Virus record (IMG/VR): IMGVR_UViG_3300020045_007949
Coordinates: 1 to 64,000 of that record
Origin: a virus
Taxonomy: Duplodnaviria; Caudoviricetes
Length of the DNA stretch: 64,000 bases
Reading direction: 5' to 3' (one strand)
The notes beneath the pieces were generated by a model. That model saw nothing but the letters and a program-made list of their open reading frames with translations, ran no database searches and was not told the origin of the DNA. The number at the start of each line of letters is the position of its first letter. Position 1 is the first letter of the stretch. Both the position numbers and the translations under genes were made by a program. Shown here one piece after another: positions 1-64,000 of the stretch.

Positions 1-566
1 ACGATTGGAGTCCAATATTGCTGTATGTCTTGAATTTGAGTAACGTGAATAATGTTTCTAAAGATAGATTCACGATTATTTGACATCATTTGAAGAAAAT
101 AACCTTCCTGTGAGTTCCTTAGAAAGATTGGAGTAGCCGTTAAGCCAACTTTTTTCTTAATCTTTAGGAATTTACAAGCCTCAGCGAGTTGGTTTCCATC
201 TCTCGAACCATATTGGATTTCGTCAGATATGATATTCTCAACCCCAATATCTTTAAACGATTCCAAATCAGACATAATAGACCCAATAGTCGCATAAGTA
301 ACTTGACCTACGTCTTTTCTCTTCAAAGAAGCAGAATAAATCGAAGCATCGAAGCCGTAACTCGTATATTTTTCGTAATTCTGCTTCAAAAGTTCCTTAT
401 TCGGTTGTAAACAGATAGTGGGAGTATTAAATAACTTCACCGTTTCAGCAATGATAATGGATTTTCCAGTAGCCACAGGGCTAACTACAATCCCATTATC
501 CATATCCGAATGTATGAAGTCATTTATATCTTTTACCGCTTGTACTTGATTTGGTCTAAGTATCAT
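1..566 (-). CDS. SF2 (DExD/H-like) helicase, partial; runs off window start
   Basis: Manual translation from ATG 566: MILRPNQVQAV..., Walker A PVATGKS, motif Ia PNKELLKQ, motif II DEIQ, motif III TAT; no stop before position 1, so absent from the ORF track. Confidence 0.88.
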   Translation of the reverse strand, partial: MILRPNQVQAVKDINDFIHSDMDNGIVVSPVATGKSIIIAETVKLFNTPTICLQPNKELLKQNYEKYTSYGFDASIYSASLKRKDVGQVTYATIGSIMSDLESFKDIGVENIISDEIQYGSRDGNQLAEACKFLKIKKKVGLTATPIFLRNSQEGYFLQMMSNNRESIFRNIIHVTQIQDIQQYWTPI

Positions 567-811
567 AAAACATTAAATTCTTCTTCTGTAAAAACAATGA
601 AATTATTGCCAATTTTCATTACATAGTCGGTAAAATTCACTTCTAAACTTCCGCCACTTTTTATGAATAAATACAATGTATTGCAACATCTATGAAATGA
701 ATTAGCATTAACAAAAATTGTCAAATCTGATATATCTTGTGTGTATTTGAGATGAAAGAACTCAAATGGTACACTTTTAATTATTGTTCTCATTTTATTT
801 CCAAAAATCAT
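563..811 (-). CDS. hypothetical protein
   Basis: ORF track; overlaps helicase start by 4 nt. Confidence 0.7.
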   Translation of the reverse strand: MIFGNKMRTIIKSVPFEFFHLKYTQDISDLTIFVNANSFHRCCNTLYLFIKSGGSLEVNFTDYVMKIGNNFIVFTEEEFNVL

Positions 812-986
812 ATTCCTCGTTTAAAATAATCCAAATTATTCCAAACCAACTGCACGCTGACATGAATATTACTGCAAATTTGCCTGAGTTATCTAAAAAA
901 TGCTTTTCCATTTCGTTTGCTTGAATCTTAATTATACAAGCAATAAATGTTACTAATACGCCACTTAAATAAATCCAAGTCATCAT
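795..986 (-). CDS. small membrane protein (2 hydrophobic segments)
   Basis: ORF track; hydrophobic stretches; tight gene packing. Confidence 0.7.
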   Translation of the reverse strand: MMTWIYLSGVLVTFIACIIKIQANEMEKHFLDNSGKFAVIFMSACSWFGIIWIILNEEYDFWK

Positions 987-1438
987 AGCTCAGTATTTAA
1001 AGATTCCTTTTCAAATTCACTCTCTGATAAAACCTCCTTCATCTTAGATAAATAACTATTCATTATCTCATCTTGGCTTATACTGTGGTCGTTTTCTTTA
1101 TATTCTAAACCACCTCTTAAAATGTGGTCAAGTATTTCGGGTTTATTCCTCATCTTCAAAATCTGCTTTAATGTTGGTCTATACCAAACACCGTGAACAA
1201 TCAAATCAGGTGCTATGTCTTTGTAAAATGTACTTCTCGCCATGTTTCCACAAAACCTGCAAGTAAACATCATTGGCGTGACTCCTGCATCAATATCTTG
1301 TGTCTTAGTAATACGATTACATTTAGTGCAGTAATAACAGTTTATCCTATTTTCAAGGTCAATTTTGTAGAAATTATTTTTAGCAACATCTTTCAATAGA
1401 GCCTCATACTTTCTTACAACCTCTCTTTGACTTATCAT
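983..1438 (-). CDS. Zn-ribbon-containing protein
   Basis: CYYCTKC and CRFC motifs. Confidence 0.7.
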   Translation of the reverse strand: MISQREVVRKYEALLKDVAKNNFYKIDLENRINCYYCTKCNRITKTQDIDAGVTPMMFTCRFCGNMARSTFYKDIAPDLIVHGVWYRPTLKQILKMRNKPEILDHILRGGLEYKENDHSISQDEIMNSYLSKMKEVLSESEFEKESLNTEL

Positions 1439-1608
1439 TGTCTTCTCTTTTTAATTGTTTCAGCTACTTCTAAAATAAACTTATCAACTATATCAGGAGT
1501 CATAGACTCGGAATAATCAATCTTTGTTTTAAATGTGCCTTCTACATTCACTACTGTAAGAACTACATACGCATCTGCGTTACTCATTTTCTCTATTAGT
1601 GTTTCCAT
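1435..1608 (-). CDS. hypothetical protein (57 aa, not in ORF track)
   Basis: Manual translation METLIEKMSNADAY...KRRQ; ATGA overlap with next gene. Confidence 0.6.
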   Translation of the reverse strand: METLIEKMSNADAYVVLTVVNVEGTFKTKIDYSESMTPDIVDKFILEVAETIKKRRQ

Positions 1609-1887
1609 TTATTTCTTTTCGTTTGATTGCCATGCTTGGCGTTTTGAACCATCTTTTCTTGGAGTACCATCCTTTTTTAATTCAACTCCATAATAAACAC
1701 AACAAGGATTGTCAGAAAAATAAGACTTTATATTTTCAATAATTATAGAGCCAATATGGTCAGTAAATATATCGCCCACTTTGTATGGATTGTTAGAATT
1801 ACAATATGACGCTTTTAATAATCTGACATCATTATCAAATTGATTTCTTAGTACTATTATTTTGTTATCTAACTCATTCAGTGTCAT
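1609..1887 (-). CDS. hypothetical protein
   Basis: ORF track; operon packing. Confidence 0.7.
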   Translation of the reverse strand: MTLNELDNKIIVLRNQFDNDVRLLKASYCNSNNPYKVGDIFTDHIGSIIIENIKSYFSDNPCCVYYGVELKKDGTPRKDGSKRQAWQSNEKK

Positions 1888-2123
1888 ATCTTTATCAAAT
1901 TTAAAACTGTTTTCAAAGATTCTTCTCCCTCTATCTCTCCCAAGAGAATCATTTCTCCGTCTTTATTCTCTGCGTATAGTTCTAACTTCTCTATAACTTT
2001 TTGTATTGGAAAAAATGTTTTACCTAATAATGTTCTTTTACTATACATGAGAGTATAAATTCCTTCTTTTAAGAACCAGTCTTCCCCTAACTGTTCAAAT
2101 CCATATTCCTTTAAATTTACCAT
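1884..2123 (-). CDS. hypothetical protein
   Basis: ORF track; 4-nt overlap. Confidence 0.7.
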   Translation of the reverse strand: MVNLKEYGFEQLGEDWFLKEGIYTLMYSKRTLLGKTFFPIQKVIEKLELYAENKDGEMILLGEIEGEESLKTVLNLIKI

Positions 2124-2344
2124 GATATTATAAAGTGAGATAATCCATCCATTTTTACATCAAACTTATTTAAACGAAGTCCTTGCAGGTAATTTTCAAG
2201 CAATGGATGAAATGGATGCCTTAAATTATTGTGTTGCTTTGCTGATGCTTTGAAAATAGCACTTCCAAGTTCGTTTACTAACTCTTCAATAAACTTTGGT
2301 TGACTATCTTTTCCGTGTCTTAAAACCTCTTCTTTAGTTATCAT
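2117..2344 (-). CDS. hypothetical protein
   Basis: ORF track. Confidence 0.65.
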   Translation of the reverse strand: MITKEEVLRHGKDSQPKFIEELVNELGSAIFKASAKQHNNLRHPFHPLLENYLQGLRLNKFDVKMDGLSHFIISW

Positions 2345-2702
2345 TTTCTATCGTTTGTTTAATTTGTTCTTTTGTAAATTTATTGTCGCAAACTCTATTT
2401 AAAAGTTCTAAAAATGTATCAGAATCTACTGAGCCACTTCTAATATTTTCATAAAAATCTTTTGACGACATGTTTGTGAAAGAAGCAAAAGAAATACCTC
2501 TCTCTGTAAACTGATGATATTCTTGCATTAACAGTCTGTCGTACTTTAACACATATTGACACACTTTTCTGATATACTCTTTTTCCTTTTCTTCTCTAAA
2601 ATACTTAAGAGCGAGATAATCAAGAAATGTTTGCTCTTCTTCTTTTTGTTTCCACAAATCGTGAAGCCAGTGACCAAATGGATTGAAATTTATCTTTATC
2701 AT
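2334..2702 (-). CDS. hypothetical protein (start moved to ATG 2702)
   Basis: Annotated upstream start overlaps the promoter at 2714-2745. Confidence 0.65.
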   Translation of the reverse strand: MIKINFNPFGHWLHDLWKQKEEEQTFLDYLALKYFREEKEKEYIRKVCQYVLKYDRLLMQEYHQFTERGISFASFTNMSSKDFYENIRSGSVDSDTFLELLNRVCDNKFTKEQIKQTIENDN

Positions 2703-2713
2703 TATTTTTTCTT

Positions 2714-2745
2714 CAAAGGTACAACAATTATTGTCTATTGTCAAG
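2714..2745 (-). promoter_or_regulatory. Bacteroidota-type promoter
   Basis: Minus strand CTTG(ACA)-N20-TACCTTTG; nearly identical to 33027-33058. Confidence 0.7.
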
Positions 2746-2762
2746 TTTTATTTCATTTATTT

Positions 2763-2948
2763 TCAAAAATCACCACTTCCATAGCTTACTTTAAAGAAAT
2801 CAGTAAATTCAGACCTTGCGGAATTTACTTTTAGTATACACAAATAACTGAGTGACCTAAGAATCTTTGATAAAAAATAAAGAATAACACCAATAACTCC
2901 TATTGTCAAGGCATAAGTATATGCGAGTATTAATTCTAAATATTTCAT
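2763..2948 (-). CDS. small membrane protein
   Basis: ORF track; N-terminal hydrophobic helix. Confidence 0.65.
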   Translation of the reverse strand: MKYLELILAYTYALTIGVIGVILYFLSKILRSLSYLCILKVNSARSEFTDFFKVSYGSGDF

Positions 2949-3226
2949 ATTGGTCTATATCCTTTTGAATATGATTGAAAATTGCATCTATGTTTGGGTA
3001 TTGTTCTGTAAATCATATCATCTTTCCATTTGGTTATCAAATATTGTGGTTGATTTGTATTAATGTCATAAACAATATCTTGGAGTGCAAAATAGTAGTC
3101 ATTTTCAAACTCTGCAAGACCGCCAATCACATCAACCCAACGTAGAAAATCTAATCTATGTTTTGCGGAGAATAGTAAAATGTAATCACCGCACACTTCT
3201 TCATATTTTTCTTGTAAATCTGTCAT
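2945..3226 (-). CDS. hypothetical protein
   Basis: ORF track. Confidence 0.7.
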   Translation of the reverse strand: MTDLQEKYEEVCGDYILLFSAKHRLDFLRWVDVIGGLAEFENDYYFALQDIVYDINTNQPQYLITKWKDDMIYRTIPKHRCNFQSYSKGYRPI

Positions 3227-3230
3227 AATT

Positions 3231-3446
3231 TTATTTTGTTCTCAATTGAATTGCTTCGCCATTTTTCTTTAATCTAATCCATTTTCCTTCCAAGTGTGCT
3301 TCAAAATTACTTTCTGTGCATAACTCGTAATTACTGAAATTATTTTTGTCATCATCAGGTGAAGATGCGATTAGCCATTGATTTTCAACTGCCCAAGTAA
3401 TTAATATTACAAGCAATTTGTCTTTATCTATTTTTAAAATATCCAT
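3231..3446 (-). CDS. hypothetical protein (start moved to MDILKID)
   Basis: ATG 3446 follows the stop of the upstream gene. Confidence 0.65.
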   Translation of the reverse strand: MDILKIDKDKLLVILITWAVENQWLIASSPDDDKNNFSNYELCTESNFEAHLEGKWIRLKKNGEAIQLRTK

Positions 3447-3447
3447 A

Positions 3448-3834
3448 TTATTTTTGATTCGCAAATTGTAAATATTCTTCTTCTGTTGCTGGCATAAAAT
3501 TATATACAAAAACTGGAATATTGTCTTTCTTTTTATCGTCAAAATAGTAAAACATACCATCATCAAACCAGCGTACAACCTTGTAAACAAGTTTACCAAA
3601 TATATTTTTCACATAAATCGGCATTTCGCTCTTTTCTCTTTCCTCCCACCAACTGAGTCTTTCAAATAGACGGGGATAATCAAATAAACAAACATCGGCA
3701 GATACATCTCCTATTTGTGCCACGTAACTCATTCCAGTTTCATTAGTAATTATAATGTCTCCCAAGCGGTGGGTTGAACATGGATATTCACCTATCACCT
3801 TGTATCTTGGATTTAATAACTCTTCTGTTGTCAT
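3448..3834 (-). CDS. hypothetical phage protein
   Basis: ORF track; MTTEELLNPRYKVI start. Confidence 0.7.
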   Translation of the reverse strand: MTTEELLNPRYKVIGEYPCSTHRLGDIIITNETGMSYVAQIGDVSADVCLFDYPRLFERLSWWEEREKSEMPIYVKNIFGKLVYKVVRWFDDGMFYYFDDKKKDNIPVFVYNFMPATEEEYLQFANQK

Positions 3835-4100
3835 ATTAATCAAGTTTTACAGATACAATGAAAATGATAAATAGTATTATTATAAATGCTGTCATAAAAT
3901 TACATCTATAATATTTGTTTTATTCTTTGTGGTCGAGCGAAGACTTTGCTTATCTATACCTTTAGAATATTTACCCATTTTCTTATTAATAATAGCCTGT
4001 AAGTGAATAGAAGTATCTACTTCTACTTTATTGGTATTCATTTTATATATATTTATGTAAAATTAACTATTCAAAAACTGCACACAAAAAGATACCCTAT

Positions 4101-4298
4101 CTATATCCTGTCAGCCTTCTTGTATGATTTACCAAACACCTCTATATGATTATATTGAAACGTTTTCCAATCCATAATTCCGAAATTATCAGTTGAACGA
4201 CCACCATTAATAAAAGTATATGTCTGAAATTGTGGCACAAAGAGTTTCTTGATTTCTTTTTTAGAGAAACCTTTCTTTGCCAACATACTTTTACTCAA
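4101..4298 (-). CDS. hypothetical basic protein
   Basis: ORF track. Confidence 0.6.
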   Translation of the reverse strand: MSKSMLAKKGFSKKEIKKLFVPQFQTYTFINGGRSTDNFGIMDWKTFQYNHIEVFGKSYKKADRI

Positions 4299-4412
4299 AT
4301 GTTTTTTTGGTTCAAACTTAATAAATGGAAGATTTGAAATAGAAGTTAATCTAATTTTCTCAATTACCTTTTTACTATCCTTCTTTTTTACTTTCTCTAT
4401 CCTATTTTCTTC

Positions 4413-5087
4413 CTATACTACCACTTCTACTTTTTCCTTAAAGGTTATCTTATTATATTTCTGTACGAATACAGAACCCTTAAAGAATCTTGAATGTTGT
4501 GGTATAACCTCATTCTCTCTTGCAAAGATAAATTCAGAGTAAGAATAGTTTGGCAACTGTTCATATATAGGCTCAATATTTATGATGCCTCTATTCTGCA
4601 TACTATGCAAATACCTCGAACCGCTTGAATGACTTTTTAGACCGAAAAAAGAAGCTGCCTTTTTATTGCCCATACCTTGATAAGATACAGAAGGGATTTT
4701 CTTTTTGGATTGGTGGTTAAGAAAGTTTTCGTGCTTCGCAAGTTGATTGCTTAGTGCAAAATCTCTAATTTCTAATTTAGCTTCTTTTACTGTCCGTGAT
4801 TTGAAAACTAAAATACGATTACGCTTGACTTTGAAAGAGCCGTTTTCGTTTTCAATCTTTTTATAAGGATTGTCCCATAATAATTTGCGGACAGACGTGA
4901 AGATGATTCGTTCATTTTCTATGCGTACTAAGCCCGTTGAGATTAGACTTATTAGATGTTCGCATAAACTATTTCTTGAACATTGTATTCTCTGAGCAAA
5001 GTCAGTTTTATTTAGCTTTTCATAATTCAATACACTACCTTTCAAAGCAATATAGTATGCCAAAGAAACACGATGGTCTCTCAGCAT
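4413..5087 (-). CDS. winged-helix DNA-binding protein, possibly replication-initiator-like
   Basis: DFAQRIQCSRNSLCEHLISLISTGLVRIE wHTH pattern; track start 5147 lies inside the leader hairpin, so ATG 5087 preferred. Confidence 0.55.
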   Translation of the reverse strand: MLRDHRVSLAYYIALKGSVLNYEKLNKTDFAQRIQCSRNSLCEHLISLISTGLVRIENERIIFTSVRKLLWDNPYKKIENENGSFKVKRNRILVFKSRTVKEAKLEIRDFALSNQLAKHENFLNHQSKKKIPSVSYQGMGNKKAASFFGLKSHSSGSRYLHSMQNRGIINIEPIYEQLPNYSYSEFIFARENEVIPQHSRFFKGSVFVQKYNKITFKEKVEVVV

Positions 5088-5131
5088 TTGCGTATAGGTC
5101 TTTGAAGATATGTAATTTGTATTATTCAAGC

Positions 5132-5209
5132 AAAAAAAATACAGCAAAACCCTTAGAATTAACAGATAAGTTTGCGAAAGAACCTGCTAAGGAGTATTGC
5201 TGTATTTTT
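5132..5209 (-). terminator. intrinsic-terminator-like hairpin in the 5' leader of the wHTH gene
   Basis: 13-bp arms 5135-5147/5197-5209, 7-bp inner stem, U8 tract on minus strand. Confidence 0.65.
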
Positions 5210-5239
5210 CTTGTCTGTAAGACAGTTTCTTTCGCACAG

Positions 5240-5271
5240 TAAAGTTACGAAAAGAATAATTAGAAAACAAA
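5240..5271 (-). promoter_or_regulatory. Bacteroidota-type promoter
   Basis: TTTG-N20-TAACTTTA on minus strand. Confidence 0.6.
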
Positions 5272-5372
5272 TAAAATAGAAGAAACTTTAAAAAAAATAT
5301 TCAACAAATTCAAACGTATTGCGAATATACAACCTTAAATAACTAAAAAAACAATTAAAATCGGTAAGTGTT

Positions 5373-5475
5373 TGGAAATGCGACAGGACTCGAACCTGCA
5401 CTAAGTTTTTCCATACTTAGCCTGTTTCTGTCTACTATTGACAGTTTAGATGTTTACCATTCCACCACGCACATC
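5373..5475 (-). tRNA. degenerate class II-like tRNA with ambiguous, expanded anticodon arm
   Basis: T arm GCAGG-TTCGAGT-CCTGT, Leu/Ser-like D arm GTGGAATGGTAAACAT, variable hairpin CTAAGT/ACTTAG; acceptor mismatched. Confidence 0.55.
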
Positions 5476-5481
5476 ATTTTA

Positions 5482-5609
5482 AATAGTCTTGCGGATTTAC
5501 ACCGCCAAGAAACGGAGTGTGCTTTGTCAACGATATTCTATTTCAAATATCCTTTCGTTTCAAGTGCTTTGGTATTGCACACACCAAGCATTGTATGGCT
5601 ACGACTATT
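5482..5609 (-). ncRNA. candidate tRNA-shaped structured ncRNA (128 nt)
   Basis: 7-bp closing stem AATAGTC/GACTATT, T-loop-like GCGG-TGTAAAT-CCGC, internal hairpins. Confidence 0.55.
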
Positions 5610-5611
5610 AG

Positions 5612-5684
5612 TACTCCGTGAGGTAATCGAAACCTCGATGACTTGGATGAAAACCAAGTGACTTAACCACTTGTCCAACGGAGC
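5612..5684 (-). tRNA. tRNA-Glu(TTC)
   Basis: Full cloverleaf: GCTCCGT/ACGGAGT, CTTGG-TT TTC AT-CCAAG. Confidence 0.9.
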
Positions 5685-5692
5685 AAAATTTG

Positions 5693-5765
5693 TGGAATCG
5701 CAGGGAATCGAACCCTGATTCTCTGAGTGCAAGTCAGAAGTAATGAGCCGTTATACGACAACCCC
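5693..5765 (-). tRNA. tRNA-Ala(TGC)
   Basis: TCTGA-CT TGC AC-TCAGA, G3:U70 identity pair, canonical T arm. Confidence 0.9.
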
Positions 5766-5848
5766 ATAATTTCTTGATTTATTATCGGGCTAAACCAAGA
5801 AAGCCTTTGTAATTCCCTTACCAATGGTAAAGGGCGGGATTCGGGAGT

Positions 5849-5980
5849 AATCAAAAACTGAGGGATTCCCACCCACATTTACTCACTACGATAAGCTGTG
5901 AATCTTGCAATTTAATGCCTCACCACTATTTGAGCGTCCTATACACGTAGCCATAAGGCTATTAGACGAAGTTTTTGATT
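5849..5980 (-). ncRNA. candidate tRNA-shaped structured ncRNA (132 nt)
   Basis: 11-bp closing stem AATCAAAAACT/AGTTTTTGATT, T-arm-like GTGGG-TGGGAAT-CCCTC abutting the 3' strand, several internal hairpins. Confidence 0.55.
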
Positions 5981-5983
5981 TAG

Positions 5984-6056
5984 GAGCGATGGCGGAAGTC
6001 GAATCCGCTATTTAAAGGTTATGAGCCTTTCGAGTAAACCGTTTCTCTCCATCGCA
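5984..6056 (-). tRNA. tRNA with CAT anticodon (Met/fMet/Ile2 unresolved)
   Basis: AAAGG-CT CAT AA-CCTTT; 1:72 mismatch; T arm GCGGA-TTCGACT-TCCGC. Confidence 0.85.
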
Positions 6057-6060
6057 CTGC

Positions 6061-6132
6061 TCACCTAAACAGGAGTCGAACCTGTACCCATCCAGTTTGT
6101 AGCCAAATGTTCTACCATTGAGTTATTAGGGA
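6061..6132 (-). tRNA. degenerate tRNA, apparent anticodon ACA (Cys-like)
   Basis: Canonical T arm ACAGG-TTCGACT-CCTGT; anticodon loop CT ACA AA; weak D and acceptor stems. Confidence 0.6.
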
Positions 6133-6153
6133 GTTTTATATTCACAGCAAAAA

Positions 6154-6339
6154 CTAAACTACAATTCCATACTTAAAAAGAATATTCTTAATTATCTCAG
6201 AGTTTTTTCGGAAATGCTTACAACCATTATTCTTGATGCAATTATGTATGGAATAACTTGGCATTAAACACTCTCGCTCTAATTGAGAAATATTTATTAG
6301 ATATTTTCTCTCTTTCAGCTTCTCAATTAATTCATCCAT
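6154..6339 (-). CDS. small protein, possible HTH regulator
   Basis: INISQLERECLMPSYSIHNCIK HTH-like pattern. Confidence 0.55.
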   Translation of the reverse strand: MDELIEKLKERKYLINISQLERECLMPSYSIHNCIKNNGCKHFRKNSEIIKNILFKYGIVV

Positions 6340-6432
6340 TTTACATTAAGGGTTGGGTTTATTCTACGCACAGTTTAAATCAATAATTGGCGACCCCAAC
6401 CCTTTTTTATCATCTAAACCTCTAAGACATTA

Positions 6433-6464
6433 CAAAACTACAAAACTTTGTGGAATTTGTCAAG
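6433..6464 (-). promoter_or_regulatory. promoter for tRNA array 1
   Basis: CTTG(ACA)-N20-TAGTTTTG on minus strand. Confidence 0.7.
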
Positions 6465-6522
6465 TATTTTGTCATTTTTTTTCGTTATATTTAACAAATA
6501 TTTTGCAAAAACCCAAATTCTC

Positions 6523-7902
6523 ATGTCATCAGTCGTTTATTCACTAAAAAATGGTATAAATAGAGCAAATAACCCCACTATTGGTGGAGTATTTGCTTAT
6601 GGCTCTTATACGAGTGCTGGTGTCTTTACTTTGTTTACAGATTATGAATATGAAGATGGAACAGCTTTTGTAAGTGAACCATTTGACGACACACAACCTC
6701 TTGTATGGAAAGGTTCTACTCAATACCCACATTTAGGGTTTGAGAACCTTACTCCTAACTTAGCAATTACACCTCAACCATTCCCTTCATTTGGAATATA
6801 CCTTCATCCTTATTTTGAAGGTGGAGAGAGAAAAGATGTAGGCGTTAGGGTTACAATCCCTTTTGGTGGAAATATCGCTATTGCTTCGATTATTCAGAGA
6901 GCAGACTTAGAGTGTGGAGATGATATTGGTTATCGAATAATGAAGAATGGTGTAGCTATTCAATCGAGACAATTTATTCAACCTTCAAGTACGCCAACCT
7001 CGATTAACACTCCTGCAAATTCATTTCAAGCAGGAGATATTATAGATTTCATAGTTGATATAGGTAGTCAGAATAATTCATACTGTGATGATACGGCTTT
7101 AGAAGTAACTTTGAGTTATCAATACACTCAAATACCAACACCAGTAGTTGAGACAACACCAATTTTATGTAGCACAACTACTATAAGTGGAACTACGGCT
7201 TACGTATCTGAGGGGACATTTGCAAGTATTTATGATGGAACAACACTTTTGTATTCAACAGCAGTTGTTTTGAATCCAGTTCTATTAAACGGAACATTCT
7301 CATTCACTGGCTTAGATTTTACAAATAGCTCAGGAAAATCCCTATCTATTATCTTAGAGAAGTCAGGAGATATAAATTCTATCCCAGTAACTTTTTTAGT
7401 TAAAGATGGCGGTTGTGTAAGCACTGAATTGTCTGCACCAATCATTACGGAGATTGAGTTTTGTCATAAAAAACATATCGTTAACAGAGCAATGTCAGGA
7501 ACTTCAACGGTAGCTGGCGATGTTGCTGTATTTGAATATCCATATAACTATGGAGACCCGATTGTTGCGAGTGGGGTATCGGATGCAGAGAACTTTTTTG
7601 TTAATAGTCCTGATTTTAAAGAGGGAAAGAAGTATGTGGCTTTCTTGGTGAGCTACAACGGTGTTTTAGGTACAATTATTGACATTGGCTCATTGGGATG
7701 CAATACAGATAGCGTATATGTTCCAACAGTGAAAGGAAATGTTGCTGGTGTAACAAATGGTTTGATAAAGATTTTCATTGATAGTGTTAATGAGGATTTA
7801 CTATCTCCATTTTGCGGAATAATAAGAGATGGAAAATTTGACTTAAAAATGCCACTAACAACTGGTGTTAATTACATATTCATGGCTGTTAAAATTAATT
7901 AA
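6523..7902 (+). CDS. putative virion protein with jelly-roll/lectin-like and Ig-like beta domains
   Basis: Beta-rich, Thr/Ser/Gly-rich; first gene of the structural block; start moved to ATG 6523. Confidence 0.6.
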   Translation: MSSVVYSLKNGINRANNPTIGGVFAYGSYTSAGVFTLFTDYEYEDGTAFVSEPFDDTQPLVWKGSTQYPHLGFENLTPNLAITPQPFPSFGIYLHPYFEGGERKDVGVRVTIPFGGNIAIASIIQRADLECGDDIGYRIMKNGVAIQSRQFIQPSSTPTSINTPANSFQAGDIIDFIVDIGSQNNSYCDDTALEVTLSYQYTQIPTPVVETTPILCSTTTISGTTAYVSEGTFASIYDGTTLLYSTAVVLNPVLLNGTFSFTGLDFTNSSGKSLSIILEKSGDINSIPVTFLVKDGGCVSTELSAPIITEIEFCHKKHIVNRAMSGTSTVAGDVAVFEYPYNYGDPIVASGVSDAENFFVNSPDFKEGKKYVAFLVSYNGVLGTIIDIGSLGCNTDSVYVPTVKGNVAGVTNGLIKIFIDSVNEDLLSPFCGIIRDGKFDLKMPLTTGVNYIFMAVKIN

Positions 7903-7904
7903 TA

Positions 7905-8732
7905 ATGACATACGAAATTACAGATTTACAGATTATAGGGAAGATTTATACACTTGACTTGTCAGAGTTGTTAGGAGGAGGATGTGGTGGTACTGGATTT
8001 TATGCAGCAGTTCCAGTGTCTAACGTGTCCATTGTATCAGTCGTTGAGTCGGTTGTGTCATACACTCCTACTGCCACAGGATTATTTTCTTTTAATGGAT
8101 ACTATTCTTGTGACGAAACATCGCTTTTAGTAGAAGTGTCAGGTACAGCAGTTCCTTTTCAAGCAACGGTAAGTGCAGCATCAGATGTTTATAATTTTAC
8201 TCCATGTTGTAATGAGTGCTACAATCCAATTATTGTATCCGACCTGTATGAAGGTGATACATATATCGCTTTTTCATTAGATATGGAGGATGGTATAACT
8301 GTGGAAACATTAGCAGGAGATGGCGGTAGAACATTAGAAGGAAAAGGAGTTATAGAACTTTTTGAACCATTAGTTGCTGGCGAGTCTATACAATTACAAG
8401 TTTATAGTGATTCATGCAAGGCTGTGAGCGATATTGTTATAGTTAAGACCATTGCAGAGGATTGTGACTCTTGTCCAAACCAAAACACTTGCCACATTAG
8501 ATTACTAAATGTAAGCGTCAAGAGTGACGGAGTCAACTTGGTTTCGATAAGTAAATTAAACGTAGAAGCATTTGGAGAGTTAAGATACCGATTAGACAAT
8601 GGCTCTTGGTTTGCTGATTGGGCAAGTATTGGCTCATTCAGTTCGCTCGTAAATCACACGATTGGAATTAAGTTAGTGAACAACCCTGCGTGCAGAATTG
8701 AGTATCCATTTTTAGCTATCTCATACACATAA
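7905..8732 (+). CDS. putative virion protein, Ig-like and Cys-rich
   Basis: ORF track; composition; position. Confidence 0.55.
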   Translation: MTYEITDLQIIGKIYTLDLSELLGGGCGGTGFYAAVPVSNVSIVSVVESVVSYTPTATGLFSFNGYYSCDETSLLVEVSGTAVPFQATVSAASDVYNFTPCCNECYNPIIVSDLYEGDTYIAFSLDMEDGITVETLAGDGGRTLEGKGVIELFEPLVAGESIQLQVYSDSCKAVSDIVIVKTIAEDCDSCPNQNTCHIRLLNVSVKSDGVNLVSISKLNVEAFGELRYRLDNGSWFADWASIGSFSSLVNHTIGIKLVNNPACRIEYPFLAISYT

Positions 8733-8738
8733 ATCTTG

Positions 8739-8764
8739 AAAAACCACAATCTTTTGTGGTTTTT
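8739..8764 (+). terminator. intrinsic terminator
   Basis: AAAAACCACAA/TTGTGGTTTTT 11-bp hairpin. Confidence 0.7.
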
Positions 8765-8793
8765 GTTTTTTAGAAAAAATATTTGTATATTTA
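8762..8793 (+). promoter_or_regulatory. Bacteroidota-type promoter
   Basis: TTTG-N20-TATATTTA. Confidence 0.6.
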
Positions 8794-8829
8794 GTATATT
8801 ATTAGTAATAAAATCCACATTAACATAAA

Positions 8830-9834
8830 ATGGCTTTAGAAATTCTTAGTACACTATGTTGCGATGCAGAATCAGCAACTTGTTTCACCAAATACTGCGA
8901 TAGTTCAGTAGAGGTTGATAATGTAATTGCAGCCGTAGGACTTATCGAAGAGGCTTCTTTGCCAAAAGTAGGTGATACGGTTACGCTTTCAACTGAGGAA
9001 GACCCAATCGTACTAACCGAAGTTAATTACGCTGAATCATTGCTTCAATGGTTGCGTGACCAACAATTCGAGTGTAATGGCGGTGGCGAGTATTTCCACT
9101 TCTTAAATGCAGGTTTATTGGCTAAAGGTACTCGTGCTAAACCAACGACTGTAAACTCTGAAACTGGTTCTCCTTACAACGGAAGACAAAAACTCCGTCA
9201 AGAGACAACTGCCGAGTTAATGTTAGAAGAGCATTACCTTCCAAACACAGACATCATTGCAGGTATGCAAGAAAGAGCATCGAGCTTATCGGTAATCTAC
9301 TTCTTTAAGCAAGGTGTAATTGTTAAGGACGCTAACGATGATGACAATATCTATATCTCAGATGCAGGTTTTGAAATCACTGGCGAAAGAAACGACTTTA
9401 TTAAAGGTTCAATCACTTTGACTGACGTTTCTAAGAAAGACAAGTTCTATTACTCATCAAACGCAAACGCATTTATCAAATCTTTGAAAGAAGCTACTAA
9501 ATTTACATTCGGTACAGCAACTTTTACTGGCATTACCGCTAAGGCTTGTGGCTCTAACGGGGCTTGTAAGGCGTTTAGTGTAACAGAAGGGACTGCATTT
9601 ACTTACACACCGACAGTAAATGAATTGACATCTTGTGCTTCATTCGCTGTTTATAAGGACTGTGGGGACGCATTAGGAACTTTATCAACACACATTTCAA
9701 TCGACTCTACGACTGGCGTAGTATCAGGAGCAACAACACTCCCTGTGGGAACATATAAATTTACCGTAGAAGTAGTAAATGATTGTTGTATCTCAGGTAG
9801 CCAATGTTTTACCGTAGAAGTTATCGCTGACTAA
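8830..9834 (+). CDS. putative major tail (tube) protein with C-terminal Ig-like domain
   Basis: Tube-like N-terminal region; C-terminal IDSTTGVVSGATTLPVGTYKFTVEV Ig-like motif. Confidence 0.6.
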   Translation: MALEILSTLCCDAESATCFTKYCDSSVEVDNVIAAVGLIEEASLPKVGDTVTLSTEEDPIVLTEVNYAESLLQWLRDQQFECNGGGEYFHFLNAGLLAKGTRAKPTTVNSETGSPYNGRQKLRQETTAELMLEEHYLPNTDIIAGMQERASSLSVIYFFKQGVIVKDANDDDNIYISDAGFEITGERNDFIKGSITLTDVSKKDKFYYSSNANAFIKSLKEATKFTFGTATFTGITAKACGSNGACKAFSVTEGTAFTYTPTVNELTSCASFAVYKDCGDALGTLSTHISIDSTTGVVSGATTLPVGTYKFTVEVVNDCCISGSQCFTVEVIAD

Positions 9835-9836
9835 TT

Positions 9837-11657
9837 ATGCTGAAAATTACTGACGAATTAATCGCAGGATTCTTAAATGATAGACAAACACTTTTAGACC
9901 CCTTTTATAAGGAAGCAAAAACGGAAGACGAAGAGTTTTCAGAGGTTTTTGGGTCAGAGTATCCGTCATACATGAGAGTTCAGCGACCAAACGAGTCGGA
10001 GAAGCAGAAAGAATATAGAGAAGAGTATTACGAAAAGATTGGAAATCCAGTTAAAGGCTTCTTGGGATTAATCGAGAAGCAAATTGACAAGGTATTTTCA
10101 AGTGAAGATTTCAGAGTACTCTTCTCACAAAAATCAAAGTTACCAAATAAAAGTGATACCGCAGAGTATTATTTTACAAAAGGATACTACAACGGAAGGA
10201 ATTTGTTAAAGTCATTCGCTGAGTCAATCAAAAGCGACACTTTGATTAAACCAAATAGCGTATTAGCTGTTCTTCCAAATGAGGCGAATGGGGCTTATGC
10301 AGCACCATATTACCTTGTAGCAAAATCCGAGAACGTTCTTTATTTTAAGGCGAATGAGTTTTGTTTAATCAAGTCAGAATTAAAAGCTGACATGACTCTT
10401 CAAGATGGAATGACAATAGTTAGAGAAAAAGGTGATATTTTTTACTTCTTTGATACTGATTCTTACTGTATTGTAAGACACGTTGGATACCATCAAGACG
10501 GAAGTAATAAATACGATGTAAATAAAATTGGAAATAATTTTAGAACTCACGGCTCTCAATTCTTACCGTGTAAGAAGATTGGTAGAAAGATTAAACAACA
10601 AACCGAAGATGGTCACGAACTAAGAACATCTGACCTTGCAGATTCATTCGTATTCCTAAAGGAAGCCGTAATGAATCACGAAGATTTAATCGTTGAACAC
10701 AATTTTCACGTTTCTTCTCAGGAATGGGTTGTAGGAACAGTTCAATGTAATGAGTGTCACGGTCAAGGAAAAGTTAGAGACAAAACAGGTGGTAAACCTA
10801 AAGATTGTCCGACTTGTCACGGTGCTAAAACAATACCAATTTATGGTGGAAGTGGCTTAGATAAAATGGTTATTCCAATGGATATTGGTTCGTTAGGAAA
10901 ATCAGAAAAGATGCCAACTCAATTTGGTGGATTCATTGAAAGGTCTGAAACTGGTGCAAAAATATTCTCTGAAAGTTTTGATAAGAATATCAAGTTAGCA
11001 TTAAGACCATTCGGGTTAGAAAACTCAATCATTACTCCTTACAACCAAAGCGGTGACGCAAAGGACAAGGATATGCAAGAGGGATACGCTTTTATGGTTG
11101 CTATGTCTGACCACATCGAAGAATTACTCGATTTCTTAGTGAAATCAGTAATTGAGATGCGATACAAGAAGTTGCCGAGAGTCACGATTGAGGCGGAAAT
11201 GCCAAGTATTGCAGTTCCTAAGAAGTTTAATCTAACATCGGCACAAAGCCTTTACAATAGATTAAAAGACGCAGGAACAAATAATATGCCTGACTCTGTG
11301 AAAATGAAGTACGTCAAGCAGTTGGTAGAAAAGGAAAGTGGAGTCAACTCTGACGATTACTTATTAGTAAAAGTAAAAGAGAAGTTAGACCCGTTTCCTG
11401 CTTATAGTTTTCAGCAGAAGGTTTTAGCAAGAGATACATTGAGTGATTTAAGATACGTTTTAACAATTAATATTGATTCAATTTTAATTGAATGTATCGA
11501 AGAAACAACAGGATTCTTGCTTTTAGAATACAAAGAACAAAAGAAATTAGTTTACGCAAAGGCACAAGAATATTTAGATGGAGCAAGTGATAATCTTAAA
11601 AAAGATTTCACCGTAAAGCCAACCACTAATATTGTGACCGAAAATACAACAGTATAA
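9837..11657 (+). CDS. portal protein with inserted DnaJ-type Zn finger
   Basis: 606 aa upstream of scaffold and capsid; CNECHGQG and CPTCHG motifs. Confidence 0.7.
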   Translation: MLKITDELIAGFLNDRQTLLDPFYKEAKTEDEEFSEVFGSEYPSYMRVQRPNESEKQKEYREEYYEKIGNPVKGFLGLIEKQIDKVFSSEDFRVLFSQKSKLPNKSDTAEYYFTKGYYNGRNLLKSFAESIKSDTLIKPNSVLAVLPNEANGAYAAPYYLVAKSENVLYFKANEFCLIKSELKADMTLQDGMTIVREKGDIFYFFDTDSYCIVRHVGYHQDGSNKYDVNKIGNNFRTHGSQFLPCKKIGRKIKQQTEDGHELRTSDLADSFVFLKEAVMNHEDLIVEHNFHVSSQEWVVGTVQCNECHGQGKVRDKTGGKPKDCPTCHGAKTIPIYGGSGLDKMVIPMDIGSLGKSEKMPTQFGGFIERSETGAKIFSESFDKNIKLALRPFGLENSIITPYNQSGDAKDKDMQEGYAFMVAMSDHIEELLDFLVKSVIEMRYKKLPRVTIEAEMPSIAVPKKFNLTSAQSLYNRLKDAGTNNMPDSVKMKYVKQLVEKESGVNSDDYLLVKVKEKLDPFPAYSFQQKVLARDTLSDLRYVLTINIDSILIECIEETTGFLLLEYKEQKKLVYAKAQEYLDGASDNLKKDFTVKPTTNIVTENTTV

Positions 11658-11659
11658 TC

Positions 11660-11818
11660 ATGGCAAAGACAAAAGTGAGCGTTTCTCATAATGTTAGACA
11701 AATTGACAACGGATTTATTATTAGAACAGAAAAAAGTGACGGAATGAAGTGGAGTACTACCGAAAGATATAGTAAAACAAATCCACTTGATAATACAAAA
11801 CTTGCAAAAACAAAATAA
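11660..11818 (+). CDS. hypothetical protein (52 aa, not in ORF track)
   Basis: Manual translation MAKTKVSVSHNVRQIDNGFII...; fills the gap between genes. Confidence 0.6.
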   Translation: MAKTKVSVSHNVRQIDNGFIIRTEKSDGMKWSTTERYSKTNPLDNTKLAKTK

Positions 11819-11820
11819 TC

Positions 11821-12144
11821 ATGGCAGGAAGACCAAAAAAAGTAACAGAATTTTCAGAAGATACACAAGAGGTTGAAGTCGTGGAAACGGTTGAAGAAAC
11901 TGAGCAAATAGAGATTCAAGAACCAGTTGACTTTAAAGAATCTGTTGAAGAATTTACAAACGACTTGGTAAAAGAATTTGATAAGGCTATTGAGGAATCA
12001 AAAGTAGAGCCAGTGGTCGTTGACTATCAGCCTAAAGACATTGTAGAGTTCTACAACCTTCGAGGTGAGTTGAGATACGCACCTTACGCTTATATCACAA
12101 AACGTGGATATAAAGCATTGAGAAAGTACACAAAGAAAAAATAA
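11821..12144 (+). CDS. hypothetical head-module protein
   Basis: ORF track; acidic N-terminal half. Confidence 0.7.
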   Translation: MAGRPKKVTEFSEDTQEVEVVETVEETEQIEIQEPVDFKESVEEFTNDLVKEFDKAIEESKVEPVVVDYQPKDIVEFYNLRGELRYAPYAYITKRGYKALRKYTKKK

Positions 12145-12147
12145 TAT

Positions 12148-13056
12148 ATGAGTAACATCAGAGTAATCTTGGAGTCCAAATTGGATTCAGACACAAAAGT
12201 AAAAATTGGCGAGGATAACCTTGCAAAACTATCAGAAATTACACTTGAAGATGACACGGCAGAAGCGGTAAAAGCAGCGTTGTTAAGTCTTACCGAAGCA
12301 GAAAACTCCCCAACTATTGTAGGGAAAAACAAGGATAAGTGGCACAAAGAAGCGTTGAAAGGGTTTATGGATTCAATCGACTCAACTACCGCAGAACACT
12401 TGTCAGTATTAGGAGAAGAAGTTCCAACTGATACAAAAGCAAAAAACAAAGCTATTTTAACAGCGTACAAAACGAAGTTAGATGGCTTAAAGGAAGAAGT
12501 GGAAACACTTAAAGTAAAAGTGAAAGACGGTGTTTCAGATGCAGACTCGAAAGCATTAATCGCAGCTAAAGAAGCAGAGATTTCAGAATTGAAGAAAACT
12601 CACATTCCAGCGGATTCGGTTAAAGTTTACAAGGATGAGAATGAGGACATCAAAAAGGAATTAGAGTCATTTAAAAAGGCGAGCATTAGAGAGAAGATTA
12701 CAAACGCTGCGATGAAAAGCGGTATTTTAATCGACATTAATCCCGAATTATTAGATGATATAGTGTACGGTGCAGCGAAGAAGTACGTTGAAACAGAAGT
12801 TTTTGGTACCGAGAAAGTGAAAGCAAAACTTATCTTAGATAAAAATACCAAGCAACTTGTAATTAGAAACGCATCTGATGAATCAATGTCAGTTGTAGTA
12901 GATGGTTCAACTACATTAACGATTGATACTTTAGTTAAATCTGCTTTAATTAAGTATGGTTTGAATAAAAAATCAGATAATCCTGACCCTGTACCATTTA
13001 ATCCTGCCGTCAATCCAAAACAAGTAGCACCTATTTTAGACAGTAAATATTTTTAA
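12148..13056 (+). CDS. capsid scaffold protein
   Basis: Charged coiled-coil, Pro-rich C-terminus, directly upstream of the capsid gene. Confidence 0.7.
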   Translation: MSNIRVILESKLDSDTKVKIGEDNLAKLSEITLEDDTAEAVKAALLSLTEAENSPTIVGKNKDKWHKEALKGFMDSIDSTTAEHLSVLGEEVPTDTKAKNKAILTAYKTKLDGLKEEVETLKVKVKDGVSDADSKALIAAKEAEISELKKTHIPADSVKVYKDENEDIKKELESFKKASIREKITNAAMKSGILIDINPELLDDIVYGAAKKYVETEVFGTEKVKAKLILDKNTKQLVIRNASDESMSVVVDGSTTLTIDTLVKSALIKYGLNKKSDNPDPVPFNPAVNPKQVAPILDSKYF

Positions 13057-13079
13057 TATATTAAATCCACACAACAAAA

Positions 13080-14447
13080 ATGGTAATAAGAAATACGCCT
13101 GAGATTTGCCCTACATCAGCGACGGTGAATATTCAACTGGCAACAGGAATGGGTTCATTACAAGGCGATGCCTCGAACTACGGTGCGTTAAAGGCGGTAA
13201 TGTCTCAAAGACAAGATAGAGTAGTTGAAGCATTAGACCCTCGTGACTGTGCTTCTAAGATTTGGACAGACGGAGATGGTAATTTCGGGGTAACTTTGGA
13301 ATACAACATCCCTGACTGTACTGAATTAGATACAGATTGTGCAGACTTTACTTGTGCGTCAGGTGAAACAGCTACACCAACAACCGAAACAACTCCATTC
13401 TCTATTGAGCAATGTGCGTTCTTCAAAACAACTTTGTCTCACAAAGATTGGGACGATATGTGTTGTGATGTAGCACCTTATTACAATCAAGTATTGCAAG
13501 CTCGTGCAAGTGGCGGTGGTCAAGCTGCTGCTGTTGTTCTTCAAAGAGCAATCAACGAACTTTCGACTACTGGTAATTTCGACAGAATGTATAACGCCAA
13601 GTTATTGTCTGAAAAAATCTACCACTCATTCAATGCACCGTTCACTGGTCAGTTATGGAAAATCAATGACCACGCTTTGACTAAGTTGAAGGCTGGTGCT
13701 GGTTACAATTGGGCTGTTGACCCGTTGACTGGCGACCCTGTGGCTGCTGGTGATTGGGAATTGCCTGTATTGACTTCAAGCGTAACTGCTGCCGACCCTA
13801 CTTTGATTCCTTATGGATTAAAAAGAGTTGACGCTAATTTGTTCCGTCTTTACATGGAAGATTTCATTCGTCGTCACCCACGTTGTGGAGCAGGAATGAC
13901 TTTAGTTGGTGGAAATATTTTCGCTAAATTATTAGCAGAAGTAGGTATCCAAGCTGGCGTAAATGACGCAGGTATCGACACTGGTGCAGTACTTCGTAGA
14001 GCATTAGGATTCTTAGGTGAATATGTTCAAGATGATTCAATCGACGCTAAATACGGTGATGGCTCATTCTTCTTATTAGAAGCTAATGTGGCAACAATGT
14101 TTTGGTTGACTCTTTATGGAGACCAAAGATATAACACTCCAAACGCATACTATTGGGCTTCAACAGGTAAAATGGTTGAGAAAATCAAGAATTTCCGTGA
14201 CGTAGGCGTACTTCCAATCACAATTGGTAACTGCCGTAACGGAAACATGACTTTACCGATGGATATGTTCATTCATACTCCGCACGTTTCTACGTTGGCT
14301 TGTGATGCGAATCCAACATTCAACATTCAAGCAAAAGCACAATACGAGGTATTTACTCGTCCTGCTTTCGGATGTGCTGACATGAATCCAACAACAGGTA
14401 TCTACTACGGAAAACTCGTTGATGCTATTACAAGTATCTCTGAGTAA
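13080..14447 (+). CDS. major capsid protein
   Basis: 455 aa after scaffold, followed by a terminator; Ala/Gly-rich. Confidence 0.75.
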   Translation: MVIRNTPEICPTSATVNIQLATGMGSLQGDASNYGALKAVMSQRQDRVVEALDPRDCASKIWTDGDGNFGVTLEYNIPDCTELDTDCADFTCASGETATPTTETTPFSIEQCAFFKTTLSHKDWDDMCCDVAPYYNQVLQARASGGGQAAAVVLQRAINELSTTGNFDRMYNAKLLSEKIYHSFNAPFTGQLWKINDHALTKLKAGAGYNWAVDPLTGDPVAAGDWELPVLTSSVTAADPTLIPYGLKRVDANLFRLYMEDFIRRHPRCGAGMTLVGGNIFAKLLAEVGIQAGVNDAGIDTGAVLRRALGFLGEYVQDDSIDAKYGDGSFFLLEANVATMFWLTLYGDQRYNTPNAYYWASTGKMVEKIKNFRDVGVLPITIGNCRNGNMTLPMDMFIHTPHVSTLACDANPTFNIQAKAQYEVFTRPAFGCADMNPTTGIYYGKLVDAITSISE

Positions 14448-14471
14448 GAAGTAAAAGTTTAAATCCACACA

Positions 14472-14514
14472 AACACCTCGTATTAGGCACTAAAGGGCTT
14501 AGTGCGAGGTTTTC
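14472..14514 (+). terminator. terminator after the capsid gene
   Basis: CCTCGTATTAGGC/GCTTAGTGCGAGG stem followed by TTTT. Confidence 0.65.
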
Positions 14515-14524
14515 TATTATAATT

Positions 14525-15010
14525 ATGAAGAATTTATCAGAATTAGCATTTGAGATTAAAGAAGACTTGTTTGAGTTTTGGATTAACGGAAAGATTTGGG
14601 TATTTGGTATGAGTGTAGGTATGCTTCTTGACTTTATAAGGGTTTTTATTTTTGCAGACTTCAAATACTTAGCGTGGTTATTTATTGCAATAGCACTGGA
14701 CTTAGGTGCTAAATTGTATGAGATTTGGTTTATACAAAAGTCAAAACCAAGCCTGACAGAGTTAATTAATAAATTACTAAATAAAACAATGAAGTATTCT
14801 TTATACTTGATAACTTCTCACGTTTTAATAAATTTTGAAGTAGATGGTAAGAGTTTCGATTTCTTAAAATCATTTAATCCATTTGTTTATGGTGTTTTAA
14901 TCGTAAGAGAAGTAAACTCTATTATGAAGAATTTAGGAATGAAATTACCAACACAATTAACCAATATTATAAACGAAAAATTCGATACAAAAGATGGCAA
15001 AGAAAGTTAA
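14525..15010 (+). CDS. holin (phage holin 4-like)
   Basis: Multiple TM segments; REVNSIMKNL..G...P motif. Confidence 0.7.
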   Translation: MKNLSELAFEIKEDLFEFWINGKIWVFGMSVGMLLDFIRVFIFADFKYLAWLFIAIALDLGAKLYEIWFIQKSKPSLTELINKLLNKTMKYSLYLITSHVLINFEVDGKSFDFLKSFNPFVYGVLIVREVNSIMKNLGMKLPTQLTNIINEKFDTKDGKES

Positions 15011-15083
15011 AAAACCAAAACCAGCAAAACCTGTTATAACTACTTTGGCTGACGGAGAGCCAAGACCTGAGCCTCGTGGATAA
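14994..15083 (+). CDS. 29-aa Lys/Pro-rich peptide (not in ORF track)
   Basis: MAKKVKKPKPAKPVITTLADGEPRPEPRG, overlapping both neighbours. Confidence 0.5.
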   Translation: MAKKVKKPKPAKPVITTLADGEPRPEPRG

Positions 15084-15495
15084 TAGATTAATATACGCTC
15101 TTTACTCTTTAGCTTTCAGTACGCTCTTTATGTCGTTTACTGATAATGGAGAATTTGGCGTAAACTTAAACTCTGTATTCAATTTAGTGACGATGGATAA
15201 ATCAGTAAGGGGTAATATTTATTTCGTATTAAATGAATTGCCATTGTTGTTTATCTTCTATAATAGGAGGCAAAAAATATTGAGATTGGCATTTTGGGTT
15301 ATATTGTCAAAGTTTTTATACAATTTAGGTATTTTACTAACATTGTATCCTTACAATAAGGGGTATAGCGACTATTTAAACGTAATTATCGTAGGAATTT
15401 TCTTATTTTTTGACATATATAACCCAAAATGGAAATTTCAATTAAGACAATATTTGGAGTCTTTGAGCCGTTTTTTGCATTTATCGCAACCATAA
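15076..15495 (+). CDS. multi-pass membrane protein
   Basis: About 4 hydrophobic segments. Confidence 0.65.
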   Translation: MDNRLIYALYSLAFSTLFMSFTDNGEFGVNLNSVFNLVTMDKSVRGNIYFVLNELPLLFIFYNRRQKILRLAFWVILSKFLYNLGILLTLYPYNKGYSDYLNVIIVGIFLFFDIYNPKWKFQLRQYLESLSRFLHLSQP

Positions 15496-15680
15496 CATTA
15501 TTTAATGGGATAACCACTTACAGGACTGCCGAAGACGGTATCAGAATCTTTATGGCTACCCTTTTCACTATCTATTATATTATAAAAATAGTAAGATTAA
15601 TAGAGGTAAAGGATAAGATTTCTGATATAGAAAAGCGTGTGGAAAGGTTAGAAAAATTAGGAAAAGACAATGATATTTAG
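15429..15680 (+). CDS. small membrane protein, holin/antiholin-like
   Basis: 2 TM segments plus coiled-coil tail. Confidence 0.55.
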   Translation: MEISIKTIFGVFEPFFAFIATITLFNGITTYRTAEDGIRIFMATLFTIYYIIKIVRLIEVKDKISDIEKRVERLEKLGKDNDI

Positions 15681-15715
15681 TATATTTAGCCTTAAAAACA
15701 CGAAAGGTCTTTATT

Positions 15716-17608
15716 ATGAAAAAATATATGCTTGAACTTGTGAAAAACAAGGCTTTAAAAATAGTTTATTTATTATTCTTCTCAATAGGAGTTTTTGCTC
15801 AGAAAACAGATATTTTAACAGCAGATTCAACAGGAAATGTTTTTGTAGTTTTTCAAAAAAACGATTCAGTTGCAGTTGTTTTTCGTGGAAAACACACCGC
15901 ATTTACTACTGACCAAATATTCGCCAAGAATCTAAGTGCTTTTGATTTAAAGTTTGAGGGGTTTTCTAAGTTTAAGGTCAAGAAAAATGAGAGCGATTTA
16001 GGAGAGATTATTTATCCTCCTGATATTATTACACCTCCTGACACCACTAATCCACCAAGCGAGGAAACTGTCGCATTTCCAATTGAAGTCAATTATTCTA
16101 ACCCACGTTATTGGATAGAGTCATATACTTGGTCAAAAGTTCCTTCAAGTAAGAATATTATCAAAGGAATGAATGGTTACGACTTCGCACCAATAGTATC
16201 TAATCAAAACAGCAAGTACGAATACGGTGAGTGGAATCAACAATACATTTCGATTGGTCAGAAAGATACTTGGAATGACAATGGAAAGTATTTCTTAAAA
16301 CCAAAAGGATATAAAACTGATACTAAAACACATTTGTGGGATTTTGACTTAAAATTCCCCGATTTCTCCCTTCCTAAAGGCAAGATTGTAGTTATTCAAG
16401 CTACACCTAAAAGAGAGATTGGAGTGCATAATTACCTTAAAAAAGGTGTAAGCTATGTAAAGGATAAACAAGGGTCACAAGGCTATACTTTCGTTTCCGA
16501 TGGATGGCTAATTGACTTAGGTTGCCCTCCTGCTTACGATAGCCGACCAAATGCTAAGGAAATCTTTGATAATTGGTGTTCGGAAGTTGATGGAGATAAA
16601 TTACTACAATCCTTTATTAATAACGTTTACTACCCAAATAGATATAATGGCTACGTTATGTTGAATTGGGAACACGTAGGTCACAAGTGGAATGTAAGAA
16701 ATGATAAAATCATGCGATGCTTAGAATACTGGCAAGCACATGAACACACCGCTAAAATGGCATTATGGACTGTTTCGGGAGTTTCTATGGGAAAGCCAGT
16801 CTTTCAAGGTTTAGGTATAGATTTTTCAGATGCACTTAACTTTAATGGAACTATCGAAGAGTTTAGAAATAAATTTGGAAATAATATTACAGTCGATGAC
16901 TCATACTCAAAATATGTAGAAATTAGTCAAGTTGGTGGCTACATGAATTATCCAATCGACGATGGAGTTGTTCACCACTATCTATTTGAATACCTTCTTA
17001 ACAAGAAATTTTACCCAAACAAACAAGTATTAGTTACAGCTTGGTTTGACCAAGAATTAATTAACACCTTTGATTTAGGCAGGGTAAAGGTAGAAAGCGT
17101 TGATGGAACTTATTTTGCACAAGTAAAGCCCAAAACATTCCCAAGCATTACTTTTAATTGGGGTGTTTGGTCAATGCTTGGAGATGGAATAGATTTATGG
17201 TCAGACCCGAATTATTGGACAGATGATAAAAGATATTGGGGTTGGGGTGCAGTTGATATAAACGGAAAAGAGCTTGCAATGAAACACGACGAAGTAGGTG
17301 CTAAATATCCTTCACAAAGCATGAAATCCATTGATTGGTTAATGGCAGGAGTTTGGTCAATGAGTGAGAACAAAGATATTATCGAATATAGTTCTGAGTG
17401 GAAATTTATAACTCTTCCTACAAAATCATATCACGAAAAATCAGTTTTAATAGCTTACAAGATTAAGGGAAACGAAGTTTTAGTTCTTGGATTTGATGGA
17501 TTCTGCAATCCTGATGAAGTAAAAGAACATAAATTCGATATTAATGGAAAAGGATATAAAATTAAAACACACGGTAGATTTACAAGTGTTATGAGAATGA
17601 ATTTATGA
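15716..17608 (+). CDS. 630-aa protein with signal peptide, possibly glycoside-hydrolase-like
   Basis: N-terminal IVYLLFFSIGVFAQ; Pro/Thr linker; aromatic-rich C-terminal domain (YVMLNWEH). Confidence 0.5.
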   Translation: MKKYMLELVKNKALKIVYLLFFSIGVFAQKTDILTADSTGNVFVVFQKNDSVAVVFRGKHTAFTTDQIFAKNLSAFDLKFEGFSKFKVKKNESDLGEIIYPPDIITPPDTTNPPSEETVAFPIEVNYSNPRYWIESYTWSKVPSSKNIIKGMNGYDFAPIVSNQNSKYEYGEWNQQYISIGQKDTWNDNGKYFLKPKGYKTDTKTHLWDFDLKFPDFSLPKGKIVVIQATPKREIGVHNYLKKGVSYVKDKQGSQGYTFVSDGWLIDLGCPPAYDSRPNAKEIFDNWCSEVDGDKLLQSFINNVYYPNRYNGYVMLNWEHVGHKWNVRNDKIMRCLEYWQAHEHTAKMALWTVSGVSMGKPVFQGLGIDFSDALNFNGTIEEFRNKFGNNITVDDSYSKYVEISQVGGYMNYPIDDGVVHHYLFEYLLNKKFYPNKQVLVTAWFDQELINTFDLGRVKVESVDGTYFAQVKPKTFPSITFNWGVWSMLGDGIDLWSDPNYWTDDKRYWGWGAVDINGKELAMKHDEVGAKYPSQSMKSIDWLMAGVWSMSENKDIIEYSSEWKFITLPTKSYHEKSVLIAYKIKGNEVLVLGFDGFCNPDEVKEHKFDINGKGYKIKTHGRFTSVMRMNL

Positions 17609-18060
17609 AAATAAGTAAACAAGGGTTAGATTTAATAAAGGGATTTGAGTCTTTCGTTCCTAATCCGTACACAGACGCTGTGGGATTGCTAACTATCGGG
17701 TATGGTTCTACATATTATCCCAATGGGAGTAGGGTAAAAATGACAGATGAGTCTATTACTGAGCAAGAAGCAAGTAGGATGCTTTTTGTAGTTTTTGAAA
17801 ATGATTTTGCTGATTATATTCCGAATAATGTAAATCAGAATCAATTCGATGCACTTGGTTCTTTAATCTATAATATTGGTGCAAGTGCTTTTCTCAAAAG
17901 TACACTATATCGAAAAGTTTCAAAGAACCCAAATGACAAGTCGATTGAGCAAGAGTTTCTTAAATGGAATAAAGGTAGGGTAAGTGGGAAGTTAATTGAA
18001 CTAAAAGGATTAACCAACAGGAGAAAAAAAGAAGTTGAACTGTATTTTAAACCAGTATAA
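17605..18060 (+). CDS. endolysin, GH24 (T4/P21-like lysozyme)
   Basis: IKGFES...PYTDAVGLLTIGYGST catalytic E/D/T; LKGLTNRRKKE. Confidence 0.92.
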   Translation: MKISKQGLDLIKGFESFVPNPYTDAVGLLTIGYGSTYYPNGSRVKMTDESITEQEASRMLFVVFENDFADYIPNNVNQNQFDALGSLIYNIGASAFLKSTLYRKVSKNPNDKSIEQEFLKWNKGRVSGKLIELKGLTNRRKKEVELYFKPV

Positions 18061-18061
18061 C

Positions 18062-18481
18062 ATGAAAATTTTAAGTTTTTTTACAGCACAAAATATTATC
18101 ACAATCCTTGCTTGTGTAGGCATATTTTTCTTGGCAACAAAGATTGAGAAACACCAAAACAAGAAGGAATTAAATCGCTTAGATAAAGTAATTTCAAATT
18201 ACCAAGAAAAGGTTAAGAAAGACAGTGCAAGCCTATCAGAATACAACTCTCTCGTCTTTAGTTTACAACAAACCATTGATGCTTCAAAAGGAAACGACCA
18301 AAAATTCCAAGTAATTATTACTGAACAAAGAAAAGAAATTTCTGCCTTAAAGAAACAGGAGAATACTTGCTGTGAGGAATTAAAACACTTAGAAGAAACA
18401 GAAAATATCCAATACTACACTAAAGATTGTTTATCTAAGTGGTATAGAAGGGTATTAGAAAAACCCAAAAACATAAAATAA
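18062..18481 (+). CDS. spanin-like protein
   Basis: N-terminal TM plus coiled coil directly after the endolysin. Confidence 0.55.
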   Translation: MKILSFFTAQNIITILACVGIFFLATKIEKHQNKKELNRLDKVISNYQEKVKKDSASLSEYNSLVFSLQQTIDASKGNDQKFQVIITEQRKEISALKKQENTCCEELKHLEETENIQYYTKDCLSKWYRRVLEKPKNIK

Positions 18482-19885
18482 ATGTTTGCATATTCATTAG
18501 AAGAATTAAATAAGGCTTATTTCGACCTGACCACGCTTACACAGTCAGGAGATAAGCCATTTACTATTTTATACGGAGGTCGTAACTCCTCAAAAACATA
18601 TTCTTGTATTCAGTGGTTGGTTAAGAAACTTTGGATGGAAGAAGGAGCAAGTGCTATTTGGTATAGAAATGAGAGTGTATCATTGAGAGTAAAGGCTTAT
18701 GACCCAATAAAACAGTTTGCAGAGAGATATGGAATAGACGGAAGTATGACATTTCTGTTTAATAACCTATCAAGATGGATTACTTTAAAAAATGGCAATC
18801 AACTGTTATTCGACCACTGTTTTCAAGGAAAATCAAAAGGTATAGCAAATATTCGTTATGTAATTATAGATGAGGTTGACCAAGTATCTAAGGATGATTT
18901 TCTTGATACTATATCTTCTTATCGCTCTGACCCAAAGATTCGCTTCATCTTAATGTTTAATCCTGTTTCAGAAAAGCACTGGTTAAAAAAAATGTTTTTT
19001 GATGTACCTCAAACAGAAGAAGAATTTAATGAATCTCTCTACTCAATGGCTAATCGCAGAAAATACACCATTGATGACAATAAATTCGCAACAGAGATGG
19101 ATTACAAACTTCTTAATGCCTATAAATATACCGATGCAAATAAGTACAAGGTAATAAGACTTGGAGAGTGGGGAACGACACAGGTTGAGAATCCTTTTTA
19201 CCATAGATTCGTATATAACACCCATACGTATAACGAAGTTCCAATATTCGATGACTACCCAATTTATCTGTCATTTGACTTTGGTAAGTATGATACTTGC
19301 GTATTAGGGCAACACTTTCAAGACTATGAAATTGGTAGTGACGAGGCTCTTTTAAAACACTTCAATGATAAGACGGCAGCCAATACTCGACTAAGAGATT
19401 ATAGACAAAGAGATATTAAGAAACCACTTAGATTGAGAGATATTATCCACAATATCTTAAATGAATTTGGCACTGATAGAGAATATATAATCTATGGCGA
19501 TACGTCAGGAGGCTCAGACGAGTGGTCTAAATTTGCCGAGATTAGAAATTATATGGAAGACGCAGGTTGCGAAATGCTTTCATTTCCAAAAAGGATTAAA
19601 TTAAGACATAAGAGTAATGGTGCTATTACGAATTGGTGCTTTACCATGTATGGAACTAATTACAAGATTGACCGAAGATGCGATTTGTTAATCCACGACT
19701 TACTATCTGTAAAGACTGACGACTTCGGCAATATTGATAAGAATGATGCAGTTCGTTGGGATATTTCCCACATCTCTGACTGTTCTCGTTATCTTGACGT
19801 TTTAACAGATGGAATGAATTTTGTAAGAAACAATGCCTACTTCGCTGAGAAAGAACTTGGCAGAGAAGTAGGACTTATTGAATAG
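18482..19885 (+). CDS. terL: terminase large subunit (PBSX-like)
   Basis: Walker A GGRNSSKT, Walker B YVIIDE, nuclease LSFDFG and HISDCSRY. Confidence 0.9.
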   Translation: MFAYSLEELNKAYFDLTTLTQSGDKPFTILYGGRNSSKTYSCIQWLVKKLWMEEGASAIWYRNESVSLRVKAYDPIKQFAERYGIDGSMTFLFNNLSRWITLKNGNQLLFDHCFQGKSKGIANIRYVIIDEVDQVSKDDFLDTISSYRSDPKIRFILMFNPVSEKHWLKKMFFDVPQTEEEFNESLYSMANRRKYTIDDNKFATEMDYKLLNAYKYTDANKYKVIRLGEWGTTQVENPFYHRFVYNTHTYNEVPIFDDYPIYLSFDFGKYDTCVLGQHFQDYEIGSDEALLKHFNDKTAANTRLRDYRQRDIKKPLRLRDIIHNILNEFGTDREYIIYGDTSGGSDEWSKFAEIRNYMEDAGCEMLSFPKRIKLRHKSNGAITNWCFTMYGTNYKIDRRCDLLIHDLLSVKTDDFGNIDKNDAVRWDISHISDCSRYLDVLTDGMNFVRNNAYFAEKELGREVGLIE

Positions 19886-20104
19886 TTAATCAATATTAAG
19901 AAGTTTCTTTATCTCACATTCTATTGAATCTATTTGTTCAATATATAGGTGACGATTTTCAGTGTCTATATTTTCGTAAATACACTGTGACACACGCTTT
20001 CTTTGAGAAATTAAGTAATCTAATTTATTGGCTATACCAAAGTTAAAATCATAATACGCTTTAGTGTATAAATTTGTTATTTGCACTGCTTTTGGCTCTT
20101 CCAT
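19886..20104 (-). CDS. hypothetical protein
   Basis: ORF track. Confidence 0.65.
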   Translation of the reverse strand: MEEPKAVQITNLYTKAYYDFNFGIANKLDYLISQRKRVSQCIYENIDTENRHLYIEQIDSIECEIKKLLNID

Positions 20105-20121
20105 TGCATTTGTTTTAAGAT

Positions 20122-20334
20122 TTAACTAATTGGGTCAGATTCTATTAAGCGTCTGACCTTCTTTTTTATTGGGTCGTAACCTCCGTCTTGAATCAAATGA
20201 GTTAAAGCAGATATTTGACCGATTAATACTGCTTCTTGGATAGTAATATCATAAATTTCTTTCTCCTTAATAATGCCAACGTGTTCTTCAATGAGCGAAT
20301 CCCTGTACTGCTTCGCTTGTCTAATCTCCATCAT
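20122..20334 (-). CDS. hypothetical protein
   Basis: ORF track. Confidence 0.65.
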   Translation of the reverse strand: MMEIRQAKQYRDSLIEEHVGIIKEKEIYDITIQEAVLIGQISALTHLIQDGGYDPIKKKVRRLIESDPIS

Positions 20335-20336
20335 AA

Positions 20337-20477
20337 TTAATTTAGTTTTATGTTGTTCAATAATTCACTGGCAACTTCTGCTAACCATCTGTCTTTGTGA
20401 CTAAAACTACTCAGACTGTCTAAATACATTCTCAGTGCTAATTTTAATATAACTTTCTCTTGCTCTGTATATTCCAT
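20337..20477 (-). CDS. hypothetical protein (46 aa, not in ORF track)
   Basis: Manual translation MEYTEQEKVILKLALRMY...; leftward promoter-like TTTG-N19-TAATTTTA at 20495-20525. Confidence 0.55.
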   Translation of the reverse strand: MEYTEQEKVILKLALRMYLDSLSSFSHKDRWLAEVASELLNNIKLN

Positions 20478-20604
20478 AATTAGTTATTTTTTTATAAAAT
20501 TACGAACTTTATTTACAACTGCAAACAAATTAGCTAAAAATTTACTTTTTTTTGTCACATTTTTTGCTTATATTTGTTAGAAGTAACAATATATCCAAAA
20601 TTCA

Positions 20605-21513
20605 ATGGCTGGCTGCAAAACTACCGTAAAATATCCAATCATAATCGACTGTAATGGCAATACATTAGGAATAGAAGACCTTGACTTTGTGCCATATACT
20701 GGTGCGGATAAAGATGTTGATTTGGGTGAATTTGGAGCAAAAATCGGTAATTTAGAATTTGATACATCTCCAACAAATAAACCAACTACCGCAGGTTCAG
20801 TAGTATGGAATCCGACAGATGGTACACTTGATATAATTTTAAAAGGTGCAAAAACTACTTTACAGGTAGGGCAGGAACAGGTTATTCGAGTTGTAAACGG
20901 CACTGGTGGTAATCTAACTGAGGCTGAATACAAGTGTGTAAGAATTAATGATGCACAAGGACAAAGACCAAAAGTTGTTTTGGCTGAGGCTGATACGAAT
21001 GAAAATACACTAAATACAATTGGTCTTGTTACTGAGGATATTGGTAACAATCAAGAGGGATATGTAACGACATTCGGTCTTGTTAGGGAAATAAACACCA
21101 CAGGTTCGCTACAAGGAGAAACTTGGAATGACGGAGATGTGCTTTATTTATCAGCTACAACGGCAGGTGGATTAACAAAAACGCCTCCTTCAAAACAGGT
21201 AATAGTTGGATTTGTTATTCATGCACACAATACTCAGGGGAGCATATTTGTAAGAATCCACGACATTCTTGCCTCGACAGGTGCAGTGCCACTTTATAGT
21301 ACGAGAACTTTTAGTTCGACAGGGCTATTAACTTCTTTTTCTTTTAGTCATTTATTAGGAACTACACCTACGACAGTGTTAATAGAACCCCTAACACAAG
21401 ATGCACGAGATTACTCTCATATAACATATAGCTCTACTACCGTTACTATTAATTATTTAGTAGCACCACCAGTAGGAACAAATAATTTAGTATTTAACGC
21501 AAGTGTAATATAA
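20605..21513 (+). CDS. tail fiber / receptor-binding-associated protein
   Basis: Thr/Gly-rich beta domains; position before the tailspike. Confidence 0.65.
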   Translation: MAGCKTTVKYPIIIDCNGNTLGIEDLDFVPYTGADKDVDLGEFGAKIGNLEFDTSPTNKPTTAGSVVWNPTDGTLDIILKGAKTTLQVGQEQVIRVVNGTGGNLTEAEYKCVRINDAQGQRPKVVLAEADTNENTLNTIGLVTEDIGNNQEGYVTTFGLVREINTTGSLQGETWNDGDVLYLSATTAGGLTKTPPSKQVIVGFVIHAHNTQGSIFVRIHDILASTGAVPLYSTRTFSSTGLLTSFSFSHLLGTTPTTVLIEPLTQDARDYSHITYSSTTVTINYLVAPPVGTNNLVFNASVI

Positions 21514-23129
21514 TGAAAATAAGCAATATAGCTGAATTAAAAACAAGAAGAGGCACAACTGGCTCTAATGTAAATGTACTTGGATATTATTCAAGCGGTG
21601 ATGGCGGTGGAGGAGAGTTTTATTGGGATAATTCAAGTACGGAGACGGATAATGGCGGAACTATTATCAAAGTTACTGCTTTAACTACTGGTAGATGGAA
21701 AAGAATAATTGACAAATCGCATATTAATGTTCTTTGGTTTGGTGCTGTGAATGGAACTACCGATTCAATTGTAGCTATCAATAAAAGCATCGAGTATGCC
21801 TTTAGTGAGAGAATAGGAGAGGTAAAATTAAACGGAAAATTTAGGGTTTCAAGTAGTATATTACTGTATCCAAGCATAAACCTAAATGGAACTTCATCTG
21901 GATTTGATAATAACGCAGGAACGGAAATTTCTGTAACAGTTGGATTTAATGGACATATTATAAAATCCAAGTTTGATGAAACTAACGCACCTGATATGTG
22001 GCAACATTGGGGTGGCATATCAGACATTAGTATTATAGGAGATAACCAACTTACTGGATGTGGTATTAAAATATACAGAGCAGGAGAAAACTTCTTAATC
22101 ACCAAGATTCAAGTATTTAGGACTGCTTCTCATGGGGTAATGATATATGATGCAAGCACTCCATGTCATGTTGGGTATATTAGTTGCCATTGGTGTGGTC
22201 ATCGTGATAATGGTGCAGGATTGTATATTGAAAATGCAATTCAAACCTCTGTGCAAATTCTGTATTTGGCAGGAGATAACAACAAACTTGGCTTATTGAA
22301 GTTAAAAAATATATACCAATCAAGTGTATTTCTTCAATCATTCAAATCAGAGCGTTCGGACTTTTCATCTACTAATCCATTAATGATAATGGGACACGAC
22401 GATGTTATTGTTGTAGAAAATGGGAATGGTGGAATTTTAACGATAGGTGCTGGAAAGGTTTGGGTTGAAGATAATAAAGACTCAACTGGTAGTGTTATTA
22501 AAAATTATCACGATGGTAGCTCTTCTAATGCACAAATTCAAATATTAGGTTCGATAGGAGTGTCTATTGACCCAACGAACGGGGTGTATGCCTATGATTA
22601 TAATGGCGAGGTGACAGTCCCGTTTAATACTTTTGTTAATGTAATGGGAGTGCATGAGCTTGGTAGGCTAAATACAATGAAAGGCTCTTTTTCTACCACT
22701 GGATTGTATAAATACGGCAGTAGTAGGATAAAAGGAATAGGAACTGTAAGTAACACAACAGAAAGTACAGATGGACTTTCACAGGTTGTTGTCGATGGAG
22801 TTACTGGTGGGCAAATGTATAATGCTAAGGGAGATTTTTATATATCACAAGGAAGTGTTACTGGTGATATTATAATTACAAATAATGCTGGTGTTGTTGG
22901 TAGGATATATCCAAACGGAAATATGTCTTTTGGTGATGCACTGTCAAATATAACAAGTGCAATAGCGAATTTCGCCTCCACTACAAAAGGATTTTTACCA
23001 CCAAAAGTTACTACTACTCAAAAAAATGCAATAGCATCACCAGTTAGCGGTTTAATGGTTTATGACACAACACTTAATAAGCTATGCGTATATGAAGGTA
23101 GTTCTTGGAAAACAATTACAACTACGTAA
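21513..23129 (+). CDS. tailspike with pectate-lyase-like beta-helix (putative depolymerase)
   Basis: INVLWFGAVNGTTDSIVAINKSIE beta-helix cap; C-terminal STTKGFLPP...GLMVYDTT domain. Confidence 0.75.
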   Translation: MKISNIAELKTRRGTTGSNVNVLGYYSSGDGGGGEFYWDNSSTETDNGGTIIKVTALTTGRWKRIIDKSHINVLWFGAVNGTTDSIVAINKSIEYAFSERIGEVKLNGKFRVSSSILLYPSINLNGTSSGFDNNAGTEISVTVGFNGHIIKSKFDETNAPDMWQHWGGISDISIIGDNQLTGCGIKIYRAGENFLITKIQVFRTASHGVMIYDASTPCHVGYISCHWCGHRDNGAGLYIENAIQTSVQILYLAGDNNKLGLLKLKNIYQSSVFLQSFKSERSDFSSTNPLMIMGHDDVIVVENGNGGILTIGAGKVWVEDNKDSTGSVIKNYHDGSSSNAQIQILGSIGVSIDPTNGVYAYDYNGEVTVPFNTFVNVMGVHELGRLNTMKGSFSTTGLYKYGSSRIKGIGTVSNTTESTDGLSQVVVDGVTGGQMYNAKGDFYISQGSVTGDIIITNNAGVVGRIYPNGNMSFGDALSNITSAIANFASTTKGFLPPKVTTTQKNAIASPVSGLMVYDTTLNKLCVYEGSSWKTITTT

Positions 23130-24982
23130 TGGCTTATAGAATATATATAGCAAACTTCGAGGTAAGCGAAGAGAAGATTGAAGGCTTTGATAGTATCAAG
23201 GTTAAAAAGGTTCTCTCGGAAACTTATTGGGGTTATTGGAATGAAGATGGATTTGGATTTGGAACTGACGGAAGCACAAAGGTTGTCATAAAGGATGAAC
23301 TTGCATCTTCTTGTATTAAAAAGGTTTTTGAAAGAGATTCTTTTTCAGCACAAATACCCGTAGTTATTCTAAATGAAGATTCAGGTCAGAGGATTGAACT
23401 TTTGATAGACTTTTCTGATTATGGTGAACCTGATTGCTGTTACGTAGAATGTTCTTTTAGGGCAAAAGGTGGCGGAGACTTACTTAGAAGTAGGGAAAAG
23501 GTTGAATATCCACTTCAATTAACAGAAGGCATTCAAGTTCCGATTCGTGACCTTCCGAATAATATCAATTTCACGGTAGCCAATGCCACGCACACGACTA
23601 CTACATCAACCGAACACTCAGTTCCATTATTAATCTCAGAAACATTTCCTGAGATCGGCACAGGTCAAACGGTTTTAGTTGAACAAATTAGACCGTTTTT
23701 TGTTTCATCAATAAGTGGTTGTGTTGAATTAATTGGGTCAATAAAGGTTTTCGTACAAAGTAATGCAGTAAATACGCTTAATTTTTACATAAAAATAGGT
23801 GGAGTTGACACTTTGGTAGGCTCTTGCATAACGAACACGAGTCTCACTGAAAGGACTATTACAATTAATGAAACTTTCTACATAGGTATTAGCGATGAGA
23901 TTTTCTTGTATGCTAAGTCAGTGACAGAGCCATTGACTTACACATATACATATAATGATTCATCAGGACTTTCTGTTTTAAGGTGTTCAGAAGAGCCAAT
24001 AGAATGGAAAACAGTTAAGGCGATTAGTGTAAGAGATGCTTTTGAAACTATAATCACTCAATCAACTAATTCGACATCAGAATTAGTGTCTTATCTATTC
24101 GACGATTGTGAATTTGATGGATATTTAACTAATAACGAGGGATTGCAAGGGCAGAATAGCTCGATAAATGTAAGTCTATCTAAGTTATTTGAGGAGTTAA
24201 ATAATAAATATCCAGCTTCGATAAATATAGAAGCCACGAAGGTTTCGGTATTATCAAGATGTGAGTTTATGGTTTGCAGGACTCCGTATAAATTAGAACC
24301 AATTTCGGTTAAAAGAGTTGTAAATGCAGACCTACTTTACTCGAATATAAAGGTAGGATATAATAATTGGAAGTCAGAAAGTAAATTCGGCTCTTTAGAA
24401 TACAATTCGACGAGGGAATATCAAACAGAATATGTCATTTCAGCAAATACGCTCTCTCTCTTAAATGATTGGAGTTCATCTTCATCTATTATTAGCGAAC
24501 AGATTAGAAAGAAAAAAGAGAAAGACGAGATTCATTGGATTATTGTAAATAAAGAGACAGGATACGCAGAAACAAACGAATATATAGATGCAGGGGTTTA
24601 TCAGAACGACAGAGCGATTAATCTTAGGATAACTCCTGTGAGGAATTTGAATCGCTGGAGAAAGTTTATGTTAACAAATTCTCTTTTCGCAAGCGGAACT
24701 GGTAATTATAATTTCTCATCAGATGACGATTATTCTTGCGGATGTATTGAAGAGGGCGGAGTTATTGCAGAAGACCAAGATATTTTAAGCGAGCCGATTA
24801 TTGGAAAATTCCTTTACAACCTCGAACTTGATTCTTGCGGAATAGATATTAGTAGATTAATGGGTTGTGTATCTTTTGACTATTGCGGAGTAGAGAGAAA
24901 AGGATTCGTAAAATCTTTGGAATACGCTATTTCTCAAACAAAAAGTGAATTAATTTATTTACAGGTGATAGAATTAATATGA
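23129..24982 (+). CDS. tail tip/baseplate protein
   Basis: TAATG coupling to the tailspike; size and position. Confidence 0.6.
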   Translation: MAYRIYIANFEVSEEKIEGFDSIKVKKVLSETYWGYWNEDGFGFGTDGSTKVVIKDELASSCIKKVFERDSFSAQIPVVILNEDSGQRIELLIDFSDYGEPDCCYVECSFRAKGGGDLLRSREKVEYPLQLTEGIQVPIRDLPNNINFTVANATHTTTTSTEHSVPLLISETFPEIGTGQTVLVEQIRPFFVSSISGCVELIGSIKVFVQSNAVNTLNFYIKIGGVDTLVGSCITNTSLTERTITINETFYIGISDEIFLYAKSVTEPLTYTYTYNDSSGLSVLRCSEEPIEWKTVKAISVRDAFETIITQSTNSTSELVSYLFDDCEFDGYLTNNEGLQGQNSSINVSLSKLFEELNNKYPASINIEATKVSVLSRCEFMVCRTPYKLEPISVKRVVNADLLYSNIKVGYNNWKSESKFGSLEYNSTREYQTEYVISANTLSLLNDWSSSSSIISEQIRKKKEKDEIHWIIVNKETGYAETNEYIDAGVYQNDRAINLRITPVRNLNRWRKFMLTNSLFASGTGNYNFSSDDDYSCGCIEEGGVIAEDQDILSEPIIGKFLYNLELDSCGIDISRLMGCVSFDYCGVERKGFVKSLEYAISQTKSELIYLQVIELI

Positions 24983-26061
24983 TAACTTTTGGAGTAAAAC
25001 AAGTAGGATTTAGTTCCGATATTAACGACCCATTGTACCTAAAGCCAATAAATATAGCTTTGGGAGAATGGTGGTCACTTGCTGTTCCAAAATCAGCATT
25101 ACCATCTTGTAAATTAAAATTAGCAGTTGTTAAGAATATTGGGTCAATAAGTGACGCTGATTGTAATTGCGGAGTAGAGATTAATAAAATAATTGACAAA
25201 AGTTGTTTGTATCAAATACCGAACGATGATACCTCTTATCTTAATCTAACCATTTTAGACAAGGAAATCATTCCTGCGTTTAACATAATCGTTGGAGAAG
25301 TTGAGATTCTTGAATTTGAAGGAGGAACAATTGATGATTTAATCCTCTTAATCAACGGGATGAATCTCGGAGTTGACGAATTGGGATATGGAATAAGGAT
25401 TTACTTCGATAAGAAATATAATGGCTCAACAGCGACTATTCAAGGAGCAGAGGAAGCGGTAAAGGAAGTTTATTTACTAAACGATAAATTCTGCTTCCTC
25501 TGCTCCAAATATGTAGGGATTAGTTTCTCGTTCTGCGAAATTGGTTGCCATAGACTCGCTTTCATTAACAATGATGGATGTATAGTTGCTTTTGCCAATC
25601 AATTTAACGTAGTCAAAAAAGCACCAAAAAATGAGAAAATAATCGAATATTACGCAAACGGATTTTATCATAGACATCGCTTATTCTTAGAATTAAAAAC
25701 CGCTACGTACTTGAATGAGGAAGAACAGAAGACTCTTTCTACTGGTGATATTTCTATTCTTAATGTGATTATTCGCACACAAAGAGAATTTTATACAGGA
25801 CTTTTAAATCACAAGCAACATCTCGAACTCCTTTCAGTATTCAAGAAGGAGTTTAAGATTGACGGTAAAAAGGCTTTAATGTTGGGGAGTTATAATAATG
25901 ACTCAGAAGGGTTCGGAAGAAAAAGCATCGGAAATGGAACTTTGAACTTCAAGGAAGAAACTTACAAGAACATTGACGCTTGCTCGACTGGTTGCGAAAG
26001 TGGGTCGATATTTATATATGAAATATATGAGACAGAAAAAGTACAAACTATTTTGCAATAA
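24979..26061 (+). CDS. tail tip/distal tail-like protein
   Basis: ATGA overlap; position. Confidence 0.55.
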   Translation: MITFGVKQVGFSSDINDPLYLKPINIALGEWWSLAVPKSALPSCKLKLAVVKNIGSISDADCNCGVEINKIIDKSCLYQIPNDDTSYLNLTILDKEIIPAFNIIVGEVEILEFEGGTIDDLILLINGMNLGVDELGYGIRIYFDKKYNGSTATIQGAEEAVKEVYLLNDKFCFLCSKYVGISFSFCEIGCHRLAFINNDGCIVAFANQFNVVKKAPKNEKIIEYYANGFYHRHRLFLELKTATYLNEEEQKTLSTGDISILNVIIRTQREFYTGLLNHKQHLELLSVFKKEFKIDGKKALMLGSYNNDSEGFGRKSIGNGTLNFKEETYKNIDACSTGCESGSIFIYEIYETEKVQTILQ

Positions 26062-26082
26062 TAAATAATTGTGTTATATTTG
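26052..26082 (+). promoter_or_regulatory. Bacteroidota consensus promoter
   Basis: TTTG-N19-TATATTTG; predicted +1 near 26087. Confidence 0.75.
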
Positions 26083-26086
26083 TCTT

Positions 26087-26159
26087 TCCAACCGAAAGTA
26101 AAATAATGAATGAGTAGTGAGAAACGAACAGCCATCTTTTACTTTTTACGTTAGTTGGA
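26087..26159 (+). ncRNA. structured RNA element A (homolog of B)
   Basis: TCCAAC/GTTGGA plus AAAGTAAAA/TTTTACTTT nested stems. Confidence 0.55.
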
Positions 26160-26267
26160 GATTCAGAACGATCCAAACACCGCTTTCACGAAGTCGCCAG
26201 TTATGAATAAGGACTAATTAAAAAATAAAACTATAAACATAGCGGCTTATAATTATGGTATGAAACT

Positions 26268-26468
26268 ATGAAAAAGAAATTCGACCAAACTTTTGAAAAA
26301 GGAGCAGTATATGACGACGATATAATGCAAATAATTAGAGAAATTAACCATATTTCACACAAGCCGACCGAAGAAGAAAAAGGCATTGTTGCAGGAGATG
26401 TGGGGGAACTTTCTTATTATACTATTTTGAGAAAGAAAATAAGGTTAGTATTATATGTCGAAGAATAA
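26268..26468 (+). CDS. hypothetical protein (66 aa)
   Basis: ORF track; own promoter and terminator. Confidence 0.65.
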   Translation: MKKKFDQTFEKGAVYDDDIMQIIREINHISHKPTEEEKGIVAGDVGELSYYTILRKKIRLVLYVEE

Positions 26469-26471
26469 ATT

Positions 26472-26536
26472 TCCAACCAAAAGGATTGCGATAATTTGAG
26501 GCGAAGCCGAAGACATTTCGTAATCCGAAAGTTGGA
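26472..26536 (+). ncRNA. structured RNA element B (homolog of A)
   Basis: TCCAAC/GTTGGA plus GGATTGCGA/TCGTAATCC, apical GGC-GAA-GCC. Confidence 0.6.
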
Positions 26537-26548
26537 CTCACTGATATT

Positions 26549-26585
26549 AAAATCCCTTCAATTTATGACGATTGAAGGGATTTTT
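26549..26585 (+). terminator. intrinsic terminator
   Basis: AAAATCCCTTCAAT/ATTGAAGGGATTTT plus T. Confidence 0.85.
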
Positions 26586-26601
26586 GCGTTTTATTGATAA
26601 C

Positions 26602-26632
26602 TTGGAAATAAGAAATATTTTTCGTATATTTG
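26602..26632 (+). promoter_or_regulatory. Bacteroidota-type promoter
   Basis: TTG-N20-TATATTTG. Confidence 0.7.
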
Positions 26633-26676
26633 CCATTGAAATTTCACATTGATTAATCAAAAAAACCAACTCAACA

Positions 26677-27084
26677 ATGAAAAGTTTAATTTTAGCTTTC
26701 TTTTTATTAATTTCAAGTTTGACATTTGCTCAGACAAATCCTGCGACGAACTTTGTACCTGCTTTAGATACATTAACAAATGCTGGCACAGCACCATTGA
26801 CAAAACTCTTGGTTGCACCTTATTCGACCGTAACAGTACAGGTAAAGGTAACTAAGATTTCGGGAACAGTTGGTGGAACAGTAACTTTAACAGGTAGTAT
26901 CGACGGAAGTATTTATTATGCTATTTCGGGTGCTTCCTCATTGACGCTTACTGATACTGCAACGCAAGGAACAATTTGGATTGTAACAGGAAACCCTTAT
27001 AGTTATTACAAAGTCTTGGGTACAGGAACAGGAACTATGGCAGCTTCAATATCAGCAAAAGTTCTGCCGAGAAAGAATTTCTAA
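26677..27084 (+). CDS. secreted or exported beta-rich protein
   Basis: Signal peptide MKSLILAFFLLISSLTFAQ; Thr/Gly-rich. Confidence 0.75.
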   Translation: MKSLILAFFLLISSLTFAQTNPATNFVPALDTLTNAGTAPLTKLLVAPYSTVTVQVKVTKISGTVGGTVTLTGSIDGSIYYAISGASSLTLTDTATQGTIWIVTGNPYSYYKVLGTGTGTMAASISAKVLPRKNF

Positions 27085-27095
27085 GTAGCCTACAC

Positions 27096-27135
27096 AAAAA
27101 AATCCGTATAGTTTTGTCATTGTGCGGATTTTTTT
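27096..27135 (+). terminator. intrinsic terminator
   Basis: AAAAAAATCCGTA/TGCGGATTTTTTT. Confidence 0.75.
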
Positions 27136-27146
27136 ATTTAAAAACA

Positions 27147-27178
27147 TTTGGAATTTAATTTTATTAGTACTACATTTG
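27147..27178 (+). promoter_or_regulatory. promoter of the leader and tRNA array 2
   Basis: TTTG-N20-TACATTTG; predicted +1 near 27183. Confidence 0.8.
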
Positions 27179-27182
27179 TGAC

Positions 27183-27245
27183 ATGAAAAACATTTCTCTA
27201 CATACTCAACGCCAACTACCGCAAAATTTATTTGAGGAGTGCTGA
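27183..27245 (+). CDS. putative leader peptide MKNISLHTQRQLPQNLFEEC
   Basis: ATG at predicted +1; 8 of codons 6-14 are CNN; stop 25 nt before the terminator. Confidence 0.65.
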   Translation: MKNISLHTQRQLPQNLFEEC

Positions 27246-27269
27246 CTATGTATTGAATTTCAATATTAG

Positions 27270-27309
27270 AAAATGGCTTCTCATTAATTTGAGAAGCCAT
27301 TTTTATTTT
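27270..27309 (+). terminator. attenuator terminator upstream of tRNA array 2
   Basis: Perfect 14-bp stem AAAATGGCTTCTCA/TGAGAAGCCATTTT, then TATTTT. Confidence 0.85.
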
Positions 27310-27311
27310 AA

Positions 27312-27387
27312 CTATCGGTGGAGGAGTCAGCCCGTCCTCGCCTGTCTTGGACACAGGAGTTCGCAAGTTGGAATCTTGCTCGATAGA
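27312..27387 (+). tRNA. tRNA-Pro(TGG)
   Basis: CTATCGG/TCGATAG, CCTGT-CT TGG AC-ACAGG, T arm GCAAG-TTGGAAT-CTTGC. Confidence 0.85.
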
Positions 27388-27443
27388 CGATTAAGACTGT
27401 TATTAATTCATAGGTCGTGTGTAGATGCGTAGAATTAAATTAT

Positions 27444-27515
27444 TTCGGATTGTTGTAATGGTTAGCAAATTTGTTTTTGAAGCAAATAGTTGGGGTTCAA
27501 ATCCCTAATCCGAAT
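27444..27515 (+). tRNA. tRNA-Gln(TTG)
   Basis: TTCGGAT/ATCCGAA, TTTGT-TT TTG AA-GCAAA. Confidence 0.9.
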
Positions 27516-27516
27516 C

Positions 27517-27585
27517 TAAGGCGTAGTTTAATTAAAACGACTTTTATGGGGAGAGTTGATATAGGTGAGAATCCTGTCTCTTTTA
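27517..27585 (+). pseudogene. degenerate tRNA-Pro(TGG)
   Basis: Cloverleaf with mismatched acceptor, loop TA TGG GG (A33), T loop TGAGAAT. Confidence 0.6.
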
Positions 27586-27588
27586 CAT

Positions 27589-27660
27589 GGTGTTATTACG
27601 CTAAAGGTAGGCGGATAGATTGTGAATCTATTGGTAACGGTTCGACCCCGTTATAATACC
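27589..27660 (+). tRNA. tRNA-His(GTG)
   Basis: G-1:C73 signature, ATAGA-TT GTG AA-TCTAT. Confidence 0.92.
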
Positions 27661-27666
27661 CTAAAA

Positions 27667-27741
27667 GGCGATATGATGCAAATGGAAGACATAGGATACT
27701 TAGAATATCCTTTTTTAAAGGTTCAAATCCTTTTATCGTCA
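27667..27741 (+). tRNA. tRNA-Leu(TAG) with short variable loop
   Basis: GGCGATA/TATCGTC, GGATA-CT TAG AA-TATCC. Confidence 0.85.
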
Positions 27742-27742
27742 C

Positions 27743-27816
27743 AATTTTATAGTTTAACGGAAAAACAGCCAAATACGAATTGGCAGACGATTGTTCGATT
27801 CAGTCTAAAATTACCA
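27743..27816 (+). tRNA. tRNA-Arg(ACG), CCA encoded
   Basis: AATTTTA/TAAAATT-A-CCA, GCCAA-AT ACG AA-TTGGC. Confidence 0.88.
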
Positions 27817-27852
27817 ATATAGCCAAGACTCATATATTGGCTATATCTTTTT
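27817..27852 (+). terminator. terminator closing tRNA array 2
   Basis: ATATAGCCAA/TTGGCTATAT plus CTTTTT. Confidence 0.75.
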
Positions 27853-28222
27853 CTATTAGTGAATAAATCTTTTCTGTAATCCAACCATTCAAATAACAAT
27901 ACGCTTCTTGCGGTGAAACTGTATAATCTATTCCAAGTCTTTCGCACACAAAGAATGTGGCGTGACTAATTTCGTGACTCAAAGTTGATTTCCAAGAATA
28001 AGAGTCTAAATATCTATCTGTATTTATTATGATTAATCCATGATGATTATGGCAATACCAACTATCTGCATAAAACTCAGACAATTCGTCTTTCAATGTA
28101 GCCATTAATAAGTCATTGGGTCTATATTTTTCAAACACAAAATCGCATATTTCATTAGGATTATTATGAACTGAAAATACAAACTGTATTGGGTAAATTT
28201 CACTCTTAAAAGTTTGTAACAT
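27830..28222 (-). CDS. HExxH metallopeptidase-like protein
   Basis: HEISH followed by QEAYCYL; start moved to ATG 28222. Confidence 0.65.
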   Translation of the reverse strand: MLQTFKSEIYPIQFVFSVHNNPNEICDFVFEKYRPNDLLMATLKDELSEFYADSWYCHNHHGLIIINTDRYLDSYSWKSTLSHEISHATFFVCERLGIDYTVSPQEAYCYLNGWITEKIYSLIEKDIANI

Positions 28223-28223
28223 A

Positions 28224-29399
28224 TTATCTCTTCCAGTTAAAAAATAATTCACTAAATAATTTTCCCTCTTCATTGTAGTTAAAAAATACGATACCGCTTT
28301 TACCTTTCTTATATCCCGTTTGAACCCAATTAGAAGAAGGAGATAACGCTGGGTAATTGTAGTAATTGAATCTATCCGAAGTTGAGTTGTCGAATAAATA
28401 TTGGTGACTATCTCCTTTAGAAAACTCGATTACAACGTCTTTTTGAAGTAAAAAGTGTTCATCTATATAGTTATTTATTTTACCCTCTTGTATGGCATCT
28501 AAATGTGGCTTAAATCCAAACTTTAGGTTCTTAGAGTCTTTGCCGTGAGAGAGAATGAATATGTATTTTCCTACATTGTAGTGTTCAATGAACTTTCTGT
28601 GATTATAAACCTCAACTCTTCCTTTATGACACGCTTCCATATAAGTCTTAATTGCCGAATTTGCTATATAATCAAAAGATGCTGAATGGTTTGATTCACA
28701 CACGTTATGACAAATAACCTTGTCATAAGTCAAAAGAAACGCCTCTATCATTCTTCTCTTGAAAGAAAACCCTAAATCAAACGCTTCTTGGTTTCCCATA
28801 TTTTGAGGCAAATCATGTTCTCTTCTTACAGTTTTGCCATCGAATCCGTCGAAGAAGTCGCCTAAATCATCAATGTAGAGCGTATTTGATTTTTGGTTAT
28901 ACATTGCGTGACTAACTATTCTTATCAATCTATCTTCCACTTCTTCCTTATCCCACTTACCGCCATAAAGAGAATAGCCGTCCTCATTTGGTGTCATACC
29001 AATGTGAGTATCTGTAAATACTAATCTATCAAATGAATTACTTAAACCCAAAACACTAACTTTTTTAATTTCAATCGGCTTTAAAAGTGGCTCAAACTTT
29101 GCAAGGAAATTTCCTAAAATATCAACCACTTCTCTTTCTTGTTTTTCTTCGTAATAGGGATTCTCAACTCTCACAGATTCGCTCTTAGTTTTTAGCCAAA
29201 TCATTTTAACATCTTTCGGAGAAACACCTACATTATTACAGGCATCTACTATTCCATCGCTATTTTCTTCTCTTAGTCCTCTATACTCGTAAACCTGTTC
29301 TATTTGTTCCTGTGTTAGCCTGTATCTATTCTTAACTGTACTGTGTGTTAGCCCTAATAATGTGATTTCGTCTTGCGTGAGAGTCAGTTTCCTGTTCAT
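28224..29399 (-). CDS. calcineurin-like metallophosphoesterase
   Basis: FTDTHIG, DLGDFFDG, ESNH, SHG, GDSHQ motifs; start moved to ATG 29399. Confidence 0.85.
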   Translation of the reverse strand: MNRKLTLTQDEITLLGLTHSTVKNRYRLTQEQIEQVYEYRGLREENSDGIVDACNNVGVSPKDVKMIWLKTKSESVRVENPYYEEKQEREVVDILGNFLAKFEPLLKPIEIKKVSVLGLSNSFDRLVFTDTHIGMTPNEDGYSLYGGKWDKEEVEDRLIRIVSHAMYNQKSNTLYIDDLGDFFDGFDGKTVRREHDLPQNMGNQEAFDLGFSFKRRMIEAFLLTYDKVICHNVCESNHSASFDYIANSAIKTYMEACHKGRVEVYNHRKFIEHYNVGKYIFILSHGKDSKNLKFGFKPHLDAIQEGKINNYIDEHFLLQKDVVIEFSKGDSHQYLFDNSTSDRFNYYNYPALSPSSNWVQTGYKKGKSGIVFFNYNEEGKLFSELFFNWKR

Positions 29400-29486
29400 A
29401 GTGGTAATGATAAAGTAGAAAATAAATTTGTTTTTGAAATTGTTTTTTCTTATATTTAATGTAAAATTAAGGATAAGAAACCATAG

Positions 29487-30158
29487 ATGCAAACTAATTG
29501 CGATATATTTGAGTGTAAAGAGGATATAAATTCATTAAATTATTGTTCGGATGGATTTATTGTAGATTTGTCGCCATTCAATAATGAAGAAGTATTTTGT
29601 TACATAAAAGTTGCTGGCAGAGAATATTGCCAATCAGTTACCGTAACTGATAATTTGGCTACAATCAACTGGAAACCAAGCGAATACCTTGCAAAAGGAA
29701 CTTATCATGCTGAAATAACTTTCAAAGATTCTGAGAAAGAAAAGATTCAAGTAACGGCAAATGATTGCCAATTATATTGCGGATTTGATGTATGGATTAC
29801 AACAACTTGTGAAAGTGGTTATAAATACTTGAATGAGAAATGTGGCGTAAATCTACCAACAATTGACTCGCCTACGTCTTTAGTTTGCAACTGGATATTA
29901 TCAATAAAAACCTGTACTTGGACATTAACTTCAAATTCAATGATAACTGTTATATATAACGGAAAACAAATTAAATTAAATAGCAATCCAAAAGACGGTT
30001 CTTTTGTAAATGACGACTTCTTAGACGAATTAGACGCTATCGAGGATAACGCATTTCTTGTAAGTCTCGAAGGTGGCGATATTAATATTGAATATACAGG
30101 ATTATCTGATGTAGAAATCCTTGTAGGTTGTAATAAGGTAACTAAAACTTGTGAGTAA
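29487..30158 (+). CDS. Cys-rich putative virion protein
   Basis: ORF track; about 14 Cys in 223 aa. Confidence 0.55.
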   Translation: MQTNCDIFECKEDINSLNYCSDGFIVDLSPFNNEEVFCYIKVAGREYCQSVTVTDNLATINWKPSEYLAKGTYHAEITFKDSEKEKIQVTANDCQLYCGFDVWITTTCESGYKYLNEKCGVNLPTIDSPTSLVCNWILSIKTCTWTLTSNSMITVIYNGKQIKLNSNPKDGSFVNDDFLDELDAIEDNAFLVSLEGGDINIEYTGLSDVEILVGCNKVTKTCE

Positions 30159-30510
30159 AATGTTAGAATTTAGACAGTTGGGTGAATCATCCATTAAAGT
30201 CTTTGGTGATTCAGAAAAAAAAGCAGGAAGTATAACCGACCAATGTTGCTATACACTCCTTTATTTAGACAAAGTGCCACACCCAATTAAGATTAAGTAC
30301 GAGGTTGGTAAGGGTGGATACCTTAACAAAAAGAAGGATGGAGTTTATTTGTATCGTGAAAAGATGATTGAAATTTTCAATTACTTGTACGAATCAGAGG
30401 CTCTAAGAATCCTTTTAAGAAAGAAACAAGTTGAATTAAATAGAAACCATATCGAGGAAAATACGTATTTAAGTATTCTTCAAAGATACGAAAAAGAAAT
30501 AAAGCTATGA
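30151..30510 (+). CDS. hypothetical protein
   Basis: ORF track. Confidence 0.7.
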   Translation: MSKMLEFRQLGESSIKVFGDSEKKAGSITDQCCYTLLYLDKVPHPIKIKYEVGKGGYLNKKKDGVYLYREKMIEIFNYLYESEALRILLRKKQVELNRNHIEENTYLSILQRYEKEIKL

Positions 30511-30596
30511 GCGTAGTAAAACCAACCCCAAAGATTCAAAGACCCACGATTGTGAAATCAAAACCAACAGGCTGTTCACGATGTGGCAAAAAATAA
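30507..30596 (+). CDS. 29-aa basic peptide with CxxC (not in ORF track)
   Basis: MSVVKPTPKIQRPTIVKSKPTGCSRCGKK; ATGA overlap. Confidence 0.5.
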   Translation: MSVVKPTPKIQRPTIVKSKPTGCSRCGKK

Positions 30597-30859
30597 TTAA
30601 CCTCAAAGACCAACTTCTTGAAATTTATATAGGATATAAAAATTTAATCCTATATAAATTAGATAGATTCGAGGAAGAAGATACTCTTGAATATAAGAGA
30701 AAGAAAAAGATTTGCACCAAAGATTGCCCTCTGCAATCTTCTTTTTGTGGTATCGCATATTGTGACCCAATGAAAGAACATGACGACGAGAGAGGCTGTG
30801 GGTGTATTATAGAAGCTAAATTATGGAGCGATTCTCCATGTCCTTTAAATAAATTTTAA
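30581..30859 (+). CDS. small Cys-rich (metal-binding) protein
   Basis: CTKDC, FCGIAYC, GCGC...CP. Confidence 0.65.
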   Translation: MWQKIINLKDQLLEIYIGYKNLILYKLDRFEEEDTLEYKRKKKICTKDCPLQSSFCGIAYCDPMKEHDDERGCGCIIEAKLWSDSPCPLNKF

Positions 30860-30862
30860 GAA

Positions 30863-31849
30863 ATGAATTGTTTTGATGTAGGAATAAGACTTTGTGGTGG
30901 CGAATCTGCTTATTACGTGGACGACATAATGGGCGTTTCATCTAATATTGTTCACGCATTAAAGGAGAATGAACAACAAAGATTTTCTGATTTCTTTACT
31001 CAGTTAAATGATTCTGCTTACAAGGATTTCTTAAAAGACCTCGAATTAGAACTACTTAAAAGAAAGAAATTTAACCACATTGTTTCCGAGACTAAACCTT
31101 ATAGTGGCTCGGTAAAAACTGAACTATTTACGAATAAAGGAACTATTGGTTACAGAATCGAACTTCCTTATCACCAATTCACCGAGTACCATTTAAGAGG
31201 ATACGATTTATTTGCACATCGCTCAGGCTCGGTTCAAGTTCGTGTAACCGATTTAATTAGTGGCGATTTGGTTTACGTAAAGGATTTTGACCTAAACAGA
31301 GGAAAAAATACCATCTCAATCGACAAAAGATTCTACTCAAAAGACTCTACCCATTACTTCGTAGGAATTAATATTGGAACGGCAGTTTTAGAAACCGCTT
31401 CTTGCGATGGTCATGTTTTTAAGAACACTGGCTGTTGCGAATATCTTGTATGTGATTGCGAGAATGAACACGGAATCATAGAGCCTTGCGAATATATGAG
31501 TTGTGAGACTTTGATTAAAACTCACTGTAAAGTATTTTGTATCAACGCTGCCATTAGATGCAATCTTGAAGATATTCTATGCGAGTACAAGGAGTTTTTC
31601 AACGAAGCCTTTAAGTATAAAGTTGCACTCAACATCTTAAATCACAAAATCACATCTAACGAGCGAGGCTGGTATATTGATTCTAATATTTCAGATTTGC
31701 GAGAATTTACTATTCCCGAACTAAAAGAGTCTTATTATAAATTAATGCACTTAGGAATTACCAATATATCGGATTTGCTAAATGACTCTATCTGTTTCTC
31801 GTCCGATGGCGTTAGTGGATTAATTCCGCAAGCTGGCTCTTATGCTTAA
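30863..31849 (+). CDS. putative head-tail connector/adaptor
   Basis: Size, position, C-terminal helical region; inference. Confidence 0.45.
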   Translation: MNCFDVGIRLCGGESAYYVDDIMGVSSNIVHALKENEQQRFSDFFTQLNDSAYKDFLKDLELELLKRKKFNHIVSETKPYSGSVKTELFTNKGTIGYRIELPYHQFTEYHLRGYDLFAHRSGSVQVRVTDLISGDLVYVKDFDLNRGKNTISIDKRFYSKDSTHYFVGINIGTAVLETASCDGHVFKNTGCCEYLVCDCENEHGIIEPCEYMSCETLIKTHCKVFCINAAIRCNLEDILCEYKEFFNEAFKYKVALNILNHKITSNERGWYIDSNISDLREFTIPELKESYYKLMHLGITNISDLLNDSICFSSDGVSGLIPQAGSYA

Positions 31850-32226
31850 TTAAAATATAAGGATTCTAATTGAATTTTAATAGCCTTTAGAATCCTCAAT
31901 CTTATCGCCAATGATTGATTCATAGTTGCTCTATCAGTTGACAATGCAGGAATAAATCTACTCCAACAAAGACTTCTTTTGTGATAACCTTTCAAGCAGA
32001 AGTTGTATTCCTTTTTAAACGCCTTAAAATTATCCATTAAGAAGTCCTTTCCTAAATTGCTTATTTTCCCGTAAATAGGATACTCAAAACCTTGTCTTTT
32101 TAAGAAATCACACACTCCATTCTGCATATTATTCTCGACCAACTCTTTATATTCCGCCTCAGCGAAATCTGTATAATACTCTATTGCAATATTAATTGCC
32201 CTCAAAATTTCTTCTTTATTTTCCAT
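31846..32226 (-). CDS. hypothetical protein
   Basis: ORF track. Confidence 0.65.
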   Translation of the reverse strand: MENKEEILRAINIAIEYYTDFAEAEYKELVENNMQNGVCDFLKRQGFEYPIYGKISNLGKDFLMDNFKAFKKEYNFCLKGYHKRSLCWSRFIPALSTDRATMNQSLAIRLRILKAIKIQLESLYFN

Positions 32227-32227
32227 G

Positions 32228-32473
32228 TTATTTCCTAAATATATCTTCTAAGTTAAATCCAAAGTAATCAACTACATACTTCATTTCGATAGCCAAATAA
32301 CCATTTTTCATATAGCACTCGATACCACTATCGTCATAAACTGATTCGCAATTTAATACTTTCTGAAAATCCTCTATTTGATATATTGGTAAAAACATAA
32401 TCACATCATCATTGTGCCAATTATATTCAATGGTTTCCTCTAAAACGAATCTTAATAAATCTGTTGCTTTCAT
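32228..32473 (-). CDS. hypothetical protein
   Basis: ORF track. Confidence 0.7.
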   Translation of the reverse strand: MKATDLLRFVLEETIEYNWHNDDVIMFLPIYQIEDFQKVLNCESVYDDSGIECYMKNGYLAIEMKYVVDYFGFNLEDIFRK

Positions 32474-32653
32474 ATCTTGTTTTGTAAGTTTTTAATTCTC
32501 ATTTTCCATTCAACTTTTTTACCTATTTTCTTCGCTTCATTTGCACTTTGCGGAGAATCTCCCCAATATTCACCGCAATCTGAAACAGGAAATCCTTTAA
32601 ATTCTTTTGCATCAGAGCCATCTTCACTCTTTCCATAAAAAATTGGCATATAT

Positions 32654-33007
32654 TTAGTTATTTTTAATTTCTTCTTTGAGCCTTAATATGTCTCTAACGA
32701 CTAAAAATGTGCCACTAATTTGCGACTTAACCCAATAATCTGAGTCATAGTCTTCTCTTTGCATATAACTATACGCTCTAAAGTTTCTTTCATTAACCAT
32801 TCTTTCAGATATTTGATATATCTCTTTAGTAGTGCCTCCGTCGAAAAACCCACAATCGCTACAACCACTCCAAAAAGTAGGATTATCACTATTGTCCACA
32901 GTTTCTATTGGATGTAATTTATTGCCACAGCGAGTGCACAAGTTACCATCTTTATTGTCAATGCGTTTTTGACATTCTTCTTTCGTTGTTTGATATTGTT
33001 TCTCCAT
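32654..33007 (-). CDS. Zn-ribbon protein
   Basis: CTRCG and CSDCG. Confidence 0.7.
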   Translation of the reverse strand: MEKQYQTTKEECQKRIDNKDGNLCTRCGNKLHPIETVDNSDNPTFWSGCSDCGFFDGGTTKEIYQISERMVNERNFRAYSYMQREDYDSDYWVKSQISGTFLVVRDILRLKEEIKNN

Positions 33008-33026
33008 ATATTTAGTTATTTTTCTT

Positions 33027-33058
33027 CAAAGGTAGTTACTAAAATAACACTTGTCAAG
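33027..33058 (-). promoter_or_regulatory. Bacteroidota-type promoter
   Basis: CTTG(ACA)-N20-TACCTTTG. Confidence 0.7.
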
Positions 33059-33135
33059 TAAACTGTAAAATATATTTTCAATATTAGGTTTTCTCCTAAT
33101 TATTTTGTATTTTTAAGTTAAAATACGACAGTTTC

Positions 33136-33411
33136 ATGTATAAATTAACTGATTCACTTGGCAATGTAGTTTTCAATTCAAATTACGAATTGAGTAATGA
33201 AAATATTTCCGTTAATGATAATGAGAGGTATGTTTTTACTATTTGTAACAATAAGAATTGTGGAGATATTACAGTTGAATTATTCTTGAATGGAAAATTA
33301 TGTAAATCAGTCGAGATTTTAGACGGAAAAACTGGCTCAATTCCTTTTAAAACAGGCATTGCAGATTCGATTACTGTTAGACAATATCCAAAATATACTA
33401 TACCAGCCTAA
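33136..33411 (+). CDS. hypothetical structural-module protein
   Basis: ORF track. Confidence 0.6.
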   Translation: MYKLTDSLGNVVFNSNYELSNENISVNDNERYVFTICNNKNCGDITVELFLNGKLCKSVEILDGKTGSIPFKTGIADSITVRQYPKYTIPA

Positions 33412-33426
33412 CTAAATTGTTTCACA

Positions 33427-33915
33427 ATGTTCACAGCCGACTTATCAGGTTTAAATCGCCTTATTGCACAATTAGAGCAACGTAAATTAGACTACCAAGT
33501 TGCGTTGGATGATGCAGTAGATTTGGCAAGAACAACCATTCTAAACAGGGTGAAATTAGGTCAATTAGTTGATGGCGGATACAGAGTTAGTAATAATCCA
33601 TATCAAGGTAGTAGATACTCAGAGAGACAATTTAGGTTTAGAAGAAAAAGAAGTTTGCCTACATCTGCTCATACATTATACGTCACTGGCGATTTATTTA
33701 ACAACTTTGTAGTAGATAAGAGAATCCCTGTCGCAAGTACGAGTAATCTATTTATCAGAACACTTGGATTTACCAATAGAAATGTAAGAGGAAAGCAAAT
33801 CACTTACGCAGAATTGGCAAGAATACAGGAAAATAAAACAGGAATAGGTTTTCAATTAAGCCCTTCTCAATTAATAAGAGTGATGGCAAGATTTAAACAA
33901 GTAGCAAGGCTGTAA
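33427..33915 (+). CDS. putative neck/tail completion protein
   Basis: Basic, Arg-rich; position before terminator/chaperone/tape measure. Confidence 0.55.
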   Translation: MFTADLSGLNRLIAQLEQRKLDYQVALDDAVDLARTTILNRVKLGQLVDGGYRVSNNPYQGSRYSERQFRFRRKRSLPTSAHTLYVTGDLFNNFVVDKRIPVASTSNLFIRTLGFTNRNVRGKQITYAELARIQENKTGIGFQLSPSQLIRVMARFKQVARL

Positions 33916-33996
33916 GCCTTTTAGCGTTTATAAATATTGAATATTATGAAAGACATTAGAATTTAATGAAAGACAAAGAATTTGAAATAAAATCAG

Positions 33997-34443
33997 ATGA
34001 CTACACTCGAAGAATTAAAAACGGCACTATCAGACAAGATGTGCGACAAGAGGCACAGAATAGTAGGATTGGTAGAAGCTACAAGAAGTAGAGAAGAACA
34101 AGTTCTTCGACCATTAAACGCTATGGGTAGTTTTCGACCAATAAGTTACGAAAGAGAACTTTTAGTATTCTTTGTAGTCAATGGAACAGTAACGATTGAT
34201 AAATCTAAATCCATTCCTCTAAGGGTTAATATGGTTGTTATGACTGACGAATATAACGACCTTGCATTGATTATAGAATCCTTAGACGAATACGATTTTC
34301 TTCCGCTTGACCTGACTTTTGGTAGCACTGAAATTTATGATAAATATTTCGACTTTGATGTAAATAAACCATTTCAAGGCTATGCTTTTGAGTTGGCACT
34401 AAACATTCGAGTTTCATATAAAGAACTAATACAAAATGATTGA
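33997..34443 (+). CDS. putative tail terminator
   Basis: Size, acidic composition, position. Confidence 0.5.
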   Translation: MTTLEELKTALSDKMCDKRHRIVGLVEATRSREEQVLRPLNAMGSFRPISYERELLVFFVVNGTVTIDKSKSIPLRVNMVVMTDEYNDLALIIESLDEYDFLPLDLTFGSTEIYDKYFDFDVNKPFQGYAFELALNIRVSYKELIQND

Positions 34444-35233
34444 TTTATTAGAGAAGTTTAAAAAACCATGTGCTGACTTTATAGAAGCACAATCAAAAGG
34501 AATAATTGAATTAGAACCACTTTTTGAGATTAATGGAGTTCCATTTTACACATTCTGCAAGGGGTTGACAATGCTTTCGGCAGAGCGTTTCTTACAGTAT
34601 CAGGAGAATGTGCGTTTTTGGAGTTCAATTGGTTTAAGTAAGGAGGTTTCTTCTGATTACATTAATGAGGCTATTGAAAAGATTGAAGACATTCGTAAGA
34701 ACGTAGATGACCCAAGAATGGCAGTTAAGGCTTGCGACGAAGTACTTGTGACACTTCGTATTTACGAGGAACATAAAAAGAGTTTCAATATTGCAGGTGC
34801 AATGCTTGAACTTTGTGCTTTGGCTCTAATAAATCCATGCGAAAGCCCTTATAAGACTGATTTTGACCATAACGTAGATAAAATTAAACTCATGTCTGCT
34901 GCTATGGATGCAGACAACGGAGAAGAGTTTATGCTTTTTTTTTGGAAACTTTCATCTCTAAGTTCGATGGATTGGGTGCAACGATTGATGGATTTTACAC
35001 CTTATTGGGCAAAGGAGGAAAGTCAAATGACGGAGAGCGAAAAAAACCAATACAACACCTCGAAAAAGTTACTGATATTGGATATTTTAAAGTCCAAAGA
35101 GGTATTGGAAGAATTACAGCTTGGCAAAGGTTCGTCTCGGACTGTAAAGTTATATCGAACCATATTAAACTTAGTCAAAGAGAGGTCGAACGCCAAAGTG
35201 TTCTCGATTATCTCAACTATAAAGAGCTTGTAA
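34436..35233 (+). CDS. tail assembly chaperone (G-like)
   Basis: Upstream of tape measure; contains T9 slippery run at 34935-34943. Confidence 0.65.
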   Translation: MIDLLEKFKKPCADFIEAQSKGIIELEPLFEINGVPFYTFCKGLTMLSAERFLQYQENVRFWSSIGLSKEVSSDYINEAIEKIEDIRKNVDDPRMAVKACDEVLVTLRIYEEHKKSFNIAGAMLELCALALINPCESPYKTDFDHNVDKIKLMSAAMDADNGEEFMLFFWKLSSLSSMDWVQRLMDFTPYWAKEESQMTESEKNQYNTSKKLLILDILKSKEVLEELQLGKGSSRTVKLYRTILNLVKERSNAKVFSIISTIKSL

Positions 35234-35286
35234 ATCAAGAAATTGAAGCTCATAATAAAGCTATTGAAAAGAGTAATAAGAAGTAA
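34935..35286 (+). CDS. -1 frameshift extension (GT-like) of the tail chaperone
   Basis: T TTT TTT heptamer enters the open -1 frame ending at 35286. Confidence 0.65.
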
Positions 35287-35349
35287 GCGAACTGTTTCTA
35301 TTTTGGAAATAGTTCAAAAAAAATCCACACACAAATATAAAGAGTAAAG

Positions 35350-38300
35350 ATGGCAAATTTAGGCGATAGTATCAGGCTGACTACGGTTGCTGATTTACAA
35401 GCACTTTCTGAACTTGTAAATGAGTACAAAAAACTTGGTTTAAGTATATCAGGGGTCGCTGGTGCGTCTCGCATTGTGTCAGAGCAAATCAAAAGAGATG
35501 CTTTAGAGCAAGCTAATGCCACTAAGCAATCTACGCTTCAAACTCAGCTATCTACTGCTGAAATCAAGAAACAATCTGCTGCTTTAGATTTGGCTAAAAA
35601 AAGTTCCGAAGGATTCACTACTTCTCTTACGAGTTTGACAGGCTTACGCTCACAACTAATCGGTCTTTTCGGTGCTATGTCAATTGGTGCTTTTGCCAAA
35701 GAAATGATTGATGCACAATCTCAGGTGGAAGCATTTGAATTGTCAATGGCTAACTTGCTTGGGCAGAAGTATGGAGATAAGTTAGTTGCTGATTTAAAGA
35801 AATTCACCTTAGAAACTCCTCTTAACTTTGAGCAAGTAATTAAATCAACCAATCAATTAGTTGGAGCGTTTAAGGCTGCTGGAGCTTCGAGCGAAACTAT
35901 TGGTAGAGAAGTTCCTATTATCCTTGAATCTTTAGGTAATAGTGCTGCTGCTTTAGGTGGTGGAGATAGATTAGGTCGCTTAACTTACGCCTTTAGTCAA
36001 GTTCAAGCTACTGGTAGATTAATGGGGACAGAGGTTCGCCAAATCACAGAGACTGGATTTCCTTTGTTAGCGGTAATGTCTGAAAGAACAGGAAAGTCTG
36101 TTCAAGAACTTCAAGCAGATATTAAGAATGGACAAGTAGGTTTTTCTCAATTTAAAGATGCTATTTTATCAGCAGGTTTGCAAGGAGGAGTTTTTGCAGG
36201 TGCTATGGATATTATGGCAAATACTGTGCGTGGTAGATTGGATAAATTGAGTGAAACATTCTTCTTCGCTTCGGCAAGAATTGGCGATGCTTTATCAGGT
36301 TCGGCTAAAAGTGCTATCGACTTTGCTAATGCTTTAATAAAAACGCTATTCGGAACTGACGAGGCGGTTCAAAGAACAATTGCATACACAAAAGCGATTG
36401 GCTCACTAATTTTAACCTATACCCTATTAAATAACGCTCAGAGAATATCTGCTGCAACTACGGCTGCTATGGCAGTAGCAGAAAAGGCTTGGTTAGTCAT
36501 AAAGGGAGAGTTTATTCTTTTAACGCAGGGACAGGCTGCTGCGAATTTACTATTAACAGAAACGCAATTAGAAGCTGCTATTGCAGCAGATACATTTAAT
36601 AGAGCAATGTTAAAAAACCCGATAGGATTAATTACTATTGCTATTGGAACGGCTATTGCTGCATATCAATTATACAATGCAACTGCCGAAGAAAGTAAAG
36701 AACTTACTTTAGAAAATATCAAAGCTAATGACGCTGATATTAAAAATCTATTAAGCAAGGAAGCGAGAATTAATGCCGTTGCTTCGTCATTAAAAGGACT
36801 TACTTTTGGAAGCGAGGGATACAAACACCAAATAGACACTTTAATAAAGTTAGCACCCGAATATTTTTCTCAATTAGACAGAGAGAAATCTACTTATAAC
36901 GAGGTGGCACTCGCTGTAAGTCGTGCCAATACAGCTATCGAGAGAAAGATTAAATTAATGGCTATGGAAAAATTGGCTGAAAAGGTGGCTGACCGTTCTG
37001 CTGATATTAAATTACAAATCGCACAAGAAGAGATTTTAGATGCTACTCGCAAGAAAAATGCGGAAGACTATAATAAAGCAATAGAAAAAACATCATCAAA
37101 TGTTAGAGGTTTTATTCAGCAAGAATCTGTAATATATGAAGGAGAAAGTAAGAAACTAAAAGACCTTCGTGTAAAAGATTCGGAGAATACACTACTACTT
37201 CAAAAAGTAAGCAATGGCTTGGCTTTGGAAGAGCAAAAACAATATACGACTCGACACGCTGAAATTATTCAAAGACAAAAGAATGGAGAATATAAGACGA
37301 GAAAAGACTTTACTGAGGCTTTAAAGAAACTTGATGAGGAGTATTCATTGGGAGTTGATAAGACTTTAGAGGACAATATTAAAAATGGAGGCAAAAAGAC
37401 TCGTGAATCCAACGAAAAGGCTTTAAAATATCAAGAGGATACTAATAAGCAAAAGTTAATTTTAGATGAAACTAACGCACTAAAAGCTGAACAACAAACT
37501 CGTAAAAATCAAAAACAAATTCTTGATTTAGAGAAAGAGTACGCAGAGTTACGTGTAGTTAACGCCAAAGGAAGTCAGACGAAAAAAGTAAAGGCACTCG
37601 AAGATATAGATAGAAAATACAGAGAAGACTTTGCTAATCTTACAAGAGTTTGGGATAAGAAAGATTTGGAGGCATCTGAGAAGTTTTGGAAAGAAGTAGA
37701 AAAGGCTGAAAAGGAAAGCCAAGACAATAGAGTTAAGTTCAGCAAAGGTATTGACAAAGTTCTTGAAGATGCAAAAGAAACATCTGAGAAAAATAAGACA
37801 AAGATAGCCGAGAAGTATGCAAAAGACTTACAAAAGGTAGATGAGGATAATTTAAAAGAATCATCTAAATTATTAGATAAGAAGTACAACTTGATGGATT
37901 CGTTAAGACTTCTTGATAAAATTTCTCACGCTAAAACGGCTAAAGAAATCACCGAGATTCAAAAAGAAGAGAACCTAAAAGTTCTTGCAGACATTAAAGA
38001 CTCATTGAATCAACAATTGGTTTTTGCTAAACTTAGGTTAGAGCGATTAAAACAGGAAAAGGGTATAGAACCCTTGGAGTACAAATCTCACTTTAATACA
38101 GTCTTGGTTTTAGAGCAACAGTACGTTGACGCTTCATCTAATTTGGCTGATGAGCAATCGGAGCAGCTAAAAAAGAAATTAAAAAAGAGAGAAGAAATTA
38201 TAAAAGAAGCCTTGAATGTTATATACGAGGCTGGAAAAAATGTTTTGAGCGATATATTCTCAATCAAACAAGAGAAGTTAAGTCAAGAACTTAGAAATGC

Positions 38301-39963
38301 AGAAACAGAGCTTGATAAATTTAGAATTAGACAACAACAAAAGGATTTAGAGACAGAACAAAAGACTATTGGCTTCTTTACCTCCTTAGCTTCGGGCAAT
38401 TGGGTTCAAGCGATTGGAAATCTTGTGTCTGTAATTGACGATTTATCAACTAATGTGGCATTAGAAAGACAAGCTGCTTTACTTGAAGACCAACTAAATT
38501 CCCTTAAAGAGATTATGGGAATAATTGATTCGAGTTTAAATTCCATTGGCTCATCTTTTGAAAGCATTAGTGAAGTTTATGGCTCTATATTTGATGTGTC
38601 TAAATTGCAGGAATTTAGCGTATTAGCAGAGACAAGTATTGAAGACAGGATTCAAGCAGAAATTAAACACGGAGAACAAATTACAGCTAATTACAATAAG
38701 GCTGTAAAAGAAGAAGACGATAGATATAATAAGCAGGTAAGTAATATTGAAAAGGCTTATGATTTAGAGGTTAAGAATATTAACGCTAAATATGACTTAA
38801 TTGACCTAAAAGCTAATCAAGCCTATAATAAAGAAACCTTAGCTATTGTTGCTGCTGGTTCTGCACAACTTGAAGCACTAATCACTAATGAAGCATCATT
38901 AGCAAGTGTAAGGGGTGAATTTGCTGCTAAGAGGTTGGCTGTCGAACAAGCGTTTCCGTTAGCATCAAAAGCTATTACAGAGGGAATGAGTCAATCAGAA
39001 ATTGATGCAATTAATGCTTCAATAAAGGCTCGTGATGAACAATTTGCCAAAATACAGGCATGGTATAATGAAGAATTGACTTTTATTGCTAACTCGGAAG
39101 GGCAAAAACGCAAGGAATATACCGATACAGAGAAGATTCAGAAACAGATTCGTGATAACTTAGATTTGGCTGCTATTAAGTTCCAAGCAGATGAAATCAA
39201 AAGGGAAAAAGACAAGGCTGACGCTATTTTAATTGCAGAGAAAAATAAGAATACCCTTATTCAAACTGAAACACTAAGCCACAATCAGATTTTAGTTAAT
39301 TTAGAATTGCAGAAAAATGCTGATATTCTAAATAGCTTTACCACTTTGAAGATTTTATTACAAGCACAAATCAATCAAATAACAGGTGCTTTGGTAGATT
39401 CGGCAAACATTAGTGCGGAGGCATTTGCTAAATTAAAGCAACAATTAGAGGAAATAACAATTTTATATAAGGCGTTATCTAATGGAACAACACCTCCAAC
39501 AATTGTCATTCCTACAATTGATATTCCAAGAATAGGTGGCTTCGAGAAAGGAACGGATAATACTTCTGTAAGTTTAAGCGGTGCGACAGTAGATAATCGT
39601 GGAGGAAAATTAGCTATACTTCACCCTAATGAAGCGGTATTCTCTAAAGCTGATATGACGCAAATGACTCGTTTCTTAGGTAAAAGACCAACAAGAGATG
39701 AAGTTATCGATAGGTTTAAAATGGGAACGAAATTGATTGACAGTAATTCGTTTATTCAGAAGATTAGCCCTTATGTGATTAGTAAAACTGAGGTTAAGAA
39801 TAACACTGATGTAAGGGAGTTAACCAAGAAGATTGAGAGACTAACTAAGGAGGTTGTAAAAAGACAACAACCTATGGTTACTGTCGATAAGAATGGAATC
39901 AGAACATTTGTGACGAATATTAACTCTCAAATAGAGATTAAGAATCAGAAATTTTCAAGTTGA
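35350..39963 (+). CDS. tape measure protein
   Basis: 1537 aa; tape-measure domain LETPLNFEQV...FSQVQATGRLMGTEVRQ; long coiled coils. Confidence 0.92.
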   Translation: MANLGDSIRLTTVADLQALSELVNEYKKLGLSISGVAGASRIVSEQIKRDALEQANATKQSTLQTQLSTAEIKKQSAALDLAKKSSEGFTTSLTSLTGLRSQLIGLFGAMSIGAFAKEMIDAQSQVEAFELSMANLLGQKYGDKLVADLKKFTLETPLNFEQVIKSTNQLVGAFKAAGASSETIGREVPIILESLGNSAAALGGGDRLGRLTYAFSQVQATGRLMGTEVRQITETGFPLLAVMSERTGKSVQELQADIKNGQVGFSQFKDAILSAGLQGGVFAGAMDIMANTVRGRLDKLSETFFFASARIGDALSGSAKSAIDFANALIKTLFGTDEAVQRTIAYTKAIGSLILTYTLLNNAQRISAATTAAMAVAEKAWLVIKGEFILLTQGQAAANLLLTETQLEAAIAADTFNRAMLKNPIGLITIAIGTAIAAYQLYNATAEESKELTLENIKANDADIKNLLSKEARINAVASSLKGLTFGSEGYKHQIDTLIKLAPEYFSQLDREKSTYNEVALAVSRANTAIERKIKLMAMEKLAEKVADRSADIKLQIAQEEILDATRKKNAEDYNKAIEKTSSNVRGFIQQESVIYEGESKKLKDLRVKDSENTLLLQKVSNGLALEEQKQYTTRHAEIIQRQKNGEYKTRKDFTEALKKLDEEYSLGVDKTLEDNIKNGGKKTRESNEKALKYQEDTNKQKLILDETNALKAEQQTRKNQKQILDLEKEYAELRVVNAKGSQTKKVKALEDIDRKYREDFANLTRVWDKKDLEASEKFWKEVEKAEKESQDNRVKFSKGIDKVLEDAKETSEKNKTKIAEKYAKDLQKVDEDNLKESSKLLDKKYNLMDSLRLLDKISHAKTAKEITEIQKEENLKVLADIKDSLNQQLVFAKLRLERLKQEKGIEPLEYKSHFNTVLVLEQQYVDASSNLADEQSEQLKKKLKKREEIIKEALNVIYEAGKNVLSDIFSIKQEKLSQELRNAETELDKFRIRQQQKDLETEQKTIGFFTSLASGNWVQAIGNLVSVIDDLSTNVALERQAALLEDQLNSLKEIMGIIDSSLNSIGSSFESISEVYGSIFDVSKLQEFSVLAETSIEDRIQAEIKHGEQITANYNKAVKEEDDRYNKQVSNIEKAYDLEVKNINAKYDLIDLKANQAYNKETLAIVAAGSAQLEALITNEASLASVRGEFAAKRLAVEQAFPLASKAITEGMSQSEIDAINASIKARDEQFAKIQAWYNEELTFIANSEGQKRKEYTDTEKIQKQIRDNLDLAAIKFQADEIKREKDKADAILIAEKNKNTLIQTETLSHNQILVNLELQKNADILNSFTTLKILLQAQINQITGALVDSANISAEAFAKLKQQLEEITILYKALSNGTTPPTIVIPTIDIPRIGGFEKGTDNTSVSLSGATVDNRGGKLAILHPNEAVFSKADMTQMTRFLGKRPTRDEVIDRFKMGTKLIDSNSFIQKISPYVISKTEVKNNTDVRELTKKIERLTKEVVKRQQPMVTVDKNGIRTFVTNINSQIEIKNQKFSS

Positions 39964-39967
39964 TATT

Positions 39968-39998
39968 ACGGCACTAATTACACACTAGTGCCGTTTTT
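39968..39998 (+). terminator. intrinsic terminator at strand convergence
   Basis: ACGGCACTA/TAGTGCCGT plus TTTT. Confidence 0.8.
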
Positions 39999-40002
39999 GT
40001 TT

Positions 40003-40215
40003 TTAATATTCTCCACCACTTCCACCGCCACCAAAATCTCCTCCACCGAAACTGTTATTATCTTCAATGTATTGGGGAAAATTGTTTAGATAATTTGAAG
40101 CCTCGTTTGCAATTTCTGTCCTACTGAATGATTTTGAATTTCCTCTTGTGTTTTGAGGTAATCTTTGTTTTCCAAAAACAATTCTTTCGCTCGGATGTAA
40201 TACTTTCTTTTTCAT
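40003..40215 (-). CDS. small protein with Gly-rich tail
   Basis: FGGGDFGGGGSGG C-terminus. Confidence 0.6.
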   Translation of the reverse strand: MKKKVLHPSERIVFGKQRLPQNTRGNSKSFSRTEIANEASNYLNNFPQYIEDNNSFGGGDFGGGGSGGEY

Positions 40216-40330
40216 TTCTTAATTATTAAATCGGAAGTTATAGTAACTTCTTCCTCTTTAGTGAATAATGATACTACTAATGCGATTATGTATAGACCGC
40301 CAAATATGATTGATAAAACTACTTCTGCTT

Positions 40331-40519
40331 TCATTTTTGTGCGTATAATTGAGTTAAATTTAAGTCACCACCAGTCCTATACTCTCCGTATTTTTCGTCA
40401 AAATCCAAGTCTTCATCACTTTCATCGACATCTTTATTAAATTCTTCTTCCAATTCGGCAGGAATTACGTACCAGTGACAACTATCATCTTGAACTGCCT
40501 TTACTTTTTGAAATTTCAT
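40331..40519 (-). CDS. hypothetical acidic protein
   Basis: ORF track. Confidence 0.7.
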   Translation of the reverse strand: MKFQKVKAVQDDSCHWYVIPAELEEEFNKDVDESDEDLDFDEKYGEYRTGGDLNLTQLYAQK

Positions 40520-40520
40520 C

Positions 40521-40712
40521 TTAGTCTCTTATGATTGATATGATAAAAGCGATAAATATTATAATTATTAGCAACGCTAAACCTCCCCAAAAAGGCATAG
40601 TGACATACCACCATGACCAATCAATTGCTTTTGTTAGCTTTAAAACCACAAATGCAACACCTAATAAACCTAAAATACTTATTCGTGAGTTTGAATTACT
40701 TTCTTTTGACAT
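40521..40712 (-). CDS. small membrane protein (IDWSWW type)
   Basis: LKLTKAIDWSWWYVTMPFW. Confidence 0.75.
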   Translation of the reverse strand: MSKESNSNSRISILGLLGVAFVVLKLTKAIDWSWWYVTMPFWGGLALLIIIIFIAFIISIIRD

Positions 40713-40713
40713 T

Positions 40714-40899
40714 TTATTTCTTGTTTATATGTTTTTTAATTAATTTCAAGGACTCCTTATAAGATTCAGTTGCTAAGAATTTCCCATTAATTATTGGATT
40801 AACCAATTCATTTGTTTGTAAATTCTTAGCATAAACCCTAAACATTGTAACACCCTTGTCTATGTACGAGAAAACTGTGATTAAATAACCCTTATACAT
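40714..40899 (-). CDS. hypothetical protein
   Basis: ORF track. Confidence 0.6.
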   Translation of the reverse strand: MYKGYLITVFSYIDKGVTMFRVYAKNLQTNELVNPIINGKFLATESYKESLKLIKKHINKK

Positions 40900-41929
40900 C
40901 TTTGCTTAAATCGTTTAAAGTTTCTCTCGCTTTGTCTTCGTATCTTAAAATGCGATAATCAAAGTCAGCCTTAGGGTCAATGACATCTGAAATTTCCATC
41001 ATTTCTCCGCTTGGAGTAACTAAGCCTTCCATGACTGCGATGTTTAATCTCGCCTCTAATCTTTGTTGGTCAGTAAATCCGAATCTATTTTCTTTATCAA
41101 AATGTTCTTTCAATTCATACTTGGGTTCTTTGTTCCAACCCAAAGGAGAGAGATTGAACATTTGAATTTCTTCTTCCGACTTATCAAAGTATTGGGAGAT
41201 TAATTTCCTTCCAAATATTAACTGATATTTGTGAGACTCGAAGAATGACTTTTCATCTTTATGTTCATAATTAGATTTCAAATCTACGATTCCAAAAACT
41301 TGCTTTCTCGTCTCTGTTCTTACTTTCTTATACTTTATATCGCCCTTCTTGTTTACAGTGCCTCCACGCTCATAAATGCCGTCTTCAACCATTGTTTCTT
41401 CTGTAACGGTAACGGTGAGTTTACAAAACATATCAATTGCTGAACAAATATAAGCACTTCCGTAAGGCGTTGGGTAATGAGTACCTAAAATACCCTCCAA
41501 AAAGAAAACTTCAACTTCATAATCTTGTAGAAACCTCTTTAAAGAGTTCATATCTTTCTTAAATTGCTCTTTCTTGTGAAAGGTTTCATCAGCTATCTCA
41601 ATGAGGTATTTAGGAATTGCTTCTCCTTTACAAAGATACCCGAAACCGATATGACAAAGAGTTCCATAATCAGCCATTAATTGAAGCTGCTCTTTCCAAT
41701 TTGGTCGAGAATCTTTCCATTCTCTTAGAAATTTAGATTCACCAAAAGCCCTATCAATAGCTGTTGTGATTCCGCAAGCAATAAGAATTTCTCCATCTTT
41801 CTCAGCGAAATAGTAACGGTGTCCGTGATGATTCATTCTTCTCCAAATCATTGACGGTTTTAATCCAGTAGGATTGTATTCAGCCCAATCTAATTGAGAC
41901 TTACTTACTAAAATATCTCGTTTATTCAT
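40892..41929 (-). CDS. PD-(D/E)XK exonuclease
   Basis: GTLCH, AIDMF, IVDLKS, QLIFG motifs. Confidence 0.75.
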   Translation of the reverse strand: MNKRDILVSKSQLDWAEYNPTGLKPSMIWRRMNHHGHRYYFAEKDGEILIACGITTAIDRAFGESKFLREWKDSRPNWKEQLQLMADYGTLCHIGFGYLCKGEAIPKYLIEIADETFHKKEQFKKDMNSLKRFLQDYEVEVFFLEGILGTHYPTPYGSAYICSAIDMFCKLTVTVTEETMVEDGIYERGGTVNKKGDIKYKKVRTETRKQVFGIVDLKSNYEHKDEKSFFESHKYQLIFGRKLISQYFDKSEEEIQMFNLSPLGWNKEPKYELKEHFDKENRFGFTDQQRLEARLNIAVMEGLVTPSGEMMEISDVIDPKADFDYRILRYEDKARETLNDLSKDV

Positions 41930-42323
41930 TACTTGTAAAATCTAAAAAGTCTTGTTCTGATTTAAACTCGAAAACATTGGTGATTACTAAATTATCTAAG
42001 CCATGAGTTTTTCTTGAATGTTCTTTTAAGAATTTATTGCTCGGAACTTTTCCGATTTCATTTTTAAGCCAAATATTTCCAGTGTTATTACCTGACACGT
42101 AAGTAAACAAAAAGTATCTTTCATTTTTCACTGGTTCTGAATAATTTCCACAAGCCGAGATGAGCCACCAACAATCAAATTCAGACACATAAAAAGTTCC
42201 ATCATCTTCATCAATCTCTGCAACAGTAACTTTTTCGCCTATAATTTTATCAAATCTACTTACGTATGCCAAGCTATCATTGCTTGAAAACTTTTTTAAA
42301 AAAACTTTATCTCCAATTTTCAT
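41922..42323 (-). CDS. hypothetical protein with KIGDKV (SH3/KOW-like) module
   Basis: Similar to the N-terminus of 44385-44978. Confidence 0.65.
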   Translation of the reverse strand: MKIGDKVFLKKFSSNDSLAYVSRFDKIIGEKVTVAEIDEDDGTFYVSEFDCWWLISACGNYSEPVKNERYFLFTYVSGNNTGNIWLKNEIGKVPSNKFLKEHSRKTHGLDNLVITNVFEFKSEQDFLDFTSNE

Positions 42324-42516
42324 TTTGTAATTTTAGTCTTAAAGTTTCTAAATCTTTATCCATTTTCCTCCTTTCTGCCTTATCAGTAGAGTCTAATTTC
42401 CATTGCCTGTCGAGTTCCTTAATTCTTATATCTCTATCTTTGTTATTACTTGTGACAATATTATCAACAATTATCAACATCAAAATAAATACAAATAATG
42501 CAGCCAATTCTTTCAT
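42307..42516 (-). CDS. small membrane-anchored protein
   Basis: N-terminal TM. Confidence 0.6.
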   Translation of the reverse strand: MKELAALFVFILMLIIVDNIVTSNNKDRDIRIKELDRQWKLDSTDKAERRKMDKDLETLRLKLQNENWR

Positions 42517-42854
42517 TTTCCAAGTTTTTTGCGTTCTGTAATTTTTCTGTCTAAAATATCATATATCCATTCCTTAGAAGGATTTCTTTTCCCTGAGAAC
42601 CAATACGAGATTGTTATTTTGTGATAAACGACTTTCTCTTCTCCGCTTTCTATAAAAAGGAGTGCTTGTATTTGAGCAATAGTTAGCTTAGTGTAACTTT
42701 TAGCTTCTCTAAGCGTCATTCCTTGAATCAATCTCTCACTATTATTGAGATACATATTTGGTATCGCTCGCTTCTTTTTCCACCTATTTAAAGTGAAATA
42801 AGATAATCCGTATTTTTGTCCGAGTTCTTTTGCTTTTCTTTCGTCGTATTTCAT
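42513..42854 (-). CDS. HTH DNA-binding protein
   Basis: LSYFTLNRWKK and TISYWFSGKRNPS. Confidence 0.65.
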   Translation of the reverse strand: MKYDERKAKELGQKYGLSYFTLNRWKKKRAIPNMYLNNSERLIQGMTLREAKSYTKLTIAQIQALLFIESGEEKVVYHKITISYWFSGKRNPSKEWIYDILDRKITERKKLGK

Positions 42855-43111
42855 TGAATGACAATGTTTGCTCTTTTTAATTCATTTCCGATTGCAACGT
42901 AAAGTGCTACAAGTGCTTCTTCTTTTAACTTTATAACCGTAATAACTGTATTTTCGTCTTTCACGCATACACAAGTTTCTTTTCCTAAATCATCATGTCT
43001 AAGCAATCTTTTGAACTCGATTTGCGTGCCATTTGCGTCGATAGCCTTTACATTCACCTGTTTGTTATTAAACTCAACTACCGTTCCGTTGATATATTCA
43101 ATTGTATTCAT
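42851..43111 (-). CDS. hypothetical protein
   Basis: ORF track. Confidence 0.65.
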   Translation of the reverse strand: MNTIEYINGTVVEFNNKQVNVKAIDANGTQIEFKRLLRHDDLGKETCVCVKDENTVITVIKLKEEALVALYVAIGNELKRANIVIQ

Positions 43112-43142
43112 AAATTCTATTTAATTTAGCAAAAATAAGTTT

Positions 43143-43168
43143 AAAAAATAGGGGATTTTAACCCCCTA
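43143..43168 (-). terminator. intrinsic terminator
   Basis: TAGGGG/CCCCTA hairpin plus U6 on minus strand. Confidence 0.6.
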
Positions 43169-43187
43169 AACAATATTTACTTGACAA

Positions 43188-43862
43188 TTAAAAATCTAAA
43201 TCGTCATTATTTCCAACTTCTACGCCAACTTTCGGAGTCTCCTTAGGCTTTGAATCTAAAGATTTCTCTGTCTTAAACTTCTCGAAACGAGCGATTATTT
43301 CAGAAGCCTTTGCGTAATACCACTCCTCTTGCTCTGAATAATCCCACTTTCCTGATGCTCTTTGCTTTCCTTTCGGTGCTTCTTTTGAATCTAAACGCTC
43401 AGGGCAAACATTCTTCTCCTTTCCGTCTTTATCGACGAAAGATTCTTTCGTATAATAAACAAAGCAATTCTGATAAGTCTTTTTCTCTCCTTTTTGAGTT
43501 ACAGCCGATTTTGGATAGAACTTTACAGCAATTTCTTTCGAGAAGTCAGCGTTATAAAGTGCCTCGATAAGAACACGGTAAGGCTCATTGTCTAAAGCTA
43601 CTGACACCGAAGCAGTTGAGTCTGAATCTCTCAATAAAATGCCGAAACGTTTTCCGAATGGCGTTTCCTTGAAATTCAAGTAGGAAAGTGTTCCGATTAA
43701 TCCATCTAAGTAGCGATGATATGTGAATCCACCTTCTTTCATCTCAATTTTGCGATAACCTTCCTTAGGTTCTTTTGAAGAATGATACAGCTTCTTTTCT
43801 GCACCTGATACTTGGTAATTGATGATTTCCGAGTTTGAATACTCGTTATTAATTTCTGCCAT
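43188..43862 (-). CDS. putative single-stranded DNA-binding protein
   Basis: Acidic NNDDLDF C-terminal tail; beta-rich core; replication context. Confidence 0.6.
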   Translation of the reverse strand: MAEINNEYSNSEIINYQVSGAEKKLYHSSKEPKEGYRKIEMKEGGFTYHRYLDGLIGTLSYLNFKETPFGKRFGILLRDSDSTASVSVALDNEPYRVLIEALYNADFSKEIAVKFYPKSAVTQKGEKKTYQNCFVYYTKESFVDKDGKEKNVCPERLDSKEAPKGKQRASGKWDYSEQEEWYYAKASEIIARFEKFKTEKSLDSKPKETPKVGVEVGNNDDLDF

Positions 43863-44085
43863 TGGTAATAAAATTTAAAAGTAAAAAATGATTATAATAA
43901 TGTGTAAATTTACTAATAATAATTTAATTCTGCAAGTTAATCTTCAAATAAAGTTTCATCTTTTTCTCCATTTAAAACCCAATTGAGTGCATTAATAACA
44001 CCCTGTTCATAAGACATTCCGTGATATTTCCCATCATTTTCGGTAGCCTTGTCAATTTCTTGGTAAATTCTCTTTTCGTCGGTAA

Positions 44086-44385
44086 TCATTGTTCCTTAGA
44101 TTTTAAGTATAAGTATAAATTAATTACAGTTTCAGCTACTCTCTTACACAAATCCACATCCAAGTCAATTACTTTAACCCTATCTCTACCTTGACTATCG
44201 ACGAATTTCTCTCCGTCTTTCATAATCGTGATAAGAACTTGGTCTTTCGGCTTGGCTCTTTTCATCGTGGTTTCTACATCGAAACCTTTTGAATTAATGT
44301 AAGAAAGTGCTGATTCGTATTCTACCTGCTTTTGAGACTTTTCTATTTTTACAGGTGAATCTTCTTTTGCTTTCCATTTTGCCAT
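44086..44385 (-). CDS. hypothetical protein
   Basis: ORF track. Confidence 0.65.
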   Translation of the reverse strand: MAKWKAKEDSPVKIEKSQKQVEYESALSYINSKGFDVETTMKRAKPKDQVLITIMKDGEKFVDSQGRDRVKVIDLDVDLCKRVAETVINLYLYLKSKEQ

Positions 44386-44978
44386 TACTTTATTTTTCTG
44401 ATTTTCTTGTAATTAACGCCATCTGTCACCTCTCCGTCTCTTTTCAAAGAACTACATTTGTAAGGATAATTTTCATTTCCACTTCTACATCTATAATAAG
44501 AAATCATCCATAAAGAGCCACAATCAGAAACCTCAACAACTTCTCCTTTTTCAAATATTTCAATTGGCTTATTTACTGGAAATTGAATTGGCTCTTGGAA
44601 TAGGGAGATAAAATCGTGTTCTTCTTTTAATTTTCCATCTAATGTAAAAGTATAATTATATCCATCTGCACTAATTCTTATTGGATATTCTTCACCAATA
44701 AATACCCCTTCAATGATAGCTTTTTTTTCTTTATTTTGAAAGAATGGAGAATATACTATTTGACCAACATAGAAGTATTCTTGTGGCTCTGAAACCAATT
44801 CAAGTGCATCTTCAATCCAAGCCCAATCACAACTCAAACCATAACTACGTTCGTAAACGCAATCAATTTCATATTCTTTTCCAAGAAAGTTATTCATGTT
44901 GCTATCAAAATGAACACCATACCTATTATTACTATCAAATTTTCTTGGAATAACCTTGTCACCTACTTTAAATTTCAT
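44385..44978 (-). CDS. modular SH3/KOW-like repeat protein
   Basis: KFKVGDKV / YVGQIV / FEKGEVVEVSD modules. Confidence 0.65.
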   Translation of the reverse strand: MKFKVGDKVIPRKFDSNNRYGVHFDSNMNNFLGKEYEIDCVYERSYGLSCDWAWIEDALELVSEPQEYFYVGQIVYSPFFQNKEKKAIIEGVFIGEEYPIRISADGYNYTFTLDGKLKEEHDFISLFQEPIQFPVNKPIEIFEKGEVVEVSDCGSLWMISYYRCRSGNENYPYKCSSLKRDGEVTDGVNYKKIRKIK

Positions 44979-44989
44979 TATCTTATTGT

Positions 44990-46957
44990 TTAAATTGTAA
45001 AATCATCGAACTCGTTTGAATATTCTCTTTCTTCATTTGCACAGTTAGACGAGATTTGTGGAACTTCCAAGTGTTTTGTACTTTCTTTTTCAAATGTCGA
45101 CAAACTTGCTTTAATTTCTCCATCTCCTGCGATTTTATTAATCGAGAGAACATCATAGCCATCGAATATAAATCTCTTTCTAACGAAGTCGTATTCAAAA
45201 CCAATAAATCCCTTTTCTCCATTTACACGATTCTTCTTAATCTTCCTTTGATACAGTTCACAAGAAGGATTACTTGGGTCTGACCAAGCGAAAGGTCGGT
45301 GATAAATTAGGATGTTGTAAATCTTATTATTCCACATTGCCCCTCCTGCGATGTCATATTCAGTGGGTGGGTCATAACCACCATCTTTATTCTTAATCGT
45401 CTTAGTTGGGTGTGCAACTATCCAAAAGTAAAGGTCATTAATAGAGGCGAATCTATCGAAATCAGATAGGAGGTATTCTAAATAAAGGTCAACTTTGCCT
45501 CCGTAAGCCTTGTAATCGTTCGTTAATTGATTAAATGGGTCGATAACCAAGCCCGAAATCCCCTCAGTGAACATCAAGAACATACATCTCTCCTTAATAT
45601 ACTCAGGTGTAGGCATCGCCTCTTTAGGGTAAATATAGAAGAAATGGCTCTTTACGAAATCATAACAAGCATTAATTCTATCTTTTGAAGGACGATTTTT
45701 ATTATTTGGAGTCAAATCGCATCCCAAAATAATTTCCATAAGGGAGAGGTAGAACTCGTCAGCACCTCCTTCTTCGGGTGGAAAAAGAGCATATTTTTCT
45801 CCGAATAGAATAGCACGACAAACGAGATACCATTTCAACCAAGCAGATTTTCCATGATTACCATAACCACTAAGTAGGTTGACTTGACCACGCATCTGCT
45901 TAAATGCTTTATCCATCTTATCAATTCCAATTCCTTTAATGCCCTCTCTTCCTTTTTCAATGATTGAGAAAATATCATTATGAACATCATCTGCATAAAC
46001 AACGTCTTTAACCTTATCACCTTGTTGTAAACCCTCGAAAGTTGGAGTTTCTCCTTTTTCATTAATTAATTCCCCCTTCTTAAACGAAACAGTTCCAAAA
46101 GATTTCCCCTCTGTTCGATAAGCACTTTCAATCGCTTTATCGCCTTCTCCTTTAGTAAAATCGGAAGAATTTTGAAAGAACTCGTAATAACAATACTGTT
46201 TGCAATCATCAATCTCAATCCCATAACGACAACAAGCACAAGCCAAGACGAAGATAAAGGTATTTCTTTCTCCGCTTACAAAATAGCGATTATCCTTAGC
46301 AAGCCACTTTACGAGTTTGGAAATATCATCTGCTGTTGCAGAGCAAGTTCCCGTCTCAGTATTACCAAAAACATAACCCTCTTCCTTTTCGATTAAGCCT
46401 TCAAATGGAATTGCATCTTTATTGATATAAATATTGGGGTCGTAAGATTCAAAACAAATTCTCGATTCATTAATTCCACTCCTATCAACCTTAGATGTAG
46501 GCAATCCTCCATAAGATTCATATAGTAAAACACCATCTTCATCATGTTCAAGAAATTCTTGTCTAAGAGCCTTGAAGTGTTGGCGGTGTTTTAAGCCGTC
46601 TTTTAGCCTCGCTAAGACCTTTAAACCATCTCCGCTTGGACTTATCCATGCGGCATAAACATAAGGCTTCTCAGAGGCTTCTTTTAACGTCTCCTCGATA
46701 TTAACGTGGTCGAAGTCTAAGACGATGAAACCCGAATGTTCGATTAACTGATTATCGTATCTCTCGGTAAACTTTCCTGAGAAACAAATACACGGAAGCC
46801 TTCTTTTTAAAGAGTTCTTTTTCTCTGAATCTGTTTCAGCCCGAATCTTCTCGACTAACTCTTTAGATTTGCCATCTCTGATACGCTCTAAAGCCATATC
46901 AATCGGAATATAAAAAGGTTCGTTGGGGCTTATGTTTTTAAATATTGTTGCTTTCAT
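44990..46957 (-). CDS. primase-helicase (BT4734/VirE-N-like primase, PriCT, DnaB-like helicase)
   Basis: KRRLPCICFSG, LDFDH, WISPSGDGLK; Walker A GYGNHGKS; VIDPFN; IVAHP. Confidence 0.85.
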   Translation of the reverse strand: MKATIFKNISPNEPFYIPIDMALERIRDGKSKELVEKIRAETDSEKKNSLKRRLPCICFSGKFTERYDNQLIEHSGFIVLDFDHVNIEETLKEASEKPYVYAAWISPSGDGLKVLARLKDGLKHRQHFKALRQEFLEHDEDGVLLYESYGGLPTSKVDRSGINESRICFESYDPNIYINKDAIPFEGLIEKEEGYVFGNTETGTCSATADDISKLVKWLAKDNRYFVSGERNTFIFVLACACCRYGIEIDDCKQYCYYEFFQNSSDFTKGEGDKAIESAYRTEGKSFGTVSFKKGELINEKGETPTFEGLQQGDKVKDVVYADDVHNDIFSIIEKGREGIKGIGIDKMDKAFKQMRGQVNLLSGYGNHGKSAWLKWYLVCRAILFGEKYALFPPEEGGADEFYLSLMEIILGCDLTPNNKNRPSKDRINACYDFVKSHFFYIYPKEAMPTPEYIKERCMFLMFTEGISGLVIDPFNQLTNDYKAYGGKVDLYLEYLLSDFDRFASINDLYFWIVAHPTKTIKNKDGGYDPPTEYDIAGGAMWNNKIYNILIYHRPFAWSDPSNPSCELYQRKIKKNRVNGEKGFIGFEYDFVRKRFIFDGYDVLSINKIAGDGEIKASLSTFEKESTKHLEVPQISSNCANEEREYSNEFDDFTI

Positions 46958-47417
46958 TCTTAATTATTTTAACCCAACCTAAATCGATTAATTTATCAAT
47001 ACTTAAACCCATGAATGGCAGACAATATCCTTTTGAGCGTAAAAAGTCATAGGCACTCAAAATATCTGTAACATTATCTGCAAATGGATGCGACATTCCC
47101 CAGCCGTACTCTGTTCCTATTGAGTGTGCAAAGTTTCTTCCACTTGCAATGTGCGTATCTTTCATTTCATCATCCTCAAAGAAATCCATTCTTCTTTCTA
47201 CCCAACTCCAACAATTCACCTTAATACCCACTCCGTAAGCATCTTTATTTGAAATATCCTTAACCGATTTAAGTAATAAGTGGTCTTCTTGGTTGTAAGG
47301 ATAAACCTTTTCTTTAAGATTTATCAACTCGTATTCTCCATTATTTAGGAAAACATTTAAAACTTTTTGCCCCCAATATTGAGCAAAAAATACTTCTTTC
47401 AAGTTATCGTTTTTCAT
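46938..47417 (-). CDS. hypothetical protein
   Basis: ORF track. Confidence 0.7.
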   Translation of the reverse strand: MKNDNLKEVFFAQYWGQKVLNVFLNNGEYELINLKEKVYPYNQEDHLLLKSVKDISNKDAYGVGIKVNCWSWVERRMDFFEDDEMKDTHIASGRNFAHSIGTEYGWGMSHPFADNVTDILSAYDFLRSKGYCLPFMGLSIDKLIDLGWVKIIKNESNNI

Positions 47418-47659
47418 TTCAAATGTGGTGGTTTTTTACGTGAAAGAAAATTGGCATCTATTTTATCGAGTTCAGATACGCAATCCTCGAAACCTTTAGT
47501 GTAAGTTTTTCCTAATTCTTTTAAGAAAAACTCCATAGCTTCTAAAACTTCTTCTTTGGTTGGTTCTGACTCCTTTAAATCTGAAATCAGAACCTTTAAT
47601 TGCTCATCATTTAATTCGCTACACTTATTTCTTGATGATAAATATTCTTTTATGGTCAT
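47414..47659 (-). CDS. hypothetical protein
   Basis: ORF track. Confidence 0.65.
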   Translation of the reverse strand: MTIKEYLSSRNKCSELNDEQLKVLISDLKESEPTKEEVLEAMEFFLKELGKTYTKGFEDCVSELDKIDANFLSRKKPPHLK

Positions 47660-47660
47660 G

Positions 47661-48224
47661 TTATGCTAAAGGGTTATCTGAAAATTTTCTAACTTCTTGT
47701 GTTGGATTAGTATATCCATCCTTCAATTGATTGTTAAAATACCTGTGTTGTTTTCCATCGTAGTGAGAATAATATCTCACCTCCCAAACTTGAATTTTAA
47801 CCCAAACCAATACTCCTTTCTCAAATGAAACCACTTCTTCTAATTCTAAAGGAATGTGAGGTTTTTGAGAAAGAGATGGGAGTTGCGTAGTTTCATATCT
47901 TCCGTCTTCTGTAAAAACTCTTTGAAGTCCTTCAAATTGCACAACAACAGGATAAGTACTATGCTGTCTTAATTCTATAACGATTCCGTCACCAAAACCT
48001 TGACAGCTAACTTTTTGACCTACATAATAATAATTTTTCATTTTTTCTTCTTTTTTAAATAATGTGACTGGTAGATGACTTAGCCATCTACCATCAATCG
48101 TATAAGTCACATTAAATGCCTCTTTAAAGTCAACAATAATACTATCAAAACCTCCGAAACGCCTAACAACTCCTTCGCCATAGCCACGCTCATTATCGAA
48201 TACTTTATCTCCTACTTTAAACAT
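47661..48224 (-). CDS. modular SH3/KOW-like repeat protein
   Basis: FKVGDKV / YVGQKV / FEKGVLVWV modules. Confidence 0.65.
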   Translation of the reverse strand: MFKVGDKVFDNERGYGEGVVRRFGGFDSIIVDFKEAFNVTYTIDGRWLSHLPVTLFKKEEKMKNYYYVGQKVSCQGFGDGIVIELRQHSTYPVVVQFEGLQRVFTEDGRYETTQLPSLSQKPHIPLELEEVVSFEKGVLVWVKIQVWEVRYYSHYDGKQHRYFNNQLKDGYTNPTQEVRKFSDNPLA

Positions 48225-48235
48225 TTTCTTATAAT

Positions 48236-48388
48236 TTAATTGGTTTTCTTCTTTTTCTTCTTAGTCTTTTTCTTGATTCCTGCTGCGGATAATGCGATTG
48301 CAAGAACCTGTTTCTCGCTCATTTCGGGGTGCTTTTTTCTTTCTTCACGAATATTATCACCAACGTGCTTTTTGCCTCTTTTTAACAT
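48236..48388 (-). CDS. 50-aa highly basic protein (not in ORF track)
   Basis: MLKRGKKHVGDNIREERKKHPEMSEKQVLAIALSAAGIKKKTKKKKKKTN. Confidence 0.7.
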   Translation of the reverse strand: MLKRGKKHVGDNIREERKKHPEMSEKQVLAIALSAAGIKKKTKKKKKKTN

Positions 48389-48438
48389 ATCATTTATTTT
48401 TTTACAAAGTTAAACATGATTTAATTAAAATCAAAGGA

Positions 48439-48969
48439 TTATTTGATTCTAATTAACAAATCCTTTCGATTCCTAATCATACTTGGTATTGAACGGCAAT
48501 ATGATTTCGATAGTCCTGCGTTTTTTACTACGTCTAAAAATGTAGTTTCTCTAACTGATTCAATGTAATCAATAACCCTTTCTTTAGCCACGTGTGAGAA
48601 TAGTGGAATAACTGGCTCGCTTAAAACTTCTACCATGTCGCCAATATAAACAGTTTTTTCGCTAATTGGCTCACATAGGTAGCCCCTATCTCCAATAAAA
48701 TCTTTCAACTTTCCAAGATGTTTTATTTTGCTACATGGCTCACAATGAAATGTGAGTTGAAAAGTCCAAATACCTATTCTAATAATAGTACCACTCATTA
48801 AGTGATAAATTTCATCACTAATAACAATATCAGCGTTCAAATCTTGCGAACGACAATTAAATCTCTTCAAAGTAGATTCTTGAACAATTAAAATATCCCT
48901 GTATTTGCAAAACTTCTTCTTCCCGAATGTTGATTCGTTTATTGTTTCTCTGTTAATCCAAAGTACCAT
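48439..48969 (-). CDS. MOSC-domain-like protein
   Basis: IRIG...FQLTFHCEPC...RG.LCE.....V.IGD pattern; start moved to ATG 48969. Confidence 0.6.
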   Translation of the reverse strand: MVLWINRETINESTFGKKKFCKYRDILIVQESTLKRFNCRSQDLNADIVISDEIYHLMSGTIIRIGIWTFQLTFHCEPCSKIKHLGKLKDFIGDRGYLCEPISEKTVYIGDMVEVLSEPVIPLFSHVAKERVIDYIESVRETTFLDVVKNAGLSKSYCRSIPSMIRNRKDLLIRIK

Positions 48970-49490
48970 GTTGTTTTGGCAGCCTCCTTTACGCCTAATT
49001 CTCGTCCAATTATTTTTCTTGTATTCTCGAATGACTTCTTCCAAAAAGATTCAGCAAATTTCTTTATCGAAGTATTAATTGCCATTTGTGCCAAGTGTAA
49101 GATTTCTTCAACTTTTACTTTATGGAAAGTATCAATCGGATTGCCAACTTTGAAAATCAACTCAGAGTAAGGTGTTTGGCGTGTCTTAACATGAGATTCT
49201 TGACCAAAATATTGTACCCAAGCTACTTTATCACCGACTTTCAACCTCAATCCAATACACTCGTCGTTAATTTTCTCTTCGTAAAAGCCATTTTGCAAAG
49301 CCCAATATCTCGTTTGCTTTAAATCAAAACCCTCGAATATGAGTGAAACAGAGGAGTAGTCTTGAAAATCAGGAAGTTCCGTTGGGTTGAGAAATCTTTT
49401 CCAACCATACTTGTCATGGTTTTGAGAAAAGTAAGTTGCAAATACGCAACCTAAATTTCCTTTTTGCATCCACTTTAAATTCTTATCCAT
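48939..49490 (-). CDS. hypothetical protein coupled to the MOSC gene
   Basis: ORF track; overlap. Confidence 0.7.
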   Translation of the reverse strand: MDKNLKWMQKGNLGCVFATYFSQNHDKYGWKRFLNPTELPDFQDYSSVSLIFEGFDLKQTRYWALQNGFYEEKINDECIGLRLKVGDKVAWVQYFGQESHVKTRQTPYSELIFKVGNPIDTFHKVKVEEILHLAQMAINTSIKKFAESFWKKSFENTRKIIGRELGVKEAAKTTWYFGLTEKQ

Positions 49491-49635
49491 TTTCTTAGTT
49501 ATTTATAAATTCGTATCCTAATTCTAATTCTTCTTGATATTTTTCCATCCAAAAACTGAATGTAAGAATACTTTTACCTTGTGGGTGATTATTGTAGATT
49601 TCTCTACAAAATAATTTATATGGTTTCATTTGCAA

Positions 49636-49908
49636 TTAAAACCCTCTATCTTCTATAAATCCACATTGCTCTAAAAATCCTTGTCCTACTGGCGAGCCAA
49701 GCCATTGAACCAAATTTAAGCAAATATCTTTTTCTTTTTCACTCAAATATTCTTTTGGGTAATTTTGCCTGTCATTTTCCCAACCAAAGATTATTGCAGA
49801 TAGTGTTTTATCAGCCATTCCATCAGAGCTAAACATTTGTACAAACTTATCATGGAAAATTTTCTCTTTTGGATTTCCATTGAAACGATATTCTTTATTA
49901 GATTTCAT
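49636..49908 (-). CDS. hypothetical protein
   Basis: ORF track. Confidence 0.7.
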   Translation of the reverse strand: MKSNKEYRFNGNPKEKIFHDKFVQMFSSDGMADKTLSAIIFGWENDRQNYPKEYLSEKEKDICLNLVQWLGSPVGQGFLEQCGFIEDRGF

Positions 49909-49909
49909 T

Positions 49910-51034
49910 TTAATACTTATTATATTTACAGTTAATTTCTTTTACTCTTTCACGAACTTTCTTTACGAGTTCAGTACCACTGTAATTTTTAGAATAATAG
50001 TATTCTAACGCTGCATAAAACGAATCCTCATTGTAGAATGAACCTAAATTTGGTTCTTCTTGGTCAAATTTGTATCTTCCGAATGAAGAAAATTTTGTAT
50101 CATTGAGGTATTTAGGTTGCTCTTCTTGTGGGTCTTGGTAGAAGTTTTCAAATTCCTCTTGGTTTTTAAGGCTTGAAATTGAATAAGGGTTTCTCCATTC
50201 TCCTTTCGCTACTATGTAGTTGAAAAATTCAGTAGCCTTTTCTTCCCCAAACTTTTCGTAAACAACTCCAAGCAGGTGAGCGTTTCCTGCTTTTTCTTCT
50301 CTTGTCTTGCCACTTTTGTTTGGTCTTGTAAATTGTCTGTCCTTTGGTAAGCCTTCGTTAAACTCTTTCACTCGTGCGTTAATCCAAGTATATTTTTCAG
50401 GATTTGACTGATAATTTGATTTTGACTTCTTCTTTTGCTTCTCTACTGGAATAGTTACATAATTTATTGGAATAATGCAATTCAATTCTATATTGGTTTT
50501 CTTACTTTCATACATTACTGTATCAGATGTAAGTAAAGAAATATCATCTTTATTTTCTTCCGCAGGAATATAGTTATTTTTATATTCTTTATTTTTAAGG
50601 TCTATATTATTATAGGCGAGCGTTTCTGACGTGTCAGGTAGCAGAGGGGTCTGTTTGGCTGTTGTCTGCTTTTCGACTCTTTCTCCATCATTTCCTACAT
50701 AAATAATGTTCGGAAAAGATAATCCTTCTGCCTTATTTTCAAATATCTCATAATAACTACCACTCATTGATTTTGATTCTATATTGTAAATCTTAACCAA
50801 CTTTGCATAGCCTAACTTAGATAGATTCTTGAAGCCTCTCTTTACAGCACCTTCTGTCCAACCACCGTCTTTTCCGTTTTTAACTAACTCTGTGATATTA
50901 GAAGTCCAATTATCACTCCTTGAAAGCAAGCGTGTAAGGACTGCTAAGCCTTCCATTGATAACTTTTCGTCACGCAAGAGAATATTCTCTAATTGCGTAA
51001 ACTTGTCTGATTTATTTACTCTGAAATTTGACAT
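49910..51034 (-). CDS. replication initiator / replisome organizer (N-terminal wHTH)
   Basis: FTQLENILLRDEKLSMEGLAVLTRLLSRSDNW...G.AVKRGFKNL...GY; start moved to ATG 51034. Confidence 0.8.
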   Translation of the reverse strand: MSNFRVNKSDKFTQLENILLRDEKLSMEGLAVLTRLLSRSDNWTSNITELVKNGKDGGWTEGAVKRGFKNLSKLGYAKLVKIYNIESKSMSGSYYEIFENKAEGLSFPNIIYVGNDGERVEKQTTAKQTPLLPDTSETLAYNNIDLKNKEYKNNYIPAEENKDDISLLTSDTVMYESKKTNIELNCIIPINYVTIPVEKQKKKSKSNYQSNPEKYTWINARVKEFNEGLPKDRQFTRPNKSGKTREEKAGNAHLLGVVYEKFGEEKATEFFNYIVAKGEWRNPYSISSLKNQEEFENFYQDPQEEQPKYLNDTKFSSFGRYKFDQEEPNLGSFYNEDSFYAALEYYYSKNYSGTELVKKVRERVKEINCKYNKY

Positions 51035-51044
51035 TGTTGTGTAT

Positions 51045-51108
51045 AAAAAAAACACCTCAAAAAGATAGCCCCCGAAGGGTGTAGTGCCTGCTATCAATTT
51101 GAGGTGTT
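51045..51108 (-). terminator. terminator hairpin in the 5' UTR of the initiator
   Basis: 11-bp + 6-bp + CCC-UUCG-GGG stem, 10-nt bulge, U-tract. Confidence 0.75.
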
Positions 51109-51130
51109 CCTCGTGTAATATTTTCTGTTA

Positions 51131-51162
51131 CAAATTTACGAACAAGGCACTACCGATGCAAG
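51131..51162 (-). promoter_or_regulatory. initiator promoter
   Basis: CTTG-N20-TAAATTTG. Confidence 0.7.
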
Positions 51163-51225
51163 TAAATTGTTAATTATTTTCAAAGTTAGTTAAAACTTTT
51201 CACATCAACAAGCGAAAATCGTACT

Positions 51226-51250
51226 AAAATCCACAATGTTTTGTGGTTTT
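51226..51250 (-). terminator. intrinsic terminator
   Basis: CCACAA/TTGTGG with A/T flanks. Confidence 0.6.
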
Positions 51251-51342
51251 AATTAGCCACCAAGACCAGTTATCGCCTAACGTCATTTCGCTGATTCGGG
51301 ATTGCTCTACGGTGCATATTAGGCATCCTCTGTGGCTAATTA
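51250..51342 (-). ncRNA. candidate structured RNA
   Basis: 11-bp TAATTAGCCAC/GTGGCTAATTA, inner GCCTAA/TTAGGC. Confidence 0.45.
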
Positions 51343-51475
51343 TTATTCCTCCATCGCCTCGTCTTCTTCCCTTTGTAATTCGTCTAACTCCTCTTCTGTG
51401 GGAATGTAGTCGTAATTTATACAGCCATCGGGCGAAAAATAATCAAACTTAATTCCTTGAAATGCTTTCATAGTT

Positions 51476-51706
51476 TTATTTGTTTAAGCTATTTACGAAA
51501 TTCCACCTTTCCATTGCACTATCAATACTTGTATGTTTTGTTGTCTTTTTGCCTTTTCTTTTTACTTGGTAAAAATCTATTGGCTCAGATTTAAAGTCTT
51601 CTCCACAACTACAATCCCCGAAACATTGACAACCAAAATATCTTGTTTGTCCAGTAAAATGAATTAAGATATTATATTCATTTTCTAAAATCACTCTCCT
51701 GTTCAT
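51476..51706 (-). CDS. hypothetical protein (CQCFGDCSC)
   Basis: ORF track. Confidence 0.65.
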   Translation of the reverse strand: MNRRVILENEYNILIHFTGQTRYFGCQCFGDCSCGEDFKSEPIDFYQVKRKGKKTTKHTSIDSAMERWNFVNSLNK

Positions 51707-51708
51707 TG

Positions 51709-51909
51709 TTATTTTTGATTAAATACTCTAATTTTTGAACACAAATCATATAAATCATAATGCGATGAATCAGTATCATCTAATCCGCAACTTGAAGGTG
51801 ATTTATAGCCTTTCCTGAGCAAGATATGTACGGATTCGCTACCTAACCATTCCAATAATTCATTAGGTGTCACATCGTGTTGTTTTAATACTTCTTCTAA
51901 ATTTACCAT
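51709..51909 (-). CDS. hypothetical protein
   Basis: ORF track. Confidence 0.65.
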   Translation of the reverse strand: MVNLEEVLKQHDVTPNELLEWLGSESVHILLRKGYKSPSSCGLDDTDSSHYDLYDLCSKIRVFNQK

Positions 51910-51910
51910 T

Positions 51911-52357
51911 TTATTCTGCGATTATAGTTAATTTAACACCTTTTTCTTCTGCCAACTTCTTTAATTCCTCGATTTTAATATCAAGTTCGCTCGGTTTCTT
52001 TTTGCACTCATTAAATCTAAATAGGTAATAATTTACATAAACAATATACATATCTTTATATTCTGCAATAAAAATAGCTTTTATCCATTCCTTATCTCCA
52101 TTATCTTTCACCAAAACTTCTTCTCCTTTCTCGAATTGTTCTCCGAATAACAAATCATTCCACTCTTCAAGAGATATTACTTTATATTTAGGATTCTCTT
52201 CACATACGCATCCATTGCTCACAAGCCCGTAATACCTGTGATTAAAAGCATACTTTCCATTATAGTTTTCATCAATCCAATCCTTGAATTTATCTAATAG
52301 TGGATTGATTGCATTTGATTGAAAATCTATAAGAAATTCATTTGGTAATGTTTTCAT
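51911..52357 (-). CDS. hypothetical protein with FEKGEEVLVKD module
   Basis: Shared module with 44385 and 47661. Confidence 0.65.
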   Translation of the reverse strand: MKTLPNEFLIDFQSNAINPLLDKFKDWIDENYNGKYAFNHRYYGLVSNGCVCEENPKYKVISLEEWNDLLFGEQFEKGEEVLVKDNGDKEWIKAIFIAEYKDMYIVYVNYYLFRFNECKKKPSELDIKIEELKKLAEEKGVKLTIIAE

Positions 52358-52677
52358 TATTTTTTCTGTTTATATTTTCTTAAATCTTCTCCAAAAAATG
52401 TTCCATCTACGCCTGATTGAAAGACTATTGGGAGTTTCAAAGCAGAAAATGCTTTAATATCCTCTTTTGTCATTTCATAGCAATAAATATTCTCATAATC
52501 TGAGTAGTAGAAACCGTCTCTACCCTCAGATTGCATTAATCCCTCTAATTTAGGTGCAAACTGATTCAAAACGATTATGGAATAAACTCTCGTTTCTGTA
52601 TTCAAAACCCTACCAACTGATTGATAGGCTTGACAAACATTATACGGCACTTCCCTTTTAATTAATTCTCTAAACAT
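52357..52677 (-). CDS. hypothetical protein
   Basis: ORF track. Confidence 0.65.
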   Translation of the reverse strand: MFRELIKREVPYNVCQAYQSVGRVLNTETRVYSIIVLNQFAPKLEGLMQSEGRDGFYYSDYENIYCYEMTKEDIKAFSALKLPIVFQSGVDGTFFGEDLRKYKQKK

Positions 52678-52903
52678 TCTCTAATTGTTTAATAAGTGCA
52701 TTAGCGAATTTTATAGCTTTTATTGCAGCATAATCCTCATTACACAAATTTGTGTTATTTTGTAAAGAAATAGGACTATTTAAAATTGACTGCATAGCCA
52801 ATCCTGCAAAGTATTCTAATTTTGTTAATCCAGTATTTATTGGCTCATATCTTTCTCCGTTAGCAACTGTGTCTGCGACAGGAAACGCTGATTCTTTTTT
52901 CAT
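52670..52903 (-). CDS. conserved small phage protein (AFP...GLTKLEYFAGLAMQ)
   Basis: Recognisable motif. Confidence 0.75.
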   Translation of the reverse strand: MKKESAFPVADTVANGERYEPINTGLTKLEYFAGLAMQSILNSPISLQNNTNLCNEDYAAIKAIKFANALIKQLENV

Positions 52904-52904
52904 A

Positions 52905-53180
52905 TTACAAAGTTAAACGATGTTTACGTGATTCGCAAGATATTTTTAATCTAAAAACATGGAAGTAGCCATTTACGACTCCCAAGCCAACTCTCGTGCG
53001 GTAATCAGAATGTATGCGAACACTATTTAATACTAATTTCTCCTGTTTAACCTCCAATTCTTTGAGGAATCGGGTAAATTCCTGACAAGCAAAAACTTCG
53101 TCATTAGTGATTAAATGGTATTCGCACTTATTCTTCTCTACTTGATAGAAAAAGAGGACTGAAAATATCAGTGATTTCAT
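52905..53180 (-). CDS. hypothetical protein
   Basis: ORF track. Confidence 0.6.
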   Translation of the reverse strand: MKSLIFSVLFFYQVEKNKCEYHLITNDEVFACQEFTRFLKELEVKQEKLVLNSVRIHSDYRTRVGLGVVNGYFHVFRLKISCESRKHRLTL

Positions 53181-53512
53181 AGGGTTTTTAATATTCCCTC
53201 CAAAACTAATTTTCTTGCTTCAAGAGATTTTCTCACCATGTATGGCGTTAAACAGTGTATTGGAATTATAAACCAGTAGCAACCTTCACAATCCAATACA
53301 TTGTCATCGAACAAGGCTTTATTCTTTTTAATAAACTTAATTCCTTTATTCCAAATTCTTGGATAATTTTTATTGTATAGTAATTTTCTGCAAATTCCGC
53401 ACTCTAAATTTTCAAGAAAAATATAATCTACAATTTTCTCATCACTGACTTTGATTGCCAAATCATAGCAGTCAATTAAATATTTTACATCTCCTTTTAT
53501 TGTGACTTTCAT
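53177..53512 (-). CDS. hypothetical protein
   Basis: ORF track. Confidence 0.65.
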   Translation of the reverse strand: MKVTIKGDVKYLIDCYDLAIKVSDEKIVDYIFLENLECGICRKLLYNKNYPRIWNKGIKFIKKNKALFDDNVLDCEGCYWFIIPIHCLTPYMVRKSLEARKLVLEGILKTL

Positions 53513-54015
53513 ACATAGAATTTTTTAAATAGTTCTTTTAATTGCCCTTCCTGCCAACCATGTTCTCTTAGAATGTCGAAAATAAGCTCTTTTTGTCCTC
53601 TGTGAAGCGATGTAAATTGCTCTTCTGTCATTTTACCATAAGCAATACTTTTCGCTCGCTTACGGGTCACATTTACAATTTCTCCATCTTCTAAAGTGAG
53701 GGTCATTTTCTCATCTTCAACGAATCCTAATTCAATTTCAATTGCCTTCCTAATCCTTTCTTCTAATGTATCTTTAGACTTTTGAAGTACTAAGAGTTCT
53801 TTTGGTGAAATGTCTAAAAGAGTTAGAATAGCTAAATCAGGAGCATTATCAGCAAAGAGTCTTAACATCTCAAAGTATCTCTTATGAACTTCAATCGAGC
53901 GAACATCTTTAATCTCAAAGTAGATTTCCTCGCCATCTTCGTAAGGTCTTTTTGTTTCGGAAAGAAGTTCTATAAACTTAACTCCTAATTTGTTTTCTCT
54001 TATTCTTCCGTACAT
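53509..54015 (-). CDS. DUF1367-like protein
   Basis: RSIEVHKRYF...KSIAYGKMTEEQF. Confidence 0.65.
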   Translation of the reverse strand: MYGRIRENKLGVKFIELLSETKRPYEDGEEIYFEIKDVRSIEVHKRYFEMLRLFADNAPDLAILTLLDISPKELLVLQKSKDTLEERIRKAIEIELGFVEDEKMTLTLEDGEIVNVTRKRAKSIAYGKMTEEQFTSLHRGQKELIFDILREHGWQEGQLKELFKKFYV

Positions 54016-54263
54016 GAATTTATTTTTTGAATAGTTTCTTCTCTTTTTAACATTTCTTCTGCCATCATAAAAGATTTTTTAGCTATATCGTAAAAGTTAA
54101 GGTCAAAATCTGCCTTCCATCCATTCATTCCTAAAAAATATTTTATTTTATTGAGTAAAGTCATTCGCCTGTGTTTAGCTTGTGATTCTACAAATATTTT
54201 CATTACCTCTAATGCTACATCACTTAATGCTAATTTTTTATCTGTATTTTTCATTTTATTCAT
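54000..54263 (-). CDS. hypothetical protein
   Basis: ORF track. Confidence 0.6.
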   Translation of the reverse strand: MNKMKNTDKKLALSDVALEVMKIFVESQAKHRRMTLLNKIKYFLGMNGWKADFDLNFYDIAKKSFMMAEEMLKREETIQKINSCTEE

Positions 54264-54615
54264 TAATTATAGTTACAACTGTATTTTCTTTTATTACCAC
54301 TTTGAATAATCCCGAAGGATAAGTTCCGTTACCCAATTCCTTTTGAGCTTCCGAAATTCCCGAAACAATCTTTTCTTCAATTTCCTCTAAATTGAATCCT
54401 AAAACACGCTCGAAATATCTAAGCATAGCGTGTTCAGTTACCTTTAGTTCTCCTTTCTTCATGTCATTTATTTTAGTTATAAGTGAAACTCGCTCTTTCT
54501 TTAATCCATTATAAGTCCTTTGATATTCAGCCATAATATTGTGAATATCAAAAATCTGCTCCTCTAACTTTCTTAGCTGGGTCTTTAACTTCTTGGCTTC
54601 TCTAACTTCTTTCAT
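54256..54615 (-). CDS. coiled-coil protein with VTEHAMLRYFERV domain
   Basis: ORF track; motif. Confidence 0.7.
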   Translation of the reverse strand: MKEVREAKKLKTQLRKLEEQIFDIHNIMAEYQRTYNGLKKERVSLITKINDMKKGELKVTEHAMLRYFERVLGFNLEEIEEKIVSGISEAQKELGNGTYPSGLFKVVIKENTVVTIINE

Positions 54616-54764
54616 TGGTGGTAGAAATTATAGATAAACTCAATCTCAGAACCAGTTAAGTCTTCCATTGTAATTAAATCACCAAGAACAGCACGTTTGC
54701 TTTCAATTTGTCTATCGAAAGAAAGAATATTCCACCATTCGATTGCTTTTTGTTTATTATTCAT
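54612..54764 (-). CDS. 50-aa protein, paralog 1 (not in ORF track)
   Basis: MNNKQKAIEWWNILSFDRQI... Confidence 0.65.
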   Translation of the reverse strand: MNNKQKAIEWWNILSFDRQIESKRAVLGDLITMEDLTGSEIEFIYNFYHQ

Positions 54765-54924
54765 CTATTTTACCGTTTAAAAAGTATTCATAAAAAATCT
54801 CTATACTAAACCAACTAATCATTGATATTGAAAACCAAGTTCCAAGATATTTGTTTTTAATTCTAATCTGCTCCTCGAAATCCAAATTGTTCCACCATTC
54901 GATTGCTTTTTGTCTATTTGTCAT
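54757..54924 (-). CDS. 55-aa protein, paralog 2 (not in ORF track)
   Basis: MTNRQKAIEWWNNLDFEEQI... Confidence 0.65.
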   Translation of the reverse strand: MTNRQKAIEWWNNLDFEEQIRIKNKYLGTWFSISMISWFSIEIFYEYFLNGKIDE

Positions 54925-55067
54925 TGTCTAAAAAGTTTAAGATTCTCGTATAATAAACACCATAAAGGTACGCTAAAGACATAATTAGCGTTTCGTGTTT
55001 ATCTAAGATACTCCAAAAGAAAAATATTAAGCCAATAGTTAGTGCTATTAGTAAAATTGATTTGTGT

Positions 55068-55703
55068 TTATTTTTCATAAATTCCTATTCGTTTATTTAA
55101 TTTGTATCTATACTCTAATCTTTCTTCGTCGGTTAAATAACCTTCCTCTTGTAGTTGCTTAATAATTTCCTTACAAATGTTCTTAGCTTCAACTAATTCC
55201 TCTTTGCTTAATTTCAGCGAAGGATATTCTGCCCGAAGTGATTCAATATACTCAAAGTATGAAACCCCGAACTTTTCAATCAATCGAGTTCTGAAACCGT
55301 TAAAATTACCCGATAAATAAAGATTATCGTGAACACTTTGAAGCCAAATGTTGTGTAAGTTAAATCGGAGTGAAGGAAAAGCTCCACGACTAAAAAGATG
55401 CCCTGCTTGTCCAGTAGAACCTGTACTATTCCCCGAAGAAATACATTCGTGCTTTCTATCGAGTAATCTCACAATCTTGTTAATCTCCTTTTGTAAGTCG
55501 TTCTGATAATCTGAAAGAGTTTTAATTTTCTCCTTCATTTCTTTCTTCCGACTTACCCACTGCTGTTTTTCTTTTTTCTGAACTTTCACTTCTTCTTGTT
55601 CGCTCTTTTTCTTTGCGAACTCAATTGCACAAGTAACAGAACAAACTTTCTGAATAGAATTTTTCGGAGAAAACTCAACGCCACAAACTTTACATTTCTT
55701 CAT
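55068..55703 (-). CDS. ninG: NinG/Rap-family recombination nuclease
   Basis: CKVC...QKVCSVTCA; CISSG; AGH; LRFNLHNIWLQSVHDN. Confidence 0.85.
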   Translation of the reverse strand: MKKCKVCGVEFSPKNSIQKVCSVTCAIEFAKKKSEQEEVKVQKKEKQQWVSRKKEMKEKIKTLSDYQNDLQKEINKIVRLLDRKHECISSGNSTGSTGQAGHLFSRGAFPSLRFNLHNIWLQSVHDNLYLSGNFNGFRTRLIEKFGVSYFEYIESLRAEYPSLKLSKEELVEAKNICKEIIKQLQEEGYLTDEERLEYRYKLNKRIGIYEK

Positions 55704-55721
55704 AAATCATTAATTATAAGG

Positions 55722-55752
55722 CAAATATAAATATTTGTGACGACAAATCAAA
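55722..55752 (-). promoter_or_regulatory. Bacteroidota consensus promoter
   Basis: TTTG-N19-TATATTTG. Confidence 0.7.
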
Positions 55753-55760
55753 GAGAAATA

Positions 55761-56078
55761 TTAGAAATTATACTTGCCTTCTAATAGCCAATTCTTTTTG
55801 TGTAAGGAAATAAATTCATCAAAAGTATCGAAAGACTGCATAAATACTTGGGTTTCAATATTAATATCTACACCACCTATACAGGATATTTTTGTATTCA
55901 TTCTGAACTTGTAACTGCCAAATCCAGTATCAATCATTCCTCCATAGGAGAATTTTTTATTTGAAAGGTAAAACGATACTCCATTCCCATTAGGATAAGC
56001 ATTAATGTATGCTTTCTTTTTTCTAAGATAATCTATTATCTTTTGAAATTCCTCGTCAATATAATCTTGATTGTTCAT
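55761..56078 (-). CDS. hypothetical protein
   Basis: ORF track. Confidence 0.65.
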   Translation of the reverse strand: MNNQDYIDEEFQKIIDYLRKKKAYINAYPNGNGVSFYLSNKKFSYGGMIDTGFGSYKFRMNTKISCIGGVDINIETQVFMQSFDTFDEFISLHKKNWLLEGKYNF

Positions 56079-56080
56079 AG

Positions 56081-56263
56081 TTAATTTGGATAAACGGTTC
56101 TTGTTCTTGTTTCTCTTTGCACGATAGGCTTATCACTCACTCTCTCAAAATGCTTCAACCACAAACTTGATTTTAAGAAATCTAAGTGGAACGTCACTCC
56201 ATGTATGGTTAATTTATCTCGCAACTTATGTGGCGGATATACTTTTTCTTTGAATATTGTCAT
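56081..56263 (-). CDS. hypothetical protein
   Basis: ORF track. Confidence 0.6.
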   Translation of the reverse strand: MTIFKEKVYPPHKLRDKLTIHGVTFHLDFLKSSLWLKHFERVSDKPIVQRETRTRTVYPN

Positions 56264-56517
56264 TTTTTACTTACTTTTAAAACTTGAAAAATATTTTCAT
56301 CTTTAGCCCAAATAGCGAAGTCATTAAATATGGAAATTAAACCACATCTTCCACTATACCTTCGCCTCGCAAGAATAAAAACCTTGCCTCTGTAAAATAC
56401 AATTGGTCTATTAAAATCGTCTCTATGAAGAAATTCAGATTGAGAATTTGTAATTAATTCACCCACTTCAAAATACTCCTCATTCCAATTCCAAGACAAT
56501 TTGTTTCTTTTCTTCAT
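56260..56517 (-). CDS. hypothetical protein
   Basis: ORF track. Confidence 0.6.
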   Translation of the reverse strand: MKKRNKLSWNWNEEYFEVGELITNSQSEFLHRDDFNRPIVFYRGKVFILARRRYSGRCGLISIFNDFAIWAKDENIFQVLKVSKK

Positions 56518-56521
56518 ATAT

Positions 56522-56902
56522 CTACCAAATTAATTGTGATGAATGAAATGAAACAAACTCCCGAACTTTGCCAACAAAAGCCTTTTCAACGTCTATAAAG
56601 ACGAACTGAGACTCTTTTACTTTTCTATCAGATTTTACAGCATATCCATAATCTTCTAACGACATTACTTTACGCTCACATATTTCAGCCTCACCAGTGA
56701 AGTAGTCTTTAATCTTCATAAACTTAACTACACCTATTTTTAAGGCTTTAAAGTACTCATAAGCCGACTTAACAGCCTCCGAGAAGTAATTTCTTCTCTC
56801 CAATTCTTTAGCCTCTTTATCTTGGCTTAATTCTTGTTCTTTTTTAGGGCAAATTTCTCTGTAAATCGCCCATGCTTTTAATGAAATTTTTGAAGTAAAC
56901 AT
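56522..56902 (-). CDS. hypothetical protein
   Basis: ORF track. Confidence 0.7.
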   Translation of the reverse strand: MFTSKISLKAWAIYREICPKKEQELSQDKEAKELERRNYFSEAVKSAYEYFKALKIGVVKFMKIKDYFTGEAEICERKVMSLEDYGYAVKSDRKVKESQFVFIDVEKAFVGKVREFVSFHSSQLIW

Positions 56903-57143
56903 TGTCTTAAAAGTTTAAATTGTTGATAATTTTTTAACACCCAATTAAACACCACACAAGTAGTGCGAAATACAATAATTTATCCATTTTTTTTAAGTTT
57001 TTTTAACTGTTCCCTAATTCCCTCTCTATCGGCAAGTGGATTTAGTGAAGCCACGAGAAGCCTTAATACCTCACTACTGTTTGTAAAGCCCTCCAAAGTT
57101 TCTATTGTAGCCTTATCGAAAGTATAATTCTTTCTATACTTTT

Positions 57144-57395
57144 TCATAGCTTAGAAGTTTCAAACCTTGCCTCTCTATAAGCTTTTTCGTGTTCTGCCGA
57201 AGGCTTAGAAACATCAACACCTTCCCAATTAACTCTTGACATAATCTCTACTACTTTAGCAAAAATCTCCCTTACAGGCTTAATTGCATGAGGAAAAATA
57301 ATTGTATCTCCTTTTGTGGTTTCGCATTTGATATAAGTAACCGTGCCGACTGTTTCAGTGTATAACCTAAGTCCTTTTATTTTATCTGTTTTCAT
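57144..57395 (-). CDS. hypothetical protein
   Basis: ORF track. Confidence 0.65.
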   Translation of the reverse strand: MKTDKIKGLRLYTETVGTVTYIKCETTKGDTIIFPHAIKPVREIFAKVVEIMSRVNWEGVDVSKPSAEHEKAYREARFETSKL

Positions 57396-57545
57396 AATAA
57401 ATATAATAATGTGAATAATAAAACGATGAATAAAAATCTCAATATAGGCGTAATTTTTCCCACCGCAAGCGTAATGGAATTAAGGATAATAATTCCAATA
57501 GCGAAGGCATAAATAGCCGACACTATTAATTTAAGGTTAAGTAAA

Positions 57546-57824
57546 TCATAATTGTTTGATTAAGTATTGTAAATATTTTATTCTTGATTCAAGTTCATTT
57601 CCTTCCCATAATTCATTTTTACCTACCCAATATTTGCCTCTAAATTCTAAAGGAACTAATTCGGGATTTTGAAATTTATCAACAAGTCTATCGTAGGCTT
57701 TATTGCTTATTAAGCCTTTCATTCTAAGCCTGTTTAATGAGTTACAAATCCATTTGCCCCAAATGAATGTTTTTAGTTCATCTATCACCATTTGATAGAT
57801 TATTTTATCAGTTAATTTTTCCAT
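57546..57824 (-). CDS. hypothetical protein
   Basis: ORF track. Confidence 0.65.
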   Translation of the reverse strand: MEKLTDKIIYQMVIDELKTFIWGKWICNSLNRLRMKGLISNKAYDRLVDKFQNPELVPLEFRGKYWVGKNELWEGNELESRIKYLQYLIKQL

Positions 57825-57967
57825 TGTTTTATTTGTTTAATATTGTAAAATTAAATACTATTTTAATCACTTCAAAGATAAATTTGCTTTTTCTTTTCTT
57901 TTTTTGTATCTTGTATTAAATTCTTTCAAAAATGTTTATTTGAGAAAGTAAAAAATACGGTAAAAAT

Positions 57968-58447
57968 ATGGTAAATAAATATGGTACGGTTATTTCTAAG
58001 CCCAAAGGGGCAATTCATAAATCTACGCAAAAGAAAAGAGAATTTTCAGGGCTAATGAGAAATGAGGTTTTGATGTATATGATGCAAATGCCACTCTTGG
58101 ATTTTGCTAAAAAGAATACGCAGTTTTTTGAATTTGTCGAATTGCAATTCGGAGAATCTGCAAAAAATATGATTGTTCAAGATGCTGTTGCTTACCAAAA
58201 TATTGCATACAATATTATGAATCCAAGCCCTAAAGACCTTTCTTATTTATGGGCTGAAATGTATGGAAAAGTTAAGGAAGCAAGCGAAGCTAAAACTTTT
58301 GAGTTGCCACAAATGCAAGACGAATCCGAAATTCTTAATAAGTTGGATACGAGAACTCTCGAAATGCTTTTAGCACAAAGGAAATCTTTGGAAGCCCCGA
58401 AAGAAACTTTTCAACCTAAGGAAGAATTTGAACTTATCTCAATATAA
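57968..58447 (+). CDS. candidate terminase small subunit
   Basis: KPKGAIHKSTQK N-terminus and LWAEMYGKVKE resemble TerS patterns; lone plus-strand gene with a promoter-like site at 57883-57914. Confidence 0.45.
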   Translation: MVNKYGTVISKPKGAIHKSTQKKREFSGLMRNEVLMYMMQMPLLDFAKKNTQFFEFVELQFGESAKNMIVQDAVAYQNIAYNIMNPSPKDLSYLWAEMYGKVKEASEAKTFELPQMQDESEILNKLDTRTLEMLLAQRKSLEAPKETFQPKEEFELISI

Positions 58448-58826
58448 TATGAAACAACATTGAACGTCGATAATGAGCCTTGTTTTTTTCTAAGTTTATT
58501 ACCACTTCATTTTCTAAATATTCTGTTTGAAATAGTTCGGGATAATGTCCCGTTATATAATAAGGCAACTTTGAAATCTTGAAATTCGGGCAATGTTTCA
58601 TAAATAAAACCATTCTCCTATATATACTTGTACGAACTTTAGTGGTTAATTCCTGTGCCTCGATGAGTTCTTGATATTCTAAAATTAAATTAACCTTAGA
58701 ATGAACCTTTAAAACTTCATCGGGAGTAAGAATAATAAATTGTCTTGCCATTGTTAAATTAGGGTATTCCACGAACCTCAAAAACTCTAACTTGCCTTCT
58801 TTTCGGTAACTAACTTTTATCTTCAT
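58434..58826 (-). CDS. hypothetical early protein
   Basis: ORF track. Confidence 0.65.
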   Translation of the reverse strand: MKIKVSYRKEGKLEFLRFVEYPNLTMARQFIILTPDEVLKVHSKVNLILEYQELIEAQELTTKVRTSIYRRMVLFMKHCPNFKISKLPYYITGHYPELFQTEYLENEVVINLEKNKAHYRRSMLFHIILR

Positions 58827-59061
58827 CTAAATTTCTTCGTTTAAGTGATTCACTAAAAATATTATCCAAGTTTGCATAGAAAACCTGTTTTGCAATTTCA
58901 ATATTAATATCAAGACTACTCAAAAACTGTTTTTCAACACTCTTTTTATTAATTTCCCTACAATTGCACTCAACTTCTAAAAGGAGTGTGGCGAATGAGT
59001 AAGAATCTACTATATTCGATTCTATTTCGTGACTATTTAAGTCAATATTATTCCAATTCAT
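58810..59061 (-). CDS. hypothetical early protein
   Basis: ORF track. Confidence 0.7.
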   Translation of the reverse strand: MNWNNIDLNSHEIESNIVDSYSFATLLLEVECNCREINKKSVEKQFLSSLDINIEIAKQVFYANLDNIFSESLKRRNLDEDKS

Positions 59062-59065
59062 TTTC

Positions 59066-59341
59066 TTATTTTGTTAATGATTTAATTTTTCCTAAATAAT
59101 CTAACACTTTACAAGCTACTTTATAACTTACATAAATATTGACTATTTTAACCCTGTTTTTACCCCAATTAGTCATATAGTGTGATTTACGCTTAGTGTA
59201 TGAAACTCTTTTCTCATATCTACTTATTAAAACTTTTGTTATCCTTTCAGTAATTCCGCCTATATAGTAAGCGTTACTAAGCGATAAAGTCCAATATGTA
59301 AAGCCATCTTTATGGCAACTTAATAAATATTCTGTTTTCAT
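59066..59341 (-). CDS. hypothetical early protein
   Basis: ORF track. Confidence 0.6.
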   Translation of the reverse strand: MKTEYLLSCHKDGFTYWTLSLSNAYYIGGITERITKVLISRYEKRVSYTKRKSHYMTNWGKNRVKIVNIYVSYKVACKVLDYLGKIKSLTK

Positions 59342-59526
59342 TGTTTTAATAGTTTATGCCTATATTTGGATAAAAGTAAGCATTGATAATCACTTAATTC
59401 TGCAAAATGAACAAGAAAAGCATACTCTTCATTCAAAAGGTTCTTTACTTTCTCATTGTCATCAATTACTTTCAATTGTAAATAAAGTGATTTTAATTGC
59501 TTTTTTGCTTTTTGGTAATTATTCAT
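59338..59526 (-). CDS. hypothetical early protein
   Basis: ORF track. Confidence 0.6.
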   Translation of the reverse strand: MNNYQKAKKQLKSLYLQLKVIDDNEKVKNLLNEEYAFLVHFAELSDYQCLLLSKYRHKLLKQ

Positions 59527-59709
59527 TTTGTTTAAAGCTCCCTACGTGTATATTCTTTTTCTAATTTTAACTCAAATGTACTTAAAGCATTTGTAACTGT
59601 TAAAGGTAAAGTAACATGAGAATAATCTGCTATCACTTCATTGATTCTTGAAACTAAGTCGAAGTATTCGCTTAGTTCATTGTCTGATAGTTTCTTGATA
59701 TTTTCCATA

Positions 59710-60240
59710 TTATTTTACAATTTTTCCGTTTTCATCAAATTCATAATCATTAGCCTCCAAAGTTTCTAAAATAGCCTTTTCACTTGTCAAATACTCATAT
59801 TCTTTTTCGAGTATCATTGCATAATCTTCTAAAATATCATTTAGAAATTCATCTTCTAATTCACTCAACTTTTGCTCACTATCATTAGATTCATAGTTTT
59901 CGGAACTTTCATTCATATAATCGTTAAAAATCGGTTGCCAATTATCCATAAATTTATCAGCAGTTGCGAATGTTTCGCAACAAATAGCATGTTCGTTGAA
60001 GATGTTTTGTGCAACCTCATTTGCTGACAAATTAAACTTTCCAGTTGCGTGCCTATTTCTTTCTAAATCAAAACCTGTGATTTCTAAGCCAATTCTTTTG
60101 GCATCTTCATAAGTTGATTCCCACCAAATATAATCAACGTTAATATCCGAGTGTTTGCTTAGTACTTTTTTCTTTAATTCTTCATTCGTTTCTAAGTCGG
60201 AAAAAGAATATACTATTTGTTTAATTATTTGCGTTCTCAT
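59710..60240 (-). CDS. acidic early protein
   Basis: D/E-rich C-terminal half ending ANDYEFDENG. Confidence 0.75.
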   Translation of the reverse strand: MRTQIIKQIVYSFSDLETNEELKKKVLSKHSDINVDYIWWESTYEDAKRIGLEITGFDLERNRHATGKFNLSANEVAQNIFNEHAICCETFATADKFMDNWQPIFNDYMNESSENYESNDSEQKLSELEDEFLNDILEDYAMILEKEYEYLTSEKAILETLEANDYEFDENGKIVK

Positions 60241-60355
60241 TGTATTTTTTAGTTAAAAGTGAAACTATTTGATGTTAATTTATGTTATATTAATAAGCCC
60301 CAAGAAATTATGGCTATTTTTTTGAAGCGTCGGAGTAGTATCAAACTACTTTTAT

Positions 60356-60556
60356 CTACACAAACACCAACTCAAAACGTTTACTAAGTTCTATACAGTC
60401 AGAAATTAACTGACTAAGTACATAATAAGTGTATGAATTGTCATTACTATCTAAATAGTAACTTTCTTCACTACTTTCACTCTCATAGGCTTTTACTCTT
60501 ATTTCGTCATAACTATCTATTCTTTCTAATTCATGTTCTAATTGTTGATTTCTCAT
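60356..60556 (-). CDS. acidic early protein
   Basis: ORF track. Confidence 0.6.
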   Translation of the reverse strand: MRNQQLEHELERIDSYDEIRVKAYESESSEESYYLDSNDNSYTYYVLSQLISDCIELSKRFELVFV

Positions 60557-60676
60557 AAGTATATTAGTTTAAAATATTTTGTTTTAAGGTACTAAATAAC
60601 TCCTCTAAGGAACTAAAACCATTTAGGGCTTATGTTTGTATCACTTCTTACTAATAAGGCTTTAAAAGCTACTTTA

Positions 60677-60958
60677 TTAGTCAATTAATAGTTTATAATA
60701 GTCTGTGATAAACCATATATATAAATCTTTGCCAAAATTTGATTTAGGACAATATAGATTAACTTCTTCAATTAGCTTTTCTATTGCTATTGTGCCTATC
60801 TTTGAATCAAATTGTTGATGCAAATGAGCTTTTATAGCATGGTTGCACTTAGTTACGTTTTTATTTGCCAACTCTAAGTTGTTAAAAAGTTCTTCCATGT
60901 GTTTGTTTATTAAAATGTAAGTATTAATTGCCCGTTGGGATACCGCTTTTTTACCCAC
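60677..60958 (-). CDS. hypothetical early protein
   Basis: ORF track. Confidence 0.6.
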   Translation of the reverse strand: MGKKAVSQRAINTYILINKHMEELFNNLELANKNVTKCNHAIKAHLHQQFDSKIGTIAIEKLIEEVNLYCPKSNFGKDLYIWFITDYYKLLID

Positions 60959-61062
60959 TTTTCACACAAATTGTCATTATTAAACAACAAAACTTGCATT
61001 ATTCCGATATTTATTCCGAAAATTCCCAAGATAATACCGAAAAACGTTGTATCAAACCAAGA

Positions 61063-61266
61063 TTAAACAGTTTTCAATGCCTCGTAAGAAACATTAAGCC
61101 ATTTACAAAGAAACTTATCACTAATAACCCGAAAGGACAAAGGACGACTTTTAACCTCTTCAACCTCAACGACCTCAACAAACTTTTGAAGTTTGGATAC
61201 CGTATTTTTTGAGGCAACAACCTCAACAATTTGTGTGCCGTAGCACAACCAAAGTAATTTATTCAT
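61063..61266 (-). CDS. hypothetical early protein
   Basis: ORF track. Confidence 0.6.
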   Translation of the reverse strand: MNKLLWLCYGTQIVEVVASKNTVSKLQKFVEVVEVEEVKSRPLSFRVISDKFLCKWLNVSYEALKTV

Positions 61267-61444
61267 TTCCGTAGTTTTGTATTTTGTTTTTGAAATAAAA
61301 TTCTAATTCTCTCACTTGTATATCTTCACTGAAAATACCTGTCATAAACATTTTTCTGTTTTTCTTTATATGTAACTCATATTGGTTTTTTGTTTTATAC
61401 AATTTACCAATAAATACGCCTTGTTTTAATGTTAGTATAGTCAT
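61259..61444 (-). CDS. hypothetical early protein
   Basis: ORF track. Confidence 0.6.
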   Translation of the reverse strand: MTILTLKQGVFIGKLYKTKNQYELHIKKNRKMFMTGIFSEDIQVRELEFYFKNKIQNYGNE

Positions 61445-61660
61445 GTTTCTTTAAGGTTTAATTATCCGTACACTAATGCACGGATAAAAGGTTTATAATT
61501 TTTTCCACCAATATTTGCAAGGACTTTCAAAGCATAGTTTTGGAACTTCATAAATTTCACTAACTATGTATGTATGTTTGTTCATGCTTATTATATCCGA
61601 TACCAAAACGGCTACGAATATTTATTTTCTGATTGATATTTAGGTTTCTATATAGCATGG

Positions 61661-62041
61661 TTATAATATTTGATTATTTAAACTAATATCTTTAATTTGT
61701 CCGTTCCACTTTTCACCGTTCAAAAACCATTCACCTTTTTTCTGCTGAATAGAAACGTTAGGCAAGGCGTTTAATCTTTCTTTGGTTGTATTTGTAAACC
61801 AACCACAATTTTGGATTGAAATAAATTTGTTTCTCATAAATTGCATAGCAATCAAGTTACCATGCAACCTTAATTCCATTGCAACCCCCGTGTTTCTAAC
61901 TTCCATGTTGCCGCTTTTATAATTTTCTCCATTAAAAAAAGCATTTACCGATTCACTTGTAATTTTTCTCATTGTATTATTTTGTCTAAAAGGTTTGAAA
62001 TTAATATTAAAAGGTAAAATATAACTAAACATTTTACCCAA
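61661..62041 (-). CDS. conserved early phage protein (likely start MRKIT)
   Basis: LHGNLIA...GWFTNTTKERLNAL motif. Confidence 0.75.
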   Translation of the reverse strand: MGKMFSYILPFNINFKPFRQNNTMRKITSESVNAFFNGENYKSGNMEVRNTGVAMELRLHGNLIAMQFMRNKFISIQNCGWFTNTTKERLNALPNVSIQQKKGEWFLNGEKWNGQIKDISLNNQIL

Positions 62042-62089
62042 AAAGGAACTGTTATGTTAATATGATAACCGTCCTTTAGTTTGGTTATT

Positions 62090-62359
62090 TTAAACATCTA
62101 ATCCTTGGTTTTTAAACTCCGTATCGTTTTTAATTGACTTCATATAAGAACGATAACCGCCACGAACAAAAACAGTACTTCCAATTTTTCGTAAATCCCT
62201 GCCATAAGTAAAATTAGTTCCTGCATAGTGGTCTTGGCAATAGCCTAAATAATTCATTTCAGAATCATACAACTCAAAGAAAATACGTGGATTTCCGTTT
62301 ACATCGTTGTAAAAATTCTTAGTGATATAAAAATTTGCGGTAGTTGGTATTACTTGCAT
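62090..62359 (-). CDS. hypothetical early protein
   Basis: ORF track; NDVNGNPR motif. Confidence 0.7.
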   Translation of the reverse strand: MQVIPTTANFYITKNFYNDVNGNPRIFFELYDSEMNYLGYCQDHYAGTNFTYGRDLRKIGSTVFVRGGYRSYMKSIKNDTEFKNQGLDV

Positions 62360-62634
62360 AATGTTAATTGTTTAGAAGTTTTGAAAAATAAATATCTTAC
62401 TGTTTGTTCTAATTCCATAACCAAACTATCAGTTGTGAAATTATTATTTGTTAATGGTTTCATGGTTTTAATATTTAACTATTCGCATACTTTTCGTATA
62501 GAATCTGAAAGTACTAAACGGATGAGTAACAAAGTTGAACGCTTTATAATATATGTTACATTGTAAAGCATCGCAAGGTTTACAGGTTTTCATAATAGTA
62601 ATTTTTATTTCGTTGCTACGTTGTAACGTTTAGT

Positions 62635-62692
62635 AACCTACCGAACCAAACGAAGTTCGTACACATATTGTGCAAAGTTCTCTTTGTAGGTT
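62635..62692 (-). ncRNA. four-way-junction RNA motif, copy Y
   Basis: AACCTAC/GTAGGTT closing stem; third hairpin loop TCGTTT. Confidence 0.6.
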
Positions 62693-62699
62693 TTGAATA

Positions 62700-62930
62700 T
62701 TAATATACTACACAAACTATTTTCTGTTTTTCTTTATCATAATTTATGTATGAATTAACATACATAGTACTAAGGGGTTCTAATACACTGCAAACGTGGC
62801 GAACTGCATAGTTATCATTAAAAACAATTATTAGTTCGTCAGTTTCAAGTTCAAAACTAATCATACTTTTATCGTGTAATGTTTCAGTAATAAGTGAAAC
62901 AATTACTTTAAGTTTATTTTTCTTTGTCAT
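62700..62930 (-). CDS. hypothetical early protein
   Basis: ORF track. Confidence 0.7.
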   Translation of the reverse strand: MTKKNKLKVIVSLITETLHDKSMISFELETDELIIVFNDNYAVRHVCSVLEPLSTMYVNSYINYDKEKQKIVCVVY

Positions 62931-62972
62931 TTTGTTTATTTGTTTTATTTAGCTTAACAATATGTTAATTGC

Positions 62973-63035
62973 GACCTATCTAAGTAAACGAACTTAGCTA
63001 CGTAGTTTATTACGTAAAATTCTGAATTATAGGTC
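62973..63035 (-). ncRNA. four-way-junction RNA motif, copy X
   Basis: GACCTAT/ATAGGTC closing stem; third hairpin loop TCGTTT. Confidence 0.6.
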
Positions 63036-63043
63036 ATGTTTGC

Positions 63044-63059
63044 CAATATGTCAAAGAAC
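63044..63059 (-). promoter_or_regulatory. rrn-type boxA-like antitermination element
   Basis: GTTCTTTGACATATTG on minus strand. Confidence 0.65.
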
Positions 63060-63177
63060 TTTATTCAGCTACTAAACTCTAATACTTTGCAACGCTATGT
63101 ATTTATGAGAACTAAGCTAATTTGTTTTTACTGCTCAATTTTTTGCCTCCGTAGTTAGAAAATTGATAAACTTAAAA

Positions 63178-63345
63178 CTACCTTAAATTTTTGCGTAAAT
63201 CATAAATAAACGAAACAATTGAGACAATAAAACAAATAGGAATAAAAATATATAGTTTATTCAAATTATATCTGCCTACAAATAAAAATGATGCGAAAGA
63301 TAAAATAAAAAATTGTAAAATATTTTCTTTTAAAATGTTTTTCAT
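63178..63345 (-). CDS. small membrane protein, first early gene (start MKNILKE)
   Basis: 2 TM segments; track start overlaps the promoter. Confidence 0.6.
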   Translation of the reverse strand: MKNILKENILQFFILSFASFLFVGRYNLNKLYIFIPICFIVSIVSFIYDLRKNLR

Positions 63346-63384
63346 TGTATTGTTTATTTGTGGCTTATTGCCGTTTGACTGATA

Positions 63385-63414
63385 CAAATGTACAAGCTAT
63401 TTTTGTATTTACAA
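63385..63414 (-). promoter_or_regulatory. early promoter
   Basis: TTG-N19-TACATTTG. Confidence 0.7.
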
Positions 63415-63836
63415 TAGACAAGTAATAAAAAAGTGAAAGTTCTTTAAATAGTTATATACTTTCTTTACAATAGTAAATGTTATAATATAAGTTCTTTAAT
63501 ATATTATAAATGTTATTTGAATAATGATATAGTATAATTTACTATAAGGTTTATTTATTCGCTATATAGGATACGTGCATACGTACACGCATATAGAACG
63601 CAAAACAAGCGATATAAAGCATTGTTTATGTGTCGTTAAGTAGATAGGATTATATGAGTGGTATTATTGCCTTGTGGCGGTTGTTTCGTGCCTCTATCGT
63701 TGTTGTGGCATAGGGGTATAGCCTTAGTCAATATTGGTCGAGATTGGGGTGGGGGTATAGTCCCTCCACACATTCGAGCCTATGGGGAGAGTGGGTCTTG
63801 TAAATTTGTTTCTCAAAACACCAATATGGGGTGGGT

Positions 63837-63868
63837 AAAAAAAATAGGCTGGGTATTAAGCCAGCCTA
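63837..63868 (-). terminator. intrinsic terminator
   Basis: TAGGCTGG/CCAGCCTA plus U8 on minus strand. Confidence 0.8.
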
Positions 63869-63872
63869 AATA

Positions 63873-64000
63873 CTAAATCGGTTTATATGTAACTGTTTTA
63901 ACTTCTTTCATTTCCGTAAACTCTAAATTTACGTAACAATCGGAATATCCCATAGACTCTGAAAACACATTTGATATGTGCCTAATGCCAAGAAGTACAT
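63873..64000 (-). CDS. 3' end of a gene entering from beyond the window
   Basis: Open frame ...VLLGIRHISNVFSESMGYSDCYVNLEFTEMKEVKTVTYKPI* followed by a terminator. Confidence 0.6.
   Translation of the reverse strand, partial: VLLGIRHISNVFSESMGYSDCYVNLEFTEMKEVKTVTYKPI

What the first reader, a model, noticed from the sequence alone, without database searches (positions are those of the whole stretch)
26087..26585. Two homologous structured RNA elements with compensatory changes bracket a 66-aa ORF in a self-contained transcript
Seen: A (26087-26159) starts at the predicted +1 and B (26472-26536) lies between the stop codon and a strong terminator. Both read TT-TCCAAC-[2-5 nt]-9-bp stem-TAAT..TGAG-[hairpin]-CGAA..CAT-9-bp stem-[4-8 nt]-GTTGGA. 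The 9-bp stems differ completely in sequence (AAAGTAAAA/TTTTACTTT vs GGATTGCGA/TCGTAATCC) yet both pair, while the junction words TAAT, TGAG, CGAA and CAT are kept. The GAG...CGAA part resembles the hammerhead G8-A9/G12-A13-A14 face, but the CUGANGA core is absent. Inference: an undescribed RNA motif (ribozyme variant, protein-binding site or RNA antitoxin); the unit resembles a type III-like RNA/protein module or a processed or circularised mini-mRNA.
Basis: partly seen in the sequence, partly recalled or inferred. Interest (0 to 1): 0.7.

Follow-up and report, generated by a model that had tools for sequence, protein, structure and literature searches.

The report
Integron-like cassette sites in a phage
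The two look-alike hairpins are copies of a recombination-site repeat that marks the edges of movable gene cassettes in huge arrays in Emticicia bacteria and in their phages, so the 66-codon gene is probably a captured cassette and not part of a new ribozyme or RNA antitoxin unit.

Summary
Observation confirmed. A (26085-26161) and B (26470-26538) are real and homologous. A covariance model built only from other phage contigs hits both (E 5e-9 and 2.6e-6) and nothing else in the window.

They belong to a family of more than 150 copies. Its features are an invariant TTCCAAC/GTTGGA outer stem, 5-nt unpaired spacers, a strongly covarying 8-bp inner stem, a conserved GATG..TTTAC internal loop and a variable tip.

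The family forms one-strand arrays: 9-17 copies in phage contigs and up to about 86 copies over 160 kb in Emticicia genomes. In Emticicia the arrays lie beside Xer/IntI-like tyrosine recombinase genes. Cassettes duplicated at 99-100% identity start and end exactly in the TTCCAAC box. The strand that folds is antisense to the bacterial cassette genes, so the conserved structure is DNA, not mRNA.

Best reading: attC-like recombination sites. A, its leader and ORF66 form one gene cassette, and B marks the next boundary. This resembles the attC clusters without an integrase (CALINs) already reported in phages.

The system is not a canonical integron. The recombinase lacks the IntI-specific domain, the inner stem shows no bulged base, and each cassette carries an extra conserved module. 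Phage cassettes carry their genes in the opposite orientation to bacterial ones.

No support for a ribozyme, a type III toxin-antitoxin or a circular mRNA. Not in Rfam.

The parts
26052..26082 (+). Bacteroidota-type promoter-like site (TTTG, 19 nt, TATATTTG) just upstream of A and outside the cassette
   Evidence: Read from the sequence; partly listed by the sigma-70 scan. The consensus is from my own knowledge. Not tested.
26085..26161 (+). Element A: attC-like hairpin site. Outer stem TTCCAAC 26086-26092 with GTTGGAG 26154-26160, inner stem, AATGA..TTTTAC loop
   Evidence: Model R1, built from other contigs, scores 45.4 bits, E 5e-9; fold; pattern
26160..26267 (+). Cassette leader module, with CGCTTTCACGAAGTCGCC (26181-26198) and AAAATAAAACTATAAAC (26222-26238)
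   Evidence: 80% identical over 60 nt to the module after an element in the complete phage G007. The same CGCT-N8-GTCGC motif follows nearly every element.
26268..26468 (+). ORF66, the cassette's cargo: an orphan 66-aa ORF
   Evidence: No Pfam or PHROG hit. Only itself among 5.8 billion clusters. No relative in the fetched arrays. Low-confidence Atlas model.
26470..26538 (+). Element B: second attC-like site, starting 1 nt after the ORF66 stop. Its tip contains GCGAAGC (26501-26507)
   Evidence: R1 scores 34.5 bits, E 2.6e-6; fold z -5.7
26549..26594 (+). Intrinsic-terminator-like hairpin with T run after B

Best explanation
A and B are two copies of an attC-like recombination site. One DNA strand folds into a hairpin that imitates a double-stranded core site: an invariant 7-bp box (TTCCAAC/GTTGGAA), an unpaired 5-nt spacer, a second 8-9-bp box of free sequence, and a conserved mismatched loop (GATG..TTTAC). 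A Xer/IntI-type tyrosine recombinase cuts and rejoins inside the TTCCAAC box. The unit between two boxes can then be excised, inserted or duplicated. That unit is the hairpin, a conserved leader or module, and a gene. In the window, the cassette is A + leader + ORF66, and B supplies the next boundary. The recombinase is not found in the 74-kb record (about 53% complete) and is presumably supplied by the host, probably an Emticicia-like Cytophagales bacterium. Shown: family membership, the structure, which strand folds, the arrays, the breakpoints of duplicated bacterial cassettes, and the neighbouring recombinases. Inferred: catalysis by that recombinase, activity in this phage, and expression of ORF66 from the upstream promoter.
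For: Model R1, built from 22 copies in two other phage contigs, hits A and B only. Across 149 distinct copies the inner stem is 95% paired and 7 of 8 pairs covary; the covariation score is 0.40 against 0.13 in shuffles, reached by 0 of 500. All frequent wobble pairs are G-U on one strand. Arrays on a single strand: 17 copies in G001, 8-9 in the complete phage G007 and 10-13 in G008, and 49-86 in the 160-kb Emticicia contig G005:C2 depending on method and threshold. G003 and G004 also hold arrays, and 11 of 27 Emticicia species genomes have hits. In each of three Emticicia genomes the best integron-integrase (TIGR02249) hit lies beside an array. Duplicated cassettes at 99-100% identity begin at TTCCAAC and diverge right after the next TTCCAAC. 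Bacterial cassette ORFs are real and antisense to the folding strand, including a SIR2_2-domain protein and a 1057-aa protein. Spirosoma has a 44%-identical recombinase followed by an array of homologous sites with canonical GCCCAAC..GTTGGGT boxes. attC clusters in virulent phages are documented (PMC9892861).
Against: No tyrosine recombinase in the 74-kb record. No recombination event was seen in any phage, and no related phage was available for an empty-site comparison. In phages the genes are sense to the folding strand, the reverse of the bacterial arrays, so an RNA role there cannot be excluded. The neighbouring recombinase lacks the IntI-specific domain and scores below the integron-integrase cut-off. 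No bulged base is seen in the inner stem of the Emticicia and phage copies. IntegronFinder and HattCI could not be run.
Confidence: 0.7

Rival explanations
1. In phages the hairpins act mainly in the mRNA, as 3'-end stabilisers, processing sites or weak terminators between small genes (like the RNase III sites of T7 or REP elements). They would do this instead of, or in addition to, recombination.
For: In all phage contigs the element is on the sense strand and starts 1-10 nt after a stop codon. The wobble pairs are G-U on that strand. The window unit has its own promoter and terminator. The leader after the element is conserved up to the start codon.
Against: The same strand folds in the bacterial arrays, where it is antisense to the genes. 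Breakpoints of duplicated cassettes sit in the outer box. The invariant outer-stem sequence fits protein recognition of a core site. The predicted transcription start would fall inside A's 5' outer-stem strand. No Rfam match.
Confidence: 0.18
2. Inert relics: the cassette was acquired once by recombination with another phage or a host array, and the two sites no longer do anything in this phage.
For: Only two copies in 74 kb and no recombinase. B is short and diverges from the family loop. ORF66 is an orphan.
Against: Both outer and inner stems are intact, and B folds very well with z -5.7. A's leader is still 80% identical to that of phage G007.
Confidence: 0.09
3. One reading: a new self-cleaving ribozyme pair, an RNA antitoxin of a type III-like module, or a processed or circularised mini-mRNA.
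For: Direct repeats of a structured element flank a small ORF. GAG..CGAA in A and B recalls part of the hammerhead core.
Against: No ribozyme model matches even at E up to 10. GAG..CGAA is not conserved across the family. There is no tandem repeat array before a toxin gene and no toxin-like domain. The family is explained by cassette arrays next to recombinases.
Confidence: 0.03

Closest known systems
[quoted passage not shown] 2023, PMC9892861; IntegronFinder, PMC4889954 and PMC9024848)
   Same: An imperfect hairpin on one strand, with an AAC/GTT outer box, an unpaired central spacer, a second box of free sequence and a variable tip. The sites stand between genes in one-strand arrays, cassette boundaries fall in the outer box, and there are two or more sites in a phage without an integrase.
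   Different: The partner recombinase lacks the IntI-specific domain. No bulged base is seen in the inner stem of the Emticicia and phage copies. A conserved GATG..TTTAC loop and an extra conserved module (about 345 nt in bacteria, 50-160 nt in phages) belong to each cassette. Phage cassettes carry the gene in the reverse orientation.
Sedentary chromosomal integrons such as the Vibrio cholerae array with its VCR repeats
   Same: Very large arrays (here about 86 sites in 160 kb) of genus-specific, mutually similar sites. Cargo is mostly of unknown function and includes a defence-type SIR2 domain. Cassettes are duplicated within arrays.
   Different: Bacteroidota host. The recombinase is co-directional with the cassettes in 4 of 5 loci examined and is of Xer type. 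Repeat units are longer.
Xer-dependent gene modules (pdif modules of Acinetobacter plasmids, PMC7399989)
   Same: Genes bounded by sites for a Xer-family recombinase.
   Different: Those sites are 28-bp double-stranded dif-like sites used by the housekeeping XerC/XerD. Here the sites are about 77-90-nt hairpins next to a dedicated recombinase.
PeSL mobile regulatory cassettes of T4-type phages (Arbiol et al. 2010, from memory)
   Same: Repeated stem-loop plus expression signals flanking small accessory ORFs in hyperplastic phage regions.
   Different: PeSLs are thought to shuffle by homologous recombination. They have no recombinase-type core box and no bacterial arrays. Not tested here.

Membership tests
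Integron attC site | Inverse core RYYYAAC and core GTTRRRY that pair as the R box | tested here: met
   TTCCAAC/GTTGGA(A/G/C): AAC/GTT invariant in 149 copies and 6 of 7 positions fit. Spirosoma relatives fit fully, GCCCAAC/GTTGGGT.
Integron attC site | Unpaired central spacer, then a second paired box conserved in structure but not in sequence, then a variable terminal structure | tested here: met
   Spacers of 5 and 4-6 nt. The inner stem covaries at 7 of 8 pairs. Tip length varies, giving totals of 65-92 nt.
Integron attC site | Extrahelical bases in the L box that set strand choice | tested here: inconclusive
   No bulge in the inner stem of the Emticicia and phage copies; instead a conserved A.A/T.T mismatch loop. 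The Spirosoma copies read as having one bulged G, by eye.
Integron attC site | The folding (bottom) strand is the complement of the cassette coding strand | tested here: inconclusive
   Met in Emticicia and Spirosoma arrays. Reversed in all phage contigs, including the window.
Integron attC site | Cassette boundary (crossover) inside the core site G|TT | tested here: met
   In 8 pairs of 99-100% identical cassettes, identity starts at TTCCAAC and ends right after the next TTCCAAC. The exact phosphate cannot be resolved.
Integron (complete) | Adjacent IntI integrase carrying the IntI-specific additional domain | tested here: not met
   Adjacent recombinases score 193-206 bits against a cut-off of 265 for TIGR02249. 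They have 18 aa where VchIntIA has 60. The nearest solved structures are XerA. No hit above the cut-off anywhere in three Emticicia genomes.
CALIN (attC cluster without integrase) in a phage | At least two attC sites close together with no integrase nearby, as called by IntegronFinder | not testable with these tools
   Two sites about 310 nt apart and no PF00589 gene in 74 kb. IntegronFinder's attC model was not available.
Hammerhead or other known self-cleaving ribozymes (Rfam) | Match to the family covariance model, with its conserved catalytic core | tested here: not met
   No hit on A or B at E up to 10. Nothing on the arrays at E up to 0.01.
Type III toxin-antitoxin (ToxIN-like) | Tandem short RNA repeats directly upstream of an endoribonuclease toxin gene | tested here: not met
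   Two non-tandem copies flank an orphan 66-aa ORF with no Pfam or PHROG match.

The most novel reading that the evidence does not exclude
Cytophagales bacteria (Emticicia, Spirosoma) and their phages share an undescribed integron-like cassette system. It would be run by a Xer-type recombinase that has no IntI domain but has an extra N-terminal region of about 110 aa. That region may bind the repeated GTCGC/GTCGACA motifs beside each hairpin as arm-type sites. Phages would keep their own arrays (up to 17 cassettes, one contig with its own recombinase) of reverse-oriented cassettes with self-contained leaders, and would use the system to swap small accessory genes with each other and with host arrays.
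Probability: 0.4. Interest if true: 0.85.

Novelty: new variant of a known kind. Interest (0 to 1): 0.66.

Why it matters
Integrons are a paradigm of bacterial gene capture, and they are defined by IntI and its special domain. Here a second solution appears: hairpin sites of the same design, served by a Xer-type enzyme without that domain. It is found in a phylum where integrons are reported as rare, and it forms arrays as large as the Vibrio superintegron. The same sites also organise the small-gene regions of phages. If the sites are active, phages and hosts draw on a common pool of cassettes. Some of those cassettes look like defence genes, for example a SIR2-domain protein. This would give a concrete, testable mechanism for the rapid turnover of phage accessory genes.

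Tried and rejected
- Rfam at gathering and permissive thresholds gave only tRNAs and noise.
- Loose DNA patterns in viral contigs returned mostly chance or coding matches. Some hits to the strict pattern were also chance: L301/L306 and relatives, the Bifidobacteriaceae and Anaerocolumna contigs, and G009/G010, which have no R1 hit.
- No relative of the window's phage was found by DNA or through the upstream 360-aa protein, so no empty-site comparison was possible.
- ORF66 has no homolog, family or usable fold.
- K-turn, box C/D and hammerhead readings of the GA-rich loop were considered by eye and dropped, because the required partner GA or CUGA is absent across the family.
- The integrase of phage G001 is unrelated to the array recombinase.
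- A search for cassette presence/absence differences between phage contigs found only overlapping copies of the same contigs.
- The earlier notes of this scan held nothing on this element.
- A literature search found no paper on Emticicia arrays or on Xer-type integron-like systems. The library is incomplete.

Full report
**The observation.**
- TCCAAC-N40-70-GTTGGA occurs twice in the window (26087-26159 and 26472-26536) against 0.06 expected.
- A looser descriptor over the whole 74-kb virus record finds only these two convincing copies.
- Both fold as nested hairpins, with z -2.7 for A and -5.7 for B.
- A Bacteroidota-style promoter (TTTG 26052-55, 19 nt, TATATTTG 26075-82) abuts A. A strong terminator (26549-26584) follows B.
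- Rfam has no match at either threshold.
- ORF66 (26268-26468) is an orphan.

**Homologs.**
- A pattern search in viral contigs turned up two contigs, G001 and G002. They carry many same-strand copies of a 72-80-nt element placed between small ORFs.
- An alignment of 22 of these copies gives an invariant 7-bp outer stem (TTCCAAC/GTTGGAA), 5-nt spacers, and an 8-bp inner stem in which 7 pairs covary.
- A covariance model built from these 22 copies only (R1) hits window A at 45.4 bits (E 5e-9) and B at 34.5 bits (E 2.6e-6). The only other hit in the window is a weak, probably chance one at 29579-29629. A and B are therefore members of this family.
- A strict pattern then recovered more viral, metagenomic and genomic loci, and R1 found 152 hits in them.
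- Over 149 distinct copies the inner stem is 95% paired. Covariation is far above shuffled and slid controls.
- The frequent wobble pairs are all G-U on one strand, so that strand is the one selected to fold.

**Context in bacteria.**
- The genomic hits are mainly in Emticicia.
- Whole-genome searches show one-strand arrays. G005:C2, a 160-kb contig, gave 74 R1 matches at E up to 0.001 and 86 by pattern. G004 has 30-40 across 55 kb plus a second contig. G003 has two arrays.
- 11 of 27 Emticicia species genomes have hits. None of 150 other sampled genomes of the order did, under stricter filters.
- In each of the three genomes the best match to the integron-integrase model lies beside an array.
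- These 383-390-aa proteins score 193-206 bits, below the cut-off of 265, and score about equally for XerA.
- Their nearest solved structures are XerA. Aligned to VchIntIA, they have 18 residues where IntI has the 60-residue stretch holding its specific domain. That domain is a defining trait of IntI (bioRxiv 10.1101/2022.02.06.479319).
- Public sources name these proteins only integrase, XerC or XerD.

**Cassettes.**
- Within and between Emticicia arrays, blocks of 0.8-1.9 kb recur at 99-100% identity in different places.
- In eight inspected pairs, identity begins at TTCCAAC of one element and ends immediately after TTCCAAC of the next.
- The mobile unit is therefore hairpin + a conserved non-coding module of about 345 nt + gene(s), with the crossover inside the outer box. 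This is the integron cassette logic.
- The bacterial genes are real, including a SIR2_2-domain protein and a 1057-aa protein. They lie antisense to the folding strand. The conserved fold therefore cannot be their mRNA; it corresponds to the bottom strand of an attC.
- Spirosoma aerolatum has a 44%-identical recombinase followed by co-directional small ORFs. Its homologous sites have boxes (GCCCAAC..GTTGGGT) that fit the canonical integron consensus, and it has the same loop words and module motif.

**Context in phages.**
- In G001 (17 copies), G002, G006, G007 (complete, terminal repeats, 8-9 copies), G008 (10-13 copies) and the window, the genes are sense to the folding strand.
- In these records the element starts 1-10 nt after a stop codon. 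A leader of 50-160 nt precedes the next start.
- Phage cassettes are thus hairpin + leader + forward gene.
- The window's leader carries CGCTTTCACGAAGTCGCC (26181-98) and AAAATAAAACTATAAAC (26222-38). It is homologous to leaders in G007 and G001, while the ORFs differ.
- Only G008 encodes a relative of the array recombinase, at 36% identity. The others, including the complete G007 and the window's record, do not.

**Interpretation.**
- The best-supported reading is that A and B are attC-like recombination sites. A + leader + ORF66 is one cassette bounded by the TTCCAAC boxes at 26086-92 and 26471-77.
- The recombinase would be host-supplied, and the host is probably Emticicia-like.
- Clusters of attC sites in virulent phages, including a Bacteroidota phage, have been shown to be functional with IntI1 (PMC9892861). 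A phage carrying such sites is therefore not new in kind.
- What differs here:
  - the Xer-type partner enzyme
  - the lack of an obvious bulged base
  - the conserved loop and the long module with repeated GTCGC motifs
  - the reversed gene orientation in phages
  - the size of the phage arrays
- Integrons are reported as rare in Bacteroidetes (PMC9024848). I found no paper on these arrays.
- From memory, GCGAAGC at B's tip (26501-07) is the unusually stable DNA mini-hairpin. That would fit a DNA fold, but it is anecdotal.

**Limits.**
- No recombination event was observed in a phage.
- No relative of this phage was available.
- IntegronFinder could not be run.
- An added or alternative RNA role in phages, where the hairpin is in the mRNA, remains open.

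Noticed in passing
window 26181-26198; L182, L366, L380, L381 and L383, after each element: A motif CGCT-N7-9-(R)TGTCGC sits 20-38 nt after almost every element. It occurs about four times per bacterial cassette module. It recurs in Spirosoma as GGTCGACA-N8-AACG on the gene strand. It could be arm-type binding sites for the recombinase's extra N-terminal region, or a promoter. Function unknown.
   Followed up: partly
window 26222-26238; L380:2880-2960 and 6290-6300; L182:3250-3260 and 4190-4200: The leader word AAAATAAAACTATAAAC lies 30-45 nt before the start codon. It is shared by cassettes of three otherwise different phages and is not enriched elsewhere in the window.
   Followed up: partly
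window 1-1616 and 1882-2766; G000 69520-74012 (beyond the window): The left end of the record is repeated at 83-88% identity near the right end (70854-72002). There are also inverted copies (72181-72550 against 73336-73706, and 1500-1614 against 73898-74012). This may be a duplicated gene family or a terminal structure.
   Followed up: no
G008 = IMGVR_UViG_3300033076_001279, L381:876-8842: A contig classed as viral carries a 10-13-site array with forward genes. Convergent to it is a 301-aa homolog (36% identity) of the Emticicia array recombinase. This may be a complete phage-borne system.
   Followed up: partly
L383 (Spirosoma aerolatum CP020104, 4920974-4942149): A recombinase is followed by about 8 small unknown ORFs, separated by repeats of about 135 nt or more. 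The repeats have canonical RYYYAAC/GTTRRRY boxes and, as read by eye, a bulged G.
   Followed up: partly
L365:11801-12820 (-), Emticicia sp. SJ17W-69 array: One cassette encodes a SIR2_2-domain protein, a domain common in anti-phage defence. Most other cassette ORFs have no Pfam match.
   Followed up: no
window 29579-29629 (+): Weak R1 hit (11.6 bits, E 1.2) to the inner part of the model only, without an outer stem, next to a TTTGTCGCC word. Probably chance.
   Followed up: partly
window 17605-17975 and G001 33337-33707: A 381-bp stretch is 70% identical between the window's phage and G001, which suggests a shared conserved phage gene and a distant relationship.
   Followed up: no

What the first reader, a model, noticed from the sequence alone, without database searches (positions are those of the whole stretch)
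27147..27309. Codon-matched leader-peptide attenuator controlling a phage tRNA array
Seen: (1) consensus promoter whose predicted +1 is the A of ATG 27183 (leaderless); (2) a 20-codon ORF whose codons 6-14 are CTA CAT ACT CAA CGC CAA CTA CCG CAA, i.e. 8 of 9 start with C in an AT-rich genome, covering Leu, His, Gln, Arg and Pro, the same five amino acids as the downstream tRNAs (TAG, GTG, TTG, ACG, TGG); (3) a perfect 14-bp terminator between leader and tRNAs; (4) the last leader codons (TGAGGAGT, 27233-27240) pair 8/8 (two G-U) with the terminator 5' arm (GCTTCTCA, 27276-27283), extendable by AAATT/AATTT. Established: ribosome-position-dependent attenuation (trp, his, thr leaders; Salmonella mgtL senses Pro-codon decoding). 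Inference: a ribosome reaching the stop covers the antiterminator and transcription ends; stalling on CNN codons frees it and the replacement tRNAs are made. This would be a phage sensor of host tRNA destruction or hypomodification, an inducible anti-defence circuit I do not recognise as described.
Basis: partly seen in the sequence, partly recalled or inferred. Interest (0 to 1): 0.93.

Follow-up and report, generated by a model that had tools for sequence, protein, structure and literature searches.

The report
Leader-peptide attenuator gating phage tRNA array
A freshwater Bacteroidota-type phage puts five tRNA genes behind a tiny "test" gene spelled in exactly the codons those tRNAs read, plus a switchable transcription stop. 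It therefore probably makes these tRNAs only when ribosomes decode those codons slowly, a trp-operon-style control I could not find described for tRNA genes.

Summary

**In the window**
- A Bacteroidota promoter (TTTG-N20-TACATTTG) sits 4 nt before ATG 27183.
- A 20-codon ORF follows. Its codons 6-14 cover all five downstream tRNAs: Pro, Gln, His, Leu-TAG and Arg-ACG.
- A 15-bp terminator ends 8 nt before the first tRNA.
- The last ORF codons pair with the terminator's 5' arm.

**Comparative evidence**
- A syntenic relative (L012) carries three tRNA arrays. Each lies behind its own promoter, mini-ORF and terminator, and each mini-ORF covers every tRNA in its own array.
- Unrelated viral contigs (L037, L042, L054/79/119, L088, L116, L038, L118) show the same design with other tRNA sets.
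- Every complete array is fully covered by its leader.
- In all 11 leaders measured, the best complement to the terminator's 5' arm ends 2-11 nt before the stop codon.
- Between the window and L012, substitutions preserve both the antiterminator and the terminator pairing.

**Limits**
- Nothing is shown experimentally: there is no mapped transcription start, no evidence of translation and no read-through data.
- The anti-defence reading is speculation.

I found no publication describing this. This scan has already reported the same class on other phage DNA; those are unchecked AI notes.

The parts
27096..27136 (.). Bidirectional hairpin terminator ending the upstream structural operon (135-aa gene stops at 27084). 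It insulates the cassette from upstream transcription.
   Evidence: Sequence. The same hairpin follows the homologous gene in L004 and L009, where the cassette is absent.
27147..27150 (+). -33 element TTTG of a Bacteroidota sigma-A type promoter
   Evidence: Pattern TTTG-N18-22-TAnnTTTG: 9 matches in the window against 4.4 expected. The spacer here is 20 nt.
27171..27178 (+). -7 box TACATTTG (TAnnTTTG). It predicts +1 at 27183.
   Evidence: The box lies at -12..-5 in Flavobacterium (PMC9723704). The same 4-nt box-to-ATG spacing is seen in L012_A, L012_B and L012_C.
27183..27245 (+). Leader ORF of 20 codons, predicted to be leaderless
   Evidence: The homologue in L012 keeps the frame and stop position with 4 synonymous and 3 non-synonymous codon changes.
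27198..27224 (+). Regulatory codon block (codons 6-14: Leu His Thr Gln Arg Gln Leu Pro Gln). Eight of the nine codons are read by the five downstream tRNAs. It also forms the 5' strand of hairpin 1:2.
   Evidence: Codons 7-14 are invariant between the window and L012_B. Pairing with 27232-27253 appears in the MFE fold.
27233..27240 (+). Region 2: 5' strand of the predicted antiterminator, in the last three sense codons, 3-12 nt before the stop
   Evidence: RNAduplex -9.9 kcal/mol. The L012_B changes A>G and T>C keep pairing (AU>GU, UG>CG). It forms when the codon block is masked.
27251..27265 (+). Small spacer hairpin (6 bp, 3-nt loop) nested inside the antiterminator structure
   Evidence: fold. 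The window and L012_B differ only in the loop.
27269..27309 (+). Intrinsic terminator: 15-bp stem, 6-nt loop, T-run. Region 3 is 27276-27283 in its 5' arm; region 4 is the 3' arm.
   Evidence: One compensatory pair swap against L012_B (27274 T / 27299 A becomes A / T).
27312..27388 (+). tRNA-Pro (TGG), A37, unusual D and T loops
   Evidence: ARAGORN. Not found by Rfam. A37.
27444..27516 (+). tRNA-Gln (TTG)
27517..27586 (+). Degenerate second tRNA-Pro (TGG)-like element
   Evidence: Found only by relaxed ARAGORN
27590..27661 (+). tRNA-His (GTG)
27667..27742 (+). tRNA-Leu (TAG)
27743..27816 (+). tRNA-Arg (ACG)
27817..27852 (+). Hairpin (10 bp) plus T-run that closes the tRNA transcription unit. 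It overlaps the 3' end of the convergent 147-aa gene.
   Evidence: fold

Best explanation
The region is a ribosome-mediated (trp/his/ilv-type) transcription attenuator placed in front of a phage tRNA operon.

Proposed mechanism:
1. Host RNA polymerase starts at or next to ATG 27183.
2. A ribosome translates the 20-codon leader while the polymerase moves toward the terminator at 27269-27309.
3. If the Leu-CUN, His, Gln, Arg-CGN and Pro codons in the block (27198-27224) are decoded quickly, the ribosome reaches the stop codon and covers region 2 (27233-27240). The terminator then folds and the tRNA genes stay off.
4. If any of these codons is decoded slowly, the ribosome stalls on the block. Region 2 stays free and pairs with the terminator's 5' arm (27276-27283). 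The polymerase reads through into Pro-Gln-His-Leu-Arg, and RNase P would then release the tRNAs.

The result is a demand-driven negative feedback loop and an OR gate over five decoding capacities.

Shown here: the anatomy, the codon-to-tRNA match, its recurrence in many phages, and the conserved geometry and pairing.

Inferred: the transcription start, translation of the leader, the direction of the switch and its size.
For: Anatomy in the window.

Recurrence:
- The syntenic relative L012 has three arrays, each with its own promoter, mini-ORF and terminator.
- Each mini-ORF covers all tRNAs of its own array (6/6, 5/5, 11/11).
- The leader-by-array matrix is diagonal-dominant: 9/4/7, 2/10/6, 3/2/17.
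- Three tRNAs missed by ARAGORN were predicted from leader codons and then found: Leu-TAG and Ser-TGA by Rfam, Gly-TCC by relaxed ARAGORN.
- Independent viral contigs show the same design: L037, L042, L054/79/119, L088 and L116 with three units.
- Two further units were not selected by the search pattern. L038 covers 8/8 tRNAs. L118 is a Leu-only array whose leader uses all six Leu codons.

Statistics:
- Window P = 8e-5.
- Eight units combined give about 2e-21. The statistic was chosen post hoc and uses the window's codon usage as background for all units.

Structure:
- In 11 of 11 leaders, the best complement to the terminator's 5' arm ends 2-11 nt before the stop codon.
- With a ribosome masked onto the block, the nascent-RNA MFE contains the 2:3 helix in 10 of 11 leaders.
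- Window against L012_B: block codons 7-14 are invariant, the region-2 substitutions preserve pairing although they are non-synonymous, the terminator has one compensatory swap, and the spacer hairpin changes only in its loop.

Phage specificity: the same promoter/start pattern in bacterial genomes gave 0 of 120 such units, against 9 of 114 in viral contigs.

Precedent in the phylum: leader-peptide attenuation is reported for amino-acid operons in Flavobacterium (PMC9723704).
Against: - There are no experimental data of any kind.
- In the window, the antiterminator is only 8 bp with two G-U pairs (-9.9 kcal/mol), against a -21 kcal/mol terminator. 5% of shuffles pair as well.
- The 1:2 hairpin is not significantly stable (z = -1.8).
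- One block codon (ACT, Thr) has no cognate tRNA in the array. CCG and CGC rely on wobble or inosine.
- Leaderless mRNAs are a minority in Bacteroidota: 3.7-5.5%.
- Many other phage tRNA arrays in the fetched loci, and this phage's other array at 5375-6132, have no such leader.
- The phage also has a promoter-proximal terminator without any ORF at about 51030-51160 on the minus strand. Another antitermination route may therefore exist.
Confidence: 0.8

Rival explanations
1. Factor-dependent antitermination is the real switch. A phage or host protein or RNA lets polymerase pass promoter-proximal terminators at a set time of infection, and the mini-ORF is secondary.
For: The phage has another promoter-proximal terminator with no ORF in front of a replication-type gene at about 51030-51160 on the minus strand. 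A first-stage note reports a boxA-like site at 63044-63059.
Against: This does not explain why each leader covers exactly its own array's tRNAs in many phages. It does not explain why the complement to the terminator arm always sits just before the stop codon. No boxA-like sequence is present in the leader.
Confidence: 0.07
2. Translation-independent, T-box-like sensing. The codon-like triplets of the leader RNA pair directly with tRNA anticodons and so stabilise the antiterminator.
For: The triplets are complementary to the anticodons by definition. T-box elements are known tRNA sensors (established knowledge).
Against: There is no T-box or other Rfam family match above threshold. In every unit the blocks are contiguous, in frame with an ATG, and followed by a stop placed just after region 2. 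No specifier-loop architecture is present.
Confidence: 0.05
3. The unit is independent: a small RNA or micropeptide gene with its own constitutive terminator. The tRNAs would be made by leaky read-through, and the codon match in this window would be chance.
For: Taken alone, the window gives only P of about 1e-2 to 1e-4 for the codon pattern. The antiterminator is weak. Relatives L004, L005 and L009 lack the cassette.
Against: The match recurs in 10 or more other units with different tRNA sets. Peptide sequence outside the block is not conserved, while block codons and RNA pairing are.
Confidence: 0.04
4. The hairpin at 27269-27304 mainly serves as the terminator of the convergent minus-strand operon (the 422-aa and 147-aa genes), read antisense through the tRNAs.
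For: The hairpin is flanked by an A-run on its 5' side, so it offers TTTTC on the minus strand. The hairpin at 27817-27846 has no minus-strand T-run.
Against: In L116 all three units and their flanks are co-directional and still carry the terminator directly before the first tRNA. The spacing of 3-8 nt to the first tRNA is conserved.
Confidence: 0.04

Closest known systems
Multivalent leader-peptide transcription attenuators of amino-acid operons (E. coli/Salmonella ilvGMEDA leader for Ile/Leu/Val, thr leader for Thr/Ile; also trpL, hisL, leuL, pheL). Named from established knowledge.
   Same: Short promoter-proximal ORF with clustered regulatory codons, an intrinsic terminator, an alternative antiterminator whose 5' strand is masked by a ribosome at the stop codon, and a 1:2/2:3/3:4 topology. 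The L118 Leu-only unit looks like a leu leader.
   Different: The regulated genes are tRNA genes rather than biosynthetic enzymes. The leader lists one or two codons for each of 4-11 different tRNAs rather than a run of one amino acid. The element is phage-borne, uses a Bacteroidota promoter and is probably leaderless. The output (more tRNA) feeds back directly on the sensed quantity.
pheST (pheM leader) attenuation of phenylalanyl-tRNA synthetase in E. coli (own knowledge, not checked here)
   Same: A leader-peptide attenuator controlling a component of the decoding apparatus in response to charged-tRNA supply.
   Different: It controls a synthetase rather than tRNAs, responds to a single amino acid, and is chromosomal.
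T-box riboswitches
   Same: They sense tRNA status and switch a terminator/antiterminator upstream of translation-apparatus genes.
   Different: They bind tRNA directly without translation and have a conserved Stem I and T-box sequence. No Rfam match was found here, and they are essentially absent from Bacteroidota (own knowledge).
mgtL / mgtP proline-codon leaders of Salmonella (own knowledge)
   Same: The speed of ribosome decoding of specific codons sets read-through.
   Different: They control Mg2+ transporter and virulence genes, act largely through Rho or alternative stem-loops, and do not control tRNA genes.
Phage tRNA arrays as codon-usage compensation or counter-defence (for example, T-even phages escaping tRNA-cleaving Septu, PMC13096335, title and abstract seen)
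   Same: Phage-encoded tRNA clusters that replace or supplement host tRNAs.
   Different: In the literature I could search, these are not described as being under a decoding-speed sensor.

Membership tests
Leader-peptide (ribosome-mediated) transcription attenuator | Short ORF with a start codon at the 5' end of the transcript, upstream of the regulated genes | tested here: met
   ORF 27183-27245, 4 nt after the -7 box. An ORF of 19-36 codons is present in all 13 comparable units.
Leader-peptide (ribosome-mediated) transcription attenuator | Clustered codons for the sensed amino acids or tRNAs | tested here: met
   Eight of nine block codons are read by the array, and all 5 tRNAs are covered within 7 codons (P = 8e-5). 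Every complete array in the relatives is fully covered.
Leader-peptide (ribosome-mediated) transcription attenuator | Rho-independent terminator between the leader ORF and the regulated genes | tested here: met
   A 15-bp hairpin plus T-run at 27269-27309, 3 nt before tRNA-Pro. The same holds in all compared units.
Leader-peptide (ribosome-mediated) transcription attenuator | Mutually exclusive antiterminator whose upstream strand is masked by a ribosome at the stop codon and freed by a ribosome stalled on the regulatory codons | tested here: met
   Tested in silico only. The 2:3 duplex ends 2-11 nt before the stop codon in 11 of 11 leaders. It forms in 10 of 11 constrained folds. Substitutions against L012_B preserve pairing. 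On its own the window's helix is weak.
Leader-peptide (ribosome-mediated) transcription attenuator | 1:2 hairpin (pause / anti-antiterminator) | tested here: inconclusive
   It is present in the window's MFE fold, but z is only -1.8. In several other leaders 2:3 forms even without a ribosome.
Leader-peptide (ribosome-mediated) transcription attenuator | Translation-dependent and supply-dependent read-through shown experimentally | not testable with these tools
   No RNA sequencing run is listed for this DNA. Only assembled contigs could be laid.
Leader-peptide (ribosome-mediated) transcription attenuator | Regulated genes are amino-acid biosynthesis or aminoacyl-tRNA synthetase genes (all described members) | tested here: not met
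   The regulated genes are five tRNAs. This is the respect in which the element is a new variant.
T-box riboswitch | Stem I specifier loop and conserved T-box sequence (Rfam model) | tested here: not met
   No T-box hit at E up to 10 in 26900-28000, nor in L012.
Rfam leader families (Thr_leader RF00506, trpB motif RF04312) | Score at or above the family gathering threshold | tested here: not met
   Window: trpB motif 25 bits against a threshold of 59. L012_B: Thr_leader 26 bits against 55. These are sub-threshold resemblances only.
Bacteroidota sigma-A promoter | -33 TTTG, 19-21 nt spacer, -7 TAnnTTTG at -12..-5 | tested here: met
   Sequence match. Box position from PMC9723704. The same pattern in bacterial genomes falls mostly in Bacteroidota. 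The transcription start itself is not testable here.

The most novel reading that the evidence does not exclude
Phages of several lineages run their tRNA genes as class-sorted cassettes: CNN decoders, UNN decoders and ANN+GNN decoders, that is, sorted by anticodon position 36. Each cassette is guarded by a translated test strip that lists every tRNA in it. The cassettes would then act as inducible counter-measures that switch on when the host loses decoding capacity for one class. Possible causes are anticodon nucleases, loss of a position-37 modification, or host shut-off. In this window all five CNN-decoding tRNAs carry A37, which would make them independent of m1G37. On this reading the cassette is a mobile, self-regulating anti-defence module.
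Probability: 0.25. Interest if true: 0.95.

Novelty: new variant of a known kind. Interest (0 to 1): 0.86.

Why it matters
If it works as inferred, it extends one of the textbook bacterial control mechanisms to tRNA genes, a class of genes never reported under it. It would show that phages measure host decoding capacity directly, codon by codon, and top it up on demand.

- **Phage biology.** It gives a concrete, testable answer to how phage tRNA expression is regulated. It would help explain why phage tRNA sets are organised in blocks.
- **Annotation.** Leader codons correctly predicted three tRNAs that ARAGORN missed, so the rule has practical use.
- **Engineering.** It offers compact parts (about 130 nt) for Bacteroidota that report tRNA or codon availability.
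- **Phage-host conflict.** It links to current work on tRNA-targeting defences, because such a switch would be induced by exactly those attacks.

Tried and rejected
**Searches that found nothing**
- blastn of 26000-28300 against 50,697 phage records: no match.
- Exact scans of viral contigs all returned nothing. The queries were the tRNA-Pro T arm, the terminator hairpin, the CNN block and a tRNA-His segment shared with L012.
- The 360-aa neighbour used as a query in viral contigs: no relatives.
- Look-up of P0005: not on record.

**Close relatives**
- L003, L004 and L005 from viral contigs and L009/L010 from the metagenome scan lack the cassette. They gave only the insertion boundary.

**Sequencing runs**
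- No RNA holder is listed, and three DNA metagenomes hold only small shares.
- Contigs laid from these runs cover 27141-27531 at about 90-96% identity. One 16.7-kb contig joins 27101 to 27832 without the leader and tRNAs. The contig sequences themselves could not be fetched for covariation analysis.

**Statistics**
- The whole-ORF binomial test of matched codons is weak for large arrays because the background is 0.4-0.55. I replaced it with the coverage/span statistic.

**Negative controls**
- The window's other tRNA array (5375-6132, minus strand) has a promoter and a 61-aa ORF but no terminator or matched leader.
- L044's 8-codon ORF is followed by an ordinary gene and is not a leader unit.
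- 120 bacterial-genome matches to the promoter/start pattern: none has the design.
- L116_3's array is cut by the contig end and is uninformative.

**Literature**
- Five searches found no description of leader-peptide attenuation of tRNA genes.

Full report
**What is there**

The window is the first 64 kb of a 74-kb IMG/VR virus record with GC 0.34.

The structural operon ends with a 135-aa gene whose stop is at 27084, followed by a bidirectional hairpin terminator at 27096-27136. After that the sequence reads, in order:
- TTTG (27147-27150), 20 nt, TACATTTG (27171-27178), then 4 nt.
- ATG 27183, opening a 20-codon ORF that runs to 27245.
- A 23-nt spacer holding a small hairpin.
- A 15-bp hairpin with a 6-nt loop and a T-run (27269-27309).
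- Three nt later, tRNA-Pro(TGG), Gln(TTG), a degenerate Pro-like element, His(GTG), Leu(TAG) and Arg(ACG), running to 27816.
- A closing hairpin with a T-run (27817-27852).

The sigma-A box TAnnTTTG lies at -12..-5 in Flavobacterium psychrophilum (PMC9723704). The 27269 hairpin is one of the two strongest terminator-like sites in 20-40 kb. It folds at -21 kcal/mol.

**Is the codon pattern more than chance in this window alone?**

Only moderately.
- CNN codons are 11.4% of codons in the phage's long ORFs.
- Windows of nine codons with at least eight C-starts occur 19 times in the 128 kb of both strands. About 0.02 are expected in a 130-nt leader.
- A random 19-codon ORF drawn from the phage's codon usage covers all five array tRNAs anywhere with P = 2e-3. 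It does so within 7 or fewer consecutive codons, as observed, with P = 8e-5.
- The 8-bp pairing of 27233-27240 with 27276-27283 is real (-9.9 kcal/mol), but 5% of shuffles match it.
- The 1:2 hairpin has z = -1.8.

On the window alone I would have put the attenuator reading at about 20%.

**The cassette is accessory**

- Three viral contigs and one metagenome contig are syntenic, with 63-93% protein identity across the flanking genes.
- In L004, L005 and L009 the 135-aa gene, the same bidirectional terminator and the convergent 422-aa gene lie within about 80 nt of each other.
- So 27140-28223 is an insertion relative to them. It comprises the promoter, leader, terminator, tRNAs, closing terminator and a 147-aa gene.
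- Logan contigs from lake, freshwater and wastewater metagenomes cover the leader at 90-96% identity.
- One 16.7-kb Logan contig bridges 27101 to 27832 without the leader and tRNAs.

**The decisive comparison: L012**

A homologue of the 147-aa protein led to a 76-kb JGI contig, L012, with the same gene order. Between the 147-aa and 135-aa genes it holds 19 ARAGORN tRNAs in three arrays. Each array is preceded by TATATTTG, 4 nt, an ATG, a short ORF and a hairpin/T-run terminator that ends 2-8 nt before the first tRNA.

- **Unit B** is the homologue of the window's leader.
  - It has the same block, L-H-T-Q-R-Q-L-P-Q.
  - It is followed by Pro, Gln, His, Leu-TAG and Arg-ACG.
- **Unit A** has the block S-Y-S-S-F-C-Y-W-F.
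  - Its codons are TCA TAT AGT TCG TTT TGT TAT TGG TTC.
  - It is followed by Phe, Trp, Cys, Tyr, Ser-TGA and Ser-GCT.
- **Unit C** has a 15-codon block.
  - The block contains Met, Asn, Lys, Ile (ATT and ATA), Ala, Gly, Val, Arg (AGA), Asp and Thr.
  - It is followed by Arg-TCT, Ile-TAT, Lys, Asp, Ile-GAT, Val, Ala, Thr, Gly-TCC, Asn and Met.

Coverage is 6/6, 5/5 and 11/11, and the leader-by-array match matrix is diagonal-dominant.

Three of these tRNAs had been missed by ARAGORN. I predicted them from unmatched leader codons and then found them in the array gaps:
- Leu-TAG at 31 bits with the Rfam tRNA model.
- Ser-TGA, picked up at 47 bits by Rfam's long-arm tRNA-Sec model, the best clan hit for this type II tRNA.
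- Gly-TCC with relaxed ARAGORN and a cloverleaf MFE fold.

**Breadth**

I scanned viral contigs for the promoter/start motif shared by units A and B. The motif says nothing about codon content or tRNAs. The scan gave 114 matches.

All seven matches with a short ORF followed within about 140 nt by tRNAs show the design:

| Unit | Leader block | tRNAs that follow |
|---|---|---|
| L042 | Q-Q-H-Q-Q-L-R-P | Pro, Gln, His, Arg, Leu |
| L054/L079/L119 | L-R-H-P-Q-Q | Pro, Gln, His, Arg |
| L088 | L-R-H-P-Q-Q | Pro, Gln, His, Arg, Leu |
| L037 | rich in Leu and Ser | Leu-TAG, Leu-TAA, Ser-TGA, Ser-GCT |
| L116_3 | (array cut by contig end) | uninformative |

- L116 has two further co-directional units.
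  - One has a 35-nt 5' UTR and the other has no promoter of its own.
  - Their leaders cover 10/10 and 6/6 downstream tRNAs.
  - So the leaderless start is not obligatory.
- Two more units turned up in arrays that merely happened to lie in fetched loci.
  - L038 covers 8/8 tRNAs.
  - L118 is a Leu-only array whose leader contains all six Leu codons.
- The tRNAs of these phages are strongly diverged from each other. The design is therefore maintained and not simply copied recently.
- Many other arrays in the same loci have no such unit.
- None of 120 bacterial-genome matches to the same motif has the design, and those genomes are mostly Bacteroidota.
- Treating eight units as independent, the coverage/span statistic combines to about 2e-21. 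The statistic is post hoc and uses this phage's codon usage as background, so the order of magnitude is only indicative.

**The switch**

- In all 11 leaders measured, the best complement to the terminator's 5' arm anywhere upstream ends 2-11 nt before the stop codon. It lies in the last one to seven sense codons.
- Region 2 visibly mimics the terminator's 3' arm, for example TGGGTGG against GGGTGGC and CGGGAGG against TGGGAGGC. In L042 the pairing is 11 bp when three nt upstream of the arm are included; the duplex computed against the arm itself is 8 bp.
- I folded the nascent RNA up to the terminator loop with a ribosome footprint masked onto the block. The MFE then contains the 2:3 helix in 10 of 11 leaders. 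In the window it gives -14.9 kcal/mol with the spacer hairpin nested inside. Without a ribosome the window's leader folds 1:2 instead.
- Between the window and L012_B:
  - Block codons 7-14 are identical.
  - The changes in the ORF tail alter amino acids (E to G, C to H) but keep pairing (A-U to G-U, U-G to C-G).
  - The terminator shows one compensatory swap (27274 T / 27299 A becomes A / T).
  - The spacer hairpin differs only in its loop.
- Among the L054-type leaders, all substitutions are non-synonymous and lie outside the invariant block.

What is conserved is therefore the codon block and the RNA pairings, with the peptide itself free to vary. This is the signature of an attenuator leader.

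**Mechanism and status**

The most likely mechanism is classical ribosome-mediated attenuation.
- Fast decoding carries the ribosome to the stop codon. Region 2 is covered and the terminator forms.
- A stall on any block codon leaves region 2 free to sequester the terminator's 5' arm. Polymerase then enters the tRNA genes.
- Because the output is the sensed quantity, the loop is homeostatic.

All of this is inferred from sequence. The transcription start, translation, termination efficiency and direction of response are untested.

It is compatible with the data. All five tRNAs have A37, including Pro and Leu-CUN where G37 is usual (G37 usage is my own knowledge). But nothing here tests it. Codon-usage mismatch or decay of the host tRNA pool during infection would serve equally well.

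**Rivals**

- Factor-dependent antitermination is kept as a minor rival, because the phage has a promoter-proximal terminator without an ORF at about 51030-51160 on the minus strand.
- T-box-like direct tRNA binding is disfavoured by the consistent ATG-to-stop framing and by the absence of any Rfam match.
- Chance, or an independent small RNA gene, is excluded for practical purposes by the recurrence.

**Novelty**

Five full-text searches found no account of leader-peptide attenuation of tRNA genes, in phages or elsewhere.

This scan's own notebook holds several earlier AI reports of the same class in other phages. These include a marine Bacteroidota phage, phiCbK-like Caulobacter phages and giant phages. 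They agree with this report but are not independent evidence. I list them as such.

The mechanism class is textbook. Its application to tRNA operons, the listing of every tRNA by the leader, and the class-sorted cassettes are new. I therefore file it as a new variant of a known kind.

Noticed in passing
window 27312-27816: All five tRNAs carry A at position 37, including Pro-TGG and Leu-TAG where bacterial tRNAs usually have G37 (m1G). The window's tRNA-Pro has T-loop TTGGAAT and a D-loop without GG, whereas its L012 homologue has the canonical TTCAAAT and GG. This looks like a swapped G19-C56 tertiary pair, and Rfam does not detect the gene.
   Followed up: partly
L012 4425-6688; L116 11050-13198: tRNA arrays are sorted by the first codon letter, that is by anticodon position 36: a CNN cassette, a UNN cassette (plus Ser-GCT) and an ANN+GNN cassette. 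Each has its own leader. In L116 the CNN cassette also carries Glu, and its leader carries GAG and GAA.
   Followed up: partly
window 27140-28223 against L004 7185-7268, L009 4405-4480: The whole cassette plus the 147-aa gene is an insertion between two convergent operons. The site is a variable hot spot: L003 has another ORF there and L012 has three cassettes.
   Followed up: yes
L009 / L010 (contig Ga0209246_10000003, 139,783 bp): The same locus occurs twice, 69,798 bp apart, on one contig. This suggests a concatemeric assembly of a genome of about 69.8 kb. The CheckV estimate of 53% completeness for the 74-kb record of this window may therefore be too low.
   Followed up: no
window 51030-51160 (- strand): A TAAATTTG promoter box is followed, with no ORF, by a long hairpin with a T8 run ending about 13 nt before the ATG at 51034-51032 (the 395-aa ORF as listed begins at TTG 51097, inside the hairpin region). 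This is a second promoter-proximal terminator, of a different kind.
   Followed up: partly
window 27830-28273 (- strand): The 147-aa protein next to the array contains an HExxH motif. It has a sub-threshold Pfam hit to a zincin-like metallopeptidase (PF18818, 19 bits against a cut-off of 27.5) and matches phrog_1365. Homologues sit next to the tRNA region in L012 but also occur without tRNAs.
   Followed up: partly
L118 (- strand, oriented 467-642): A Leu-only tRNA array (anticodons taa, caa, aag, gag) lies behind a leader that contains all six Leu codons and a strong terminator. No TAnnTTTG box is visible, so it may come from a phage of another host group.
   Followed up: partly
window 5375-6132 (- strand): The phage's other tRNA array holds Cys-like, a CAT tRNA missed by ARAGORN at 5984-6056, Ala, Glu and a weak tRNA-like element at 5375-5474. 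It lies behind a promoter and a 61-aa ORF with no terminator, so it has no attenuator.
   Followed up: partly
L012 4884-5009 (- strand); window 27197-27309: There are sub-threshold Rfam resemblances to leader families: Thr_leader at 26 bits and the trpB motif at 25 bits. They are far below the gathering scores and are noted only as a curiosity.
   Followed up: no

Follow-up and report, generated by a model that had tools for sequence, protein, structure and literature searches.

A Phage tRNA Cassette for the CNN Codon Row with A37 in All Intact Members and a Codon-Matched Leader: A Possible TrmD-Independent Backup Set

Main Finding

The window, a stretch of 64,000 nucleotides that is part of a 74-kb IMG/VR virus record (IMGVR_UViG_3300020045_007949), contains a cassette of five intact tRNA genes whose anticodons cover the CNN codon row, with one tRNA per amino-acid box (Leu-CUN, Pro, His, Gln and Arg-CGN). 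All five have G36, and all five have A37. The cassette is exactly the G36-G37 tRNA class of the host order, the Flavobacteriales, with each member lacking G37. It is preceded by a short leader ORF whose codons match the downstream anticodons. Our leading, if still tentative, reading is that positions 27147-27853 form a self-contained operon for a demand-induced backup set of tRNAs, one that does not depend on TrmD and m1G37.

Phage and Genome Neighbourhood

The only cultured phages with nucleotide matches to the record are Cellulophaga phages. The record also encodes a BT4734-like primase, and it has promoter boxes of the Bacteroidota type. These three features place this marine phage among the phages of Flavobacteriia, near the Assiduviridae.

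Three close relatives (L011, L012 and L013) were found through the neighbouring exonuclease, and none of them has tRNAs at the cassette position. L012 and L013 have about 21 bp in place of the cassette (27136-27829), and their homology to the window ends at 27135; L011 has the HExxH ORF and lacks the tRNAs. Since close relatives exist without it, the cassette is an accessory module. Searches of the neighbouring ORFs against Pfam and PHROG gave no tRNA-related function, the upstream 360-aa ORF had no match in IMG/VR, and a search of the genome contigs for NinG returned nothing.

Cassette Content and Position 37

The tRNA genes were called with ARAGORN, and Rfam family RF00005 (gathering score 29 bits) was used as a second test (Table 1). 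Four of the five cassette tRNAs (Gln, His, Leu and Arg) pass the RF00005 threshold; the Pro gene has no match to this family even at E <= 10. The Pro gene has C1-G72 and A73, which are marks of bacterial tRNA-Pro, and when it is compared to its relatives in three other contigs (L022, L017 and L026), a G19 to C change in the D loop is paired with a C56 to G change in the T loop, a combination that would preserve the tertiary pair of the elbow. Because of these marks and this compensating change, we read the Pro gene as working but atypical. As for the other members, tRNA-His has an encoded G-1 (position 27589) that faces C73, and tRNA-Leu(UAG) has A73 and is without a long variable arm. The decayed Pro-like copy spans the gap between the Gln and His genes exactly; it has no match in Rfam.

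Table 1. Features of the tRNA cassette and its leader region (positions are those of the window)
Feature	Position	Strand	Evidence and remarks
Terminator-like hairpin and T run	27101-27136	+	Read from sequence; ends upstream gene (ORF 26677-27084) and insulates cassette
Promoter, Bacteroidota-type	27147-27178	+	TTTG 27147-27150, 20 nt, TAcaTTTG 27171-27178; ends 5 nt before ATG
Leader ORF, 20 codons, ATG at 27183	27183-27245	+	Translation and codon list
Candidate antiterminator	27233-27283	+	27233-27240, within the last codons of the leader, can pair with 27276-27283 in the 5' arm of the terminator
Intrinsic terminator	27269-27309	+	Terminator scan (27269-27304); 15-bp stem with a 6-nt loop, followed by a T run; lies 3 nt upstream of tRNA-Pro
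tRNA-Pro(UGG), 77 nt	27312-27388	+	ARAGORN; long D loop; T loop TTGGAAT; loop ctTGGac, A37
tRNA-Gln(UUG)	27444-27516	+	ARAGORN and Rfam (59.2 bits); loop ttTTGaa, A37
Pro-like decayed copy	27517-27586	+	ARAGORN at -ps80 only; loop taTGGgg, G37, A33; acceptor mismatches
tRNA-His(GUG)	27590-27661	+	ARAGORN and Rfam (56.3 bits); loop ttGTGaa, A37
tRNA-Leu(UAG), 76 nt	27667-27742	+	ARAGORN and Rfam (45.0 bits); loop ctTAGaa, A37
tRNA-Arg(ACG)	27743-27816	+	ARAGORN and Rfam (55.6 bits); loop atACGaa, A37; CCA end encoded
Closing hairpin, 10-bp stem and T run	27817-27853	.	Read from sequence; overlaps stop of convergent HExxH ORF

An earlier, sequence-only reading of this DNA had described an array of CNN decoders in which the intact members all have A37 and the degenerate Pro copy has G37, and both the ARAGORN coordinates and the loops themselves confirm this description. 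Its statement that only CNN decoders are present holds within the array. Elsewhere, however, the same record has tRNAs for Glu, Ala and Met, an odd 'Cys-ACA' and a Leu(UAA). The last of these is 75 nt long and has G37, whereas the hosts have A37 at this site. If five boxes were drawn from about 23, the chance of obtaining the exact CNN set would be about 1/33,600, and that of obtaining any one first-letter row would be about 9/10,000.

TrmD is an antibiotic target that most bacteria cannot live without; its substrate rule is G37 preceded by G36. None of the five cassette tRNAs is a TrmD substrate by this rule. With A37 in every member, the phage copies cannot be methylated by TrmD and so should not need the methylation. 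The enzymes that make i6A require A36 and those that make t6A require U36, and A37 after G36 would suit neither. Being neither TrmD substrates nor, by these rules, i6A/t6A sites, the cassette tRNAs should work as transcribed. We infer that they are charged and used, and that their independence of TrmD and m1G37 is the selected property.

The Host Baseline

Bacteroidota genomes were located with a 16S probe sequence, and the complete tRNA set of one Flavobacteriaceae genome was read at position 37. All nine of its CNN decoders have G37 and all 29 of its other tRNAs have A37. Its Gln, His, Arg-ACG, Pro and Leu-UAG genes served as queries against about 40 evenly sampled Flavobacteriales genomes, and every CNN decoder in these genomes has G37 (161/161). 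The individual counts are Gln 31/31, His 32/32, Arg-ACG 31/31, Pro 32/32, Leu-UAG (83-85 nt) 33/33 and Leu-CAG 2/2. The neighbouring non-CNN tRNAs of the same genomes have A37 (48/48), and among the 65 host Pro and Leu(UAG) genes there is no case of A37. The statement in the sequence-only reading that Gln and His tRNAs of Bacteroidota have G37 is thus borne out for the Flavobacteriales, and the objection that the host tRNAs might already have A37 fails.

TrmD (PF01746, 184 bits) is encoded in both of the Flavobacteriaceae genomes that were checked, and a search of the phage record for the same family found none. With their G36-G37, the host CNN decoders presumably depend on TrmD for m1G37.

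The Cassette of Cellulophaga Phage phi19:1

A scan with the Arg-ACG D arm reached 88 contigs, and the whole cassette was present only in phi19:1 (KC821607, Assiduviridae), a cultured Cellulophaga phage with a complete 57-kb genome. Its cassette is Pro-Gln-His-Leu(UAG)-Arg(ACG), which is the identical order, all five have A37, and these five are its only tRNAs. The two cassettes also share a short Leu(UAG) (75 nt in phi19:1), a Pro-Gln spacer of 55-57 nt, and a homologous leader ORF (H.QR.LPQ) with a terminator and an antiterminator. In contrast, the tRNA bodies are just 43-65% identical (the Arg pair is at 65%), and most of the stems have been rewritten. In addition, phi19:1 has no decayed Pro copy, its Gln-His spacer is 6 nt, and its cassette sits before the structural genes, whereas the present one is beside the exonuclease gene. 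The GenBank entry of phi19:1 annotates four tRNAs and has nothing on A37 or on the leader.

Over the two cassettes A37 is retained in 10 of 10 tRNAs, and about half of the remaining positions differ. Because the bodies are so divergent, A37 appears to have been kept through a long separation. In spite of the rewritten bodies, the two cassettes agree in gene order, in anticodons, in A37 and in the length of the Pro-Gln spacer, which argues that the set and its A37 state have been selected. With phi19:1 and its host Cellulophaga baltica, a cultured model system exists for the cassette.

The tRNA-Gln of phi19:1 displays another relationship, in that a stretch of about 60 nt shares 82-85% identity with the tRNA-Gln of phages of Proteobacteria and Actinobacteria. 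Three of the A37s (those of Gln, His and Arg-ACG) could therefore come from a pan-phage pool, since they are also common elsewhere.

A37 in Other Phage tRNAs

The 17-nt A37 anticodon arm of the cassette Pro is present on nine other phage tRNA-Pro genes that have very different bodies, and the Leu(UAG) genes beside those nine are likewise short and have A37. Given these nine divergent bodies, the Pro A37 anticodon arm is probably under selection, and we count this in favor of a bypass of TrmD. An exact Leu anticodon-arm pattern had no match in IMG/VR.

The general frequency of A37 was taken from an IMG/VR sample that was chosen without regard to position 37 and consists of 119 contigs with 861 tRNAs. 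A37 is present in 12 of 85 Pro(UGG) genes (14%) and in 12 of 28 Leu(UAG) genes (43%); 11 of 20 Phe(GAA) genes have G37, and the ANN decoders nearly always have A37. Four or more CNN decoders are present on 21 contigs, and on two of these contigs every CNN decoder has A37. One array (L014) consists of Pro, Leu-UAG, Gln, His and Met, all with A37. Phage T5 has A37 in Leu(UAG) and G37 in Phe, but its Pro still has G37, as does the Pro of T4. In short, A37 is widespread among the Pro and Leu tRNAs of phages, and often it is not a phage-wide state. It is ordinary in the Gln, His and Arg(ACG) tRNAs of enterobacteria and is the majority state of these three in phages, so that only A37 in Pro and Leu(UAG) is unusual everywhere.

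Some of these patterns count against a bypass. Many phages with an A37 Leu(UAG), T5 for example, retain G37 in Pro, and across contigs the position-37 states of Pro and Leu are not significantly linked (Fisher p = 0.43). The Leu(UAA) of the phage record, with G37 where the hosts have A37, would suggest a wider avoidance of the position-37 chemistry or recognition of the host, and not of TrmD alone.

Three other origins of the cassette were considered and rejected. Codon compensation as the main cause does not agree with the codon counts: CNN codons make up 10.8-12.1% in every phage gene block, so that no block is enriched, and 11.5% overall, compared to 12.9% in a host proxy that consists of generic low-GC Flavobacteriales ORFs and is not the true host. 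Relative to this proxy, CUA and CGU/C/A are lower in the phage, and CCA, CAA and CAC are slightly higher. Drift toward AT is not indicated either, as the GC content of A37 and G37 phage tRNAs is equal and the cassette Pro gene has 56% GC. Finally, recent capture from the host is contradicted by the cassette tRNAs being just 43-56% identical to their Flavobacteriaceae counterparts.

The Leader ORF, the Terminator and the Antiterminator

Promoters of Bacteroidota have the consensus TTTG/TAnnTTTG, and a putative promoter of this type lies immediately before the leader ORF (Table 1). Codons 6-14 of the leader read L H (T) Q R Q L P Q, which means that eight of the nine are CNN codons, and the five tRNAs downstream suffice to read all eight. 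The leader thus has the run of regulatory codons found in leader-peptide attenuators. It is followed by a terminator, a candidate antiterminator involves the 3' part of the ORF, and the two predicted folds are mutually exclusive. When the leader is taken as occupied and the 3' arm of the terminator as not yet transcribed, the antiterminator fold of the nascent RNA has a predicted energy of -14.9 kcal/mol. For the terminator, the MFE fold has a z-score of -6.0 relative to shuffled sequences. We infer that the leader really attenuates transcription.

Similar leaders occur in other phages. The leader of phi19:1 reads H I Q R L P Q P and its antiterminator fold is predicted at -21.5 kcal/mol. In a 366-kb jumbo phage (L022), the same TAcaTTTG box lies upstream of a leader with the run L Q H P Q H Q P Q, which precedes Pro-His-Pro-Gln-Gln, and the predicted antiterminator pairing is -20.5 kcal/mol. 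In another contig (L223), a sigma-70-type promoter is followed by a leader with Q Q Q Y Q P Q P Y P, which precedes Tyr-His-Pro-Gln. Both L022 and L223 have terminators, and in both the leader holds a copy of the 3' arm of the terminator. A further contig (L253) has a weaker, Lys-rich leader. No leader ORF is evident before the L014 array, and in the 88 contigs of the Arg-ACG D-arm scan, none of the Arg tRNAs that stand alone showed an Arg-rich leader upstream.

The match between leader and array was evaluated by permutation, with 93 arrays and 1830 shuffled leader/array pairings. The codon-match scores of the window, L022 and L223 are above those of all 1830 shuffled pairings. Short C-rich ORFs as such are not rare, with 3.3 expected per 35 kb, and their raw number ahead of arrays does not exceed the background. 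The significant feature is the match of the leader to the anticodons of the array, and not the C-richness of a short ORF.

A TrmD-Independent Backup Set and Its Alternatives

The codon-matched leader attenuator fits a backup set that is induced when the decoding of CNN codons stalls. Such a system might work as follows. Transcription would begin at the Bacteroidota-type promoter and first cross the 20-codon leader. When CNN codons are decoded quickly, the ribosome at the stop codon would cover one strand of the antiterminator, the terminator would form and no tRNAs would be made. A stall in CNN decoding, because the host tRNAs are too few, undermodified or damaged, would allow the antiterminator to form and the five A37 tRNAs to be transcribed. 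These tRNAs would then restore CNN decoding, and the operon would be shut off again. Independence of TrmD would be useful if TrmD or SAM lags behind a burst of tRNA synthesis, or if m1G37 drops during the infection. Candidate causes of a failure in CNN decoding would accordingly include a shortage of TrmD or SAM, a fall in m1G37 and nuclease cleavage.

A similar escape has been observed in the laboratory. trmD-deficient E. coli evolved A37 tRNA-Arg genes that had been recoded to the anticodon CCG and read CGG, and the authors noted that such recoded A37 tRNA-Arg would be unaffected by m1G37 deficiency (PMC8643618). One difficulty concerns charging. The E. coli ProRS prefers m1G37, so that an A37 tRNA-Pro may be a poor substrate for charging if the flavobacterial ProRS shares this preference.

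The sequence-only reading had already proposed a backup set that does not need m1G37, and this part of its proposal is plausible and now better founded, through the uniform G37 of the host, the presence of TrmD in the host, the phi19:1 cassette and the leader. The second part, that a host defence or stress attacks the m1G37 tRNAs, did not find support. A more general version, in which phages of Flavobacteriia and probably others use an autoregulated bypass of m1G37, with the CNN leader monitoring the TrmD-dependent tRNAs and switching on the A37 set, is possible but rather doubtful. Besides the unlinked Pro and Leu states described above, it counts against a bypass that L011-L013 live without the cassette and that C-rich short ORFs are not rare.

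An alternative is evasion of a nuclease, in which the phage copies would be resistant replacements, as has been proposed for the tRNAs of T5 and mycobacteriophages, and the attenuator would sense cleavage of the host tRNAs. The loops of the phage tRNAs differ from those of Flavobacteriaceae at position 37 in five of five tRNAs, and also at position 38 (4/5) and position 32 (2/5). The cassette tRNAs thus combine a host anticodon with a different anticodon loop, and loop changes of this kind are discussed in PMC10264068, although that paper does not mention position 37, A37/G37 or TrmD. A leader that senses demand would suit a sudden loss of host tRNAs, and the G37 of Leu(UAA), together with the frequent G37 of phage tRNA-Phe, would suggest a general escape from recognition at position 37. 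The differences at positions 38 and 32 and the reverse switch of Leu(UAA) keep this explanation a real rival. However, a single nuclease acting on five different anticodons would have to read mainly G36-G37, and we know of no nuclease specific for such tRNAs. On balance we consider evasion of a nuclease unlikely.

It is also conceivable that the cassette simply supplements the rarest codon class, and that A37 is tolerated, was inherited from the phage pool and has no special function. CNN is the scarcest codon row in the AT-rich Flavobacteriia, and the CNN tRNA genes of the host come in one or two copies, mostly a single one. The majority of phage Gln, His and Arg(ACG) tRNAs have A37, the phi19:1 tRNA-Gln resembles those of phages of other phyla as noted above, and an attenuator would be equally suited to a simple control of supply. 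In contrast, CNN use in the phage is no higher than in host-like genomes in any gene block, and A37 does not correlate with the GC content of the tRNA. Plain supplementation also leaves two observations difficult to explain, namely the retention of A37 in every tRNA of two cassettes that differ so much elsewhere, and its absence from all of the host Pro and Leu(UAG) genes. For these reasons it seems improbable to us.

Altered decoding, in which A37 and the changed 32-38 pairs would tune frame maintenance or wobble, for example for deliberate +1 shifts at CCN/CGN, is very improbable: m1G37 does suppress +1 frameshifting according to the review literature, but the ORF map of the window is ordinary, and the same change is shared by five different tRNAs, which points to a general property and not to a single recoding site.

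If a bypass of m1G37 is indeed what the cassette provides, then position-37 methylation, through TrmD or the supply of SAM, would be a contested point in infection. With codon-matched leaders in L022 and L223, and a weaker one in L253, leader-peptide attenuation would in that case also be a general device of phage tRNA genes. A five-tRNA module that bypasses TrmD would show how far translation can shed m1G37 and would suggest that the m1G37 status shifts during infection. The question of why phages carry tRNAs is 50 years old, and this cassette offers a concrete case that can be tested: its content tracks a modification class of the host instead of codon usage, and it appears to carry its own sensor of decoding capacity.

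Comparison with Known Systems

Both phage tRNAs with altered loops and attenuation by leader peptides are already known, and the cassette is a variant of both. The trp, his, leu and pheST attenuators of enterobacteria likewise have a short ORF with regulatory codons, an intrinsic terminator and an antiterminator that overlaps the end of the ORF. However, these attenuators control biosynthetic or synthetase genes, whereas the leader of the cassette would control the tRNAs themselves; the literature searched contained no description of tRNA genes under leader-peptide control. The cassette also differs in that five amino acids would be sensed together, and in that its promoter is of the Bacteroidota type and its ORF is probably leaderless.

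The A37 tRNA-Arg described by Clifton et al. (NAR 2021; PMC8643618) is like the cassette tRNAs in being a CNN decoder that escapes the need for m1G37. That case involved one tRNA of a bacterium under laboratory evolution, whereas the cassette is a natural phage set of five tRNAs with its own regulation.

Phage tRNA copies whose non-host anticodon loops escape host tRNA nucleases (van den Berg et al., eLife 2023; PMC10264068; also the tRNAs of T5) have been read as backups for damaged host tRNAs, and the cassette tRNAs are similar in having loops that differ from those of the host. In the cassette, however, the common change is at position 37 across a whole codon row, and the modification site is gone. 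Position 37 is not treated in a 2026 review on viral tRNA modification.

Finally, other phages have A37 at the bacterial G37 site in Leu(UAG) or Pro(UGG), including the Leu-UAG of T5 and IMG/VR arrays, and they also have a short, class-I-like Leu(UAG). In most of these phages only some of the CNN decoders have been switched. In the present cassette, all of them have been switched, they form one regulated unit, and the host is uniformly G37.

The Pro, Gln, His, Leu and Arg tRNA cassette and its neighbours

The long variable arm is often missing from phage Leu(UAG) tRNAs, which are then only 75-77 nt in length. Such short genes are present in the cassette itself (window 27667-27742), in loci L014, L019 and L031 on other contigs, and in 11 of the 28 Leu(UAG) genes of the IMG/VR sample (loci L196-L314). 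In this sample, eight of the 11 short genes have A37 vs. four of the 17 long ones. The cultured Cellulophaga phage phi19:1 (KC821607) has the same five A37 tRNAs in the same order; its GenBank entry lists only the Gln, His, Leu and Arg tRNAs, and the Pro(UGG) gene with A37 is unannotated.

The HExxH-motif ORF next to the cassette has no Pfam match. A homologue is present in the close phage relative L011, which has none of the tRNAs, and therefore the ORF is not tied to the cassette. Elsewhere in the window, the tRNA called as Cys has a weak D stem, and the adjoining Met(CAU) gene is not called by default ARAGORN.

Features in the phage record and at other loci
Feature	Position	Strand	Remarks
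tRNA-Leu(UAA)	G000 (whole phage record) 69446-69519; L008 1500-1574	minus	75 nt; beyond the window
tRNA-Cys(ACA), A34	window 6061-6132	minus	Rfam 33.8 bits
tRNA-Met(CAU)	window 5984-6056		adjoins tRNA-Cys(ACA)
HExxH-motif (metalloprotease) ORF	window 27830-28222	minus	roughly 130 aa; phrog_1365; adjoins cassette
tRNA-Pro(UGG), A37	KC821607 31057-31131 (L470)		phage phi19:1
Leader ORF	L022, about 3894-4060	minus	immediately 5' of Pro-His-Pro-Gln-Gln array
Leader ORF	L223, about 4906-5068	plus	5' of tRNA array
Short ORF	L253, about 1002-1250	minus	5' of Lys-Lys-Lys tRNA array
Compact array, 11 atypical tRNAs	G001:C1:2620200-2621300 (L187)		Flagellimonas bacterial chromosome

Leader ORFs before other phage arrays

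Two unrelated phage contigs have a leader ORF with a codon run that matches the tRNAs downstream, i.e., His/Pro/Gln in L022 and Gln/Tyr/Pro in L223. In both, an intrinsic terminator follows the leader ORF, and a copy of the 3' arm of the terminator lies within it. The short ORF of L253, which ends in five Lys codons and then an Arg codon and precedes three tRNA-Lys genes, may be a further codon-matched leader; its codon-match score is weak.

Position 37 in other tRNAs

Changes at position 37 are also found in other phage tRNAs, both in the IMG/VR sample and in T5 (locus L466); the ANN decoders of the sample almost never show one. For example, G37 is present in 11 of the 20 tRNA-Phe(GAA) genes and nine of the 39 Leu(UAA/CAA) genes of the sample, and the T5 tRNA-Phe(GAA) likewise has G37. 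In bacterial tRNA-Phe, A37 is the site of ms2i6A.

The Flagellimonas array appears to be of phage type or mobile. Position 37 is swapped in it, with G37 in Leu(UAA) and Phe, A37 in Gln and T37 in Glu, and two of its Leu tRNAs are 75 nt long.

The phage record that contains the cassette also encodes a Leu(UAA) tRNA without a long variable arm, the loop of which (gtTAAgc) has G37. The hosts have A37 at this position, and so the change from host to phage is the opposite of the switch in the cassette.
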